In this document: positions 1 to 11,733 of the stretch, one piece after another | Position numbering within the stretch: position 1 is the first letter of the stretch | How the letters are laid out: every line of letters begins with the position of its first letter | Source of the DNA: a virus | Taxonomy: Duplodnaviria; Heunggongvirae; Uroviricota; Caudoviricetes | Direction: 5' to 3' (one strand) | Length of the DNA: 11,733 nucleotides | Virus record (IMG/VR): IMGVR_UViG_2671180643_000016 | Location: 1-11,733 of that record | The notes under the pieces: generated by a model | The model's database searches: none | Told to the model about the DNA's origin: nothing | What the model saw: the letters and a program-made list of their open reading frames with translations, nothing else | Translations under genes and position numbers: made by a program

Positions 1-1257
1 GTGCTTACCGATACAAAATTAAAAAACCTCAAGCCGCAGGACAAACTGTACAAGGTCTCCGATCGTGACGGGCTGTATGTAGCTGTGCTTACGTCAGGCA
101 CGGTCTCGTTTCGCTATGACTACCGTATCAACGGTCGCCGCGAAACACTGGTAATCGGGCAGTATGGGCGTGACGGTATCAGCCTGGCAGAAGCGCGAGA
201 AGAACTGATTGCTGCAAAGAAGCTGCTTAAAGCAGGCCAGTCACCGGCTGCGGCTAAACGTGACGGTATCAAAAAGATTCGTGGTGCCGAGACGTTTGCG
301 GTACATACCGACAGTTATATGAAACACGTCATCCTGGCTGACAGTACCCGCGCAATGAAACAGGCGGTGATCGACCGTGACATACTTCCGGTTCTTGGCA
401 ATAAAATGATGGCTGAAATTACCACATCGATGGTTCGTGATTTGTGTGACCGGATTGTCGAACGCGGTGGCCGGGCAACAGCAGTGCAGGCCAGGGAGAT
501 CATCAGTAGCGTATACCGTCACGCCAATGACCGTGGTCATGGTTTGTTTAATCCTGCGGCTGACATTAAACCTTCGTCTATCGCCATATTTAAACCACGA
601 GAGCGAACACTGACACCAGAAGAAACTGGCCTGTTCTTCCGCACGCTGGATGCCATTGGTGCTATGGGCACTATGAAAATGGCTTTAAAACTGGTGCTTA
701 TCACTATGGTTCGTAAGGGCGAATTCACCAATGCAACGTGGGATGAAATAGATTTTAAAAAATGGACATGGACAATTCCTCCAGACCGCATGAAGGGAAG
801 CCGGGCGCACGTTATTTACCTGCCTAAACAGGCACAGGATATATTGGTCGGGTTGCAGATGTGCGCTGGTGGAAGTGAATATCTGGTTCCTGGTCGTTAC
901 AATTTCTGGAAGCCATTATCTAATGCCGCGCTGAACTCTCTGATCGACAGAACGGTGAAAATAATAAATGAAGATGGTGAGCATATTCAGGACTTCACTG
1001 TACATGATATGCGCCGTACAGCCAGTACGTTGTTGCATGAGGCTGGTTATCCTTCAGACTGGATTGAAAAGGCTCTGGCACATGAGCAGAAAGGTGTGCG
1101 CGCCGTATATAACAAAGCGGAATACGCCAGACAGCGCGCCTACATGTTGCAGCAGTGGGCCGATATGATTGATTCCTGGATTAACGGGGAGCATACGGAT
1201 CTGATTCCGTTCTCCCCGTCGAAGTTTGAGAAGTGGATGGAAGACAGTAATAAATAA
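1..1257 (+). CDS. int: Tyrosine recombinase / phage integrase (P4-type); may be 5'-truncated by the window edge (ORF opens with GTG at position 1)
   Basis: 418-aa ORF with N-terminal arm-binding-like region (LTDTKLKNLKP...), catalytic-domain motifs TMVRKGE, HDMRRTASTLL (H-x-x-R) and a C-terminal Tyr region (VRAVYNKAEY). Stop TAA at 1255-1257. Confidence 0.9.
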   Translation: MLTDTKLKNLKPQDKLYKVSDRDGLYVAVLTSGTVSFRYDYRINGRRETLVIGQYGRDGISLAEAREELIAAKKLLKAGQSPAAAKRDGIKKIRGAETFAVHTDSYMKHVILADSTRAMKQAVIDRDILPVLGNKMMAEITTSMVRDLCDRIVERGGRATAVQAREIISSVYRHANDRGHGLFNPAADIKPSSIAIFKPRERTLTPEETGLFFRTLDAIGAMGTMKMALKLVLITMVRKGEFTNATWDEIDFKKWTWTIPPDRMKGSRAHVIYLPKQAQDILVGLQMCAGGSEYLVPGRYNFWKPLSNAALNSLIDRTVKIINEDGEHIQDFTVHDMRRTASTLLHEAGYPSDWIEKALAHEQKGVRAVYNKAEYARQRAYMLQQWADMIDSWINGEHTDLIPFSPSKFEKWMEDSNK

Positions 1258-1259
1258 TT

Positions 1260-1919
1260 CTATCCTTCTTGGATTTTGATAAGCGTCAGATTTCCGCAGA
1301 ACACTGCCACTGTGTCGATGTACATCTGGTTTGCATATACCAGTGGGTGATGTGCTGGCGTATGACCGAAGATGAACAGATCGGCACCGGTTATCTCCGA
1401 GACAATACCGTCCTGCGCGTCGCTAATCCGCTCACGATTCCATATCACCATTTCTTCTGGTACTGGCTTATTGAATGCGTATTCGTTGTGCGGGTAGTCT
1501 GCGTGGCAGATGACGACCTTCTTATTGCCGGTAACCAGTTCGATAATCATCGGGAGGTTGGTAATCTTTGGCAGAAGGTATTTGAGTTGCACATCCTGCT
1601 CAGAATCAAGTTGGTGCCACCATCCACCGCCGTTTGACATCCAATGTCCGAAACTTCCGCCGTTGACCAGTGCATCCAGCATCATCTGCTCATGGTTGCC
1701 ACGAACAGCTCGGAACCACGGCATAGCAATCAAATCCAGGCATTCGACGTTTTCAGCGCCGCGGTCAACAAGGTCACCAACGGAAATAAGCAAATCGCGC
1801 GCCGGGTCGAATGAAACTTTGTCGAGTTCGTTCATCAGCAGCGTGTAGCACCCATGCAGATCGCCGACGACGAAGATATTGCACCAGTCAGCGCCATTGA
1901 TGCGTTGATATAGGTTCAT
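1260..1919 (-). CDS. Ser/Thr protein phosphatase, lambda PPase-like metallophosphoesterase
   Basis: Metallophosphoesterase motifs GDLHG, GDLVDRG, GNHE and a C-terminal GHTP; the translation aligns along its length with my recollection of lambda phosphatase. Start ATG 1919 overlaps the upstream stop (ATGA); SD-like GGGAG upstream. The ORF-track start at 2039 is an upstream extension. Confidence 0.85.
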
Positions 1920-2566
1920 GCAGCACGCTCCCGCCCCTGGTTGTCTGTTGGTGACAGCGGAGCATTGCTGAATGCATTTGTTAATCTGGCAATATCCAAC
2001 GCGTATCCAGGGTGTAGTTGCACTGCCGGGTCTTCGCACTGATTACCCCAAACATCGAAACCATGAGACGACTGGCGAGCGAACAGTTCAATGCGAGAAA
2101 CATCGCCTAACAATTGCACAAGTTTTTCACGAACGATATCTGGTTTTCTTGAATGCTCAAGCCGCGGTGCGGTAAATGACTGAACGATCCCTGCATTAAT
2201 GCGCGTAGGTAGTTTTCCCTTTACCGCAAACAGGCAATCTTCACTATTGGCGCGAGTCATGTGCCCCATACCCATAACCAGTTTATCTGGTTGTCGACTA
2301 CCACATTTTATCCACGTGAAGCCCTTCATGGTCATCAGACGGAATCCCCAGGCTTCAACAACTTTTAGCGCTTCGAGTGGTTGTGTTGGCACCCACCACA
2401 TGGCCAACAGACAGTTTTCATCGGCCAAATCCCACACAGGAAGGCGGCAGATATCCAGCACACTCATAACCGGATATTTAAAACCGGCACCGCGATTACC
2501 ATCTGCGGCTTTGTCACGATGTGTCCAAGGCGGATCTGCATAGATTAGTGTGTATTTCTTAGTCAT
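1916..2566 (-). CDS. DNA N6-adenine methyltransferase, MT-A70-like (orphan, phage Dam-type)
   Basis: 216-aa ORF with the catalytic DPPW motif near the N-terminus ([10 protein letters not shown]), typical of MT-A70/beta-class amino-methyltransferases. SD-like GGGGTGG upstream of ATG 2566. No adjacent restriction endonuclease candidate. Confidence 0.75.
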
Positions 2567-2825
2567 AAACCACCCCGCAACATCCTATACCGCTATAGTC
2601 TCCACGGCGAAGGCCGTTACCTTTTGTGATACATTGGTCCCTGCGAACCGCGATCCTTGCACGCTCAACATCACCAGAAGCAACATCCATACACTGAAGC
2701 CAAAGGTGAGCGGCAATGCGGAACTGCCCCTTTTTCTCTCTTTCAATCGCGCGTTTTTCGATCTCTATCGCCGCAGGAGTAACGGCGACAATCTTTGACG
2801 GACTGCGCATTGAAACCTTATTCAT
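2559..2825 (-). CDS. Hypothetical protein (88 aa from ATG 2825; the ORF extends to 2858 with a GTG start)
   Basis: Open frame between xis and the methyltransferase in the same orientation, with its stop overlapping the methyltransferase start by 8 nt. No recognisable motifs and a weak RBS. Confidence 0.35.
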   Translation of the reverse strand: MNKVSMRSPSKIVAVTPAAIEIEKRAIEREKKGQFRIAAHLWLQCMDVASGDVERARIAVRRDQCITKGNGLRRGDYSGIGCCGVVYD

Positions 2826-2967
2826 GTGATATTTTTCAAGTCGGCTTAACTTTCTCACTTAATCCAACCCTCTCTGAAAATTAATGCCAGCAGATAAAGC
2901 CATGCTGAAACAGAGGCCAGGAATAAGTACCATCCTGACCATTTGATCCAGTGCCTTAGCAGCGCAC

Positions 2968-3216
2968 TCATGCAGCGTTGCTCACGGGACGATATACACG
3001 TTGCTGAACAGGAGGTTTTTTACCCTGGAACTCTGCCGGGCTTGCTGCCTGACGTTCATCAAGCCAACGCTCAACTTCGTCACGGTTCCATGCGCAGCGT
3101 TTGTCAGTGATATACCAGCGTTTAGGAAATTCCCCTGCGCGCTCCATACGGTCGATAGTGCTCCATGACAGTGGCACCACCGCCAGGAGTTCCTTCTTAC
3201 CTAATGCACCTTTCAT
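2968..3216 (-). CDS. xis: AlpA-family excisionase / DNA-binding regulator
   Basis: 82-aa ORF with an AlpA/Xis-type HTH signature (LSWSTIDRMERAGEFPKRWYITDKRCAWNRDEVERWL). SD GAGAGG upstream of ATG 3216. Position matches lambdoid xis (between recombination genes and the integration end). Confidence 0.75.
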   Translation of the reverse strand: MKGALGKKELLAVVPLSWSTIDRMERAGEFPKRWYITDKRCAWNRDEVERWLDERQAASPAEFQGKKPPVQQRVYRPVSNAA

Positions 3217-3265
3217 AAATACCTCTCTTGGTTGCAGTGCGGCGCGCGTGGCGCCGCGGTGGTGG

Positions 3266-4207
3266 TTACATAGATGTTTCGTTTAATTCTTCCCGACGAA
3301 CGCTGTAAACGTCGGTGGCTTTTGCCAGCAGTTCGTCATCATCTGAAAGTTTTTGTGCAATGTATTTGTAAGCCTTATCCAGTTCGGAGACAGTGCTGTA
3401 ATTCATCGCTGCGCTGGTAAAGGCCATCAGCATTTCTTCTGGATCACGGCTATCCGCTTTACGCGTTTGCTCATCAGGCTTTTTCACTGTTTTAGCGTTG
3501 ATCAGACTATTCATTCCCGCAGCCGTAGTTGTTTGCGGAGTAATGTCTCGCTCAACGCGCGGTGCCGTTTCCTGTAATTCGTCAGGTGTATAGACGCCCA
3601 TGATTACGTCAGGACAGTGCAAGCGAGACCAGCGTTTTGTCGCAAGGTATGCGAGTTGTTGTTTCGGATCGCTGGCCCAAAGTGTGGAGTTTCTTACCTG
3701 TGCCTGAGACAGCATTAACTCGAGCACTCGAGGTTGATCCTCTCCCTTCATGGTTGCCCATACGCGAACACCGCAGCCTTCTTCGTCTTTTATAGTCCAG
3801 CCTGGTGCGATATACGGATTGCCGTTTTTGGATGTTTTCTCAACAAACTTACCGATCACGCGTTCCCACGGCCCGAACCACTCGTAGTTGATGCGATCTT
3901 TTGTTGGCGACATTGTTGAGATAACTGCGTTTACTAATTGGGCTTCATAACCTAGCGTGCCGTTCACAACATGGGTTTTCTGAGCCACGGCAAACGGGTT
4001 CATTCCCCACTGCGCAGCCTGCATTGCCACGGCCATGCAATCAGCTGGTTTCCCGGCGAGGTGCGCCGGTACCGTTACGCGGCTTTGCGCCATTACCTCG
4101 GCGAATTTCATCAGTTGGTTCAAGCCGTCTGGGCTGAAAATAGTTGCAGCAGTGCCAGCGATTGCTGTGTCTACTGGTGCGTTGATGTTTGCGATGTTGT
4201 TGCTCAT
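3266..4207 (-). CDS. bet: Single-strand annealing protein, Red-beta/Bet-like (RecT/Red-beta superfamily)
   Basis: 313-aa ORF. Several segments resemble lambda Bet as I recall it (QWGMNPF vs QYGLNPW; LWASDPKQQL vs PWQSHPKRML; shared ERDITP). Start ATG overlaps the exonuclease stop (ATGA at 4204-4207); SD AGGA upstream. Confidence 0.75.
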   Translation of the reverse strand: MSNNIANINAPVDTAIAGTAATIFSPDGLNQLMKFAEVMAQSRVTVPAHLAGKPADCMAVAMQAAQWGMNPFAVAQKTHVVNGTLGYEAQLVNAVISTMSPTKDRINYEWFGPWERVIGKFVEKTSKNGNPYIAPGWTIKDEEGCGVRVWATMKGEDQPRVLELMLSQAQVRNSTLWASDPKQQLAYLATKRWSRLHCPDVIMGVYTPDELQETAPRVERDITPQTTTAAGMNSLINAKTVKKPDEQTRKADSRDPEEMLMAFTSAAMNYSTVSELDKAYKYIAQKLSDDDELLAKATDVYSVRREELNETSM

Positions 4208-5025
4208 ATGTACATATCCTGTTTACGTGCCCAGTCAGGGCGTTTAATAATTTCCACGCCACCCCATTCATCATTGATGCGGCATTCGTGATAGGTATTC
4301 AGATCCCGGCGGAACAGAGCGTGCCCGGTATCGACATCCTTCGCATCCAGCTCGAACACGCGTACCGGATACCGACCACAATCAATGCTTTCGCTCACGG
4401 CAAGAAAGAAAAAACCATGCGGCTGACCAGTAACCCTCATTGCGCCTTCACGGTACATTGCGTCCTGCACGTGGTAGCGGAATTCCTCGATGTGGCGAGC
4501 AAAACGATCCATATCTGCAACCTTTTTCACGTCGACGATTACGTTGTGCTCGTTCAGCCATTTGTCTGGACGAATTCGGCACAACTCACCCGTCTCTTCA
4601 TCGTTCCAGTACATTGATGCTTCGCAGTAACCAGGTGCTTCCAGCATCCAGCGTGCCGCCGGGTGAGCCATTGCGCTATCACGCATCAGCTCCAGTTTTC
4701 GCCACTGCTCTGCATCAAGTACCGAAATCCCCATATCCGCTACATCACGAATAAATGCCTCTTCGTCAGCTTTACCTTGTTTTGTCCGACGATCGAATTT
4801 CGGTGAAACGATGAAGCGTTTGTCAAACTCTCTAGGTTCCAGAAGCAGACAGTGCAGAGCAGTACCCATATCCAGTGCAGACTTATTCTCTTCGTCTTCC
4901 GGAGCGGCCTTCACCCATTTCAGAAGGGCAGGGTTCTTAGCCACCATATCTAGCTGCGACTTACTCACGCCGTCACCGGCGTGGTAGTCCTCGTTGCTGA
5001 TATCGAAATAAATTCCCGGATTCAT
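4204..5025 (-). CDS. RecE-like exonuclease (PD-(D/E)XK fold), partner of the annealase
   Basis: 273-aa ORF with a GIYFDISNEDYH N-terminal signature, a D-x-K core (VIVDVKKV) followed by FRYHVQDAMYREG and a C-terminal YHEC, consistent with the RecE C-terminal nuclease-domain family. Start overlaps the upstream stop (ATGA at 5022-5025). Confidence 0.75.
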   Translation of the reverse strand: MNPGIYFDISNEDYHAGDGVSKSQLDMVAKNPALLKWVKAAPEDEENKSALDMGTALHCLLLEPREFDKRFIVSPKFDRRTKQGKADEEAFIRDVADMGISVLDAEQWRKLELMRDSAMAHPAARWMLEAPGYCEASMYWNDEETGELCRIRPDKWLNEHNVIVDVKKVADMDRFARHIEEFRYHVQDAMYREGAMRVTGQPHGFFFLAVSESIDCGRYPVRVFELDAKDVDTGHALFRRDLNTYHECRINDEWGGVEIIKRPDWARKQDMYI

Positions 5026-5321
5026 GCCGCGTCCCTCTGCCCATCAATCTGATCAGCCAGATCCCAGCGGGCGATAATTGCCATTGCCTCGCGCCGGTAG
5101 GCATCCATTAGTTCTTCGAACTCAGGGCTGTCTTTAGCGGCCTCCAGTACTTCCTGGCGAACGCCTTTAACTGTTACAACGTCGAAAGTTGATGCCAGTT
5201 GATGAAGCCGGATACTCTCAATCAGTTCAACTTGTCGGTCATATAGCTGTTCTGACAGGCGGTAGTCCTTGTCGAATGCCAGCATGATTTTTTGAAGATT
5301 TTTCTGCTGATTAACGTTCAT
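5022..5321 (-). CDS. Hypothetical acidic helical protein (99 aa from ATG 5321)
   Basis: Strong SD GGGAGGG immediately upstream of ATG 5321; the ORF-track start at 5336 is an upstream extension. Sits directly upstream of the exonuclease in the leftward operon. Function unknown; a Gam/Abc-like nuclease inhibitor is only a positional guess. Confidence 0.5.
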   Translation of the reverse strand: MNVNQQKNLQKIMLAFDKDYRLSEQLYDRQVELIESIRLHQLASTFDVVTVKGVRQEVLEAAKDSPEFEELMDAYRREAMAIIARWDLADQIDGQRDAA

Positions 5322-5323
5322 TA

Positions 5324-5476
5324 TCAGCCCTCCCATATCTCGTTATCGTTGGCCACATCGCGAGCTTCTTTGCTGACGAAAGCCCACTTAATGCCTTCCT
5401 GTAAGGTGCGGAACTTCCAGCTCATGAATCCGCATGCAGTAACGCAGTACCAACCGTTGATGATTTTCCACTGCAT
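5324..5476 (-). CDS. Small protein (50 aa), first gene of the leftward operon; absent from the ORF track because it is under 60 aa
   Basis: Hand translation from ATG 5476: MQWKIINGWYCVTACGFMSWKFRTLQEGIKWAFVSKEARDVANDNEIWEG, stop TGA 5324-5326. SD GAGGT 8 nt upstream. Its stop and the next start are arranged as TGATAATGA. Hydrophobic N-terminal half. Confidence 0.4.
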   Translation of the reverse strand: MQWKIINGWYCVTACGFMSWKFRTLQEGIKWAFVSKEARDVANDNEIWEG

Positions 5477-5494
5477 AATTTGTTACCTCGGTCT

Positions 5495-5573
5495 GTTACC
5501 GTTGAGGTAATGATTATGCGTATTTGGTTTGATGTCAATAGATATGAGTTAAAAAAATTACCCATAAGGTAAT
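5495..5573 (-). promoter_or_regulatory. pL-like leftward promoter with two flanking 17-bp operator palindromes
   Basis: Minus-strand -35 TTGACA (5533-5538) with a -10-like CATAAT/TAATCA 14-16 bp downstream. Flanked by GTTACCGTTGAGGTAAT (5495-5511) and ATTACCCATAAGGTAAT (5557-5573); operator centres 62 bp apart. Confidence 0.55.
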
Positions 5574-5580
5574 CTTGATG

Positions 5581-5608
5581 GCAATAAAAAAGCCGCCATG
5601 AGGCGGCT
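5581..5608 (-). terminator. Rho-independent terminator downstream of the repressor gene
   Basis: On the minus strand: stem AGCCGCC, loop UCAU, stem GGCGGCU, followed by UUUUUUAUU; lies 22 bp downstream of the repressor stop (5630-5632). Confidence 0.6.
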
Positions 5609-5629
5609 TACTTACTGAAAAATATGATT

Positions 5630-6214
5630 TTATTGTTTGTTTTTTTCGTTCTGGTTGATGACAAATTCAATGTAACTTTCGATCTTTGCTTTCTCGGGTT
5701 CGGGTAACAATGCGTAGCGCGAGCGGTCATAGTTGATGGTCGCAGGGTCGTGCGGGTGAATCAGTAATTCATAGCCGTGACGCCCGAATGCGGATGCAAC
5801 ATTCTCCAGGGTGGAAATGGAAACGCTGACCTCATTGTTTAACAGGCGGCTGATTGTTACCTGGGCGACGCCGGATGCGCGGTGAAGTTTTCCCTGCGTT
5901 GAAAGGTCGCGGCTTTCGCTCATCCAGCGTTCCAGGTTGTGAGCCGCCAGCTGACCAATGTCGCTTGGGCCGACAGGCTGAAAACCTTCCTGAGAAAGCG
6001 AGCGATCGATATCAAGCCAGTTACGGGGTTTATTGGCGGCAGCTTCAATTTTTCGCGCAACCTGGTCGCCGATAACCTTCTTGCCAAGAGCCCAGCGGTT
6101 TACCAGATTTGCCTGAGTTCCAAGTTTTTCTGCCATCCGCGTCTGAACACCATTGAATTCACGGTCGATCAAGTCGTTGAGATTTTGCCTGCGGACGTCC
6201 TGGATACTTTTCAT
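5630..6214 (-). CDS. Prophage repressor, XRE-type HTH, with a second HTH-like segment and no S24 peptidase domain
   Basis: 194-aa ORF. N-terminal HTH (QTRMAEKLGTQANLVNRWALGKK) resembles 434/P22-type repressors; C-terminal half has another HTH-like stretch (VAQVTISRLLNNEVSVSISTLENVASAFG) and no Ser-Lys/GDSM autocleavage signature. Divergent from the Cro-like gene across an operator region. Confidence 0.7.
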   Translation of the reverse strand: MKSIQDVRRQNLNDLIDREFNGVQTRMAEKLGTQANLVNRWALGKKVIGDQVARKIEAAANKPRNWLDIDRSLSQEGFQPVGPSDIGQLAAHNLERWMSESRDLSTQGKLHRASGVAQVTISRLLNNEVSVSISTLENVASAFGRHGYELLIHPHDPATINYDRSRYALLPEPEKAKIESYIEFVINQNEKNKQ

Positions 6215-6268
6215 TTTCTGGAAAATCGCCTCATATATGAATCAGTAGATGATTCAATTTAAAGCAAT

Positions 6269-6333
6269 ATTACCCAACAGGTAAATGCACCCCATAGGTA
6301 ACTATCCTTGATTTTTGTTACCTTATGGGTGAA
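6269..6333. promoter_or_regulatory. OR-like tripartite operator region with divergent promoters
   Basis: Three 17-bp sites of the ATTACC-N5-GGTAAT family: ATTACCCAACAGGTAAA (6269-6285), weaker TGCACCCCATAGGTAAC (6286-6302), GTTACCTTATGGGTGAA (6317-6333). Candidate rightward promoter -35 TTGTTA (6315-6320), 17-bp spacer, -10 TATTAT (6338-6343). Confidence 0.55.
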
Positions 6334-6368
6334 TATTTATTATCTGAAATAAATATCAGGCAATAGCT

Positions 6369-6599
6369 ATGAGCGATAACGGACATTTCGATTTCAAAAA
6401 GCACTGGCTTGCACTTACTCCGGATGAGCGTGAAGCCTTCGCACAGGAAGCCGGAACGACGAGTCACTATATCCAGACTCACTTAACAGGTAAGCGCAAA
6501 ATGCCAGGTAAGGTATTGATGAATGGGCTTTTTAAAGCCTGTAAAACAAGACAATGGCTGCGCTCAAAAGCAGAACTGGCATACTTCTTCTACTCATGA
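6369..6599 (+). CDS. Cro-like small DNA-binding regulator (putative)
   Basis: 76-aa ORF divergent from the repressor, directly downstream of the operators, with a possible HTH (REAFAQEAGTTSHYIQTHL). AGG 8 nt upstream of the ATG; followed by a terminator. Confidence 0.55.
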   Translation: MSDNGHFDFKKHWLALTPDEREAFAQEAGTTSHYIQTHLTGKRKMPGKVLMNGLFKACKTRQWLRSKAELAYFFYS

Positions 6600-6620
6600 T
6601 ATCCAGCCACAACCCTCTGT

Positions 6621-6644
6621 AGACCGCCATCCGGCGGTCTTTTC
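6621..6644 (+). terminator. Rho-independent terminator after the Cro-like gene (tR1-like position)
   Basis: Stem AGACCGCC (6621-6628), loop ATCC, stem GGCGGTCT (6633-6640), then TTTT. Confidence 0.6.
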
Positions 6645-6749
6645 ATATCTATTCGCACCTCAAAGGTAATAAAAAACCAAATGTGGTTGATCTTTTTTTT
6701 GTGTCAGCACAAAATGACCGTAATCCCAATACTAATAACAGGGCTTACC

Positions 6750-6950
6750 ATGGAAATCATTACACGTATTGATGCCGCAAAGCGCGGACTTAAACGCTAC
6801 TACACCGGAAAACAATGTAAGCACGGACATGACAGTGAACGCTGGGTTTACAACGGGCACTGTGTTGAGTGCACCATGGAATCAAACCGTCGCATCAGGG
6901 CAGAGATTAAGCAGATCATGATTAATTCCTCCCCACAACACTCAAGCTGA
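6750..6950 (+). CDS. Hypothetical Cys/His-rich small protein (66 aa), possible zinc-binding, in the cII position
   Basis: ATG 6750 with AGGG 8 nt upstream; motif C-K-H-G-H ... H-C-V-E-C suggests a zinc ribbon. The ORF-track start at 6681 lacks an RBS. Confidence 0.45.
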   Translation: MEIITRIDAAKRGLKRYYTGKQCKHGHDSERWVYNGHCVECTMESNRRIRAEIKQIMINSSPQHSS

Positions 6951-6965
6951 TAGCGGAGATTAATC

Positions 6966-7781
6966 ATGAGCAGACATGCAACAGATTGGGCTTGGGAGAC
7001 AGATCCAGGCAGCTCATCATTAAAGCTCATACTGCTCTCGATGGCTGACAGAGCCGATGAATATAACCTCTGCTACCCCAGCATAGAACGCCTCGTTAAA
7101 GACACTTGCCTGAATAAAAAAACCGTGCAGGCCGGGCTTATATCGCTCATGAAAATGGGGCTTATTTCAGATACCGGAGAGAGAAAGGGAGCGACAAAAA
7201 GAGTGCGGGTTTTCTCTCTTAATATAACCAAAAACGGGAACATTAAAGGCAACCTAGATGGGTGTAATGAACCCGAAAACGGTAATGTTCCCGAAAACGG
7301 GAATATACCCAAAAACGGGATGTTGAATGATCCCAAAAACGGGATGTTGAATGATCCCAAAAACGGGATCCAGAACCAGTCATATAACCAGTCATTTAAC
7401 CAAGAGAGGGAGAGCAGGACAAAAACCGGGGATTCTGTGCCTCATGACCCCGGCGCAAACAACGCCGTGATGAATAACTTTGTTCCTCCTGGTGGGCCAG
7501 GGCAATTAGGCAAATTTGTCATGCATGAACAATGGCAGCCATCAGATGACTTTCTTCGGAAAAGCTCATTGCAGGGGATCTACCTGGACAGTCTGCCAAC
7601 GGCACAGGAACTTGCAGAGTTCAGAATTTACTGGATGGCTGAGGGTAAGGCATACCATCAGGCACAGTGGGAGCAGAAGCTGGCAAGGCGGCTGCAGATT
7701 AGCAGACAGAAGCAATCAACATTACCTGATAACAACGTTCCGCACTGGAACAGCCCTGAAGCATGGGAGGATTTCTTGTGA
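6966..7781 (+). CDS. Replication initiation protein (lambda O functional analogue; N-terminal winged-helix-like, C-terminal DnaT-like)
   Basis: 271-aa ORF. N-terminal HTH-like region (LKLILLSMADRADEYNLCYPSIERLVKDTCLNKKTVQAGLISLMKMGLI), repetitive linker encoded by the iterons, C-terminal FRIYWMAEGKAYHQAQWEQKLARRL. Immediately upstream of the P-like gene with overlapping stop/start. Confidence 0.75.
   Translation: MSRHATDWAWETDPGSSSLKLILLSMADRADEYNLCYPSIERLVKDTCLNKKTVQAGLISLMKMGLISDTGERKGATKRVRVFSLNITKNGNIKGNLDGCNEPENGNVPENGNIPKNGMLNDPKNGMLNDPKNGIQNQSYNQSFNQERESRTKTGDSVPHDPGANNAVMNNFVPPGGPGQLGKFVMHEQWQPSDDFLRKSSLQGIYLDSLPTAQELAEFRIYWMAEGKAYHQAQWEQKLARRLQISRQKQSTLPDNNVPHWNSPEAWEDFL
7227..7369. 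repeat. Iteron array inside the replication initiator gene (putative ori)
   Basis: Direct repeats with core CC(C)(A/G)AAAACGG(G/T)A at 7227-7241, 7271-7286, 7289-7304, 7307-7321, 7331-7345, 7355-7369, spaced 18, 18, 24 and 24 bp. Includes an exact 24-bp tandem duplication GATGTTGAATGATCCCAAAAACGG (7319-7342 and 7343-7366). Confidence 0.6.
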
Positions 7782-8563
7782 ACAACGTTTTTACCGCGAT
7801 ACAAAACCGTGACGGAGAAGCCCTTTCTCGCATGTCAGGTTATGATCATCAGTACGTCAACAATGACAATGTGGTGAACATGTCAGCAGAGAGGCTTGTT
7901 GATGCCCTTTTCAAACAGCTGAAACAACTGTTTCCGGCGGCAGTGGTAACCAACCTGAAGACGCCAGAGCAGGAAGTCGCTGCAAAACAGCAGTGGATTG
8001 CTGCGTTTGCCGAAGGGGGGATCCGAACCCGTGAACAGGTTTCTGCTGGTATGCGCCACGCCCGCGCCAGTGAATCTCCGTTCTGGCCGTCGCCAGGGCA
8101 ATTTATCAAGTGGTGCAAAGACAGCAAGATGGTTCTTGGCGTCACCATTGACGATGTGATGGCGGAGTTTCACCGGTACAGCAAGGAAAAAAGTTTATAT
8201 CCTGGTGGTCCCGAAAGATTCCCGTGGCGGCATCCGGTTATGTACTGGGTCGTATGTGATACCCGCCGTGCAATGTATCAGCGCCAGCTTAGCGAGATTG
8301 AGGTTGAGAAACACGCGCGCAGGTTGCTCGATGATTGGGCGAAAAAGGTGGCTTCCGGACAGCAGATACCCGATCCGGTGATCAGCATACAGGCAAAGCC
8401 AGAACCCATGAGTACACCTCCGGACACAGGGAGAGACGTTTACCATCCACCAGGGCGAAGTTTCGGGTGCATGCCTAACGCCGCCACCCTGGGGGGAATA
8501 ACACCTGCGCAGTGGCTGATGGAGGAATACAGGCGAGGAAAGGCAGCAGGATTTATCAAGTAA
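7778..8563 (+). CDS. P: Replication protein P-like (DnaB helicase loader)
   Basis: Clear resemblance to lambda P as I recall it (QQWIAAFAEGGIRTREQVSAGMRHARASESPFWPSPGQFIKWC vs lambda RQWVLAFRENGITTMEQVNAGMRVARRQNRPFLPSPGQFVAWC). Preferred start GTG 7778 with SD GGGAGG 8 nt upstream, overlapping the upstream stop (GTGA); alternative ATG 7763 lacks an SD. Confidence 0.85.
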   Translation: MNNVFTAIQNRDGEALSRMSGYDHQYVNNDNVVNMSAERLVDALFKQLKQLFPAAVVTNLKTPEQEVAAKQQWIAAFAEGGIRTREQVSAGMRHARASESPFWPSPGQFIKWCKDSKMVLGVTIDDVMAEFHRYSKEKSLYPGGPERFPWRHPVMYWVVCDTRRAMYQRQLSEIEVEKHARRLLDDWAKKVASGQQIPDPVISIQAKPEPMSTPPDTGRDVYHPPGRSFGCMPNAATLGGITPAQWLMEEYRRGKAAGFIK

Positions 8564-8599
8564 TACCAGCGCGATAGCGCATTTTTTTACGTCTATATG

Positions 8600-8678
8600 A
8601 TTACCTTATAGGTAATAAAATATTCTAATTTCTATTGATTTTATGTCTTATGTGGTTTTTAATTACCTAAGGGGTAAA
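8600..8678 (+). promoter_or_regulatory. Operator-flanked promoter upstream of the DUF1064-like gene (same architecture as pL)
   Basis: ATTACCTTATAGGTAAT (8600-8616; perfect palindrome) and ATTACCTAAGGGGTAAA (8662-8678) flank -35 TTGATT (8635-8640), 17-bp spacer, -10 TTTAAT (8658-8663). Operator centres are 62 bp apart, as at pL. Confidence 0.55.
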
Positions 8679-8680
8679 TC

Positions 8681-9025
8681 ATGAGAAAACAGATACAGGC
8701 TCTTGGTCGACTCAAAACAGGCCAGATGAACAAAACAGAATCTGCGTATTGCCAGCACCTTGAGCTGCGTAAACGTGCAGGAGAAATCGTCTGGTATCGA
8801 TTTGAGGGTATCAAGTTGCGGTTAGCTGACAACACGTTCTATACGCCCGATTTTGCTGTGATGCTCGCCACCGGCGAGATGGAACTGCACGAAGTGAAAG
8901 GTTTCTGGACCGACGACGCCAGGGTGAAAACCAAAGTCGCCGCAGATCAGTATCCGTTCCGAATCATCGGGGTAACGGTTAAGCCAAAGAAAGCAGGTGG
9001 TGGCTGGAACATCGAAGAGTTCTGA
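8681..9025 (+). CDS. DUF1064-like phage protein, probable PD-(D/E)XK nuclease fold
   Basis: 114-aa ORF with D...E-x-K-like arrangement (TPDFAV ... ELHEVKG). SD AAGGGG upstream of ATG 8681. Family assignment is from memory. Confidence 0.6.
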   Translation: MRKQIQALGRLKTGQMNKTESAYCQHLELRKRAGEIVWYRFEGIKLRLADNTFYTPDFAVMLATGEMELHEVKGFWTDDARVKTKVAADQYPFRIIGVTVKPKKAGGGWNIEEF

Positions 9026-9086
9026 ATCGACGATCTTTTTAGTTATCAATGTAATCAATAAGTTATGTGGATAAGCGAGGGTAAAG

Positions 9087-9719
9087 ATGGAAAGTAATAT
9101 CAAAGGGTTAGTTGCCGCCGGGCATGAGATGGCTTCGGAACTGAAAGCAGAATGTGGTGCCGTTGATATGCGCAGTGTGGCAAAGCTGATCAGCGATTTG
9201 GCAACGCAACTGGAAGTGCAACTGGTGCGTGCTAATGCGCTGGCCGAAGACCACCAGAGAGCGATTGAGTCAATTAAGCAGGCTGATTCGGCTGTTAAGT
9301 TGGCACACGAGAAGTTTTCGGCGCTGGCGGCGGAGAATGCGGGGCTGAAACACGCAATGGCCGTAACTCTTGAGCATGTGTCGGTCACGGATGCAGGGCA
9401 GGCTGGTGTTGCTGCAATGATTATCAACGATGCCCTGCACCACAGCGAAACTCCAGCCACCGATGCTTTCCTGGCTGAAATTCGTGCGGAAGCACGCAAC
9501 GAGGGGATTAACTATACCGCAAGCCGTCTTGCTGCTGCTTTCAATCACGGATTTATCAATAAGTCTTTACGTGAAGTTTTCGACGTTACACGCATGATTC
9601 TGTCAGCAAAAGAAGAGTTAGCTAATGAATCGCATCCGATTGATGGCCTGTCCGGTGAATATGCAGAGAAATCCCTTGAAGAATGGGCGGAACGGCTTCG
9701 CAAAGGAGGCAGCCAGTGA
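9087..9719 (+). CDS. Hypothetical protein (210 aa), Ala/Leu/Glu-rich, predicted helical
   Basis: SD GAGGG 7 nt upstream of ATG 9087; stop TGA overlaps the GTG start of the downstream methyltransferase. No recognisable catalytic motifs. Confidence 0.55.
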   Translation: MESNIKGLVAAGHEMASELKAECGAVDMRSVAKLISDLATQLEVQLVRANALAEDHQRAIESIKQADSAVKLAHEKFSALAAENAGLKHAMAVTLEHVSVTDAGQAGVAAMIINDALHHSETPATDAFLAEIRAEARNEGINYTASRLAAAFNHGFINKSLREVFDVTRMILSAKEELANESHPIDGLSGEYAEKSLEEWAERLRKGGSQ

Positions 9720-10189
9720 CTGGACATGCAGCAATCCTCGACATGTGCTGTGGCAGTCGCATGTTCTGGTTCGATAAGAATGACGACCGGGCGATATTTA
9801 GCGATATCAGAAAGGAAGAGCACACATTGTGTGATGGACGACGCCTGATTATCAGTCCTGATCTGATAGCTGATTTTCGTGCACTACCATTTGCAGACGC
9901 ATCTTTTTCGATGGTTATATTCGACCCTCCGCATCTTGAGCGTGTTGGTGATAACGCCTGGATGGGAAAGAAATATGGACGGCTGAATAAAGATACCTGG
10001 CGTGATGATTTGCGGCAGGGATTTAAAGAAGCCTTTCGTGTGTTGCGTCCATCCGGAGTTCTGATTTTTAAATGGAATGAAACGCAAATACCTGTTCGCC
10101 AGATATTGGTACTGACCGACAGAAAACCTGTTATCGGTCAACGAACAGGAAAAAACGATAAAACCCACTGGATTATTTTTATGAAATAG
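9716..10189 (+). CDS. Small DNA amino-methyltransferase (phage Dam-like, putative N6-adenine)
   Basis: AdoMet-binding-like motif ILDMCCGSRMF followed by the catalytic-type motif FDPPH. Start GTG 9716 with SD AGGAGG 7 nt upstream, overlapping the upstream stop (GTGA). The ORF-track start at 9683 has no RBS. Confidence 0.6.
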   Translation: MTGHAAILDMCCGSRMFWFDKNDDRAIFSDIRKEEHTLCDGRRLIISPDLIADFRALPFADASFSMVIFDPPHLERVGDNAWMGKKYGRLNKDTWRDDLRQGFKEAFRVLRPSGVLIFKWNETQIPVRQILVLTDRKPVIGQRTGKNDKTHWIIFMK

Positions 10190-10335
10190 GCATCCAGTGA
10201 GTAGGTTCGTAAGGTTACAGATACGTATATCTGAATAATTAAATTCAGTTCTGTAAATAAAATTTAATCCTTAACCGGAGGGATTCCTGCACCCTCAGAA
10301 CATCAGGATACCGCCCGAAAGGGCGGTAATGAAAA

Positions 10336-10803
10336 ATGGCTGAATTAACCAAATGGCTACAAAACACGATTACCGGAATTGAAACGGTAGTAGACGATAA
10401 ATCGTTTGTATGTGATGAAATAGTATTCAAAATCGATGTGGTTAAAAACGTACTTACCGCATTTAAAGTCGCGCTGGTATCGCTGGAAGCCGAACCGGTG
10501 ACATGGCGATATCGCTACGTGAGAAAAGGCGTTACGAACTTTCAGGAGAAGCCGTGGGTTGGTGACTGGAAATATGTACCGACAAAAGAGAATTGCAACG
10601 ACAGGCCGAACTATGAAATTCAGGCGTTATTCACGGCCCAGCCTGTGCCACTGACACCCGAAGGATTGATTAAAGCGGTGCGCTTCTATGAACAGGTTAA
10701 GAGTGAAAATCCGCCAGTCGAAACCGGAGCATGGAAAGACGCTGTTGACTGGGTGCTCAAAGAGGCTTGTCAGGCTGTAAACATTGGCATCAAAGGAGAG
10801 TGA
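10336..10803 (+). CDS. Hypothetical phage protein (155 aa) sharing an N-terminal domain with the 10999 gene
   Basis: N-terminus LTKWLQNTITGIE...NVLTAFKVALVSLEA is paralogous to LTKEWLQNTITSIE...NMLTALKIALASLAA in the downstream 244-aa protein. Confidence 0.55.
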   Translation: MAELTKWLQNTITGIETVVDDKSFVCDEIVFKIDVVKNVLTAFKVALVSLEAEPVTWRYRYVRKGVTNFQEKPWVGDWKYVPTKENCNDRPNYEIQALFTAQPVPLTPEGLIKAVRFYEQVKSENPPVETGAWKDAVDWVLKEACQAVNIGIKGE

Positions 10804-10804
10804 G

Positions 10805-10996
10805 ATGAACGGACAAATATCAATTGTTCGACCGGGAGCATGTGACGATCGCGAGATACGAATGATTATTCGTCTGGCGATGGGGAAAACAATAACAGCT
10901 CTCATTACTCCTGAAAATCTCGCATTAGCATTAACAGGAAAGTCAGACTTGCCAGTAGAGCTAAAGCTGCGAAATGTTGAGATTAAGGTGAAATAG
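10805..10996 (+). CDS. Hypothetical small protein (63 aa)
   Basis: ATG 10805 with SD AGGAG 8 nt upstream; positioned 1 nt after the upstream stop and 2 nt before the next start. Confidence 0.4.
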   Translation: MNGQISIVRPGACDDREIRMIIRLAMGKTITALITPENLALALTGKSDLPVELKLRNVEIKVK

Positions 10997-10998
10997 TT

Positions 10999-11733
10999 AT
11001 GAATACTCTTACCAAAGAATGGTTACAGAACACGATTACCAGCATTGAGTCAGCACGGGATGAAATACCGTTCGGACTCGATGAAGATCAAAACAACATG
11101 CTTACCGCATTAAAAATTGCACTGGCATCACTGGCAGCAGTATCGGATGAACGAGCAGCCTATGAATTATTTATGGAGAAGCGTTTCGGGGAATCTGTAG
11201 ATCGCCGTAGGGCAAAAAATGGCGATAGAGAATACATGGCATGGGATATGGCGCTTGGCTGGATTATCTGGTGTCACCGCGCCGCCATGCTTCAGGGTAG
11301 CCAACCTGTAAGCCAAACTTACAACTTGCCAGAATTAATCGAAGGCATGGAAGTTTCCATTGATATAAGCACTTGTGATGCTGATTTAGGTAATCGCTAT
11401 TTCGGCACCGTCACCGAAGCGTTAGAACTTGATACAGCCAAGAATGGTTACATCCTCTTGGTTCAGGACGCAGAGCCAAACTTCGATGTAAATGGCAACT
11501 CTCCGGGAACTCCGGATAGTTGGATAAGCTGTAGTGATCGAATGCCTGAAAAGGGCCAGAACGTGCTTATTTCGGTGAATTTCGATAGCTCTCTGGTTGA
11601 ACCGCTAATATGCTCCGCACGCTATACCGGAAGCACCTTTCGGCGCGGAGATGCAACGATTAAGCCGGGTAATGGTATTGAGCAAGCAACTCACTGGATG
11701 CCGCTACCGGAACCGCCGCAGGAGGTGAAGTGA
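10999..11733 (+). CDS. Phage protein with paralogous N-terminal domain and DUF551-like C-terminal domain
   Basis: C-terminal DSWISCSDRMPEKGQNVLISV ... ATHWMPLPEPP resembles the DUF551 signature as I recall it; N-terminal about 45 aa paralogous to the 10336 gene. Stop TGA 11731-11733. Confidence 0.6.
   Translation: MNTLTKEWLQNTITSIESARDEIPFGLDEDQNNMLTALKIALASLAAVSDERAAYELFMEKRFGESVDRRRAKNGDREYMAWDMALGWIIWCHRAAMLQGSQPVSQTYNLPELIEGMEVSIDISTCDADLGNRYFGTVTEALELDTAKNGYILLVQDAEPNFDVNGNSPGTPDSWISCSDRMPEKGQNVLISVNFDSSLVEPLICSARYTGSTFRRGDATIKPGNGIEQATHWMPLPEPPQEVK

Follow-up and report, generated by a model that had tools for sequence, protein, structure and literature searches.

Results

Genes of the early region

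The window, as we call the whole stretch of 11,733 nucleotides analysed here, comes from a temperate E. coli prophage of the lambdoid/epsilon15-like type that is integrated beside guaA, and it covers the early genes for control, recombination, and replication. Two methyltransferase genes lie in it, about 7 kb apart in opposite operons. The first, at the distal end of the leftward early operon, encodes an MT-A70-family enzyme and is translationally coupled both to a PerC-like gene upstream and to a Ser/Thr phosphatase gene downstream. The second is located in the rightward nin-like region, encodes a methyltransferase of 157 aa, and is translationally coupled with the ORF upstream. The features of the region are as follows.

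1260..1919, minus strand: Ser/Thr protein phosphatase gene, NinI/PrpA-like (Pfam Metallophos, phrog_246, NCBIfam PRK11439; RefSeq start 1919)
1916..2566, minus strand: MT-A70-family methyltransferase gene, intact, 216 aa (Pfam, PHROG, PADLOC, RefSeq)
2525..2536, minus strand: DPPW catalytic motif IV of the MT-A70 enzyme (aa 11–14)
2559..2858, minus strand: PerC-family small regulator gene (Pfam PF06069, E=6e-7; phrog_868 'transcriptional activator')
3266..5025, minus strand: gene pair for the RecT recombinase (Pfam PF03837, E=2.5e-44) and a PD-(D/E)XK (DUF3799) protein (PF12684, E=2.9e-23)
8681..9025, plus strand: DUF1064 nuclease-fold gene, Holliday-junction-resolvase-like (Pfam PF06356, phrog_190; no PADLOC match)
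9087..9719, plus strand: 'eae-like' ORF of unknown function (phrog_614), upstream of the small methyltransferase gene
9716..10189, plus strand: minimal class I SAM-dependent methyltransferase gene, intact, 157 aa (PHROG, PADLOC, RefSeq)
9734..9757, plus strand: motif I (ILDMCCGS, aa 7–14), the SAM-binding loop after strand 1, which aligns with the motif I region of the PH0226 methyltransferase
9923..9934, plus strand: DPPH motif IV of the small enzyme (aa 70–73)

The initial annotation had placed an MT-A70-like gene with a DPPW motif in the leftward operon and a small gene with a DPPH motif in the rightward nin-like operon. Both are confirmed as intact genes, the former by PF05063, phrog_359, and RefSeq, and the latter by phrog_954, PADLOC, and RefSeq. 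The MT-A70 start is overlapped by 8 nt by the stop of the PerC-like gene, which encodes 99 aa if read from the GTG at 2858 or 84 aa from the ATG at 2810. The ATG of the phosphatase gene, in turn, overlaps the MT-A70 stop by 4 nt (ATGA); this gene is a variable neighbour that only a few related loci have. The small gene starts with a GTG after a GGAGG and overlaps the stop of the 'eae-like' gene (GTGA), and on its other side is an ead/Ea22-like gene. Strain 2013C-4538 matches the window in a single block of 99.8% identity over positions 1–9719. Since the identity stops at 9719, there is a mosaic junction at the start of the small methyltransferase gene.

The MT-A70 enzyme

The 216-aa protein matches the full PF05063 MT-A70 profile (1–172 of 172) over aa 5–176, with E=2.2e-22 and 80.3 bits, against a curated Pfam cut-off of 23.9 bits. 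It also matches phrog_359 'DNA methyltransferase' (E=2.5e-119) and the PADLOC model PDLC03262 MTase_II (E=8e-77), and a 100% identical gene is labeled 'MT-A70 family methyltransferase' in RefSeq. The enzyme has a permuted, beta-like motif order, and its DPPW, at the N-terminal end of the domain, aligns with the DPPW of the MTA1 and METTL3 chains. The best solved relative by sequence is the ciliate DNA 6mA methyltransferase MTA1 (E=4e-13), with METTL3 behind it. At ≥95% nucleotide identity, the gene is found in 538 of 5426 complete E. coli genomes. The 'adenine methylase' of the epsilon15-like phages phiV10, TL-2011b, vB_EcoP_ZX5, and EC.W1-9 is 97–99% identical to the window enzyme over the full 216 aa, and it has a PerC-like upstream neighbour, as in the window. 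With essentially no difference from these proteins, the window gene is thus a member of the same group, for which we found no report of an activity test in the literature. About 85 distinct IMG/VR loci have the PerC-like neighbour upstream with the same 8-nt overlap, and the MT-A70 tail at these loci is of the window type or a related shorter one.

What is the substrate of the MT-A70 enzyme? Judging from what has been published on its relatives, it is contested between DNA, as a GATC methylase, and 16S rRNA, as a methylase acting with PNB-2. The Stx2a prophage enzymes M.EcoPA8orf6770P (phage phiPA8 gp5) and M.EcoGV have the MT-A70 fold and the N-terminal DPPW in common with the window enzyme. 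The genes of phiPA8, M.EcoGV, and TL-2011c also have the same place as the window gene, near the integrase at the end of a leftward operon and overlapping a small upstream gene. We conclude that TL-2011c carries the phiPA8 gene pair because its upstream ORF begins with LKQIAF, which matches the published PNB-2 cloning primer. The GATC assignment of M.EcoGV, a close MT-A70 relative, comes from in vivo over-expression. The phiPA8-type enzyme in the absence of PNB-2 is weak and non-specific on DNA; with PNB-2, it uses RNA >13-fold better than DNA and prefers 16S rRNA in 30S subunits (PMC10810198). The holoenzyme raises spontaneous induction, and a DPPW-to-APPA mutant, in which the change is predicted to block methyltransferase activity, does not complement the virulence defect; the modified rRNA base was never identified (PMC10810198).

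Over aa 1–187, the window and TL-2011c enzymes share 84% identity, but the alignment stops at residue 187, and the C-terminal ~29 residues are unrelated to those of the TL-2011c/phiPA8-type enzymes. The phiPA8 authors suggest that this STEC-type tail may be important for PNB-2 binding (PMC10810198). Furthermore, the upstream gene is PerC-like in the window, whereas it is PNB-2 in phiPA8 and TL-2011c, and the overlap with it is 8 nt in the window compared with 4 nt in TL-2011c. No PNB-2 homologue was detected in the window (best tblastn E=0.16), and the PerC-like protein shows no similarity to PNB-2. A phiPA8-type holoenzyme of MT-A70 and PNB-2 was rejected for the window, which has neither the upstream PNB-2 gene nor the STEC-type tail.

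If GATC is the target of the MT-A70 enzyme, host Dam is duplicated, and therefore no second motif is added in E. coli. GATC is not depleted in the window, with 45 sites observed and 45.7 expected. A target that duplicates Dam, together with undepleted GATC, counts against DNA protection.

The 157-aa enzyme

RefSeq has the gene in the same 474-nt frame, with the label 'class I SAM-dependent methyltransferase'. The whole protein matches the profiles phrog_954 (E=7e-87), PADLOC PDLC03288 MTase_II (E=3e-73), and PADLOC PDLC03730 'orphan methyltransferase' (oMTase; E=4e-50). In Pfam, there is a marginal match to Methyltransf_11, 23.9 bits against a cut-off of 21.2. In this family, motif I (LDxCCGS) and the DPPH are separated by about 60 residues. 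Across 60 enterobacterial and Firmicute homologues, P71, P72, and H73 are invariant and D70 is nearly so; there are 31 invariant columns, all of which are retained in the window copy. The AF2 model, with a mean pLDDT of 88.5, predicts a stripped-down Rossmann fold. A DNA-binding or target-recognition domain could not be recognised in the enzyme. No solved relative was found by sequence, and the structural neighbours are generic only. Among the neighbours that have a (D/N)PPx motif, methyltransferases of tRNA/rRNA (m2G) or of proteins (Trm11, TrmN, RsmC, N6AMT1) predominate, and the DNA enzymes M.BceJIV and M.TaqI rank lower.

The small gene is present in 945 of 5426 complete E. coli genomes. 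Members of the phrog_954/PDLC03730 family are found in Salmonella phage vB_SosS_Oslo, Pectobacterium phage ZF40, Gordonia phage Pickett (gp57), and Streptococcus phage DCC1738 (gp32). Like the window protein, they have about 150–170 aa with motif I and then DPPH, are 45–95% identical to it, and are encoded in an early replication/recombination region. Some enterobacterial phrog_954 members have an extra C-terminal extension of about 90 aa, which the window copy does not have. In the temperate phages of Streptococcus and Gordonia, the gene is part of the replication/recombination module, with RecT, SSB, and RusA neighbours. The homologue in phage Pickett directly adjoins a Pfam-confirmed C5 DNA methylase, and at one IMG/VR locus (L174), the ORF next to the small gene is C5-methylase-like, as judged by sequence motif only. 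We found no characterised member of the family and no report of a substrate in the literature. The homologues across bacterial phyla are 45–65% identical, almost without insertions or deletions. Such identity is unusual for an enzyme that should follow variable DNA motifs, and it counts against the DNA reading, as do the missing target-recognition domain and the ranking of the structural neighbours.

Solitary status of the two genes

The initial annotation called the two enzymes unrelated, which is correct at the family level, and BLASTP finds no similarity between them (best E=15). They nevertheless share a Rossmann fold and a DPP(W/H) motif IV, and both are amino-methyltransferases. The annotation had also stated that neither gene is beside a cognate restriction endonuclease, and our scans agree, as no restriction endonuclease was found in the window with Pfam on all ORFs, PHROGs on several, and PADLOC on ten proteins. 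The only PADLOC matches are the two methyltransferases; the other eight proteins, including the immediate neighbours, match no defence model. These scans found no restriction-modification system, with its pair of methyltransferase and endonuclease genes, in the window. The two genes for nuclease-fold proteins, the only ones in the window, were considered as restriction enzymes and rejected. The DUF1064 protein is resolvase-like and has no PADLOC match, and it is not a cognate partner because it is kept in the closest relatives of the window (L001 and L002), which are without the small methyltransferase. The DUF3799 nuclease gene is a recombination gene paired with RecT, again with no PADLOC match. 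Of the description as two orphan DNA methyltransferases, the solitary SAM-dependent genes stand, but as DNA methyltransferases both are putative, given the contested substrate of the MT-A70 enzyme and the small enzyme's lack of a target-recognition domain.

The presence of the two families in one prophage is ordinary and already known, because both are common and already catalogued; both genes have RefSeq annotation and PHROG and PADLOC models. Two orphan methyltransferases, a copy of M.EcoGV and M.EcoVT2Dam, have been published for Stx2 prophage Phi14 of E. coli O111:H- 95NR1. This is also a lambdoid prophage with an MT-A70-type enzyme, but its second enzyme is a Dam homologue rather than a minimal class I enzyme. 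M.EcoGII and M.EcoGI are non-specific adenine DNA methylases of E. coli prophages, orphan and silent in the lysogen, for which broad anti-restriction protection has been proposed. These beta-class enzymes are 349 aa long and have a DPPY motif and, centrally, a target-recognition domain. An M.EcoGII-like identity, for which one would expect about 350 aa with DPPY, the same central domain, and FxGxG at the C-terminus, was rejected, as neither window protein matches in architecture or Pfam. PamA of the S. aureus prophage mPhi11 is an orphan of 141 aa, very small like the window enzyme, and has its xPPY motif close to residue 65. PamA methylates GATC and alters host gene expression. The motif reads NPPY, PamA has been described as Dam-like, and the comparison with the small window enzyme is one of published descriptions.

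Discussion

From the sequence comparisons, we consider it fairly probable that the window prophage encodes two independent, accessory, solitary amino-methyltransferases that methylate phage DNA. The gene context favours DNA as the substrate for both enzymes, because the slot of both families in other phages also holds C5, D12, and Dam-type DNA methylases. Both families are found in the slot just downstream of PNB-2-like genes, and elsewhere this slot is occupied by C5+D12 fusions, PF05869 Dam, a PAPS-reductase+D12 fusion, or phrog_757 DNA methyltransferases (11 of 13 divergent PNB-2 loci). The most probable role is anti-restriction self-methylation of phage DNA. In the lysogen, both genes would be silent, as is commonly reported for prophage methyltransferases. 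After induction or infection, they would be transcribed with the early operons, and both enzymes would methylate the replicating phage DNA at exocyclic amino groups, most likely adenine N6. The methylated progeny DNA would then be resistant to restriction in the next host. The best guess for the MT-A70 target would be GATC or a relaxed adenine specificity.

Alternatively, the MT-A70 enzyme might be the catalytic subunit of a 16S rRNA methyltransferase through which translation and prophage induction are tuned, as has been proposed for phiPA8, with another adaptor, such as the PerC-like protein, in place of PNB-2. The catalytic core shared with TL-2011c, the preference of the phiPA8 holoenzyme for 30S subunits and its effect on induction, and the overlap by an upstream gene in both systems are consistent with such a subunit. 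So is the PerC-like gene, which is kept in the same operon at every examined locus with a window-type tail, including L184 and phage Tyrion. However, the window has no PNB-2 homologue, its PerC-like protein is unrelated to PNB-2 and belongs to a family annotated as transcriptional activators, and the suggested PNB-2-binding part, the C-terminal 29 residues, is different. The modified base, moreover, has not been identified even for phiPA8. Furthermore, PNB-2 homologues are also found upstream of bona fide DNA methylases that belong to at least five other families. This argues for PNB-2 as a companion or regulator of DNA methyltransferase genes in general and against its being an rRNA adaptor. 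We regard an rRNA methyltransferase in the window as unlikely.

We are equally doubtful that the small enzyme acts on a conserved RNA, protein, or small molecule, possibly with a partner, like the structurally similar Trm112-dependent minimal methyltransferases. Such a substrate would suit an enzyme that has no target-recognition domain, is assigned by Pfam to Methyltransf_11/25 only, and is so highly conserved across phyla. The gene, however, is located in phages and prophages within replication/recombination modules, where it adjoins or replaces DNA methylases in the same slot. The protein is a Type II/orphan methyltransferase according to PADLOC and a DNA methyltransferase according to PHROGs, and a DPPx motif IV is typical of amino-methyltransferases acting on nucleic-acid bases.

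Could the two enzymes be a functional pair, in a complex or acting sequentially on one substrate? The genes are directly adjacent elsewhere in both orders, with frames overlapping or nearly abutting: MT-A70 and then the small gene at eight distinct loci such as L113, and the small gene and then MT-A70, with an ATGA overlap, at L184, a relative of the window prophage with the same integrase. The split arrangement of the window also recurs, in strain 2015C-4498 and L161. Nevertheless, an MT-A70 homologue lies within 10 kb at only 10 of 80 small-gene loci, and the small gene is next door at only 8 of about 120 distinct MT-A70 loci. L001 and L002 have the MT-A70 gene without the small gene, the genes found directly beside the small gene vary greatly, and in the window the two are in opposite operons. 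A functional pair is thus quite improbable. It is hardly credible that one or both genes are inactive passengers, the decaying cargo of a cryptic prophage. In favour of this, prophage methyltransferases usually give no signal in lysogen methylomes, and the phiPA8 relative alone is weak and non-specific. However, repression would itself account for the absent signal. Both genes, moreover, are full-length, have kept all residues that are invariant in their families as well as the two catalytic motifs, hardly differ among hundreds of genomes, and are still translationally coupled to their neighbours.

Independent methylation of phage DNA by two solitary enzymes is thus the reading we prefer. A broader and, taken as a whole, rather unlikely possibility is that solitary phage methyltransferases are generally two-gene modules, in which a small upstream winged-helix or PerC-like companion controls or targets the enzyme. 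PNB-2 (phrog_1680) would be an example, with the PerC-like gene as its counterpart in the window. The 157-aa enzyme would then be partner-dependent or of very low specificity, and the two window enzymes would cooperate or substitute for each other. If this is true, the rRNA-adaptor role published for PNB-2 would have to be re-examined.

Genomic setting and gene content

The window lies in E. coli chromosomes immediately past guaB-guaA, and 26 complete genomes contain 80% or more of it (megablast). Its genes were mapped from the RefSeq annotation of the best relatives (loci L001, L002 and L006) and from searches against the Pfam, PHROG and NCBIfam models. The window is the early region of a temperate phage of the lambdoid/epsilon15-like type, arranged as follows.

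Genes of the window (coordinates, strand, assignment)
1-1257, +, integrase, at the left end
Leftward operon:
5630-6214, -, cI-like repressor
between the cI-like repressor and the PD-(D/E)XK nuclease, -, two small ORFs
4204-5025, -, PD-(D/E)XK nuclease (DUF3799), beside RecT
3266-4207, -, RecT
2968-3216, -, AlpA-like protein
2559-2858, -, PerC-like protein
1916-2566, -, MT-A70 methyltransferase
1260-1919, -, Ser/Thr phosphatase (NinI/PrpA-like)
Rightward operon:
6369-6599, +, cro-like protein
6966-7781, +, DnaT-like O protein
7763-8563, +, lambda P-like protein
8681-9025, +, DUF1064 (resolvase-like) protein
9087-9719, +, 'eae-like' ORF
9716-10189, +, small methyltransferase
10336-10803, +, ead/Ea22-like protein
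from 10999, +, DUF551 protein

The initial annotation had described two unrelated orphan methyltransferases here. Both genes are real and intact, their coordinates were given correctly, and sequence similarity between the two enzymes is undetectable. The claim that neither has a cognate restriction enzyme among its neighbouring genes also holds. The nuclease-fold proteins in the window are two, the DUF3799 nuclease beside RecT and the DUF1064 resolvase-like protein. We rejected both as a hidden restriction partner, since the DUF1064 gene is retained in relatives without the small methyltransferase, and the PADLOC matches among the ten window proteins scanned are limited to the two methyltransferases. 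Promoter and terminator scans near both methyltransferase genes gave nothing above chance.

The window looks like a mosaic, with a junction at 9716-9719, where the small methyltransferase gene begins. Over 1-9719 its identity to strain 2013C-4538 is 99.8%, and the two part exactly at that gene's start codon. Furthermore, 9600-10340 recurs at 99.7% identity in different prophages of O111 and O121 strains.

Two other features of the region were observed. The DnaT-like initiator gene carries short tandem repeats inside its coding sequence (about 7240-7400, +, …PENGNVPENGNIPKNGMLNDPKNGMLNDPKNGIQ…), which recall the origin iterons found inside lambda O-type genes. The phosphatase gene (1260-1919, -) is translationally coupled to the MT-A70 stop (ATGA) and occurs in few related loci only; most others have short ORFs, no ORFs or a DUF1382 gene at that place.

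The MT-A70 enzyme

The 216-residue MT-A70 protein matches the entire Pfam profile (E = 2.2e-22), with DPPW at residues 11-14, and its gene is 97-99% identical to those of phages phiV10, TL-2011b and ZX5. An identity like that of the non-specific M.EcoGII was rejected, as M.EcoGII is a 349-residue beta-class DPPY enzyme of another family. The closest studied relatives are enzymes of Stx2a phages. Over residues 1-187 the window enzyme and the TL-2011c methyltransferase are 84% identical; beyond that, their tails are unrelated. The ORF upstream of the TL-2011c gene starts with LKQIAF, which matches the published cloning primer for PNB-2 of phage phiPA8, and thus TL-2011c has the same gene pair as phiPA8.

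Gong, Chakraborty and Koudelka (PMC10810198) found that the phiPA8 enzyme has weak, non-specific activity without its partner, that it binds PNB-2, encoded by the gene upstream, in a 1:1 complex, and that this complex prefers 16S rRNA in 30S subunits. They also reported that the methyltransferase gene increases spontaneous induction and virulence. In the same paper, M.EcoGV, highly similar to the phiPA8 enzyme, is stated to methylate GATC in vivo on over-production, and GATC is its target in the REBASE-based tables of PMC6602927. The rRNA preference speaks for an RNA-directed enzyme in the window as well, and the GATC methylation speaks for DNA; we regard an RNA target as unlikely.

No PNB-2 homologue was found in the window, where the upstream gene overlapping the MT-A70 gene is PerC-like, in place of PNB-2. 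The PerC-like/MT-A70 pairing is constant across about 85 distinct related loci, which are near-identical, so that it shows linkage only and not interaction. The PerC-like gene is also kept in the operon in phage Tyrion and in L184, a locus that shares the integrase and operon of the window. The C-terminal tail of the MT-A70 protein co-varies with the upstream gene. We rejected this co-variation as evidence of interaction, because, inside a group, loci are 97-99% identical to one another and shared descent explains it. GATC, a candidate target for the MT-A70 enzyme, is neither avoided nor enriched in the window (45 sites observed, 45.7 expected from base composition), which is uninformative.

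The small methyltransferase

The start codon of the small gene is GTG at 9716, with GGAGG ahead, and it overlaps the upstream stop as GTGA; the RefSeq frame is identical (474 nt). The Pfam match of its product is marginal (Methyltransf_11, 23.9 bits), and there are strong matches to phrog_954 (E = 7e-87) and to the PADLOC profiles PDLC03288 (MTase_II) and PDLC03730 ('orphan methyltransferase'). The family comprises more than 7000 clusters at E < 1e-5. Homologues 45-65% identical occur in temperate phages of Streptococcus, Listeria, Enterococcus, Staphylococcus, Gordonia, Porphyromonas, Vibrio and Acinetobacter, and a haloarchaeal virus homologue has 35% identity. An alignment of 60 homologues has 31 invariant positions, including motif I (LDxCCGS) and P71, P72 and H73 of DPPH, and all of them are kept in the window copy. 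There are almost no insertions or deletions among the homologues across bacterial phyla, over which the conservation of the family is unusually high. In the loci examined, the genomic setting is always one of early replication and recombination genes.

Some enterobacterial homologues (P0009, P0090 and P0113) are longer than the window copy, at 248-251 residues. Their extra C-terminal part, about 90 residues, is conserved (…LELESLLL…HHQRRL.HHINRMWLEKM…) and absent from the window copy; it could represent a partner fused to the enzyme, or else translation that reads through into the next gene.

No solved relative was found by sequence. A first AF2 model had a pLDDT of 62; its alignment was shallow, with 36 sequences of at least 74% identity, and the model was set aside in favour of a confident one, built after Firmicute homologues had been added, whose pLDDT is 88.5. 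The resulting predicted structure is a stripped-down seven-stranded Rossmann core in which no helix connects strands 1 and 2 and a beta-hairpin follows strand 2, with nothing able to serve as a target-recognition domain. As modelled, the enzyme is an atypically minimal Rossmann methyltransferase. Literature searches gave no match for the DPPH motif and no reported activity for this widespread minimal enzyme of about 150 residues. Methylome papers on GAS, Pseudomonas ANT_H14 and ST131 contributed general background only.

Gene neighbourhoods and the choice of substrate

In some relatives of this prophage the two window families are direct neighbours. The MT-A70 gene is directly followed by the small gene in 8 distinct loci, for example in L113 (2501-3576), with a 13-nt overlap. 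The reverse order, with an ATGA overlap, is found in L184, where 9461-11118 holds a PerC-like gene, a 77-residue ORF, the small gene and the MT-A70 gene. These arrangements speak for a functional pair. Adjacency is a minority pattern, since an MT-A70 gene of any kind lies within 10 kb in only 10 of the 80 small-gene loci, and we consider such a pair very unlikely.

In locus L194 (9397-10459) the small gene also comes after a PNB-2 homologue that is genuine (54% identity, E = 1e-49). A set of divergent PNB-2 (phrog_1680) homologues, 42-60% identical, was compiled from 13 IMG/VR loci (L261-L273), in most of which the homologue lies at about 2501-2930. A methyltransferase gene comes after it in 11 of the 13, and these genes belong to different families. 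Pfam identifies C5+D12 fusions in L262 and L268, a PF05869 Dam in L264 and an MT-A70 enzyme in L265. L263 has a truncated ORF that only resembles a C5+D12 fusion, L266 a PAPS-reductase+D12 fusion, L267 another enzyme of the PF05869 Dam type (assigned through phrog_111) and L270 another MT-A70 enzyme (assigned from its sequence similarity); L261 and L271 have phrog_757 genes, and L269 has the small class I enzyme. In Gordonia phage Pickett (L088, 1430-3480), gp57, a homologue of the small enzyme, overlaps by 4 nt the end of gp56, a 525-residue C5 cytosine DNA methylase (PF00145).

Enzymes of the C5, D12 and Dam types methylate DNA. Since both window families occur in one slot with them, gene context favours DNA as the substrate of both. 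A substrate other than DNA for the small enzyme, with which its predicted fold would be compatible, is improbable beside these neighbours. Furthermore, because PNB-2 homologues precede methyltransferases of differing families, gene context suggests for PNB-2 a general role, as companion or regulator of methyltransferase genes in phages, and not that of a dedicated rRNA adaptor.

Prevalence and proposed role

Among 5426 complete E. coli genomes, 538 carry the window-type MT-A70 gene and 945 the small gene, with up to 5 copies per genome. The same prophage architecture with both genes occurs in strain 2015C-4498 and in the IMG/VR locus L161. A published O111:H- Stx2 prophage has the MT-A70-type M.EcoGV and M.EcoVT2Dam together (PMC6602927), and the paper on M.EcoGII describes several different DNA methyltransferases as frequent in phage genomes, mycobacteriophages in particular. 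The pairing of two methyltransferases in one prophage is thus not unusual. The finding is already known and ordinary, and as stated it carries little weight, since orphan methyltransferases are routine in temperate phages, the genes are annotated, both families are catalogued, the combination recurs and two-orphan prophages have been published.

The explanation that we prefer, and hold to be probable, is that both genes are repressed in the lysogen and serve to methylate replicating phage DNA against restriction. The two would be independent, mobile accessory genes, transcribed with the early operons. Both enzymes would then methylate the replicating DNA, probably at adenine N6 because motif IV is D-first, and restriction would be blunted in the next host. 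Inactive cargo is hardly credible for genes that are intact. If the MT-A70 target were GATC, it would overlap with that of the host Dam, and the earlier proposal that two target motifs broaden protection would hold only in hosts without Dam or when replication outpaces it.

For the MT-A70 group, two published substrate assignments are in conflict. Which substrates the enzymes really use, and what the small proteins encoded upstream do, are questions not specific to this window, and the occurrence of PNB-2-like genes beside DNA methylases of many families suggests a bearing on how the recent claim of a 'prophage rRNA methyltransferase' is to be read.

Follow-up and report, generated by a model that had tools for sequence, protein, structure and literature searches.

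Does the leftward early operon of this prophage start with a genuine gene, and if it does, what kind of protein would it deliver first? The stretch of DNA that was analysed, hereafter the window, is 11,733 nucleotides long. In it, an earlier note made from the letters alone had drawn attention to an open reading frame of 50 amino acids with a strong ribosome binding site and a stop codon tightly linked to the next start. All of these are present in the DNA, arranged as follows.

5324 to 5476, minus strand: the 50-aa ORF including its stop codon (ATG 5476-5474, TGA 5326-5324), with the product MQWKIINGWYCVTACGFMSWKFRTLQEGIKWAFVSKEARDVANDNEIWEG
5485 to 5489, minus strand: Shine-Dalgarno (SD) sequence GAGGT, 8 nt 5' of ATG 5476
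5319 to 5334, minus strand: coupling junction; the 3' end of the ORF contains GGGAGGG (5334-5328), the SD that serves the next gene

The window holds 134 ORFs of at least 30 amino acids. A length of 50 amino acids is thus by itself within what chance provides, and the reality of the gene has to be judged by comparison. The 1.8 kb around the ORF are 96-97% identical to the Escherichia phages phiV10, TL-2011b, ZX5 and PAS61 and about 79% identical to the Enterobacter phage Tyrion. The same region, at 95-99.9% identity, is found in prophages of 565 out of 5426 complete E. coli genomes. From the identity to phiV10-like phages and prophages, the window can be recognised as the integrase-to-replication segment of an epsilon15/phiV10-type (Uetakevirus) prophage. 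The integrase is located at the far end of this segment, on the plus strand, while a cro-like gene, a terminator and O/P-like replication genes lie rightward of the repressor. Leftward, the ORF is followed by the gp36 homologue and the recombination genes, listed here together with the terminator of the rightward side.

5022 to 5321, minus strand: second cistron, a 99-aa homologue of epsilon15 gp36 (PHROG 856, a family with no assigned function)
4204 to 5025, minus strand: PD-(D/E)XK exonuclease, after the gp36 homologue
3266 to 4207, minus strand: RecT, after the exonuclease
6621 to 6640, plus strand: terminator-like hairpin after the cro-like gene

According to the annotation of relatives, the minus-strand order after RecT continues with an AlpA/Xis-like protein, a 38-aa membrane protein, PerC, a methylase and a phosphatase.

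The ORF is not new to the databases. Its orthologs in annotated relatives are epsilon15 gp37, PhiV10p39, SPC32H_040 and RefSeq WP_001198620.1, and the identical protein is present on at least 1000 contigs. The protein is 100% identical to that of phiV10 and 76-82% identical to those of epsilon15 and Tyrion. It matches the PHROG 898 profile over its full length (E = 1.9e-38, residues 1-50 on positions 1-50 of 50), and homologues from the Serratia-type relatives match the same profile with E-values of 2.8e-15 and 8.2e-10. The earlier note had called the ORF unlisted, which is correct for the ORF track it was given; in phiV10, epsilon15, SPC32H and the E. coli RefSeq entries, however, it is annotated as a CDS. 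As it has carried the label of a hypothetical protein since the epsilon15 and phiV10 genomes, the discovery of the ORF itself cannot be claimed here. A literature search for the accessions of the gene and of PHROG 898 found no paper that mentions them, and the titles and abstracts of the listed papers on Uetakevirus gave no sign of work on this gene. The ORF is an ordinary, previously annotated and conserved small early phage gene, and PHROG 898 has no assigned function.

The control region upstream of the ORF contains the following elements.

5510 to 5538, minus strand: pL-like sigma-70 promoter (-35 TTGACA at 5538-5533, spacer of 17 nt, -10 AATCAT at 5515-5510)
5496 to 5510, no strand assigned: operator O2, TTACCTCAACGGTAA, overlapping the -10 end and the start region, directly upstream of the SD of the ORF
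5558 to 5572, no strand assigned: operator O1, the inverted repeat TTACCTTATGGGTAA, lying upstream of the -35
5590 to 5609, minus strand: intrinsic terminator behind the repressor gene, with AAGCCGCC-TCAT-GGCGGCTT and then a run of T, dividing rep from the pL-like promoter
5630 to 6214, minus strand: repressor with two HTH motifs, of the SPC32H/epsilon15 Rep type, 99.5% identical to the repressors of phiV10 and ZX5

The promoter agrees with the consensus at 10 of 12 positions and is the top promoter match within the window, and the TTGAC of its -35 is invariant among nine aligned phages. Transcription probably starts near 5504-5502, which would give a leader of about 27 nt. Folding of the leader RNA is not significant (z = -1.55). 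O1 and O2 are perfect TTACC-N5-GGTAA inverted repeats on either side of the promoter, and both align with repressor binding sites annotated in epsilon15, where the site corresponding to O1 carries the description 'repressor; lysogeny' binding. In nearly all relatives examined, an operator is found directly upstream of the SD of the homologue. The repressor of ZX5, nearly identical to that of the window, shuts off lytic transcription in experiments (PMC9782041). The earlier note had placed the ORF as the first cistron after a pL-like promoter, and in the window the ORF does follow this repressor-controlled leftward promoter directly. The arrangement of promoter, operators and repressor, as read from the DNA, establishes that the repressor-controlled early-left operon of this Uetakevirus prophage begins with the ORF. 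The orthologs epsilon15 gp37, PhiV10p39 and SPC32H_040 likewise follow the repressor with its operators, and their junction to the next gene shows the same coupling. The leader itself differs between lineages: in epsilon15 it is longer and includes a third operator and a small hairpin, while the window represents the short-leader, two-operator form. In the Salmonella, Klebsiella, Citrobacter and Scandinavium relatives, the leader is 65-80 nt longer and also contains the small hairpin and the third operator.

Evidence for coding comes from the comparison of related loci. For codons 1-38, seven phages whose hosts belong to four genera give dN/dS values of 0.02-0.5. In the first 17 codons pS is 0.31 against a pN of 0.02, and residues 1-17 are nearly invariant. 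Conservation in related prophages, on which the earlier note had made the case depend, is found: Hafnia, Serratia, Kluyvera and other Enterobacterales have an unbroken sense frame of 46-51 aa. Relatives have kept the ATG, and upstream of it they show an SD-like stretch of purines in the position of the GAGGT. A set of 80 IMG/VR loci displays synonymous polymorphism only, but these loci were chosen for 100% protein identity and so provide no independent test.

The choice of strand needs more care. In close relatives, the antisense frame that shares its wobble positions with the ORF is also free of stops, and this frame is annotated in the Tyrion record (BI095_gp39). Because the wobble positions are shared with this shadow ORF, dN/dS by itself cannot identify the coding strand, and the call depends instead on distant loci and on the conservation of the SD and start. 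At the Serratia-type loci, the sense frame is open at 50-51 aa while all three antisense frames contain 1-6 stops. The idea that the ORF is not a gene, or that the gene lies on the opposite strand, can appeal to the open wobble-sharing frame of the close relatives, but it has to face the stops in every antisense frame of the Serratia-type loci, where the sense frame is intact. In addition, no start is conserved for the antisense frame, which would enter the promoter, whereas the sense ORF stands behind the promoter with its SD and ATG conserved. We regard this idea as extremely improbable. Judged by these sequence comparisons, the ORF is a genuine protein-coding gene.

At its 3' end, the ORF is closely joined to the second cistron. 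The junction reads GGC TGA TA ATG AAC, i.e., the TGA (5326-5324) is separated by a 2-nt gap from the ATG of the next gene (5321-5319). In every locus examined, the stop and the next start either overlap, as ATGA or GTGA, or are at most 4 nt apart. This coupling is kept whether the following gene encodes a gp36-like protein, a 348-aa protein of PHROG 1376 or a 550-aa RecE-like exonuclease. Owing to an indel of 8 nt close to the 3' end, the last residues are read in different frames between lineages. The DNA of the 3' end is conserved in spite of this change of frame, as it serves as the SD of the next gene, and the frame-shifting indel indicates that the constrained part of the protein covers about residues 1-38. 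Thus, the protein consists of a conserved core (aa 1-38) and a variable tail (aa 39-50).

Such coupling raises the question whether it is the translation of this 'starter' cistron, and not its product, that matters, by loading ribosomes for the coupled downstream gene and shielding the 5' end of the operon from Rho. A short ORF at the 5' end of a long operon, with a stop-start overlap or near-overlap that is kept whatever gene follows, is what this explanation predicts. However, there is strong purifying selection on the amino acids, as seen in the pS and pN values of residues 1-17 given above, and a folded product is predicted by the model described below. A pure leader would not keep 38 residues across genera. 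This explanation is very unlikely.

The protein product has a mass of 5.9 kDa and a pI of 6.1, with five Trp, two Arg and four Lys, and its basic residues are not clustered. The earlier note had described a hydrophobic N-terminal half; this half is indeed mildly hydrophobic, but the maximum Kyte-Doolittle mean over 19 residues is 0.57 and there is no stretch of transmembrane grade. In distant homologues, both cysteines are lost and the N-terminal half contains D, E, K and H residues. AlphaFold, run on an alignment of 37 sequences that is shallow (Neff about 2.6), gave a model with a pLDDT of 76.9, in which strands at residues 2-6, 9-14 and 18-22 are followed by a helix at residues 25-48. A helical hairpin obtained from a 15-sequence alignment was dropped on account of its low confidence (pLDDT 54.6). 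The product is therefore best described by its prediction: a soluble protein in which three antiparallel strands (residues 2-22) form a sheet that packs against a C-terminal helix (residues 25-48). The predicted sheet is rich in conserved aromatic residues.

The suggestion of a small membrane protein, also made in the earlier note, is not supported, given the lack of a TM-grade stretch, the charged distant homologues and an N-terminal half modelled as beta-sheet. The charged N-terminal residues and the replaced cysteines of distant members exclude a TM helix, a lipoprotein signal and a zinc site. Ideas of a lipoprotein or of zinc binding had been considered and were rejected; Cys11 and Cys15 are not conserved, and the lipobox-like VTAC varies, with Cys15 replaced by Ser in many members.

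Searches of the protein against Pfam, NCBIfam, PADLOC and PDB sequences returned nothing informative. The only matches, all weak and confined to a minority of the 37 members, were to DUF2985, Phage_zn_bind_5 and Sharpin_PH, with a best E of about 1e-3. Profile searching of PDB sequences yielded nothing beyond chance matches, such as mucolipin-2 at E = 0.24, and none of the PADLOC defence-protein models matched at E <= 1. A relationship to lambda CIII was considered as well. CIII is, like the ORF product, a protein of about 50 aa encoded by an early-left gene, and it starts with MQ-aromatic-x-I...GW, as the ORF protein does. The candidate was rejected, since hhalign, used to look for similarity to the amphipathic-helix region of CIII, gives a probability of 0.65% over 3 columns and there is no match to Pfam Lambda_CIII.

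Two more specific roles have to be weighed against this predicted protein. The first is that of a Kil-like protein that would be made early from pL and kill the host or target its division by blocking FtsZ or another division or envelope component, possibly at the membrane. Lambda kil and Rac kilR are small ORFs in the early-left operon upstream of the recombination genes, and the ORF shares with lambda Kil, Rac KilR and the DicB-type inhibitors the position of an early-left small protein upstream of the exonuclease and annealase. The high conservation across genera would fit a conserved host target, and the N-terminal half is rich in aromatic residues. However, the segment of transmembrane grade that such a protein might use is missing, the N-terminal half is predicted to form a beta-sheet, and in distant members this half is charged and both Cys are lost. 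No Kil family is found among the Pfam matches of the 37 members at E <= 10. A Kil-like toxicity, exerted without a membrane anchor, is unlikely.

The second is a stand-alone beta-sheet DNA-binding domain of the integrase arm-binding/AP2 type, which would bind the operators, the att arms or recombination intermediates; its role would be that of a small regulator or a recombination accessory factor. The Arm-DNA-bind_1, Arm-DNA-bind_3 and AP2 domains have a three-strand sheet and a C-terminal helix, as is predicted for the ORF protein, and the ORF has a hairpin motif similar to theirs, of the form NG-aromatic-Y-x-V ... G ... S-aromatic-x-aromatic. Specifically, NGWYCV...G..SWKF in the ORF resembles NNGYYCY in the arm-binding domain of lambda Int and DGLYVAV..SG..SFRY in P4-type integrases. 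In hhalign, a profile of about 110 Arm-DNA-bind_3 sequences is aligned with a probability of 4.6% (P = 0.009, 17 columns), which is marginal, and 3 of 200 column shuffles reached the observed score. The N-terminus of lambda Int gives a probability of 11% over 7 columns only, and the arm-type probabilities overall range from 1 to 11%. Pfam has no arm-type match among the family members. Unlike the arm-type and AP2 domains, the ORF protein has no extra hairpin, no conserved basic residues and no attached recombinase. The resemblance is a lead, not a membership; we consider both the DNA-binding domain itself and the role attached to it unlikely.

The position of the ORF also invites a comparison with lambda N. 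Lambda N, P22 gp24 and HK022 Nun are encoded first after the leftward early promoter, next to the immunity repressor and in its direction of transcription, just as the ORF is. The likeness does not extend to the protein. Lambda N has 13 Arg and a pI of 11, while the ORF product, at half the size, lacks both basic character and an Arg-rich motif, is predicted to fold and shows no sequence similarity to N. None of the N families in Pfam, PHROG and NCBIfam is matched by the ORF protein. The view of the earlier note that the product is not lambda-N-like is thus borne out by its two Arg, its pI of 6.1, its predicted fold and the missing family match. The same is true of its remark that no N analogue is apparent, as no antiterminator family was found among the window ORFs that were scanned.

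The earlier note had also reported the leader to be free of nut elements, and here the answer depends on the lineage. Within the window there is no boxA or boxB; a boxA pattern allowing one mismatch finds 2 matches in the whole window against 8.7 expected, none of them near a leader. Rfam, searched with the window and three relatives, gave nothing relevant, and no intrinsic terminator is predicted on the minus strand from 5500 to 1260. Unlike the lambda N system, the window thus has neither a nut site nor downstream intrinsic terminators. The leaders of the Serratia-type relatives, on the other hand, contain an exact rrn-type boxA, TGCTCTTTAACAA, with the hairpin CACCGC-GATGAT-GCGGTG 17 nt further on, so that the statement 'no nut' is true of the window but not of the whole phage group. 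The order in the Serratia-type loci is boxA and hairpin, then a slot with at least 7 alternative cargo genes, then the operator, and then the homologue of the ORF. There is a single boxA per locus and none on the rightward side. Since variable cargo lies between the boxA and the homologue, antitermination by host Nus factors alone can explain the boxA. An Arg-rich 70-aa ORF in one Serratia-type locus was considered as a conserved N analogue and rejected, as it is one of the at least 7 alternative cargo genes.

It could still be argued that the ORF product has replaced N, as a structured factor, not rich in Arg, that modifies RNA polymerase or Nus factors. With its help, transcription of the early genes would continue past terminators like that behind the cro-like gene, where a terminator-like hairpin is indeed located (6621-6640, plus strand). 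The map position is that of lambda N, the rrn boxA and hairpin are upstream of the homologue in the Serratia-type leaders, and none of the other scanned window ORFs matches an antiterminator family. However, an RNA-binding signature is missing from the protein, as are boxA and boxB from the window and a predicted intrinsic terminator from the left operon. In the relatives, the single boxA is not repeated rightward, and cargo intervenes before the homologue. Such a replacement is highly unlikely. Nor does the presence of a nut-like element in some lineages turn the 50-aa protein into an N analogue.

The distribution of the family is more informative about its affiliation. Word-indexed and exhaustive profile searches restrict the family to Enterobacterales, where it occurs in Escherichia, Salmonella, Klebsiella, Enterobacter, Citrobacter, Raoultella, Kluyvera, Scandinavium, Hafnia, Serratia and Erwinia, with all intact members being 46-51 aa long. 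An HMM search of 1.84 billion representatives gave 19 matches; almost all are short and belong to this small family itself, and none connects it to a known family. The synteny is consistent: the ORF lies downstream of an SPC32H-type repressor and TTACC-N5-GGTAA operators, and upstream of the exonuclease and RecT. In the phage collection, 36 records contain the ORF gene and 36 contain the repressor homologue, with an identical host breakdown. In comparisons across genera, the ORF core is 82-89% identical, against 43-78% for Rep, 47-54% for gp36 and values down to 16-23% for the exonuclease and RecT, the lowest of which reflect the replacement of both by non-orthologous genes in epsilon15. Conservation of the ORF core (aa 1-38) exceeds that of Rep and of the other early proteins in the comparison. 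From the co-occurrence with the repressor, the adjacent operator and the variable next gene, we infer that the ORF travels with the immunity/regulatory module and not with the recombination module.

This linkage permits a more far-reaching speculation, namely that the ORF is a dedicated part of a non-canonical Rep switch, either as a commitment factor keeping Rep off its operators or as a structured transcription-elongation factor, not Arg-rich, that cooperates with a boxA-type site like that of the Serratia relatives. It draws on the equal numbers of Rep and ORF records, on the operator at the SD and on the conservation above that of other early proteins. If true, it would represent a new class of small regulator, but we think it quite unlikely.

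We suggest instead that the ORF is a coupled small early gene whose soluble sheet-plus-helix product serves as a stoichiometric accessory or host-modulating factor, a reading that, taken as a whole, we hold to be somewhat better than an even bet. When the SPC32H-type repressor leaves O1 and O2, RNA polymerase would start about 27 nt upstream of the ATG, and the ORF would be translated from its own GAGGT site. Ribosomes ending the ORF would arrive 2 nt from the next start, which would couple the translation of both genes. Upon derepression, the product would then be the first protein made from the left operon. It may act stoichiometrically, by binding a partner that is conserved across the enterobacterial hosts or across these phages. 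This binding would give it an immediate-early accessory or host-modulating role, that of neither an N-type antiterminator nor a membrane protein. The term 'protein-binding accessory factor' is to be taken broadly, as what such a protein would probably be.

The analysis does not reveal a new kind of system. What is added here to the earlier annotation is the coding status of the ORF, its conservation above that of the compared early proteins, its co-occurrence with the repressor, the predicted solubility of the product and the finding that it is not N-like. The link to the repressor and the high conservation make the ORF a reasonable target for deletion and pull-down. As related prophages are present in about one tenth of complete E. 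coli genomes, and also in Salmonella, Klebsiella, Enterobacter, Citrobacter and Serratia, knowing the function of this small gene would be useful for understanding their induction.

The leftward leader of the Serratia-type relatives contains an exact rrn-type boxA, TGCTCTTTAACAA, or in L015 the variant CGCTCTTTAAAAA, and 17 nt past it lies a conserved hairpin, CACCGC-GATGAT-GCGGTG. Together the two form a nut-like site. The boxA/hairpin is common to 15 IMG/VR contigs (~10-44 kb each), with one boxA copy per locus; a second boxA was looked for in 5 kb on the rightward side of these loci, and none was found. The region between the boxA/hairpin and the operator 5' of the gp37 homologue, i.e., the counterpart of the 50-aa gene, is a hot spot occupied by no fewer than seven distinct cargo ORFs, most of which start 104-105 nt past boxA.

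L011 4883-4945, L012 4607-4670, L015 4631-4690: boxA and hairpin, also found in L102-L116
L012 4713-4925, L015 4737-4919, L116 4245-5087: examples of the cargo slot, also found in L104, L109, L110 and L111

One cargo ORF encodes 70 aa, begins with MNAAQRRKAYRKHPK and is Arg-rich; at first sight it appears N-like, and it has no family match. A protein of 270-280 aa, read by eye, appears ParB-like, and further proteins in the slot have 60, 61, 107 and 177 aa.

The leader also varies in length, as seen when window 5477-5510 is compared with 2390-2500 of both L003 (epsilon15) and L005, and with L016-L020. The forms from E. coli, Enterobacter, Pseudocitrobacter and Erwinia have a short leader of ~27 nt and two operators, while the leaders from Salmonella, Klebsiella, Citrobacter and Scandinavium are 65-80 nt longer, with a small hairpin and a third operator adjoining the SD. 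This hairpin reads CCAC..GTGG, with a T run after it, in the leaders from Salmonella, Klebsiella and Citrobacter. The difference in length appears to reflect loss or gain of sequence between the operator repeats. In the window (5483-5510, minus strand), UUACCUC, made up of O2's left half and two further bases, is complementary at every position to GAGGUAA of the SD region. A transcript initiated upstream of 5510 would have its SD locked into a 7-bp stem. The fold predicted here does not reach significance (z = -1.55), and the segment itself contains the inferred transcription start.

In the GenBank/RefSeq record of Enterobacter phage Tyrion, an antisense shadow ORF, BI095_gp39 (L004 2405-2617), is annotated in place of the gp37 homologue; this looks like a mis-annotation, because the antisense frames are interrupted in distant relatives. 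WYCVTACGF is present twice in P0001, a 59-aa E. coli variant of the 50-aa protein, through an internal duplication of 9 residues that spans strand 2 of the predicted fold and the loop after it; several singleton variants (P0007, P0012, P0024, P0027-P0029) have frameshifted C-termini. These variants are possibly pseudogenes or assembly errors.

Other features of the window are as follows.

5022-5321, minus strand: second cistron, 99 aa, epsilon15 gp36 homologue (PHROG 856), coupled to the 50-aa ORF
3239-3257, minus strand: GC-rich hairpin GCGGCGC-CACGC-GCGCCGC, recT/AlpA-like intergenic region, without a U tract
2968-3216, minus strand: AlpA-family protein of the left operon
6621-6640, plus strand: terminator-like hairpin AGACCGCC-ATCC-GGCGGTCT, then TTTTC

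The rightward hairpin lies ~20 nt past the cro-like gene (6369-6599), and its phiV10 counterpart is annotated as a terminator; no boxA was found near it. The terminator scan also flagged 7316-7359 twice, a false positive caused by a tandem 24-bp coding repeat within the DnaT-like replication initiator gene, which encodes a repeated NGMLNDPK peptide.

On the leftward side, the gp36 homologue has no match to family or defence models and is absent in some relatives, or swapped for other genes (PHROG 1376, PHROG 3486). It lies directly 5' of exonuclease/RecT, the position at which RecBCD inhibitors are found in lambda and P22. Between epsilon15 (L003 2954-4885) and the window (3266-5025), the exonucleases are 16% and the RecT proteins only 23% identical, a non-orthologous replacement, whereas the adjoining 50-aa gene is 76% identical. 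The mosaicism inside the left operon is sharp.

The GC-rich hairpin has a parallel in epsilon15, where a stem-loop at the equivalent intergenic position is annotated 'transcriptional pausing'. The AlpA-family protein of the left operon is usually labelled an excisionase; at least one protein named AlpA, from Pseudomonas aeruginosa, is an antiterminator. The AlpA-family gene of the window would be a candidate if the phage encodes its own antitermination factor.

What the first reader, a model, noticed from the sequence alone, without database searches (positions are those of the whole stretch)
5495..6333. Operator family ATTACC-N5-GGTAAT defines the immunity region: two sites at pL, three at OR
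Seven related 17-bp sites occur in the window, all in intergenic regulatory DNA: 5495-5511, 5557-5573, 6269-6285, 6286-6302 (weak), 6317-6333, 8600-8616, 8662-8678. The OR arrangement (two strong outer sites, one weaker inner site, divergent promoters) resembles the lambda OR1-3 logic but with a different half-site. This gives a sequence-derived operator consensus usable to predict immunity specificity.
Basis: seen in the sequence. Interest (0 to 1): 0.5.

Follow-up and report, generated by a model that had tools for sequence, protein, structure and literature searches.

The report
Repressor operators of a phiV10-like prophage
The repeated ATTACC-N5-GGTAAT palindromes are real and are almost certainly the binding sites of the prophage's repressor, but the same motif is already annotated in the sister phage epsilon15, so this is a correct and essentially known finding.

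Summary
The core TTACC-N5-GGTAA occurs 6 times in 11.7 kb with at most 1 mismatch, against 0.21 expected, always in intergenic DNA. Host DNA has 0 perfect copies in 107 kb.

The window is the early region of a phiV10-like (Uetakevirus, epsilon15-like) prophage found in about 10% of complete E. coli genomes. The divergent 194-aa repressor is a full-length homologue of the crystallised SPC32H Rep. That protein is a non-cleavable tetramer inactivated by a LexA-controlled antirepressor.

The sites sit at orthologous positions in five Uetakeviruses from four host genera. The half-sites are invariant while the N5 spacers and flanks vary. In 80 near-identical prophages, 0 of 50 half-site positions are polymorphic against 9 of 25 N5 positions.

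The epsilon15 RefSeq record already labels these palindromes "protein_bind: repressor".

- The motif does not delimit the immunity region. The 8600/8662 pair brackets a third promoter built like pL, and further sites precede int, terS, portal, tailspike and lysis genes.
- The repressor is not lambda-CI-like.
- The half-site is shared across the genus, so it cannot separate immunity groups within it.

Direct binding was not testable here.

The parts
5495..5511 (.). OL proximal operator (GTTACC GTTGA GGTAAT). It overlaps the last 2 nt of the pL -10 and covers the predicted start site.
   Evidence: half-sites non-polymorphic
5510..5538 (-). pL candidate promoter: -35 TTGACA (5538-5533), 17-nt spacer, -10 AATCAT (5515-5510). 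It drives the leftward early operon (small ORFs, RecE-like, RecT, AlpA-like, PerC-like, methylase).
   Evidence: 10 of 12 matches; CTATTGACA is invariant in five phages
5557..5573 (.). OL distal operator (perfect ATTACC CATAA GGTAAT), 18 nt upstream of the pL -35 and 62 bp from the proximal site.
5590..5609 (-). Intrinsic terminator after the repressor gene.
   Evidence: annotated in phiV10
5630..6214 (-). Repressor (Rep), 194 aa: N-terminal HTH DNA-binding domain, a middle HTH-like dimerisation domain, and a C-terminal tetramerisation/Ant-binding domain.
   Evidence: (E=3.9e-42 to PDB 5D50 over residues 1-190); domain roles from PMC9986798
6269..6285 (.). OR site A (ATTACC CAACA GGTAAA), nearest to rep. 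It overlaps a candidate rep promoter (-35 TTTACC 6285-6280, -10 TTAAAT 6262-6257, read by eye).
   Evidence: the promoter assignment is inference only
6286..6302 (.). OR site B, abutting A. Degenerate here (TGCACC CCATA GGTAAC) but strong in epsilon15, SPC32H and BUCT711.
6308..6343 (+). pR candidate promoter region. TTGATT (6308-6313) is invariant in five phages. The scan's alternative is TTGTTA (6315-6320), 17 nt, TATTAT (6338-6343).
6317..6333 (.). OR site C (GTTACC TTATG GGTGAA), lying inside the pR core promoter, 31 bp from B.
6369..6599 (+). Cro-like 76-aa protein, first gene of the rightward operon. It has an HTH-like segment, AGTTSHYIQTHLT, invariant in five phages.
   Evidence: no Pfam hit
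6621..6640 (+). Intrinsic terminator after the cro-like gene.
   Evidence: annotated in phiV10
6654..6670 (.). Weak, positionally conserved eighth site (CGCACC TCAAA GGTAAT). It may be the distal site of a degenerate third copy of the promoter module (-35 TTGATC 6687-6692, -10 CAAAAT 6710-6715).
   Evidence: the module reading is low-confidence inference
8600..8616 (.). P3 distal operator (perfect ATTACC TTATA GGTAAT), following a conserved GC hairpin plus T7 after the P gene.
   Evidence: the orthologous epsilon15 site is annotated as repressor-binding
8635..8663 (+). P3 promoter-like element: TTGATT (8635-8640), 17 nt, TTTAAT (8658-8663). Its geometry is the same as pL, but it is not called by the consensus scan.
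   Evidence: not called; pL and P3 modules align without gaps, 50 of 79 identical
8662..8678 (.). P3 proximal operator (ATTACC TAAGG GGTAAA). Its N5 carries the Shine-Dalgarno sequence of the DUF1064 gene (ATG at 8681).

Best explanation
The 17-bp palindromes are the operators of the prophage repressor Rep (5630-6214, minus strand), read by its N-terminal helix-turn-helix domain (recognition helix QANLVNRW).

Proposed action at each promoter:
- At OR, site C sits inside the pR core promoter and blocks transcription of the cro-like and replication operon. Sites A and B lie over and just upstream of the likely rep promoter and would give autoregulation.
- At pL and at a third promoter before the DUF1064 gene, two operators 62 bp apart bracket the -35 and -10 elements, and the proximal one overlaps the -10 and the start site.

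By homology with SPC32H Rep, the protein is a tetramer with two DNA-binding units. One tetramer could therefore hold both operators of a pair and occlude the promoter between them.

Induction would not involve repressor cleavage. A small LexA-controlled antirepressor (Ant), encoded elsewhere in the prophage, would bind Rep and release it.

Shown here: the sites, their conservation, their overlap with promoter-like elements, the Rep homology, and the presence of Ant with a LexA box in a nearly identical prophage.

Inferred: physical binding, bridging by a tetramer, and the autoregulation logic.
For: - Enrichment: 6 hits against 0.21 expected; none perfect in 107 kb of host DNA.
- Location: all hits are intergenic and next to or inside promoter-like elements.
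- Orthology: sites sit at orthologous positions in phiV10, Tyrion, BUCT711, epsilon15 and SPC32H. Half-site columns are invariant while the N5 and flanks differ.
- Population data: 0 of 50 half-site positions are polymorphic, against 9 of 25 N5 positions (Fisher p=1.6e-5) and 37 of 257 for all other intergenic positions, N5 included (p=0.0014).
- Repressor: Rep matches PDB 5D50/5D4Z 'Repressor' of SPC32H over its full length. Its recognition helix NLVNRW is invariant across the five phages.
- Prior annotation: the epsilon15 RefSeq record annotates the same palindromes as 'protein_bind, repressor, lysogeny'.
- Distant homologues: repressors with a homologous N-terminal domain but other C-terminal domains carry related palindromes upstream. 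PseuP_224 has TTACC-N4-GGTAA twice, JBD68 is similar, Turba has TAACC-N5-GGTTA, and an Acinetobacter phage with a different helix has TACTA palindromes.
- Literature: Rep binds palindromic sites as a tetramer and Ant disassembles it (PMC9638917 and PMC9986798 citing Kim et al. 2016).
- Induction circuit: an Ant homologue (about 85% identical to SPC32H Ant, counted by eye from the printed alignment) and the LexA box CTGTATATTTATACAG are present in a prophage with a 99.9% identical immunity region.
Against: - No binding experiment for the phiV10-type Rep was found in the held library, including the vB_EcoP_ZX5 paper. I could not read the primary SPC32H and epsilon15 papers, so I do not know which sites were footprinted.
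- The epsilon15 annotation may itself be a prediction.
- The cro-like protein is equally conserved and could bind the same sites.
- The P3 -10 (TTTAAT) lacks the conserved A at position 2, and the scan does not call it.
- Match to the consensus (A strongest, B weakest) does not fit a lambda-like affinity hierarchy, so the OR logic is uncertain.
- Haplotypes in the polymorphism test are phylogenetically related, so the p-values are only indicative.
Confidence: 0.85

Rival explanations
1. The palindromes are bound mainly, or also, by the 76-aa cro-like protein (6369-6599). It would act as the lytic-phase repressor at the same operators, as Cro does in lambda. As an exclusive reading, Rep would recognise something else.
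For: - The cro-like protein has an HTH-like segment that is invariant across the five phages, as are the half-sites.
- It is the first gene of pR, next to the OR sites.
- Shared operators for CI and Cro are the rule in lambdoid switches (established knowledge).
Against: - Sites in front of late structural and lysis operons and int make sense for a lysogenic silencer rather than a lytic-phase protein.
- The TTACC half-site recurs upstream of PseuP_224 CI. Its N-terminal domain is homologous to Rep (E=1e-12), while its divergent cro-like gene shows no BLASTP similarity to this one.
- The epsilon15 annotators assigned the sites to the repressor.
- Shared binding by both proteins is not excluded. 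I put that at about 0.35. The confidence given here is for the exclusive version.
Confidence: 0.05
2. The motif is the site of another phage or host regulator, for example an activator of middle and late promoters bound upstream of the -35. It would be unrelated to lysogenic repression.
For: - Distal sites lie 18 nt upstream of the -35, a typical activator position.
- Single sites precede late operons.
- The P3 -10 is poor, as expected of an activator-dependent promoter.
- The window also encodes PerC-like and AlpA-like regulators.
Against: - Proximal sites overlap the -10 and start site at pL and P3, and site C lies within the pR core promoter. These are repressor positions.
- The densest cluster flanks the rep gene itself.
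- Related palindromes track with Rep N-terminal-domain homologues in unrelated phages.
Confidence: 0.05
3. The sites are chance AT-rich palindromes or by-products of promoter sequences, with no dedicated binding protein.
For: - Intergenic DNA is AT-rich.
- The weak sites (6286, 6654) are individually no better than background two-mismatch hits.
Against: - Zero of 200 dinucleotide-preserving shuffles reach the observed count.
- Half-sites are invariant across phages whose surrounding DNA has diverged.
- There is no polymorphism in the half-sites while the N5 is hypervariable.
Confidence: 0.01

Closest known systems
Epsilon15 repressor-binding sites as annotated in RefSeq NC_004775 (Kropinski et al. 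2007 genome)
   Same: The 17-bp consensus ATTACC-N5-GGTAAT is the same. The positions are the same: OL, the region before the gene after the replication genes, and upstream of terS, the portal operon and the tail fibre gene. The genus and synteny are the same.
   Different: - Epsilon15 has three OL sites (spacings 76 and 62 bp) against two here.
- Its OR sites are not annotated, although they are present.
- Its inner OR site is strong and its cro-proximal one weaker, the reverse of this window.
- The repressors are only about 42-43% identical.
SPC32H Rep/Ant lytic switch (Kim & Ryu 2013; Kim et al. 2016; PDB 5D50, 5D4Z)
   Same: - Rep is a full-length homologue (E=3.9e-42) with a DBD, a dimerisation domain and a tetramerisation/Ant-binding domain.
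- The operator motif sits at the same positions in the SPC32H genome.
- An Ant homologue and a LexA box are present in the same prophage type.
   Different: - Rep is 42% identical. The middle and linker regions diverge.
- The E. coli phage has not been tested biochemically in any paper I could read.
- I could not check which SPC32H sites were shown to bind, because the papers are not held.
Lambda OR1-3/OL1-3 with CI and Cro
   Same: Three operators lie between divergent repressor and cro-like genes. There are operators at a leftward early promoter. The sites are 17-bp partially symmetric.
   Different: - There is no S24 autocleavage domain; induction is by an antirepressor.
- The repressor is a tetramer with trans-paired DNA-binding domains.
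- OR spacings are 17 and 31 bp rather than 24 and 23.
- Operator pairs bracket the promoters at 62 bp.
- Operators also lie in front of late operons.
pLS20 Rco (TetDloop tetramer that represses by DNA looping)
   Same: The architecture is an N-terminal HTH plus a C-terminal p53-like tetramerisation domain. It is relieved by an antirepressor-type partner. It binds multiple separated operators (PMC9986798).
   Different: It is an unrelated replicon (a Bacillus plasmid) with different operator sequences and a much longer loop. Rep has an extra middle dimerisation domain.
CI-type repressors of Pseudomonas phages PseuP_224 and JBD68
   Same: [quoted passage not shown] The TTACC/GGTAA half-sites upstream of the gene are the same.
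   Different: The spacer is N4 rather than N5. Two clear palindromes lie about 39 bp apart upstream of the gene, with a more degenerate candidate between them in PseuP_224. The PseuP_224 C-terminal part looks like a LexA/S24-type cleavage domain by eye (not scanned against Pfam). The recognition helix is SANYISRC.

Membership tests
Uetakevirus (epsilon15/SPC32H-type) Rep operator system | An adjacent repressor homologous to SPC32H Rep over its full length (DBD, dimerisation domain, tetramerisation/Ant-binding domain) | tested here: met
   phmmer E=3.9e-42, query residues 1-190 against chain residues 2-197 of 5D50. Two HTH-type Pfam hits. Alignment.
Uetakevirus (epsilon15/SPC32H-type) Rep operator system | 17-bp hyphenated palindrome ATTACC-N5-GGTAAT, as annotated 'protein_bind repressor' in epsilon15 | tested here: met
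   Same consensus in the window and at the annotated epsilon15 sites.
Uetakevirus (epsilon15/SPC32H-type) Rep operator system | Sites at orthologous positions (OL, OR, and before the gene following the replication genes) in syntenic genomes | tested here: met
   Scans and alignments of five phages. The 62-bp pair spacing is conserved at the OL and P3 pairs (63 bp at BUCT711 OL).
Uetakevirus (epsilon15/SPC32H-type) Rep operator system | Induction by a small antirepressor whose promoter carries a LexA box, with no repressor autocleavage domain | tested here: met
   No Peptidase_S24 hit in Rep. The Ant homologue and CTGTATATTTATACAG were found in prophage L006, whose immunity region is 99.9% identical. 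The ant locus itself lies outside the window.
Uetakevirus (epsilon15/SPC32H-type) Rep operator system | Tetramer-interface aromatic residues (Phe187 and Phe190 in SPC32H Rep) | tested here: inconclusive
   The aligned residues are Tyr and Phe (SYIEFV against SFINFV; residue roles from PMC9986798). The change is conservative, but the oligomeric state was not tested.
Uetakevirus (epsilon15/SPC32H-type) Rep operator system | Physical, sequence-specific binding of Rep to the palindromes | not testable with these tools
   This needs EMSA, footprinting or ChIP. The primary SPC32H papers are not held.
Lambda-type CI/Cro tripartite operator switch | Three operators between divergently transcribed repressor and cro genes | tested here: met
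   Sites at 6269, 6286 and 6317 lie between rep (ends at 6214) and the cro-like gene (starts at 6369).
Lambda-type CI/Cro tripartite operator switch | Repressor with a C-terminal S24/LexA-like autocleavage and dimerisation domain | tested here: not met
   No such domain in Pfam. The C-terminal part matches the SPC32H Rep MDD/CAD.
Lambda-type CI/Cro tripartite operator switch | Roughly even spacing of adjacent operators (about 23-24 bp centre to centre) allowing pairwise dimer cooperativity | tested here: not met
   Spacings are 17 bp (A-B, abutting) and 31 bp (B-C).

The most novel reading that the evidence does not exclude
The conserved 62-bp operator pairs that bracket pL and P3, and the 30-31-bp B-C pair at OR, may be the DNA counterpart of the Rep tetramer's two trans-assembled DNA-binding units. 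One tetramer would clamp each promoter from both sides.

With about 12-15 sites per genome in front of every operon, a single repressor would directly silence the whole phage, late genes included.

Because the operator code and the Ant protein are shared across E. coli, Salmonella, Klebsiella and Enterobacter Uetakeviruses, the whole genus would form one immunity and cross-induction group. That is unlike the mosaic immunity types of lambdoid phages.
Probability: 0.3. Interest if true: 0.4.

Novelty: already known. Interest (0 to 1): 0.2.

Why it matters
This prophage type sits at guaA in about one in ten complete E. coli genomes, including O157 strains and ETEC H10407, and its relatives modify the O antigen. 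Knowing its operators lets one read its transcription units. It also predicts which genes stay silent in the lysogen and supports the design of reporters or derepression mutants.

The practical message for the scan is that the consensus is correct but is the genus-wide epsilon15/SPC32H Rep operator. It is not a new immunity specificity and not a marker of the immunity region alone.

Tried and rejected
- Primary papers. I tried to read Kropinski 2007 (DOI and PMC2698709), Kim & Ryu 2013 (PMC3807360) and Kim et al. 2016 (PMC4983836). None is held. What is known about Rep binding therefore comes from citing papers and from GenBank annotation.
- Full-text search for the motif letters returned only unrelated papers. 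Searches on phiV10, epsilon15 or Uetakevirus plus operator found no operator definition for phiV10-like phages.
- The word-indexed protein search with the Rep N-terminal domain returned only fragments of the same protein.
- The search for related loci returned 80 loci with 99% identical Rep. They were useless for covariation, so I used them for the polymorphism test instead.
- My first polymorphism script failed on an off-by-3 length. The ungapped version was contaminated by indel-shifted haplotypes. I replaced it with a MAFFT-based count.
- I first read Rep as having two DNA-binding HTH domains per monomer and rejected that. The second HTH-like domain is the dimerisation domain in SPC32H Rep.
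- I first placed a degenerate third promoter module after the cro-like gene's terminator at 62-bp spacing. Recounting gives 60 bp and only a half-site match, so it stays a low-confidence note.
- The consensus scan does not call a sigma-70 promoter at P3. The promoter reading there rests on gap-free alignment with the pL module.

Full report
**What is in the sequence**

The six robust sites share the core TTACC-N5-GGTAA. Five are perfect: 5495, 5557, 6269, 8600 and 8662. One, 6317, has a single mismatch. A dinucleotide-preserving shuffle expects 0.21 such hits, and none of 200 shuffles reaches six. The looser 17-mer search gives 13 hits against 3.9 expected.

In 107.5 kb of host chromosome outside this prophage there is no perfect core and there are four one-mismatch hits.

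All sites lie between ORFs.

The seventh site, 6286-6302, has two core mismatches and would not stand alone. Two-mismatch hits occur about 33 times per 50 kb of host DNA.

**What the window is**

The immunity region is 98% identical to Escherichia phage phiV10 (genus Uetakevirus, epsilon15-like podoviruses). It occurs in 561 of 5426 complete E. coli genomes. In strain 2013C-4538 the prophage lies at the 3' end of guaA.

The window runs from the integrase through the leftward recombination operon, the repressor, a cro-like gene, and the DnaT-like and lambda-P-like replication genes, into the variable ea-type region.

**The repressor**

The ORF at 5630-6214 (minus strand, 194 aa) has no S24 peptidase domain. 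It has two HTH-type Pfam matches. It aligns over its whole length with the crystallised repressor of Salmonella phage SPC32H (PDB 5D50 and 5D4Z, E=3.9e-42).

Papers citing that work give the following account (PMC9986798 and PMC9638917):
- Rep has an N-terminal DNA-binding domain, a middle dimerisation domain and a C-terminal tetramerisation domain that also binds the antirepressor Ant.
- It binds palindromic sites as a tetramer. The paired DNA-binding domains come from different dimers.
- Ant breaks the tetramer.

In a prophage whose immunity region is 99.9% identical to the window there is an Ant homologue. It is about 85% identical to SPC32H Ant, counted by eye from the printed alignment. 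It is preceded by a canonical LexA box, CTGTATATTTATACAG. That locus is outside the window.

**Conservation**

I scanned phiV10, Enterobacter phage Tyrion, Klebsiella phage BUCT711, epsilon15 and SPC32H. Their repressors are 78%, 44%, 43% and 43% identical to this one. All carry the same half-sites at orthologous places:
- two or three sites at OL
- three at OR
- a weak one after the cro-like gene's terminator
- two before the gene that follows the replication genes

In alignments of these intergenic regions the TTACC and GGTAA columns are invariant, while the N5 spacers and most flanking DNA differ. The weak site 6286-6302 aligns exactly with a strong site in epsilon15, SPC32H and BUCT711. 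It is therefore a real but degenerate ortholog.

Within 80 IMG/VR prophages with a 99% identical Rep, the polymorphic positions were counted in the OL and OR intergenic regions:

| Position class | Polymorphic | Total |
|---|---|---|
| Half-site | 0 | 50 |
| N5 spacer | 9 | 25 |
| Other intergenic | 28 | 222 |

Fisher p is 1.6e-5 for half-sites against N5, and 0.0014 for half-sites against all other positions. The haplotypes are related, so these values are indicative only.

**Already annotated elsewhere**

The epsilon15 RefSeq record labels these palindromes "protein_bind, repressor, lysogeny". It does so at OL, before the Holliday-junction resolvase gene, before terS, before the portal operon and before the tail fibre gene. 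The phiV10 record annotates only terminators. The one paper I could read on a phiV10-like repressor, vB_EcoP_ZX5, defines no operator. The motif is therefore known for the genus, though not spelled out for this phage.

**Anatomy and likely mechanism**

pL is a good sigma-70 match on the minus strand: TTGACA at 5538-5533, a 17-nt spacer, and AATCAT at 5515-5510. The distal operator lies 18 nt upstream of the -35. The proximal operator overlaps the last two bases of the -10. The operators are 62 bp apart.

The region at 8600-8678 aligns with the pL module without gaps, 50 of 79 bases identical. It has the same operator-to-hexamer distances, with TTGATT at 8635-8640 and TTTAAT at 8658-8663, and it follows a conserved GC hairpin plus T7 after the P gene. 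I read it as a third Rep-controlled promoter, P3, for the DUF1064 gene and the genes downstream. The consensus scan does not call it, because its -10 lacks the A at position 2.

The 62-bp spacing is kept in all five phages at both places, apart from 63 bp at BUCT711 OL.

At OR, site C lies inside the pR core promoter. TTGATT at 6308-6313 is invariant, and the scan's alternative is TTGTTA, 17 nt, TATTAT. Site A covers a plausible rep promoter that I read by eye. Site B abuts A and lies 31 bp from C.

Rep is a tetramer with two DNA-binding units whose neighbouring dimerisation domains are about 100 angstroms apart. I infer that one tetramer can hold two operators. B and C are about 105 angstroms apart on straight DNA, so they might be spanned without looping. 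The 62-bp pairs would need DNA bending. This step is inference, not shown.

**Who reads the motif**

The cro-like protein is as conserved as Rep, so conservation within the genus cannot separate the two. I therefore looked at repressors that share only the Rep N-terminal domain:

| Phage and repressor | Recognition helix | Palindromes upstream of the gene |
|---|---|---|
| Uetakevirus Rep (this window) | QANLVNRW | TTACC-N5-GGTAA |
| Pseudomonas phage PseuP_224 CI (39% over 71 aa, E=1e-12) | SANYISRC | two TTACC-N4-GGTAA |
| Pseudomonas phage JBD68 gp44 | APSYVSRC | ATAACC tcta GGTAAC and TTTACC tata GGTTCC |
| Pseudomonas phage Turba CI | SQAQVSSF | TAACC-N5-GGTTA (one perfect copy plus a weaker TCACC-N5-GGTTA) |
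| Acinetobacter phage MD-2021a repressor | AAAYLSQI | TACTA palindromes |

The PseuP_224 C-terminal part looks S24-like by eye. Its divergent cro-like gene gives no BLASTP alignment with this window's cro-like protein, although by eye both share a G-T-T-x-x-Y pattern.

This small series links the half-site to the Rep-type DNA-binding domain. It does not exclude the cro-like protein using the same sites.

**Beyond the immunity region**

In the whole prophage the motif also occurs at these places:
- 42 bp upstream of the int start
- twice immediately before the terS start
- before the portal operon
- in the ant/tailspike intergenic region (a perfect copy)
- before the holin genes (a perfect copy)

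The same is true in epsilon15, SPC32H, Tyrion and BUCT711. Twelve of twelve hits in the E. coli prophage and 14 of 15 in epsilon15 are intergenic. The motif therefore marks the promoters of the whole phage, not the borders of the immunity region.

**Verdict**

The operator interpretation is well supported by sequence evidence, at confidence about 0.85.

The lambda analogy is only topological. The claim that the consensus predicts immunity specificity fails within this genus, because all members share it.

The finding is ordinary in that it rediscovers an annotated motif of a structurally characterised repressor family. Three details may not be in the literature and are modest leads: the conserved 62-bp promoter-bracketing module, the hypervariable N5, and the reuse of the same reading head with an N4 spacer on what look like S24-type repressors.

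Noticed in passing
L006 (E. coli 2013C-4538 prophage) 3492-3508, 17379-17413, 20544-20560, 37161-17177 region (37161-37177), 41872-41888; all outside the window: The same palindrome occurs in front of int, terS (two adjacent copies), the portal operon, the ant/tailspike intergenic region and the holin genes. The pattern is conserved in epsilon15, SPC32H, Tyrion and BUCT711. This suggests one repressor directly controls every operon, late genes included.
   Followed up: partly
window 7228-7368: There is an iteron-like array inside the DnaT-like replication gene: six copies of CC[CG]AAAACGG[GT]A, against 0.22 expected, including 2.6 perfect 24-bp tandem units. It is probably the phage replication origin, as in lambda O.
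   Followed up: partly
window 5563-5567, 6292-6296, 6327 (the N5 spacers of the operators): Among 80 near-identical prophages the N5 spacers are the most polymorphic intergenic positions (9 of 25, against 28 of 222 elsewhere), while the half-sites never vary. This may be simple lack of constraint or tuning of operator strength.
   Followed up: partly
L093 2421-2475 (Pseudomonas phage PseuP_224); L095 1427-1481 (JBD68); L094 1405-1500 (Turba): Repressors sharing only the Rep N-terminal domain carry related palindromes upstream of their genes: TTACC-N4-GGTAA in PseuP_224 and JBD68, and TAACC-N5-GGTTA in Turba. The same DNA-reading head seems to be used on different oligomerisation and induction domains, with a one-base change in spacer.
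   Followed up: partly
L006 36828-37122 (outside the window): There is an Ant antirepressor homologue, about 85% identical to SPC32H Ant (counted by eye from the alignment), with a canonical LexA box CTGTATATTTATACAG upstream. A perfect Rep-type palindrome lies 39 bp further on. Ant is far better conserved than Rep, which is 42% identical.
   Followed up: partly
window 8662-8681: The proximal P3 operator carries the Shine-Dalgarno sequence of the DUF1064 gene in its N5 (TAAGG, with ATG at 8681). Relatives have GAGAGG or AAGAGG there. If the -10 assignment is right, the 5' leader is only about 10 nt.
   Followed up: no
window 6654-6730: This may be a degenerate third copy of the operator-bracketed promoter module, after the cro-like gene's terminator. 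It has a weak distal site, TTGATC 6687-6692 and CAAAAT 6710-6715. The proximal candidate ATGACC GTAAT CCCAAT lies at 60 bp. Many indels occur here in the population.
   Followed up: partly
L006 17334-17415: The RefSeq start of the small terminase (17334) lies upstream of an intrinsic terminator and two operator copies. By comparison with epsilon15 and Tyrion, the real start is probably the ATG at about 17415.
   Followed up: no
window 1260-1919 and 3266-5025: The left arm is mosaic relative to phiV10. A Ser/Thr phosphatase gene replaces the DUF1382 gene. RecT and the RecE-like nuclease are separate ORFs here, while phiV10 annotates a single RecET fusion.
   Followed up: no

Follow-up and report, generated by a model that had tools for sequence, protein, structure and literature searches.

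The gene at positions 5630 to 6214 of the DNA analysed here, a stretch of 11,733 nucleotides that we refer to as the window, appears to encode the immunity repressor (Rep) of a guaA-integrated phiV10/epsilon15-like (Uetakevirus) prophage, which would be induced by the antirepressor Ant rather than through self-cleavage of the repressor. We assign a probability of about 0.85 to this reading. It is supported by the homology and the domain content of the protein, by the operators in the window, by the absence of a Peptidase_S24 domain, and by the presence of an ant gene with a LexA box in near-identical prophages.

Counted from its most upstream ATG, the ORF runs on the minus strand to a stop codon and specifies 194 amino acids:

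5630..6214, minus strand: rep, a putative 194-aa lysogeny repressor of the SPC32H Rep / phiV10 gp40 family

Rep is identical to phiV10p40 (gp40) at 193 of 194 positions (99.5%), the sole difference being T173P, and it is also identical at 193 of 194 positions to the protein of the prophage region at guaA of E. coli 2013C-4538 (L003; all L003 coordinates refer to that sequence). A phmmer search of the PDB aligned residues 1-190 with residues 2-197 of 5d50_A, 'Repressor' (E 3.9e-42), and the C-terminal half matched 5d4z_A with an E-value of 4e-20. Both entries are structures of the Rep protein of phage SPC32H, 5D4Z being a tetrameric construct of residues 92-198 and 5D50 a complex with the antirepressor Ant. 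The alignment with SPC32H Rep showed 41-43% identity, and its only gaps, two of 3 residues, were both located in the linker. Identity was highest in the N-terminal domain (53%) and the C-terminal tail (49%), and lower in the middle domain (32%) and the linker (25%). The identity to the epsilon15 repressor was about 42%. In PHROGs, Rep matched phrog_8 'transcriptional regulator' (E 7e-27), while NCBIfam contained no family for Rep, for the neighbouring cro-like protein or for Ant. A single-sequence AlphaFold2 model of Rep (pLDDT 47.7, pTM 0.27) was too poor for a fold search; because of the full-length match to a solved structure, we nevertheless regard the fold as settled. Judged by its sequence, the ORF is a real gene and its product is a member of the SPC32H/epsilon15/phiV10 repressor family. 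The preliminary description of this DNA had placed a 194-aa repressor gene at this position, which is borne out by the intact ORF and by the full-length match to SPC32H Rep. The repressor of phage ZX5, ORF21, has been stated to be identical to phiV10 ORF40 (PMC9782041). Overexpression of this phiV10-type repressor in ZX5 blocked lytic transcription, with the endolysin and holin transcripts being reduced by more than 99.9% (PMC9782041).

The genomic context of rep points to the same phage group. Over the 1.3 kb around rep, the identity to phage phiV10, a podovirus of the genus Uetakevirus that resembles epsilon15, is 98.3%, and the comparison of the window with phiV10 showed 97-98% identity. 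Positions 1-9719 share 99.8% identity with the prophage that E. coli 2013C-4538 carries at the 3' end of guaA. The window itself corresponds, with no mismatch, to the last 11,733 bases of the draft contig CYBI01000019.1 of assembly GCA_001283725.1 (L028 4372-16104, reverse strand), and it spans from the start codon of the integrase gene to the end of the contig. It was recognised through an exact protein look-up, whereas a scan of genome contigs for exact copies of a window-specific 48-mer gave no match. This contig, too, carries its prophage at the 3' end of guaA and ends inside it, so that the remaining part must be located on a different contig; the ant gene is not visible because the assembly breaks within the prophage. 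The rep region was present in 561 of 5,426 complete E. coli genomes. The neighbourhood of rep has the appearance of a lambdoid-style early region, followed on the right by a separate module:

1-1257: integrase gene
after the integrase gene: leftward operon for a phosphatase, an MT-A70 methylase, a PerC-like protein, an AlpA-like protein, RecT and an exonuclease
between the leftward operon and rep: two small ORFs
5590..5609, minus strand: intrinsic terminator just past the rep stop codon, with an 8-bp GC-rich stem and a T-run
6369..6599, plus strand: gene for a cro-like small regulator of 76 aa, divergent from rep (phrog_35 'transcriptional repressor', E 5.6e-13)
6621-6640: intrinsic terminator directly after the cro-like gene
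6966-7781: DnaT-like replication gene, followed by a P-like replication gene
9683-10189: DNA methyltransferase gene, in module 9476-11733
10336-10803 and 10784-10996: two ORFs of unknown function, in module 9476-11733
10999-11733: gene for a DUF551-domain protein, in module 9476-11733

The cro-like protein is 100% identical to phiV10p41 and 75% identical to its counterparts in SPC32H and epsilon15, and the phiV10 record has a terminator annotated at the same place after the repressor gene. Downstream of the terminator at 6621-6640, and before the next gene and the replication genes, we found the degenerate operator-like site GCACCTCAAAGGTAA (6655-6669). Since the cro-like gene is followed by a terminator and then by this site, rightward early transcription may need read-through or a second start.

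Two further observations concern the right-hand part of the window. Firstly, six iteron-like direct repeats with the core CCC(A/G)AAAACGGGA and a spacing of 18-45 bp are located at positions 7220-7372, inside the DnaT-like initiator gene (6966-7781), where they encode a repetitive PENGN/PKNGM peptide stretch. These repeats probably represent the replication origin; in phage lambda, ori is located within gene O. Secondly, positions 9476-11733 form a mosaic module that is absent from phiV10 and from the L003 prophage, and that is 99% identical to many IMG/VR contigs. The viral contigs that a scan found to match the window share only this right-hand module, and not the rep region.

We then consider the factor that would inactivate Rep. 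An exact CTGT-N8-ACAG sequence is absent from the window; compared with the 20-mer LexA consensus, even the best position has 7 mismatches, the number most often obtained from shuffled sequence. Ten right-hand and PerC-like ORFs were scanned against PHROGs without a hit to an antirepressor family, and domain and PHROG searches with the small ORFs on either side of rep were equally negative in this respect. The earlier remarks that the window lacks a LexA box and an antirepressor, and that an inducing factor would lie elsewhere, thus proved accurate. Indeed, the search of the rest of the prophage for a small ORF behind a LexA box, which had been suggested at the same time and which we ran in the 99.8%-identical L003 sibling, returned the following gene:

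L003 34828-35085, minus strand: gene for an 85-aa 'hypothetical protein', an Ant homologue (E 2.6e-46 to 5d50_E 'Anti-repressor protein')

This protein is 86% identical to SPC32H Ant. Its gene lies ~27 kb from rep and adjoins the tailspike gene, and in the SPC32H annotation ant is likewise an 86-aa gene that is divergent from the tailspike gene. The sequence AACTGTATATTTATACAGTA, located ~20 bp upstream of the L003 ant start codon, has 2 mismatches to the 20-mer LexA consensus. In SPC32H, epsilon15, phiV10 and the L003 prophage, exactly one position each comes within 2-3 mismatches of the LexA consensus, and it invariably precedes ant by a short distance; all other positions in these four genomes have at least 6 mismatches. 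The arrangement of rep and ant, with ant beside the tailspike gene and behind a LexA box, is therefore common to phiV10, SPC32H and epsilon15. The ant region was found in 531 of the 5,426 complete E. coli genomes, a number near the 561 with rep, and ant was located at prophage-scale distance from rep in all three genomes that were checked from among the best window matches. In PHROGs, the Ant homologue matched phrog_450, a family without assigned function, and had a weak match to one labelled 'anti-repressor' (E 3e-7); neither Pfam nor NCBIfam gave a significant family for it. Between members from E. coli and from Salmonella, the identity of Ant amounts to 83-86%.

Kim and Ryu are said to have reported in 2013 that SPC32H Rep resists SOS cleavage and that LexA binds at the ant promoter. 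Secondary literature attributes induction in SPC32H to Ant, which takes the Rep tetramer apart (PMC9638917, PMC7380047, PMC9986798). The homology of Rep to the repressor of the SPC32H Rep-Ant pair, together with the LexA-boxed ant of the sibling prophages, therefore argues in favour of antirepressor-mediated induction as it had been suggested for this prophage.

In all four phages, the intergenic region between ant and the tailspike gene also contains a Rep-type operator ~40 bp from the LexA box:

L003 35162-35176; L002 20013-20027; L027 1897-1911; L001 (phiV10) 20877-20891: operator near the ant LexA box

The tailspike promoter may thus be a further target of Rep, or Rep may modulate ant; no consensus promoter was detected in this intergenic region by the promoter scan.

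The most serious alternative is that Rep is inactivated mainly by another antirepressor, for example of the Bro-N/KilAC type (phiV10p23, ZX5 ORF4), and not by an SPC32H-type Ant. The ZX5 paper names its Bro-N protein 'the anti-repressor' without mention of an SPC32H-type Ant, and overexpression of this protein, ORF4, lowered the lysogen titre ~1000-fold and the repressor transcripts by 75% (PMC9782041). Furthermore, the Bro-N gene of phiV10 is located just downstream of the ant homologue. However, the effect in ZX5 came from strong overexpression, and a Bro-N gene is missing from the corresponding locus of the 99.8%-identical L003 prophage, where ant and its LexA box are retained. SPC32H and epsilon15 likewise have no Bro-N gene at the ant locus, and it is Ant that is 83-86% conserved across the genus and that was co-crystallised with Rep. 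We consider it improbable that a Bro-N protein is the main inactivator of Rep, although phages with a Bro-N gene may use its product as an antirepressor. The ZX5 Bro-N protein is only 39% identical to phiV10 p23. In phiV10, an annotated terminator separates the Bro-N gene from the Ant homologue (p23-p24, L001 19646-20800).

The domains of Rep are arranged as follows:

codons 1-72, 5999..6214, minus strand: N-terminal Cro/YdaS-like helix-turn-helix (HTH), putative DNA-binding domain, boundaries approximate
codons 89-147, 5774..5950, minus strand: second HTH-like segment, putative middle dimerisation domain, boundaries approximate
codons 148-190, 5645..5773, minus strand: C-terminal tail, putative tetramerisation and Ant-binding domain, which carries T173P

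Residues 21-67 gave only sub-threshold Pfam matches (YdaS_toxin, E 5e-4; HTH_3, E 0.015), whereas residues 106-147 matched HTH_3 with 25.8 bits and HTH_26 with 24.9 bits, both above the curated cut-offs, when the C-terminal half was scanned alone. The preliminary description had seen a clear XRE-type HTH at the N-terminus and a second HTH-like stretch in the C-terminal half. The latter was confirmed by these scores. As to the former, the N-terminal HTH is, by its sequence, homologous to the DNA-binding domain of SPC32H Rep, and the NLVNRW stretch in this part of the protein is invariant in the comparison with SPC32H Rep, but it is not 'clear' by profile score. The weighting of the two segments is in fact reversed, the clear XRE-type HTH being the second one. 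Codons 89-147 align with the 5d4z_A construct (Rep 92-198), and codons 148-190 align with the C-terminus of both 5d50_A and 5d4z_A. According to a published description of the SPC32H repressor, its N-terminal domain is the DNA-binding domain, its dimerisation domain is located between the DNA-binding and tetramerisation domains, and its C-terminal tail serves in tetramerisation and Ant binding (PMC9986798). At the sequence level, Rep shows this three-part layout, with HTH profile matches in both halves. The second HTH-like segment would accordingly be a dimerisation domain and not a second reader of DNA.

It should be noted that residues 98-192 of Rep (window 5639-5923) alone match the stand-alone PHROG phrog_13326, of unknown function, with an E-value of 1.8e-22, and that they show a weak similarity, well short of the cut-off, to the RstR repressor family of CTX phage (NF041951, E 0.0017). 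A possible origin of the dimerisation domain and the tail is thus a small, free-standing HTH repressor that gained an N-terminal DNA-binding domain.

SOS autocleavage is the default model for lambdoid repressors, and Rep could in principle be a classical SOS-cleavable repressor, or be cut by a dedicated ImmA/IrrE-type protease. Repressors of the LexA/lambda CI type combine an S24 Ser/Lys domain with an Ala-Gly or Cys-Gly site. In Rep, Peptidase_S24 gave no Pfam match even at E≤10, and the sequence contains neither an Ala-Gly nor a Cys-Gly dipeptide. An S24 domain cannot fit into the protein because only ~45 residues remain after the second HTH; the C-terminal half is accounted for by HTH_3 and this 45-residue tail, which is homologous to 5d4z_A. 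The absence of a Ser/Lys peptidase signature that had been noted from the sequence was thus upheld, and the profile search of the C-terminal half, in which S24 and HTH were the competing outcomes, decided for HTH. In the searches that were run, the ORFs flanking rep showed no metalloprotease domain. The solved SPC32H homologue is described as a protein without a protease fold, in which an HTH-like dimerisation domain is combined with a p53-like tetramerisation motif (PMC9986798). With no domain or cleavage site to support them, autocleavage by an S24 peptidase and cleavage by an ImmA-type protease were both rejected, and we regard either as highly unlikely.

The single substitution that distinguishes Rep from its closest relatives, T173P (codon 5696-5698), is located in the predicted tetramerisation and Ant-binding tail. 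Residue 173 is Pro in the window, Thr in phiV10 and the L003 prophage, and Glu in SPC32H and epsilon15; the ZX5 repressor also has Thr at this position, according to its paper (PMC9782041). An exact protein look-up in a large collection found the P173 version of Rep on only 5 contigs, and this allele is therefore rare. It might change the sensitivity to Ant or the stability of the tetramer and thereby shift the inducibility of this prophage, a suggestion that we make only tentatively.

Perfect TTACC-N5-GGTAA palindromes start at positions 5496, 5558, 6270, 8601 and 8663 of the window, and degenerate copies at 6287, 6318 and 6655. With up to 2 mismatches allowed, the window contains 12 matches against 3.4 expected, a number reached in 0 of 200 shuffled sequences. 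The full motif is a 17-bp palindrome, ATTACC-N5-GGTAAT. The sites and the associated promoters are the following:

5496..5572: left operator region, with perfect sites at 5496-5510 and 5558-5572, 62 bp apart
5538 to 5510: leftward promoter TTGACA-17-AATCAT, from the promoter scan, bracketed by the left operator pair
6270..6343: right operator region, between rep and the cro-like gene, with sites at 6270-6284 (perfect), 6287-6301 (2 mismatches) and 6318-6332 (1 mismatch)
6315-6343: rightward promoter TTGTTA-17-TATTAT, from the promoter scan, before the cro-like gene, with site 6318-6332 in its spacer
8601..8677: third operator pair, 8601-8615 and 8663-8677, 62 bp apart, between the P-like and DUF1064 genes
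L003 1493-1507: single operator-motif site upstream of int, 57 bp upstream of window position 1
L003 15380, 18545 and 39873: single operator-motif sites at the beginning of terS, ahead of the head-gene block and ahead of the lysis genes, respectively

As in SPC32H, palindromic operators flank rep and overlap the early promoters. For the third pair, the scan found no rightward consensus promoter, but only a leftward 9-of-12 match. The 62-bp spacing of the left pair recurs in SPC32H, epsilon15 and phiV10, the three-site layout on the right with spacings of 17 bp and 30-31 bp is also seen in SPC32H and epsilon15, and pairs equivalent to 8601/8663 occur in phiV10, SPC32H and epsilon15. One SPC32H Rep tetramer has been described as carrying two DNA-binding units (PMC9638917), and operator pairs spaced by 62 bp would fit such a tetramer.

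Similar sites are dispersed over the related genomes. With at most 1 mismatch, 12 operator sites were found in the L003 prophage (0.78 expected), 18 in SPC32H (0.65 expected) and 14 in phiV10 (0.65 expected). Of the 12 sites in L003, 10 are intergenic, whereas intergenic DNA makes up only 8.3% of the prophage (P about 9e-10). The positions of the operators are syntenic across the genomes: they are found upstream of int, in both the left and the right operator region, past the replication genes, close to terS, in front of the head genes, in the ant-tailspike intergenic region and in front of the lysis genes. Of these, the single sites of L003 (int, terS, head and lysis) have syntenic counterparts in phiV10 and SPC32H, which suggests that most of the prophage's transcription units are contacted by Rep. 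Such a dispersed set of operators is no novelty, since the RefSeq record of epsilon15 already annotates ATTACC-N5-GGTAAT 17-mers as 'protein_bind: repressor', including the equivalents of the left region and one site of the pair equivalent to 8601/8663.

The view that rep encodes an antitoxin-like or generic HTH regulator instead of a prophage immunity repressor, to which one could be led by the annotation of a Rep homologue in the phage BP9 record as a plasmid maintenance antidote ('VapI antidote') and by a weak HigA match (E 0.0012), was rejected and is very improbable, as this match reached only 18.7 bits against a cut-off of 47.7 (TIGR02607), no toxin gene adjoins rep, its neighbours being the cro-like gene and small early genes, rep occupies the canonical position, divergent from the cro-like gene and between operators that overlap early promoters, and overexpression of the phiV10-type repressor imposes lysogeny (PMC9782041).

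Altogether, we favour a mechanism in which tetrameric Rep would bind the 17-bp palindromes and shut the leftward and rightward early promoters as well as other promoters. The N-terminal HTH would read the DNA, the middle HTH-like domain would dimerise, and the C-terminal tail would join two dimers into a tetramer. During the SOS response, Rep would presumably not be cleaved because it has no peptidase domain. DNA damage would rather inactivate LexA and so derepress ant, which is located ~27 kb from rep, with the virion genes on one side and the tailspike gene on the other. Ant would then bind to the C-terminal and N-terminal domains of Rep, thereby splitting the tetramer and freeing the DNA. 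For the present Rep, the binding as a tetramer, the action of Ant and the lack of cleavage are expected by analogy, as the key steps of this mechanism rest on SPC32H Rep, which is only about 42% identical. None of the observations spoke against this mechanism.

The SPC32H Rep-Ant system (PDB 5D4Z, 5D50; Kim & Ryu 2013; Kim et al. 2016) is the closest characterised relative. It shares with the present prophage the genus, the gene order, the operator half-sites and their spacings, and a repressor that is homologous over its full length, has the same three-part layout and lacks S24; sibling prophages carry the 86%-identical Ant behind a LexA box at the same locus. On the other hand, its host is Salmonella and not E. 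coli, the Rep proteins are about 42% identical, and SPC32H has three left-operator sites where the window has two. phiV10 gp40 and ORF21 of vB_EcoP_ZX5 are essentially the same protein as Rep, with identical neighbours and integration at guaA; the differences are T173P and the mosaic module at 9476-11733. The epsilon15 gp38 repressor belongs to the same family, as is reflected by the HHpred match to 5d50_A cited in its RefSeq record. Epsilon15 has the same operator motif ATTACC-N5-GGTAAT, with one annotated site next to gp19, its Ant homologue, but it differs in its Salmonella host and in the identity of about 42% between the Rep proteins.

The preliminary description had taken the Gifsy-type prophages as precedent. 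By the homology of both Rep and Ant, the right precedent is SPC32H/epsilon15, although the general logic is the same. The systems of Gifsy, Fels-2 and 186 are those of sipho- and myoviruses, and according to Kim and Ryu (2013) SPC32H Ant is reportedly structurally distinct from their antirepressors. Gifsy-1/3, Fels-2 and coliphage 186 (Tum) also combine a non-cleavable repressor with a LexA-repressed small antirepressor gene (PMC7380047). The Rco-Rap pair of plasmid pLS20 resembles Rep-Ant in that an N-terminal HTH and a C-terminal p53-like tetramerisation motif are combined in a regulator that is relieved by a protein antagonist (PMC9986798). However, Rco is a regulator of plasmid conjugation without a middle dimerisation domain, and the likeness is structural only (PMC9986798).

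The proteins have diverged unevenly between the E. coli and Salmonella members, with identities of 83-86% for Ant and 75% for the cro-like protein, but of only about 42% for Rep; the operator half-sites are the same. Given this contrast between a diverged Rep and a conserved Ant with conserved half-sites, cross-reactivity of Ant or shared immunity between the E. coli and Salmonella members is a possibility. One LexA-controlled Ant might then inactivate divergent Rep proteins and cross-induce co-resident epsilon15-like prophages, which we regard as speculative and rather unlikely.

A repressor/antirepressor system of this type is already known, and in this respect the finding is an ordinary one. 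Its importance beyond correct annotation is little, but it concerns a type of prophage that is present in ~10% of complete E. coli genomes (561 of 5,426). RefSeq labels the Rep gene merely as 'helix-turn-helix domain-containing protein', where the product would actually be a prophage immunity repressor with an induction route that is predictable from the solved SPC32H Rep-Ant system. The small 'hypothetical protein' encoded beside the tailspike gene is the Ant homologue, and it is this protein, rather than the Bro-N protein examined in ZX5, that is likely to be the SOS-linked inducer of these E. coli prophages.

What the first reader, a model, noticed from the sequence alone, without database searches (positions are those of the whole stretch)
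7227..7369. Iteron array and exact 24-bp tandem duplication inside the replication initiator gene (putative ori)
Six direct repeats of a CCC(A/G)AAAACGGGA(A/T)-type core lie in the central linker-coding part of the O-like gene, with regular 18- and 24-bp phasing and a perfect 24-bp tandem duplication (7319-7342 and 7343-7366, encoding NGMLNDPK twice). This mirrors lambda, where ori iterons lie inside O. The repeat number may vary between related prophages.
Basis: partly seen in the sequence, partly recalled or inferred. Interest (0 to 1): 0.5.

Follow-up and report, generated by a model that had tools for sequence, protein, structure and literature searches.

The report
Phage replication origin inside initiator gene
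The repeats are real and are most likely the binding sites that mark the replication origin of a phiV10-like E. coli prophage, embedded in the gene of the protein that binds them, a known design (phage lambda) seen here in a different, very large and mis-annotated initiator family.

Summary
Observation confirmed. Six CC(A/G)AAAACGG cores lie at 7225-7369 with spacings of 45, 18, 18, 24 and 24 bp, including an exact 24-bp tandem. They sit in the linker of gene 6966-7781, between an N-terminal winged helix (Pfam HTH_36) and a DnaT-like C-domain. A lambda-P homologue follows.

The window is a phiV10-type prophage beside guaA in E. coli 2013C-4538. Copy number varies from 4 to 11 among close relatives, and this window has the modal form.

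Three results point to selection on the DNA rather than the peptide:
- In 22 diverse homologous genes the same word is read in all three frames (PxNG, TQKR, PKT).
- Most sites have dyad symmetry.
- Distant N-domains carry different palindromes at the same place.

Edwardsiella phage GF-2 is a natural hybrid. This N-domain and array replace lambda's N-domain, iterons and AT-rich tract, in front of a lambda-O C-half.

It is a set of tandem 12/13-mers, (C)AGAAYCWRYCA, found in 23 of 29 diverse loci.

The gene is not Pfam Phage_rep_O, and there is no lambda-grade AT tract. Verdict: new member of a known kind, modest interest.

The parts
6966..7781 (+). Replication initiator gene (271 aa): N-terminal winged helix, repeat-encoded linker, DnaT-like C-terminal domain
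   Evidence: Pfam HTH_36 1.8e-10 (aa 18-67) and DnaT 1.1e-15 (aa 184-252). phrog_1032 'replication initiation protein' 2.5e-108. RefSeq annotates it as WP_032277123.1, 'DnaT-like ssDNA-binding domain-containing protein'.
6966..7226 (+). Coding region of the N-terminal winged-helix domain (aa 1-87), the presumed iteron-binding domain
   Evidence: AlphaFold2 mean pLDDT 87 with a helix-helix-helix-helix-strand-strand (H-H-H-H-E-E) winged-helix layout. Nearest solved folds are DNA-binding winged-helix regulators (MarR, Fur/PerR, ArsR-type) at E about 3e-3 to 3e-2. 3704 homologous clusters carry it, and among the 150 best-scoring representatives it nearly always sits at the N-terminus.
7225..7240 (+). 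Iteron 1: TAACCAAAAACGGGAA (degenerate left arm)
7270..7285 (+). Iteron 2: AACCCGAAAACGGTAA (degenerate right arm)
7288..7303 (+). Iteron 3: TTCCCGAAAACGGGAA, a perfect dyad (6-bp arms, AAAA centre)
7306..7321 (+). Iteron 4: TACCCAAAAACGGGAT
7330..7345 (+). Iteron 5: ATCCCAAAAACGGGAT (5-bp arms ATCCC/GGGAT), in the first full 24-bp unit
7354..7369 (+). Iteron 6: ATCCCAAAAACGGGAT, in the second 24-bp unit
7371..7405 (+). Second repeat class: CAG AACCAGTCATAT AACCAGTCATTT AACCAAGA (12-bp tandem). Candidate unwinding or helicase-entry element, in the place of lambda's AT-rich tract.
   Evidence: TRF period 12 x2.4. Homologous (C)AGAAYCWRYCA units of period 12-13 directly follow the array in 23 of 29 diverse loci and are read in different frames. 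51 paired units inside initiator genes against 4 in ten-fold more control DNA. Collinear with lambda's AT-rich tract.
7402..7425 (+). Purine-rich tract AAGAGAGGGAGAGCAGGACAAAAA (strand asymmetry as on the right of the lambda iterons)
   Evidence: Sequence. AT skew +0.56 and GC skew +0.36 at 7400-7439. Lambda comparison. Role inferred only.
7426..7453 (.). Inverted repeat CCGGGG-N16-CCCCGG, at the place where lambda and GF-2 carry the GAGAATTCTGGCGAATCCTC palindrome
   Evidence: Sequence and alignment A5. Not conserved in Superficieibacter. Weak.
7515..7721 (+). Coding region of the DnaT-like C-terminal domain (aa 184-252)
   Evidence: Pfam PF17948 1.1e-15. PDB DnaT chains 4ou6, 6aep and 9zbt at E 4e-20 to 6e-21.
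7778..8563 (+). Lambda-P family helicase-loader gene. Its GTG start overlaps the initiator stop (GTGA).
   Evidence: Pfam Phage_lambda_P 1.5e-56. RefSeq coordinates. Sequence.

Best explanation
The segment 7225-7405 is the replication origin, or at least its initiator-binding core, of a phiV10-type temperate phage. It is embedded in the gene of its own initiator.

Proposed mechanism:
1. Early rightward transcription makes the initiator (6966-7781) and a lambda-P-like helicase loader (7778-8563).
2. The initiator's N-terminal winged-helix domain binds, probably as dimers, to six dyad-symmetric, A-tract-centred 14-16-bp iterons of the type (A/T)TCCC(A/G)AAAACGGGA(A/T). This builds an O-some-like nucleoprotein complex.
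3. The adjacent 12-mer repeats and purine-rich tract (7371-7425) are then destabilised.
4. The DnaT-like C-terminal domain (DnaT is an ssDNA-binding protein) and the P homologue bring host DnaB onto the opened DNA.

Shown here: the anatomy, the homologies, the DNA-level conservation, and the co-inheritance of N-domain, iterons and 12-mers. Inferred: binding, unwinding, helicase loading and origin activity.

Slippage between the 18- and 24-bp units changes iteron number in steps that keep the reading frame. This lengthens or shortens a tolerant protein linker.
For: **The repeats are real and non-random.**

**Gene identity.** Replication initiation protein (phrog_1032, 2.5e-108), followed by a lambda-P homologue, in the early right operon of a phiV10-like prophage.

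**DNA-level conservation.**
- In 22 diverse homologous genes, 70 copies of CC[AG]AAAACGG are read in three frames (56, 9 and 5 copies).
- V. salinus carries three consecutive copies in three different frames.
- 103 of 123 representative proteins of the family carry at least two peptide traces of the word, counted over the three frames; 42 show the TQKR frame and 28 the PKT frame.
- The word occurs 70 times in 25.7 kb of initiator genes, against 2 times in 262 kb of control DNA.

**Dyad symmetry.** Examples are TTCCCGAAAACGGGAA and ATCCCAAAAACGGGAT. All four CCCN6GGG sites in the window lie in the array. Dyad density is 11.9 per kb in array regions against 6.6 per kb elsewhere.

**Covariation.** More distant N-domains carry different palindromes at the same position: GTACCAAYATTGGTAC, GTCGGAAAAATCCGAC, GTGCCAAAAGTGGCAC and CCCCCGAAATTGGGGG.

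**Modularity.**
- The GF-2 initiator has this N-domain and array joined to a C-half 62% identical to lambda O aa 156-299.
- The array and 12-mers align with lambda's iterons and AT-rich tract.
- Other relatives pair the module with DnaB-type helicases.
- Epsilon15-like Salmonella phages share only the C-half.

**N-domain fold.** It folds as a winged helix, like DNA-binding regulators of the MarR, Fur and ArsR types.

**Relaxed protein constraint in the linker.** 11 of 14 polymorphic sites in the array change the amino acid, against 3 of 21 in the N-domain.

**Literature precedent.** Lambda O, P22 gp18 and phage L gp18 each carry their own iterons inside their coding regions (PMC8022706). Iteron number also differs between lambda (4) and Stx phages (6), adding 13 residues to O (PMC7466680).
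Against: - There is no experimental evidence for binding or origin activity in this family. None was found in the searchable literature.
- There is no lambda-grade AT-rich tract next to the array. The lowest 40-bp GC values are 32.5% upstream (7220-7259) and 37.5% downstream. More AT-rich intergenic DNA lies at 8564-8680 (26-27% GC).
- Within-lineage polymorphism does not distinguish cores from spacers (Fisher p=0.41). The identity of the 24-bp units could partly reflect recent slippage or concerted evolution.
- Dyad symmetry is weak in some relatives. For example, Vibrio phage Her has only CCG/CGG arms.
- CCCN6GGG alone is not significant in the window (19 of 200 shuffles reach 4 or more).
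Confidence: 0.8

Rival explanations
1. The repeats are genuine initiator-binding sites but are not the origin. They would serve autoregulation, titration, copy control or exclusion, while unwinding and helicase loading occur elsewhere. Candidate alternative sites are the AT-rich intergenic region 8564-8680 and the DnaA-box/IHF cluster at 9053-9110.
For: - The most AT-rich DNA near the replication genes is 8564-8680 (26-27% GC). It holds two related palindromes.
- A perfect DnaA box with adjacent IHF-consensus matches lies at 9053-9110.
- The array region itself is only moderately AT-rich.
Against: - One DnaA box and two IHF matches are within chance expectation for the window.
- The array and 12-mers are the feature that travels with the N-domain across phages of different genera, and they occupy exactly the lambda ori position.
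- In lambda, and by inference in P22 and L, such intragenic iterons are the origin (PMC7466680, PMC8022706).
- Whether the intergenic features travel with distant homologues was not examined here. Their presence in close relatives is uninformative because the DNA is about 97% identical.
Confidence: 0.1
2. The repeats are only slippage-prone coding repeats for a disordered Asn/Gly/Pro-rich linker and have no function as DNA.
For: - Units are multiples of 3 bp in this lineage, and copy number varies freely.
- The linker tolerates amino-acid changes.
- Perfect identity of the 24-bp units fits recent duplication.
Against: - The same DNA word is conserved in three reading frames, giving unrelated peptides (PKNG, TQKR, PKT), across genera.
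- The sites are palindromic, which is a DNA property.
- A disordered linker would be expected to be the least conserved part of the gene. Here the word persists between E. coli, Vibrio, Proteus and Desulfovibrio elements whose N-domains are only about 54-64% identical to the query alignment.
Confidence: 0.06
3. The repeats are binding sites for a different protein, either a host factor or another phage regulator, and not for the initiator.
For: - No binding data exist.
- The neighbouring 12/13-mer element is conserved independently of N-domain divergence, so some other factor may act in this region.
Against: - Site sequence changes as the N-domain diverges, while the position directly after that domain stays fixed.
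- The sites match neither the DnaA-box nor the IHF consensus.
- Neighbouring genes differ among the loci, whereas the N-domain is the constant partner.
Confidence: 0.04

Closest known systems
Phage lambda ori (four iterons plus AT-rich tract inside gene O; O/P-dependent DnaB loading), and the Stx-phage variants with six iterons
   Same: - Direct repeats at 18-24-bp spacing lie in the middle of the initiator gene, between the DNA-binding and partner-binding halves.
- Each repeat is a dyad with an A-tract centre and TCCC...GGGA arms (lambda ATCCCTCAAAACGAGGGA, window ATCCCAAAAACGGGAT).
- The next gene belongs to the P family.
- Iteron number differs between relatives and changes the protein length (PMC7466680).
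- The N-domain hits PHROG profiles 678 and 345 over the same columns as the lambda O N-domain.
   Different: - The initiator is not Pfam Phage_rep_O and shows no significant BLASTP match to O.
- There are 6 bp, not 9, between TCCC and GGGA.
- The C-terminal domain is DnaT-like, not O-like.
- The roughly 80% AT tract is replaced by conserved 12/13-mer repeats of about 60-65% AT.
P22 gene 18 and phage L gene 18 (lambdoid initiators with their own intragenic repeats, inferred origins)
   Same: The inference is the same. Distantly related ori-binding proteins each carry distinct iterons in their own coding regions. L has six imprecise 11-bp repeats that its authors call 'likely the origin' (PMC8022706).
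   Different: - The repeat sequences differ.
- Their partner is a DnaB-type helicase (gp12), not P.
- Whether gp18 of L or P22 belongs to the HTH_36 family was not tested here.
Iteron origins of plasmids (RK2 TrfA, F RepE, pPS10 RepA), which have 13-mer repeats in the unwinding element
   Same: - A winged-helix initiator binds arrays of direct repeats next to an unwinding element.
- That unwinding element itself contains short tandem repeats, and Rep proteins contact them as ssDNA in a sequence-specific way (PMC4081077, abstract seen).
- This is a possible analogue of the 12/13-mers at 7371-7405.
   Different: - Plasmid iterons lie outside the rep gene and usually work with DnaA boxes. None lies near this array.
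- Plasmid Rep proteins have two winged-helix domains. This initiator has one, plus a DnaT-like domain.
E. coli DnaT (primosomal protein I), the name under which this gene is annotated
   Same: The C-terminal 70-85 residues are homologous to the DnaT C-terminal domain (E about 1e-20 to PDB 4ou6, 6aep and 9zbt).
   Different: The N-terminal winged helix, the intragenic iterons, the P-family neighbour and the prophage context mark it as a phage origin-binding initiator, not a restart primosome protein. The public names 'primosomal protein' and 'DnaT-like' describe only one domain.

Membership tests
Lambda-type phage origin embedded in the initiator gene (ori-lambda design) | Array of at least 3-4 direct repeats at about 18-24-bp spacing inside the initiator ORF, between the N-terminal DNA-binding part and the C-terminal part | tested here: met
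   Six copies at 7225-7369 with spacings of 45, 18, 18, 24 and 24 bp, lying between HTH_36 (aa 18-67) and DnaT (aa 184-252).
Lambda-type phage origin embedded in the initiator gene (ori-lambda design) | Each iteron has internal dyad symmetry and an A-tract centre | tested here: met
   Four of six sites are CCC-N6-GGG with an A4-5 centre. One is a perfect 6+6 dyad. Compared with the annotated lambda iterons.
Lambda-type phage origin embedded in the initiator gene (ori-lambda design) | Strongly AT-rich tract of about 40 bp immediately to the right of the last iteron | tested here: not met
   Downstream 40-bp windows reach only 37.5% GC. A conserved 12/13-mer repeat and a purine-rich tract stand in that place.
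Lambda-type phage origin embedded in the initiator gene (ori-lambda design) | Initiator belongs to the lambda O family (Pfam PF04492, Phage_rep_O) | tested here: not met
   The window N-domain gives no PF04492 hit even at E<=1. BLASTP against lambda O gives E=0.07 over 17 residues. The only link is shared PHROG profiles 678 and 345.
Lambda-type phage origin embedded in the initiator gene (ori-lambda design) | Downstream partner gene of the lambda P family (DnaB loader) | tested here: met
   PF06992 at 1.5e-56 for 7763/7778-8563. RefSeq names it 'replication protein P'.
Lambda-type phage origin embedded in the initiator gene (ori-lambda design) | Iteron specificity resides in the N-terminal half and is exchangeable as a module with its iterons | tested here: met
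   GF-2 is a natural hybrid. The same N-domain and array pair with DnaT-like, lambda-O-like or other C-halves, and with P or DnaB partners. This is comparative evidence, not genetic.
Lambda-type phage origin embedded in the initiator gene (ori-lambda design) | Initiator binds the iterons, and the fragment supports initiator-dependent replication | not testable with these tools
   Needs gel shift or footprinting, and a plasmid replication assay.
Plasmid-type iteron origin (Rep, iterons, DnaA box, unwinding-element 13-mers) | DnaA box or boxes adjacent to the iterons | tested here: not met
   The only TTWTNCACA match in the window is at 9066-9074, 1.7 kb away and at chance level.
Plasmid-type iteron origin (Rep, iterons, DnaA box, unwinding-element 13-mers) | Short tandem repeats (about 13-mers) in the unwinding element beside the iterons | tested here: inconclusive
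   Tandem 12/13-mers are present and conserved. Whether they form the unwinding element is unknown.
Protein-level tandem repeat or low-complexity linker only | Conservation at the peptide level in one reading frame, with free synonymous variation | tested here: not met
   The same DNA word is read in three frames, giving PKNG, TQKR and PKT. The 12/13-mers are read as NQS, EPV or ES(I/T).
DnaT (primosomal protein I) orthologue | Full-length DnaT architecture in a chromosomal dnaT-dnaC context | tested here: not met
   Only aa 180-265 match DnaT chains. The N-terminus is HTH_36, and the gene lies in a prophage next to a P homologue.

The most novel reading that the evidence does not exclude
The tandem 12/13-mer (C)AGAAYCWRYCA that follows the iterons may be an undescribed, sequence-specific origin element. 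It could be an unwinding or helicase-entry site, contacted as ssDNA by a conserved surface of the initiator or by a conserved host replisome protein.

It is shared by a large fraction of a family with about 3700 clusters of phage and prophage initiators, from alpha- to gamma- and delta-proteobacteria. It stays nearly constant while the iterons co-evolve with the N-domain. N-domain, iterons and 12/13-mers would then form one portable origin cassette that recombines with different helicase-recruiting C-domains.
Probability: 0.35. Interest if true: 0.6.

Novelty: new member of a known kind. Interest (0 to 1): 0.35.

Why it matters
- **Annotation.** It gives a likely origin for phiV10/Uetakevirus-type prophages, found in about 8% of complete E. 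coli genomes (424 of 5426). It also corrects a widespread label: 'primosomal protein' or 'DnaT-like' for what is an origin-binding initiator.
- **Scope.** The family-level pattern gives a simple rule for locating origins in several thousand phage initiator genes. The rule is an iteron word readable in three frames, followed by a conserved 12/13-mer.
- **Specificity.** It offers a natural data set of matched winged-helix domains and binding sites for studying specificity.
- **Practical uses.** These include vectors and reporter phages based on phiV10, interpreting length polymorphism and frameshift artefacts in this gene, and incompatibility or exclusion between co-resident prophages.

Tried and rejected
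- **Profile search with seven distant N-domains** in viral contigs failed because no block was conserved enough. A three-sequence alignment worked, but it returned only near-identical loci from IMG/VR. The genome-contig scan gave the diverse set.
- **Within-lineage polymorphism test** of cores against spacers. The first attempt was spoiled by one mis-registered sequence. After filtering it had no power (6 of 78 against 8 of 65 variable sites, p=0.41).
- **The search for homologous proteins with the 87-aa domain** returned mostly truncated fragments. With the full protein it returned only close, repeat-expanded E. coli variants. Neither served as a census, so one search was used instead.
- **Literature searches** for phiV10 or epsilon15 origins, HTH_36 with iterons, and the literal motif strings found no prior description of this array. 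The epsilon15 and phiV10 genome papers were not among the papers these searches returned and were not read.
- **RNA readings** were rejected. There is no Rfam family or tRNA. The minus-strand 'terminator-like' hits at 7316-7359 are by-products of adjacent half-sites followed by T5. The ssDNA folding z-score of -2.47 simply reflects the dyads.
- **DnaA-box and IHF consensus** are absent from the array.
- **CCCN6GGG count alone** is not significant in the window.
Full report
**1. What is in the sequence**

The window is a phiV10-like (Uetakevirus, epsilon15-like) prophage integrated beside guaA in E. coli 2013C-4538. It matches NZ_CP027582.1 at 100% identity. The region has an integrase, a recombination module, a CI-like repressor and then a rightward early operon.

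ORF 6966-7781 (271 aa) has a Pfam HTH_36 match at aa 18-67 and a DnaT C-terminal domain at aa 184-252. It matches phrog_1032 'replication initiation protein' at 2.5e-108. The next gene (7778-8563, GTGA stop/start overlap) belongs to the lambda P family at 1.5e-56.

- Six copies of CC(A/G)AAAACGG lie at 7227-7366. Only one other 1-mismatch hit occurs in the window. Chance expectation is 0.41, and 0 of 200 shuffles reach 7.
- Spacings are 45, 18, 18, 24 and 24 bp.
- There is a 24-bp unit x2.6 at 100% identity and an 18-bp unit x3.1.

**2. Variation among close relatives**

The gene is found in 424 of 5426 complete E. coli genomes and in phiV10-type phages. Its length ranges from 792 to 870 bp.

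Laying out nine variants shows that all length differences are gains or losses of the 18-bp or 24-bp unit, giving 5-9 cores. phiV10 itself carries one extra 12-mer.

Among 80 IMG/VR loci with a 99-100% identical N-domain, the window's architecture is the modal one, about 55 of 80 by my sum of the listed rows. The range there is 4-9 cores. One protein cluster has eight 24-bp units, which makes 11 cores.

So the prediction that copy number varies is confirmed, and the exact 24-bp duplication is the common state rather than a private event.

**3. DNA sites or a peptide repeat?**

This is the central question. Close relatives cannot answer it. Among 44 distinct same-length genes, cores are not less polymorphic than spacers (p=0.41). 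The linker is, however, clearly tolerant at the protein level: 11 of 14 variable sites change the residue, against 3 of 21 in the N-domain.

Distant relatives do answer it. tblastn against phages and a scan of one genome per species gave 29 usable initiator genes. Their N-domains are 34-87% identical. The hosts include Edwardsiella, Vibrio, Acinetobacter, Moraxella, Proteus, Providencia, Pseudoalteromonas, Marinobacterium, Wohlfahrtiimonas, Desulfovibrio, Sphingobium, Zoogloeaceae and Methylotenera.

Nearly every one carries an array of short repeats directly after the N-domain, at gene nt about 260-500. In PPompW the array is degenerate and irregularly spaced. Three results point to selection on the DNA:

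a. **Three reading frames.** The word CC[AG]AAAACGG occurs 70 times in 22 of these genes, in all three frames: 56 as PxNG, 9 as TQKR and 5 as PKT. V. salinus has three consecutive copies at 17-bp spacing in three different frames. Among 123 full-length family representatives, 103 carry at least two such peptide traces. The word occurs only twice in 262 kb of flanking and antisense control DNA.

b. **Dyad symmetry.** Most sites are dyads with an A/T-rich centre. Examples are TTCCCGAAAACGGGAA and ATCCCAAAAACGGGAT here, ATCCCAAAATTGGGAT in GF-2 and ACCCAAATTTGGGT in AP22. Dyad density in the array regions is about twice that of the surrounding DNA. Symmetry is weak in some relatives, such as Vibrio phage Her.

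c. **Sequence changes with the N-domain.** Relatives with more diverged N-domains keep the position and the dyad design but change the sequence. Examples are GTACCAAYATTGGTAC (A. calcoaceticus), CCCCCGAAATTGGGGG (Desulfovibrionaceae), GTCGGAAAAATCCGAC (Sphingobium), GTGCCAAAAGTGGCAC (Zoogloeaceae) and GTCGGTAAATGCCGAC (Methylotenera).

This is the pattern expected of binding sites that co-evolve with a dimeric winged-helix domain. The N-domain models confidently as a winged helix (pLDDT 87). Its nearest solved folds are MarR-, Fur- and ArsR-type DNA-binding winged-helix regulators.

**4. Relation to lambda**

The annotated lambda iterons are ATCCCTCAAAACGAGGGA and variants. They are spaced 20, 24 and 23 bp apart and are followed by a purine-rich AT tract.

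The window's sites share the TCCC...A4...GGGA theme, but with 6 rather than 9 bp between the arms.

The initiator is not a Pfam Phage_rep_O protein and has no significant BLASTP match to O. However, its N-domain and that of O hit the same columns of PHROG profiles 678 and 345. I therefore call the relation remote similarity, not membership.

The most telling comparison is Edwardsiella phage GF-2. Its initiator has this N-domain, three perfect 24-bp repeats of ATCCCAAAATTGGGAT and the 12-mer-like units. It then continues into a C-terminal half 62% identical to lambda O aa 156-299 (2e-67), and a P gene follows.

A three-way alignment shows the order iterons, then the AT tract (lambda) or GAAYC..TCA units (GF-2 and the window), then the GAGAATTCTGnCGAATCCTC palindrome (lambda and GF-2). 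The module here thus replaces lambda's N-domain, iterons and AT tract as one block.

Other relatives join the same N-terminal module to different C-halves and to DnaB-type helicases. Epsilon15-like Salmonella phages share only the DnaT-like C-half.

The literature states the general principle explicitly. Lambda O, P22 gp18 and L gp18 each carry their own iterons in their coding regions (PMC8022706). Lambda and Stx phages differ in iteron number, 4 against 6, which adds 13 residues to O (PMC7466680).

**5. The second element**

Directly after the array, 23 of 29 diverse loci carry 2-4 tandem units of consensus (C)AGAAYC-WR-YCA with a period of 12 or 13. In the window this is CAG AACCAGTCATAT AACCAGTCATTT AACCAAGA at 7371-7405.

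With a 13-bp period the same unit is read in two frames within one gene (NQS, then EPV). Other lineages read it as ES(I/T). It is therefore again a DNA-level feature.

It is strongly enriched: 51 paired units in initiator genes against 4 in ten-fold more control DNA. It remains recognisable in the loci whose iterons have diverged most. It matches neither the DnaA-box nor the IHF consensus. It is about 64% AT here, by my count of 7374-7406.

I read it as the positional counterpart of lambda's AT-rich unwinding tract. It may be contacted in a sequence-specific way, as the 13-mers of plasmid origins are by Rep proteins (PMC4081077, abstract seen). This is inference, and it is the most novel part of the picture.

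**6. Mechanism proposed**

1. Early rightward transcription makes the initiator and the P homologue.
2. N-domain dimers occupy the six iterons and bend the DNA.
3. The 12-mer and purine-rich segment (7371-7425) opens.
4. The DnaT-like C-domain helps hold the open complex, and the P homologue delivers host DnaB. The C-domain is homologous to the DnaT C-terminal domain (E about 1e-20 to PDB DnaT chains).
5. Slippage between units changes iteron number in frame-preserving steps.

The anatomy, the homologies and the DNA-level constraint are shown. Binding, opening and helicase loading are inferred.

**7. Rivals**

- **Binding sites used for control, with the true origin elsewhere.** The AT-rich intergenic DNA at 8564-8680 and a DnaA-box/IHF cluster at 9053-9110 exist. 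They are at chance level or were not examined in distant relatives. I give this about 0.1.
- **A pure coding repeat.** This is contradicted by the frame and palindrome evidence. About 0.06.
- **Sites for another protein.** This is contradicted by the change of site sequence with the N-domain. About 0.04.
- **RNA readings.** Excluded.

**8. Novelty and score**

An origin made of iterons inside the initiator gene is a classical design. Inferring it from intragenic repeats is routine in lambdoid phage genomics.

For this particular initiator family I found no prior description in the searchable library, and the phiV10 record carries no origin feature. The family has about 3700 clusters at 50% identity. 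It is publicly named 'primosomal protein', 'DnaT-like' or 'HTH domain protein'. The epsilon15 and phiV10 genome papers were not among the papers these searches returned and were not read.

I class the finding as a new member of a known kind and set interest at 0.35. The three-frame embedding and the conserved 12/13-mer raise it somewhat above a routine annotation.

Noticed in passing
window 9053-9110: A perfect DnaA box TTATCCACA (9066-9074, minus strand) sits immediately beside an IHF-consensus match (9053-9065), with a second IHF match at 9098-9110. The cluster lies in and next to the 9026-9086 gap between the DUF1064 gene and the next ORF. Each motif alone is within chance expectation. The box is conserved in 70 of 79 close relatives, which is uninformative at about 97% DNA identity.
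   Followed up: partly
window 8564-8680: This is the most AT-rich stretch near the replication genes (26-27% GC). It holds the terminator after P and two related imperfect palindromes, ATTACCTTATAGGTAAT (8600-8616) and ATTACCTAAGGGGTAAAT (8662-8679). These look like operators for an unknown regulator, or mark a possible alternative origin location.
   Followed up: no
window 7765-7781: The initiator stop codon and the P-homologue start codon overlap as GTGA (7778-7781), with a GGGAGGA Shine-Dalgarno sequence at 7765-7771. This suggests translational coupling of initiator and helicase loader.
   Followed up: no
L009 (PP488543 'phage BP9', 138 kb Vequintavirus record) and PP350014 'phage PH444' (115 kb): Records of large phages carry this temperate phiV10-type initiator/P module (in BP9 near a record end; in PH444 at 91,284-92,099). 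They are probably chimeric assemblies or prophage contamination.
   Followed up: no
P0005, P0009, P0025, P0032; L111 gene from 2501: Many database proteins of this family are truncated or frameshifted within or just after the repeat region. The Granulosicoccaceae ORF stops inside the 12/13-mer element. The A5 runs and tandem units seem prone to sequencing or assembly errors, or to real frameshifts.
   Followed up: partly
window 7426-7453: An inverted repeat CCGGGG-N16-CCCCGG lies just right of the purine-rich tract, at the position where lambda and GF-2 have the GAGAATTCTGGCGAATCCTC palindrome. It is not conserved in Superficieibacter.
   Followed up: partly
window 7316-7359, minus strand: Two terminator-like hairpin-plus-T5 hits arise from the right half-site of one iteron pairing with the left half-site of the next (GGGAT..ATCCC). 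They are most likely a by-product of the array rather than antisense terminators.
   Followed up: partly
window 4618-4656 and 4178-4201: Weak short tandem repeats (18 bp x2.2 and 12 bp x2.0) lie inside the nuclease and RecT recombination genes on the minus strand. They were not examined.
   Followed up: no

Follow-up and report, generated by a model that had tools for sequence, protein, structure and literature searches.

In phage lambda, repressor operators are found only at OL and OR, and distal genes are reached through antitermination by N and Q. In the stretch of viral DNA analysed here (11,733 nucleotides, referred to below as the window), two palindromes of the kind found around the repressor gene lie on either side of a promoter-like element downstream of the replication genes. 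The original prediction took this arrangement to be an exception to the lambdoid rule and a sign that the operon that follows is under direct control of the repressor. The locus thus raises the question of whether the immunity repressor acts on this unit through operators of its own and, if it does, whether such a design is unusual in the phage that carries it.

The window is an epsilon15/phiV10-like (Uetakevirus) prophage. It is 96-97% identical to phiV10, TL-2011b, ZX5 and further Escherichia coli Uetakeviruses, and approximately 82-85% identical to Enterobacter phage BUCT554 and the Salmonella phages SPN1S and SPC32H. Its left part holds, in order, an integrase, a leftward recombination operon, PL, a terminator, rep on the minus strand and OR. 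These are followed by a Cro-like gene, a terminator, an 89-residue open reading frame, a DnaT-like initiator, a lambda-P-like protein and a hairpin with a run of seven T residues (T7), and then by the operator pair O-a/O-b, a DUF1064 gene, an Eae-like open reading frame, a DNA methyltransferase and a DUF551 protein. We note that the initiator gene holds tandem repeats, for example a 24 bp unit in 2.6 copies at 7308-7369, which look like origin iterons. Of 5,426 complete E. coli genomes, 530 (about one in ten) carry the module that contains the operator pair, designated P3 below, and the phage group to which this module belongs includes serotype-converting and reporter phages (phiV10, epsilon15 and SPN1S) and the structurally studied Rep/Ant switch of SPC32H. 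The features discussed in the text are listed in Table 1.

Table 1. Positions of regulatory elements and genes in the window (strand: +, rightward; -, leftward;., no strand assigned).
Feature	Position	Strand	Remarks
PL module	5495-5573	-	Compared with P3
PL downstream operator	5495-5511		
PL −10, AATCAT	5515-5510	-	
PL −35, TTGACA	5538-5533	-	Spacer of 17 to the −10
PL upstream operator	5557-5573		
rep terminator	5609-5590	-	Precedes the PL module
rep, repressor gene	5630-6214	-	194 residues; two HTH-like domains; Pfam HTH_3
OR1	6269-6285	.	OR1-OR3 lie around the rightward promoter of the Cro-like gene
OR2	6286-6302	.	
OR3	6317-6333	.	
Cro-like open reading frame	6369-6599		phrog_35 'transcriptional repressor', E = 6e-13
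Hairpin GCGC-GATA-GCGC, then T7	8569-8588	+	Directly past the stop codon of the lambda-P-like replication gene
O-a, upstream operator	8600-8616	.	ATTACCTTATAGGTAAT, read as ATTACC TTATA GGTAAT; 0 mismatches to the family consensus
A/T-rich stretch	8617-8631	+	AAAATATTCTAATTT; between O-a and the −35, with conserved AAAATAT
−35 region	8632-8640	+	CTATTGATT; hexamer TTGATT at 8635-8640
Putative −10, TTTAAT	8658-8663	+	17 nt past the −35; overlaps the first two bases of O-b
O-b, downstream operator	8662-8678	.	ATTACCTAAGGGGTAAA, read as ATTACC TAAGG GGTAAA; 1/12 mismatch (outer base)
DUF1064 protein	8681-9025	+	First gene of the unit; Pfam DUF1064, E = 2.9e-7
Eae-like open reading frame	9087-9719	+	
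DNA methyltransferase	9683-10189	+	phrog_954, E = 7e-87
Open reading frame of unknown function	10336-10803	+	
DUF551 protein	10999-end (window end 11733)	+	

The coordinates and sequences originally given for both palindromes, the −35 and the −10 proved to be exact when the sequence was read again. A search of the window for ATTACC-N5-GGTAAT, with up to two mismatches allowed, returned five matches against 0.36 expected, and five or more were reached in none of 200 shuffles. The five matches are the two PL sites (5495 and 5557), OR1 (6269), O-a and O-b, with no others, which bears out the assignment of the pair to the operator family of the immunity region; OR2 and OR3 are weaker matches to the same family. 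Chance palindromes are effectively excluded. The window also contains a degenerate fourth operator-like site past the cro terminator (6654-6670), so that the description of the locus as a third operator-flanked promoter is valid only for the good sites in the window; in complete genomes of the genus, as set out below, operators occupy approximately nine loci.

The centres of O-a and O-b are 62 bp apart, the former lying 29.5 bp upstream of the centre of the −35 hexamer and the latter 32.5 bp from it. Recomputation for PL gave the same spacing and the same two distances, as had been claimed. In a set of five phages, PL and P3 modules can be aligned with each other without a gap, and in this alignment both operators and the sequence CTATTGA are invariant; in the window, CTATTGA occurs in two places only, PL and P3. 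O-b spans the edge of the −10, the predicted start site (approximately 8668-8672) and the Shine-Dalgarno sequence AAGGGG (8669-8674) of the first gene, and the ATG of the DUF1064 reading frame at 8681 follows just past the operator.

The hexamer TTGATT agrees with TTGACA at four of six positions and is separated from the −10 by 17 nt, which fits the σ70 pattern for the −35 and the spacer. The −10, TTTAAT, has the T at position 6 of the σ70 hexamer and carries a T in place of the A at position 2, and owing to the missing A a consensus promoter scanner run on the window did not call TTGATT-17-TTTAAT. The relatives have either TTTAAT or TTAAAT at this position and the −11 A is absent from every one of them; as the scanner is also silent, P3 is perhaps weak or activator-dependent. 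In epsilon15-type relatives only, an alternative, TTGAAA-18-TAAATT, has both A2 and T6 and scores 9/12. The −10 of P3 is in register with that of PL (AATCAT, AATTAT or GATTAT), and PL scores 10/12 as a promoter. The AAAATAT upstream of the −35 is kept in nine of 11 relatives, PL carries a T-tract in the equivalent place, and the A/T-rich stretch as a whole is possibly UP-element-like. The leader predicted from P3 is only 10-12 nt in length, with the Shine-Dalgarno sequence at its extreme 5′ end. From the arrangement of these elements we infer that P3 would act as a promoter.

Other candidate elements were considered and rejected. A minus-strand AAGACA-16-TAGAAT (8649-8622) is weaker in phiV10 and absent from epsilon15 and SPN1S. 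The sequence ATGTGGTT, considered as a second regulatory motif (6681, 8650 and 10436), has three matches in the window against 0.5 expected, a number equalled in three of 200 shuffles and not significant, and one of the copies is a start codon. A search for known RNA families around the O-a/O-b site found none.

The operators that begin at 5495, 5557, 6269, 6286 and 6317 surround rep and thus link the operator family in cis to its cognate repressor. The rep product is a full-length match to Rep of SPC32H (PDB entry 5D50; E = 3.9e-42) and is 99.5% identical to p40 of phiV10; no S24 peptidase (cleavage) domain was found in it with Pfam. Rep has been described as a DNA-binding tetramer in which the DNA-binding pairs are drawn from different dimers and which the antirepressor Ant takes apart (PMC9638917). 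The C-terminal domain has been assigned to a type that also occurs in DNA-looping tetramers, and according to a paper of 2023 the mechanism by which Rep represses genes 'has not been extensively characterized' (PMC9986798). Overexpression of Rep abolishes lytic transcription in ZX5, a close relative; this agrees with repression by Rep, direct and indirect control not being separated by that result (PMC9782041).

If the pair serves the phage as proposed, it should be conserved in related prophages, and this was found to be so. We examined 11 relatives, found by BLAST or via the Rep protein, from Escherichia, Salmonella, Enterobacter, Klebsiella, Citrobacter, Erwinia, Superficieibacter and Scandinavium hosts. 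The complete module (hairpin and T7, O-a, CTATTGA, −10/O-b and ATG) is present in all 11, though the gene before it and the first gene after it vary. The spacing between O-a and O-b is 62 bp in ten of these relatives and 61 bp in one. The phages phiV10, SPN1S, BUCT554 and epsilon15 have both operators 62 bp apart in the same interval, as do five of six prophages found through Rep (from Superficieibacter, Erwinia, Klebsiella, two Citrobacter species and Scandinavium); the sixth has a spacing of 61 bp. SPC32H carries an identical pair, 62 bp apart, before its DUF1064 gene. In each of the 11 relatives the ATG lies 1-4 nt past O-b and the centre of O-b is purine-rich, which is consistent with double duty as a ribosome-binding site.

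The larger samples agree with this picture. The O-a core TTACC/GGTAA and CTATTGA are unchanged not only in the 11 relatives but also in all of 80 viral-contig loci that were chosen by the DUF1064 protein alone (61 distinct upstream sequences); at these loci O-b has at most one mismatch and CTATTGA is in register. A scan of IMG/VR, for which the bait was the upstream half only (O-a, 16 nt and CTATTGA) and in which modules with full context were counted, gave 150 modules in viral contigs, approximately half of P3 type and half of PL type, and the second operator lies at exactly +62 bp in 147 of them. Because the bait fixes O-a and CTATTGA by construction, the conservation of the O-a half-sites and of CTATTGA rests on the protein-selected and BLAST-selected sets.

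The DUF1064 gene also occurs in phages of other genera, and these separate the pair from the gene. The proteins of Pseudomonas phage F116, Burkholderia phage Bcep176 and Vibrio phage X29 have 81, 70 and 68% amino-acid identity, respectively. No operator pair was found at these three DUF1064 genes, which sit inside operons, and a tblastn search with Rep found no match in any of the three phages. We conclude from these operator-free loci that it is the Rep system, not the DUF1064 gene, to which the pair belongs. The full-length Rep homologues that were found, down to 41% identity, all use one palindrome and so have a single operator specificity. TTACC-N5-GGTAA is the top repeated palindrome de novo in Rep-bearing loci, and no repeated palindrome was found at the loci of homologues that match Rep in the N-terminal part only (L014-L018).

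Examination of complete genomes indicates that O-a and O-b are part of a larger set. The genomes of epsilon15, phiV10, SPN1S and BUCT554 contain 15-18 sites each, against approximately one expected (up to two mismatches), and the sites are found at the same approximately nine loci in all four. These are terS (two adjacent sites), the head operon (one site, before it), the ant/tail-fibre intergenic region (one site), the positions before the lysis cassette and before int (one site each), OL, OR, the position past the cro terminator and the O-a/O-b pair. Not all of the single operators before the head, lysis and int genes have clear flanking promoters. In the GenBank record of epsilon15 (NC_004775.2/AY150271), seven perfect palindromes are annotated as protein_bind 'repressor'. 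One of them (35906-35922), situated between the replication gene and the rightward gene that follows it, is orthologous in position to O-a; the remaining annotated sites lie at OL and ahead of the terS, head and tail-fibre genes. The counterpart of O-b (35968-35984) was found by our motif scan and is not in the record, which is also without the OR sites, the promoter and the 62 bp pairing with PL. No operators are annotated in the SPC32H record.

Additional operator regions are the normal design in epsilon15-like phages and, in annotation at least, their prediction is not new. The framing of the locus as an exception to the lambdoid rule accordingly has to be given up: lambda is the wrong yardstick for a Rep/Ant-type phage with operators at approximately nine conserved loci, and annotators should treat extra operators in such prophages as the rule and not flag them as anomalies. 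The fixed 62 bp bracket that is common to PL and P3 appears to be undescribed in GenBank annotation and in secondary summaries.

The hairpin upstream of O-a is probably a weak intrinsic terminator that would insulate the cassette from PR read-through. Its stem consists of four GC pairs, one fewer than the minimum of 5 bp for the GC-rich stem that precedes the U-tract of an intrinsic terminator, and the hairpin was not called by the scanner; its fold (−8.4 kcal/mol, z = −1.47) is not significant by itself. The GCGC stems and T7 are nevertheless kept in all 11 relatives, whereas the loop differs (GATA, AGTA, AGCA, GGCA, GCAG, GGAA or GAAG), and the phiV10 record marks the hairpin as a putative rho-independent terminator. 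The conservation of hairpin and T7 would fit a separately controlled transcription unit better than one that is served by read-through. With a GC stem of only 4 bp, PR read-through could still supply much of the expression downstream.

The unit beyond O-b begins with the DUF1064 gene, the product of which had been described as unknown. It matches a PHROG family that is annotated as Holliday junction resolvase (phrog_190; E = 7e-43) and is a probable junction-specific or structure-specific nuclease. The same slot is filled by a DUF1064 gene in seven of 11 relatives and by a RuvC-like resolvase in the other four. The earlier assignment of a methyltransferase further downstream is upheld by its PHROG match (Table 1). 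In phiV10 the unit continues to a gp49-like transcriptional regulator, with a terminator just before terS, and in the protein-selected set the next operator downstream follows after 2.4-4.2 kb.

A separate observation concerns the operator centres, whose rate of evolution is more than ten times that of synonymous sites. In a sample of 51 distinct protein-selected sequences that match the window with at least 97% identity over 3.7 kb, the nucleotide diversity at the O-a centre (8607-8610) is 0.47-0.65, with three or four alleles per site, and it is 0 at all ten core positions of O-a. At third codon positions the mean is 0.036 and the 99th percentile 0.50. Further hot positions are found in the distal flank of O-a (8592-8599), at two positions in the centre of O-b, in the upstream PL operator, both at its centre and in its distal flank, and in two terminator loops. 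The pairwise divergence at 13 hot P3 positions is 0.36, compared with 0.026 in the neighbouring 587 nt, and parsimony on the local tree requires 9-16 changes per hot site, compared with a mean of 0.86 at third codon positions. Rep is nearly invariant in the clade with the variable centres. Local hypermutability of palindrome centres and selection on operator affinity are candidate causes. Gene conversion between PL and P3 was rejected as a source of the variability, no common haplotypes of flank and centre being found. A match within phages between the centre of O-a and that of the upstream PL operator (permutation p < 1e-4) was likewise discarded, as the signal is mainly one of clade structure, with a Salmonella-type AAAAx clade set against the rest. 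If confirmed, the variable centres would offer a natural system in which to follow the evolution of non-contacted operator bases.

Returning to the question posed at the outset, we consider it likely that 8569-8680 is a terminator-insulated promoter cassette (P3) that is repressed directly by Rep. The claim of direct repressor control draws its support from the operator family, the register with PL and the conserved hairpin and T7 upstream, and the lambdoid framing in which it had been put is dropped; the predicted independence of the unit from antitermination is plausible. The short hairpin and T7 would end the PR-driven replication operon. In the lysogen, tetrameric Rep, of the SPC32H type that is inactivated by Ant and does not cleave itself, would bind O-a and O-b, and at O-b it would block RNA polymerase from a classic occlusion position in which the −10 edge, the start site and the ribosome-binding site are covered. 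As 62 bp corresponds to about 5.9-6 helical turns, the two operators should be on about the same face of the DNA, an arrangement that would fit cooperative binding, perhaps with a single tetramer gripping both sites. The promoter would then probably be clamped by one Rep tetramer into a small loop. The same would hold at PL, where the architecture is identical and a terminator, that of rep, likewise precedes the module. Removal of Rep by Ant would allow P3 to fire along with PL and PR and to express the resolvase/nin-like genes, up to the regulator gene before the packaging genes in complete relatives. A 62 bp loop is tight, and binding of two independent tetramers or bridging to distant operators is equally allowed.

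A more far-reaching version of this scheme combines several proposals: that one 'trans' Rep tetramer sits on the 62 bp bracket in a mini-loop of six turns, that the whole lytic programme runs from insulated, directly repressed cassettes which Ant releases at once with no antitermination cascade, and that the non-contacted operator centres are under diversifying selection or hypermutable. We put this combination forward as a tentative one and would sooner expect some part of it to fail. The Rep regulon of approximately nine loci would account for the silencing of distal genes without lambda-style antitermination and, with the bracket shared by PL and P3, it gives the 'trans-tetramer' model a DNA substrate on which it can be tested.

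Several features of the locus can be read differently. The non-canonical −10 of P3, the weak hairpin and the very short leader predicted from P3 would all be expected if the palindromes were genuine Rep operators with a mainly architectural or roadblock role, either bridging to OR/OL at a distance of 2.3-3.1 kb or to other operators, or halting read-through, while the downstream genes were expressed mainly from PR through a leaky terminator. The looping-type tetramerization domain of Rep, and the single operators before head, lysis and int that in some cases have no clear promoter, point the same way. We think this unlikely, since the operators, CTATTGA and the position of the −10 correspond base for base to those of PL, a module with a good promoter score, and O-b is placed exactly over the −10 and +1. 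A spacing fixed at 62 bp would be needless for long-range bridging, and with PR already repressed in the lysogen a roadblock would add little. The same departure from consensus, a −11 A missing in all relatives and yet a strongly conserved −35/−10 spacer that includes ATGTGG, would also suit a delayed or middle promoter in need of a phage activator, for example one encoded early in the PL or PR unit, like a PerC-like activator or the 89-residue product encoded after cro. Rep or the Cro-like protein would then only modulate P3, and the operators would serve mainly for late turn-down by the Cro-like protein, which matches a repressor family and presumably uses the same operators as Rep, as in lambda. 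A site for such an activator was not found, the enrichment of ATGTGGTT in the window falls short of significance and the architecture equals that of PL, which looks constitutive; we regard an activator-dependent P3 as more improbable again than a purely architectural pair.

It would be very surprising if the palindromes were due to chance or were conserved for some other cause, such as a role of O-b as a ribosome-binding region only. The centre of O-b does serve as Shine-Dalgarno sequence too, but the half-sites around it are invariant while the centre that bears it varies, and O-a is equally conserved with no coding or translational role. Besides the failure of any shuffle to reach five matches, the sites are missing at the DUF1064 loci of the three phages of other groups that have no match to Rep. 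Direct repression of P3 by Rep is thus the reading that we prefer, and it is in this light that the locus is compared with known systems.

The window resembles the OL/PL and OR/PR regions of lambda in having 17 bp palindromic repressor operators that overlap promoter elements, divergent PL and PR around the repressor gene and a Cro-like gene downstream of PR. It differs from lambda in that its operators bracket a promoter 62 bp apart, whereas those of lambda are tandem, in that Uetakevirus operators are found at approximately nine loci, and in that Rep is a non-cleavable tetramer which is removed by an antirepressor. Since Rep is without an S24 domain and is of the SPC32H type, and since the relatives have operators at approximately nine loci, the circuit of this phage is not of the lambda type.

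Immunity repressors that silence distal units are known from coliphage 186 (CI, acting at pB and at the flanking sites FL and FR), mycobacteriophage L5 (gp71, acting at stoperators) and the N15 type (CB). Looping between OL and OR in lambda and the flanking sites in 186 stabilize repression, and the stoperators of L5 stop residual read-through. The latter are asymmetric, lie inside transcribed regions and block elongation, and pB of 186 has a single operator. To our knowledge, none of the 186, L5 and N15 systems has a fixed 62 bp bracket, and their repressors and motifs are unrelated to those of Rep. A further parallel to the proposed action of Rep may be found in Rco of pLS20, which has a p53-like tetramerization domain, and in the classic short-loop repressors LacI and GalR: these are tetramers with two DNA-binding units that act on operator pairs in helical phase around a promoter (PMC9986798). 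They differ from the present case in that looping by Rep at 62 bp is a prediction from operator geometry, 62 bp being at the short extreme of known loops. Among the phages themselves, the predicted repressor sites in the epsilon15 record (Kropinski et al., 2007) are the same 17 bp palindrome, ATTACC-N5-GGTAAT; in epsilon15 a RuvC-like gene comes first downstream, in the window a DUF1064 gene. The Rep of the SPC32H Rep/Ant switch (Kim & Ryu, 2013; Kim et al., 2016; PDB entries 5D50 and 5D4Z) is homologous to that of the window over its full length, with 42% protein identity.

Each of the four complete genomes examined carries the operator palindrome at conserved sites ahead of its terS, head, tail-fibre/ant, lysis and integrase genes. 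Because the same palindrome occupies conserved loci in each, these predicted sites imply that the regulon of the resident repressor, Rep, is genome-wide. The site between the ant and tail-fibre genes raises the possibility that Rep additionally targets the promoter region of its own antirepressor, Ant. In the window, a half-degenerate operator follows the strong terminator of the Cro-like gene, and Salmonella-type relatives carry two better sites at this position, 71-72 bp apart. A further insulated unit boundary that responds to Rep may lie here.

Among otherwise near-identical prophages, the hypervariable positions are the operator centres, a few promoter-distal bases beside them and two terminator loops, with the strongest operator-centre variability in the upstream operators of the P3 and PL promoters. 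Diversity at these positions is 0.4-0.65, with three to four alleles per site, compared with 0.036 at third codon positions, and parsimony assigns them 9-16 changes per site compared with 0.86. The half-sites adjoining the variable centres have zero diversity, and the Rep protein is nearly invariant across the same prophages. The E. coli type of Rep is no more than 41-45% identical to the Salmonella, Klebsiella and Citrobacter types, and the same operator consensus accompanies them all. If there is heteroimmunity among these phages, the variable operator centres or the specificity of Ant might be relevant to it.

The slot directly 3' of the P3 cassette is occupied by DUF1064 in seven of 11 relatives and by a RuvC-like Holliday-junction resolvase in the other four, and the PHROG family that the DUF1064 protein matches (E = 7e-43) bears the annotation 'Holliday junction resolvase'. 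This alternation, taken with the match, points to non-orthologous replacement and hence to a predicted role for DUF1064 as a junction nuclease. Of 5,426 complete genomes of E. coli, 530 contain the segment spanning replication P, the cassette and DUF1064 (window 8400-9000), almost always in the chromosome; this prophage type is very common.

Coordinates of features in the window and in related phages
Feature	Location	Remark
Boundary region after Cro-like gene	window 6621-6670	
Strong terminator 3' of Cro-like gene	6621-6640	then T-run
Half-degenerate operator CGCACCTCAAAGGTAAT	6654-6670	3' of terminator, just before next ORF
ORF after this operator	6681	ATG
Tandem repeats, DnaT-like replication initiator gene	window 7264-7402	
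18-bp unit	7264-7318	x 3.1
24-bp unit	7308-7369	x 2.6, 100% identity
12-bp unit	7374-7402	x 2.4
DUF1064 gene	window 8681-9025	
RuvC-like resolvase gene	epsilon15 (L004) 35987-36451	
Operator palindromes outside immunity/P3 region	epsilon15 11-45, 2931, 19895, 24703, 26881	
Operator palindromes outside immunity/P3 region	phiV10 (L005) 86-120, 3251, 20876, 24691, 26869	
Hypervariable positions	8592-8599, 8607-8610, 8629-8630, 8669, 8672	P3 side
Hypervariable positions	5564-5566, 5574-5579	PL side
Hypervariable positions	5599-5600; 6630; 6292	further
Rep proteins compared	window 5630-6214; L004 32690-33286; L006 33765-34361	

The tandem repeats inside the DnaT-like initiator gene look like origin iterons, which lambda gene O likewise carries.

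Follow-up and report, generated by a model that had tools for sequence, protein, structure and literature searches.

Genes and features of the locus

The window, i.e. the whole stretch of 11,733 nucleotides that was analysed (IMG/VR record IMGVR_UViG_2671180643_000016), is a phiV10/epsilon15-type (Uetakevirus) prophage, of the E. coli phiV10 type. Three genes follow gene P at positions 8681-10189. The features considered here are as follows.

5630..6214, minus strand: cI-type repressor gene; two HTH regions, HTH_3; the equivalent gene in phiV10 is p40
8569..8588, plus strand: weak hairpin resembling a terminator, downstream of gene P; GCGC-GATA-GCGC, one A, seven T
8601..8615, no strand assigned: operator O3.1, TTACCTTATAGGTAA; 20 nt upstream of the -35 hexamer of P3; palindrome shared with PL and PR
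8635..8663, plus strand: proposed promoter P3; TTGATT (8635-8640), 17-nt spacer, TTTAAT (8658-8663)
8663..8677, no strand assigned: operator O3.2, TTACCTAAGGGGTAA; lies over the expected transcription start, an AGGGG ribosome-binding site and the final base of the -10 hexamer
8681..9025, plus strand: DUF1064 protein, 114 aa; T7-endonuclease-I-like PD-(D/E)XK nuclease; follows gene P
9087..9719, plus strand: Eae/Ead/Ea22-like mosaic protein, 210 aa; homology to Eae/EaE/ead-Ea22-like proteins
9704..9719, plus strand: coupling junction; AGGAGG (9704-9709) and GTGA (9716-9719), the stop of the 210-aa frame lying over a GTG start
9716..10189, plus strand: orphan class I SAM-dependent amino-methyltransferase, 157 aa; DPPH encoded at nt 9923-9934

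The open reading frames lie where a preliminary description of the locus had placed them, including the third one, with its end at 10189. Its GTG start at 9716 gives the 157-aa product, and the RefSeq equivalent (a gene of 474 nt) has the identical start and the same overlap of 4 nt. The AGGAGG and GTGA reported in that description are read directly in the sequence, and its DPPH motif is found at residues 70-73. Overlaps of 4 nt are not special in the window: at least three other pairs show them, at 4204-4207, at 5022-5025 and, as ATGA, at 1916-1919.

Proposed promoter P3 and its operators

The sequence TTACC-N5-GGTAA occurs at six sites in the window for 0.21 expected, and none of 200 shuffles reached six. 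Four of these sites (5496, 5558, 6270 and 6318) flank cI at PL and PR. The other two are O3.1 and O3.2, so the operator-flanked promoter of the preliminary description is real. Their start-to-start distance is 62 nt, equal to that of the PL pair 5496/5558. Across 61 variants of this upstream region, one half-site of the four is conserved at 90% or more and the other three do not change at all, whereas the spacers are free to vary; at O3.1 neither half-site changes and every position of the 5-nt spacer does. O3.1 is also found in Salmonella phage SPN1S, which has an identical operator layout and identical half-sites.

The hexamers of P3 were assigned by hand from an alignment to PL (TTGACA-17-AATCAT, 5538-5510). 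In an ungapped register the two regions share 54 of 91 positions; the other placements in the window give a mean of 23.1 matches (sd 4.2), the next best reaching 44. Both hexamers are at least 90% conserved in the 61 variants. P3 was not called by a consensus promoter scan of the window because its -10 hexamer has no A at position 2. The hairpin at 8569..8588 was likewise missed by a consensus scan, because its stem has only 4 pairs. Its 38-nt fold has an energy of -8.4 kcal/mol (z -2.3), it is unchanged in the 61 variants, and a putative rho-independent terminator is annotated at the equivalent place in phiV10. A search of Rfam gave no match anywhere in the window.

The identity and the conservation of the operators are direct observations; repressor binding and the start of transcription are what we infer from them. 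At the level of sequence, a cI-repressor-controlled early promoter of the lambda PL/PR type is well supported at P3. The product of the cI-type gene is presumed to be the ligand of the six operators. Repressor control had been called putative; the identity of the operators, their PL-like geometry and their conservation among relatives are all in line with it. Operator and repressor show no variation that could be compared: the half-sites are the same in every relative sampled, SPN1S included, and the repressor is 98-99% identical across the 80 DUF1064 loci described below.

Transcription of the three genes would thus begin at P3 (about 8635-8663), a third repressor-controlled promoter located beyond the weak terminator that follows gene P. 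With a PL-like architecture, i.e. one operator upstream of the -35 and the second one over the -10 and the start site, all three genes should stay off in the lysogen under the cI-type repressor. In phiV10 the equivalent operon extends to a transcriptional regulator directly ahead of the terminase gene.

The arrangement recalls OL/PL and OR/PR of lambda, with identical inverted-repeat operators at three divergent or early promoters. As in lambda-type control, one operator lies across the -10 and another upstream of the -35; OR is tripartite. Unlike in lambda, a third operator pair and its promoter follow the replication genes within the rightward arm. In lambda, nin is reached through N antitermination, and no promoter is known at the position corresponding to P3. 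The paper on vB_EcoP_ZX5 mentions operators in general terms only.

The three gene products

The family assignments that follow were obtained directly, and every enzymatic activity is predicted from them. NCBIfam returned nothing specific for any of the three proteins.

For the first protein, the DUF1064 assignment of the preliminary description holds: PF06356 matches residues 18-92 at 31.3 bits, above the Pfam cut-off of 24.7. The protein also matches PHROG 190 "Holliday junction resolvase" (7e-43), and no PADLOC model matches it. Its residues D57, E71 and K73 align with the "TPDF ... E-T-K" of T7 endonuclease I, so that the triad is intact; the phiV10 and SPN1S homologues have the same three residues. 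The first catalytic glutamate, on the N-terminal helix, has an ambiguous position: MAFFT places E20 of T7 opposite M16 of the DUF1064 protein, with E21 and E28 as nearby candidates. DUF1064 has been assigned to the PD-(D/E)XK superfamily and co-occurs with RecT, DnaB/C and SSB (PMC1189080, PMC3424549); our literature search found no experimental paper and no biochemically tested protein for it.

The protein is probably a junction-resolving enzyme. It has the PD-(D/E)XK core in common with T7 endonuclease I (gene 3), although the two are only weakly similar (E 0.2 by sequence, 30% in the alignment) and it is 35 residues shorter, without the C-terminal part of the T7 enzyme. Like resolvases it is a small early protein encoded beside replication genes, in a phage that also has RecT and a YqaJ exonuclease. 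It would most likely resolve the branched or Holliday-junction DNA produced by the phage's own RecT/YqaJ recombination and by replication. In the lambdoid nin region its functional analogues are Rap and RusA, whose role it would take; their folds differ from that of DUF1064 and T7 endonuclease I.

The 210-aa protein had been described as an unknown. This stands as far as profiles are concerned, with no match in Pfam, NCBIfam or PADLOC, but the protein is no orphan. By tblastn it is 66.7% identical over its full length to an eae-like protein of phiV10, and its residues 76-207 are 35.8% identical to EaE of P22 (E 4e-14). It is also 43.9% identical to the "protein ea22" of BP9; many further records are annotated Eae, EaE or ea22, and many relatives are named ead/Ea22-like. 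PF13935 gives no match to the protein even at E<=10, while it matches an 81% identical relative, P0173, at 30.2 bits (cut-off 27) via a different central cassette. The alignment divides the protein into three parts: both ends are conserved (N-terminal aa 1-88, nt 9087-9350; C-terminal aa 123-210, nt 9453-9716), and the central cassette between them (aa 89-122, nt 9351-9452) is hypervariable. An AF2 model built with 30 relatives is all-helical with a long helix at 28-100, at low confidence (pLDDT 51.5).

This modular build fits what PMC10834534 describes for Ea22, in which an N-terminal domain is followed by a coiled coil and a C-terminal domain that varies; the variable part is thus C-terminal in Ea22 and central in the 210-aa protein. 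The two also differ in location: in contrast to P22 EaE and lambda Ea22, the 210-aa gene lies in the rightward operon after gene P, outside the exo-xis/ea region. The protein belongs to the shuffled Eae/Ead/Ea22 group of helical early proteins, its conserved ends surrounding a swappable cassette. Ea22 has a pro-lysogenic phenotype (PMC7093339), and by analogy with the lambda protein the 210-aa protein may modulate host or phage development.

The methyltransferase matches PHROG 954 "DNA methyltransferase" (2e-86) and, in PADLOC, MTase_II (3e-73) and oMTase (4e-50); these three names are annotation labels, and the PADLOC methyltransferase models are derived from REBASE. Pfam returned only the generic Methyltransf_11/25 (Methyltransf_11 at 24.2 bits for a cut-off of 21.2), with no match to PF01555, PF02384 or PF05063; one relative shows PF01555 below threshold, at 18 bits. 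The 157 residues contain no target-recognition domain and no additional domain. The family conserves motif I (D9-x-C11-C12-G13) and keeps D70-P71-P72-H73 without exception. It counts 256 phage records over many phyla and 1,143 clusters at 50% identity (E<=1e-10), and it is 45-65% identical in phages of Streptococcus, Listeria, Vibrio, Acinetobacter, Corynebacterium and Porphyromonas. We found no paper on this small family, and a literature search for LygF gave genome announcements only.

As with "orphan Type II" methylases of the REBASE type, the enzyme is solitary, has no nuclease partner and is encoded in the early region of a temperate phage. Its motif IV, DPPH, is typical of exocyclic-amine methylation, as in orphan methylases. 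It differs from them by its size of about 150 aa without a target-recognition domain, and by a motif I D-x-C-C-G where orphan methylases have F-x-G-x-G. We read it as a mobile amino-methyltransferase, consisting of a catalytic core alone, whose gene has entered the variable position behind the Eae gene. Its most likely role is to methylate the DNA of the phage in the lytic cycle, and this would shield that DNA from restriction; RNA is a possible substrate.

We consider it unlikely that RNA is the substrate, a reading in which the three genes would still form no unit and the enzyme would place an exocyclic-amine methyl (e.g. m2G, m6A) on rRNA or tRNA, tuning host translation in lytic growth. 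The structure model (pLDDT 73, N-terminus disordered) gives generic class I matches by Foldseek against the PDB, the top ones being RNA m2G enzymes (Trm11). A profile of 36 diverse relatives against PDB sequences gives PH0226 (9e-5) and Trm11 (0.1) as best matches. The best (D/N)PP(Y/F/H) neighbours are the Trm11 m2G10 tRNA methyltransferase and an RsmD-like protein; a universal substrate would suit the very strong cross-phylum conservation, and the lack of a DNA-recognition domain points the same way. As a precedent, an MT-A70 enzyme of a phage had carried the annotation of a DNA methylase before it turned out to be a 16S rRNA methylase (PMC10810198). However, these matches are weak (TM ~0.45, E ~0.1) and the model is poor at the N-terminus. 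Moreover, the DNA methyltransferases M.BceJIV and TTHA0409 were also matched by Foldseek, weakly as well, and the annotations of PHROG and of the REBASE-derived PADLOC models class the family as DNA methyltransferases.

Co-inheritance of the three genes

We counted how often the three genes are found together. Among the 80 DUF1064 loci closest to this one in IMG/VR, gene P is upstream in 80 and the next gene is Eae-like in 80, while the methyltransferase is present in one; DUF1064, for its part, occurs in three of the 80 closest methyltransferase loci, both samples being skewed to close relatives. The same Eae C-terminal domain was found in 117 loci with at least 500 nt of downstream sequence, and the methyltransferase is adjacent in 4 of them. 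In 5,426 complete E. coli genomes the methyltransferase occurs in 945, the junction of DUF1064 with the Eae N-terminus in 474 and the entire stretch in 4. The mosaic structure and the absence of co-inheritance are thus seen directly.

A junction of the Eae C-terminus/methyltransferase type is nevertheless present in 303 E. coli genomes. At 99% identity or more, 254 matches to the junction were obtained for 266 to the methyltransferase gene, so there is some linkage of Eae and methyltransferase at shallow depth. The near-identical E. coli allele is usually preceded by the 3' end (~65 codons) of an Eae-type gene. In O157:H7 TR01 such an allele (at least 99% identical), located behind an Eae fragment, belongs to a prophage remnant and is a pseudogene; for that genome at least, the linkage is therefore a relic of descent and no working pair.

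These counts bear on the proposal that the methyltransferase is targeted or activated by the 210-aa protein, or by the conserved C-terminal domain of that protein, acting as its subunit, with the coupling ensuring 1:1 synthesis as for the MT-A70/PNB-2 enzyme of phage PA8. The methyltransferase is indeed a catalytic core only and is nearly always coupled translationally to the preceding ORF, and the 303 genomes with the junction would fit a partnership. So would the Eae-type C-terminus of the upstream ORF in 19 of 79 methyltransferase loci. An upstream-encoded specificity subunit of a phage methyltransferase is on record (PMC10810198), and the top structural neighbours Trm11 and Bud23 work with the partner Trm112, solved complexes being among the matches. 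But the upstream ORFs of these 79 loci fall into 17 unrelated clusters, and no Eae-like gene is among the features annotated under the matches in the Streptococcus, Listeria, Vibrio, Acinetobacter, Corynebacterium and Porphyromonas phages. Reciprocally, the methyltransferase is absent from 113 of the 117 loci having the C-terminal domain, and its gene is broken in at least one representative of the junctions at 99% or more (O157:H7 TR01). The extensions of longer relatives are of mixed kinds (DUF6291, a zinc ribbon, a coiled coil with a DUF551-like tail, mis-called starts), and a Rosetta-stone check found none that resembles the 210-aa protein, which has no similarity to PNB-2 either. Finally, in most of the 80 methyltransferase loci a GTGA or ATGA overlap with a purine-rich site is kept whatever the upstream ORF. 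The coupling therefore belongs to the methyltransferase module and is no mark of partnership. A partner role for the 210-aa protein is very unlikely.

In a broader form of this proposal, the ~150-aa DPPH methyltransferase would be a bare catalytic subunit taking its specificity from whichever protein is translated just upstream, with the Eae C-terminal domain as one adaptor and a functional 4-nt coupling, and it might act on RNA like the PA8 enzyme; we give this scant credence. The model for it is M.EcoPA8orf6770P-PNB-2 of the Stx phage PA8, a 16S rRNA methyltransferase whose second subunit is required for specificity (PMC10810198). There too the methylase is a catalytic core whose gene is co-transcribed with, and overlaps, a small upstream ORF. 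But the PA8 enzyme is an MT-A70 protein with DPPW, unlike the DPPH methyltransferase at 9716-10189, which has no PF05063. Its homologue in the window is another methylase, at 1916-2566 (83% identity). Neither PNB-2 nor PNB-1 of PA8 resembles the 210-aa protein or any other part of the window, and the ORFs found ahead of the methyltransferase are not similar to them either. A two-subunit methyltransferase of the PA8 type was rejected on the lack of a conserved upstream partner (17 clusters; 4 of 117 loci) and of PNB-2 similarity.

Least credible of all is a small restriction-modification or defence module with DUF1064 as restriction-type nuclease and the methyltransferase as cognate protector: a PD-(D/E)XK fold and an amino-methyltransferase share an operon, a DUF1064 homologue is deposited as "putative restriction endonuclease" (SPC32H/SPC32N) and PADLOC labels the methyltransferase MTase_II, but the methyltransferase is missing from 79 of the 80 closest DUF1064 loci, as is DUF1064 from 77 of the 80 methyltransferase loci, and a restriction enzyme almost always without its methylase is not viable. 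In addition, PADLOC gives no match for DUF1064, its nearest solved relative is the junction resolvase T7 endonuclease I, and the operators should silence the operon in the lysogen, which would make host defence by it impossible. Such a pair was rejected since co-inheritance fails (1 and 3 of 80 loci; 4 of 5,426 genomes).

The stretch 8681-10189 is thus a chance mosaic in which a probable junction-cutting nuclease of the backbone stands next to an Eae/Ea22-type protein from a shuffled family and a small, mobile orphan methyltransferase. There is no indication that the three genes work as a single unit, and their content is ordinary. Very probably they are independent passengers of one delayed-early transcription unit of a phiV10/epsilon15-type prophage and form no functional cassette. 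Of the two possibilities offered by the preliminary description, an ordinary nin-region gene set is borne out, DUF1064 and the Eae-like gene being a fixed backbone after gene P (80 of 80 loci) and the methyltransferase a mobile orphan. The other, a protective or anti-restriction module with the 210-aa protein as methyltransferase partner, is not supported, with just 4 adjacencies in 117 loci. It also finds no PADLOC model for DUF1064 or the 210-aa protein, and the latter is unrelated to PNB-2, the sole published partner of a phage methyltransferase. The term "cassette" does not fit a methyltransferase that lies beside DUF1064 in just 1 and 3 of the 80 loci.

The three-gene arrangement is unimportant as such because its adjacency is an accident of phage mosaicism, and to label the stretch a defence or anti-restriction module is mistaken. 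Two of its components are of modest use in themselves: the methyltransferase as a very widespread 150-aa phage enzyme without a recognition domain, and the Eae/Ea22-type proteins in that the sharply bounded hypervariable cassette between their conserved ends suggests a diversifying interaction with a host or phage target. As to the control of these genes, phages of the phiV10/epsilon15 type appear to transcribe the delayed-early operon from a third promoter that resembles PL and is controlled directly by the repressor, which would account for the absence of lambda-style N/nin read-through in these phages.

The prophage region and its three genes

By megablast, the region belongs with podoviruses of the phiV10/epsilon15 type (genus Uetakevirus) and with E. 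coli prophages of that type. In order, the window carries an integrase gene, a leftward operon comprising phosphatase, MT-A70 methylase, AlpA, RecT and YqaJ exonuclease genes, a cI-type repressor gene and a cro-like gene. The right arm then runs from an O-like initiator gene with iterons to a lambda-P-like helicase loader gene, the three genes considered here, and ead/DUF551-type genes.

1916-2566, minus strand: MT-A70/DPPW methylase
2559-2858, minus strand: PerC-like ORF (PF06069)
5630-6214, minus strand: cI-type repressor
8681-9025, plus strand: DUF1064 protein (114 aa)
9087-9719, plus strand: 210-aa Eae/Ea22-type protein
9716-10189, plus strand: small DPPH methyltransferase
10336-10803 and 10999-11733: ORFs sharing an N-terminal module

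The features named in the preliminary description are real and correctly located, including the AGGAGG (9704-9709), the GTGA overlap (9716-9719) and the DPPH codons (9923-9934). Each of the three proteins falls in a family for which many genomes already have annotations. The mechanical ORF list starts the third ORF at ATG 9683; RefSeq starts the equivalent gene at GTG 9716 (474 nt, overlapping its upstream neighbour by 4 nt), and so do the family alignments of the methyltransferase. Since at least three other gene pairs of the window overlap by 4 nt (4204-4207, 5022-5025 and, with ATGA, 1916-1919), the GTGA overlap carries little weight.

Within the O-like initiator gene, positions 7220-7411 hold five or six direct repeats, each some 18-24 nt long (consensus ...CCCAAAAACGGGA...), which look like origin iterons. 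At the other end of the arm, ORFs 10336-10803 and 10999-11733 have an N-terminal module of about 50 aa in common (DNA repeats 10352-10498 and 11018-11146, 71-76% identical) and different C-termini, that of the second being DUF551; this is a further case of ead-type domain shuffling. A strong GC hairpin, ACCGCCC-GAAA-GGGCGGT (10309-10328), lies 8 nt 5' of ATG 10336 in a fold of -24.2 kcal/mol (z -3.0), with no T-run beside it on either strand. In some relatives it sits at the right edge of the methyltransferase module.

Gene order in related loci

The three genes had been proposed to form a translationally coupled cassette, possibly a protective or anti-restriction module. Gene order does not support a functional cassette. 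For each anchor gene we retrieved its 80 nearest loci in IMG/VR and looked up the positions of all three genes. Around DUF1064, gene P is upstream and an Eae-like gene downstream in 80/80 loci (the part matched varies between the first 40 residues and all 210), and the methyltransferase is present in 1/80. Around the methyltransferase, DUF1064 is found in 3/80, and the ORF directly upstream falls into 17 unrelated clusters (79 loci), whose members include 19 Eae-type ORFs, 18 LygF-type ORFs and an MT-A70 methylase. Almost every one of these 79 loci has the methyltransferase start overlapping the upstream stop (GTGA or ATGA), with a purine-rich site before it. Where the same Eae C-terminus is followed by at least 500 nt of sequence, the methyltransferase comes next in only 4 of 117 loci. 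Thus DUF1064 and the Eae-like gene are backbone, the methyltransferase is cargo in a variable slot behind them, and the coupling overlap travels with the methyltransferase module.

The same genes were counted among 5,426 complete E. coli genomes.

Occurrence among 5,426 complete E. coli genomes (junctions and stretch at 80% coverage or more)
Methyltransferase gene: 945
DUF1064/Eae-N junction: 474
Eae-C/methyltransferase junction: 303
Whole stretch 8560-10340: 4

Of the 303 matches to the Eae-C/methyltransferase junction, 254 are at least 99% identical. The one that was inspected, in E. coli O157:H7 TR01 (locus L248, 4973-5670), consists of a 75-aa Eae fragment followed by a methyltransferase allele of at least 99% identity with an internal stop, within a degraded prophage remnant adjoining yfdR. 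If this remnant is typical, it would explain many of the 254; so many near-identical matches point to shared descent for most of them, though this is short of proof.

Operators and a proposed third early promoter

The window holds six copies of the palindrome TTACC-N5-GGTAA, where 0.21 would be expected.

5496-5510 and 5558-5572: operators flanking the leftward promoter PL, TTGACA-17-AATCAT (5538-5510), called by the promoter scan
6270-6284, about 6287-6301, and 6318-6332: two or three operators between cI and cro, around PR, the rightward promoter
8601-8615 and 8663-8677: operators upstream of the DUF1064 gene

The last pair is spaced by 62 nt, as is the PL pair. When the region upstream of DUF1064 is aligned to PL in register, 54 of 91 positions are identical (other placements average 23, sd 4.2, and the next best gives 44), and TTGATT (8635-8640) and TTTAAT (8658-8663) coincide with the two hexamers of PL. 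This putative promoter was missed by the consensus scan. In 61 distinct upstream sequences from 80 relatives, three of the half-sites never change and the fourth, like the hexamers, is at least 90% conserved, while the operator spacers differ at almost all of their positions. All three operator regions are also present in Salmonella phage SPN1S. The predicted repressor control is therefore well supported, by the shared operator class at PL, PR and 8601/8663, the PL-like layout and this conservation.

After gene P, a weak hairpin with a run of seven Ts is invariant among relatives, and the phiV10 annotation places a terminator there; in phiV10 the delayed-early operon extends as far as the regulator gene that immediately precedes the terminase gene. 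We infer that a third, PL-like, repressor-controlled promoter, within the rightward arm, heads the delayed-early operon. The paper on vB_EcoP_ZX5 contains no description of such a promoter.

The three proteins and the partner question

The DUF1064 assignment passes the Pfam threshold (31.3 bits against 24.7), and PHROG 190, labelled Holliday junction resolvase, also matches (7e-43). Sequence comparison with solved structures finds only Bax1 and entries for T7 endonuclease I (E 0.2-1.2); D57, E71 and K73 align on the active-site residues "TPDF ... E-T-K" of the T7 gene 3 protein, the placement of the first catalytic glutamate being uncertain. DUF1064 has been assigned by fold recognition to the PD-(D/E)XK superfamily and co-occurs with RecT, DnaB/C and SSB (PMC1189080, PMC3424549). 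A literature search found no biochemical study of the family.

The 210-aa protein has no match in Pfam, NCBIfam or PADLOC. Homologues bearing the names Eae, EaE, ea22 or ead/Ea22-like nevertheless occur in phages of the P22-like, Stx and Uetakevirus groups and in thousands of E. coli records. When 30 close relatives are aligned, conservation exceeds 90% over residues 1-88 and 123-210; in place of residues 89-122 (nt 9351-9452), relatives more than 90% identical on both sides have unrelated inserts, from 0 to about 100 residues long. This sharply bounded hypervariable cassette is an unusual pattern. Relatives with another central cassette reach the Pfam Ead_Ea22 threshold; the window's protein does not. 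The conserved junction TPATDAFLAEIRA, at the right boundary of the cassette, recurs in other Eae-type ORFs. An AF2 model, unreliable at pLDDT 51.5, shows helices throughout, including a long one at 28-100. Lambda Ea22 has been described as having an N-terminal domain, then a coiled coil and a C-terminal domain that varies, and as exerting a pro-lysogenic effect (PMC10834534, PMC7093339).

The methyltransferase matches PHROG 954 "DNA methyltransferase" (2e-86), the PADLOC models MTase_II (3e-73) and orphan MTase (4e-50), and Pfam Methyltransf_11 (24.2 bits). The exact protein is on at least 1,000 contigs. The family is not confined to enterobacteria: by tblastn, 256 phage records carry it at 45-65% identity, with hosts in Streptococcus, Vibrio, Acinetobacter, Porphyromonas, Listeria, Gordonia, Enterococcus, Staphylococcus and Corynebacterium, and an exhaustive search gave 1,143 clusters at 50% identity (E<=1e-10). 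The conserved unit, of about 150 residues, has a conserved D-x-C-C-G, an invariant D-P-P-H and no recognition domain; longer members carry heterogeneous extensions. Among enzymes with a comparable motif IV, Trm11 (tRNA m2G10) and an RsmD-like protein came closest in the structure search and the profile search of solved structures. DNA methylases rank lower, and either DNA or RNA may be the substrate. In two IMG/VR loci (L050, L052) the small methylase lies directly 3' of an MT-A70-type methylase like 1916-2566, with a 4-nt overlap; therefore the two phage methylase types can be neighbours.

That the 210-aa protein is a partner of this methyltransferase has a precedent that keeps the idea alive in principle: in 2023 a Stx-phage MT-A70 "DNA methylase" was shown to act as a 16S rRNA methylase only with PNB-2, encoded just upstream (PMC10810198). 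Such a partnership is nevertheless very improbable here, because 17 unrelated families precede the DPPH enzyme and it is spread across phyla without annotated Eae-like neighbours; moreover neither the 210-aa protein nor any other ORF found upstream of the DPPH methylase is related to PNB-2. The window's homologue of the catalytic subunit in that phage, PA8 (M.EcoPA8orf6770P), is the MT-A70 methylase 1916-2566 (83% identity over 187 aa), not the DPPH enzyme, and differs from the PA8 subunit in the C-terminal 29 residues or so. The ORF upstream of and overlapping this methylase (2559-2858) is PerC-like and is not related to PNB-2. The PrpA-like phosphatase gene, in turn, has its likely ATG (1919-1917) within an overlap with the MT-A70 stop codon.

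Only three points in this region merit follow-up: the putative third operator-controlled promoter, the pan-phage methylase without a recognition domain, and the Eae-type protein's hypervariable cassette.
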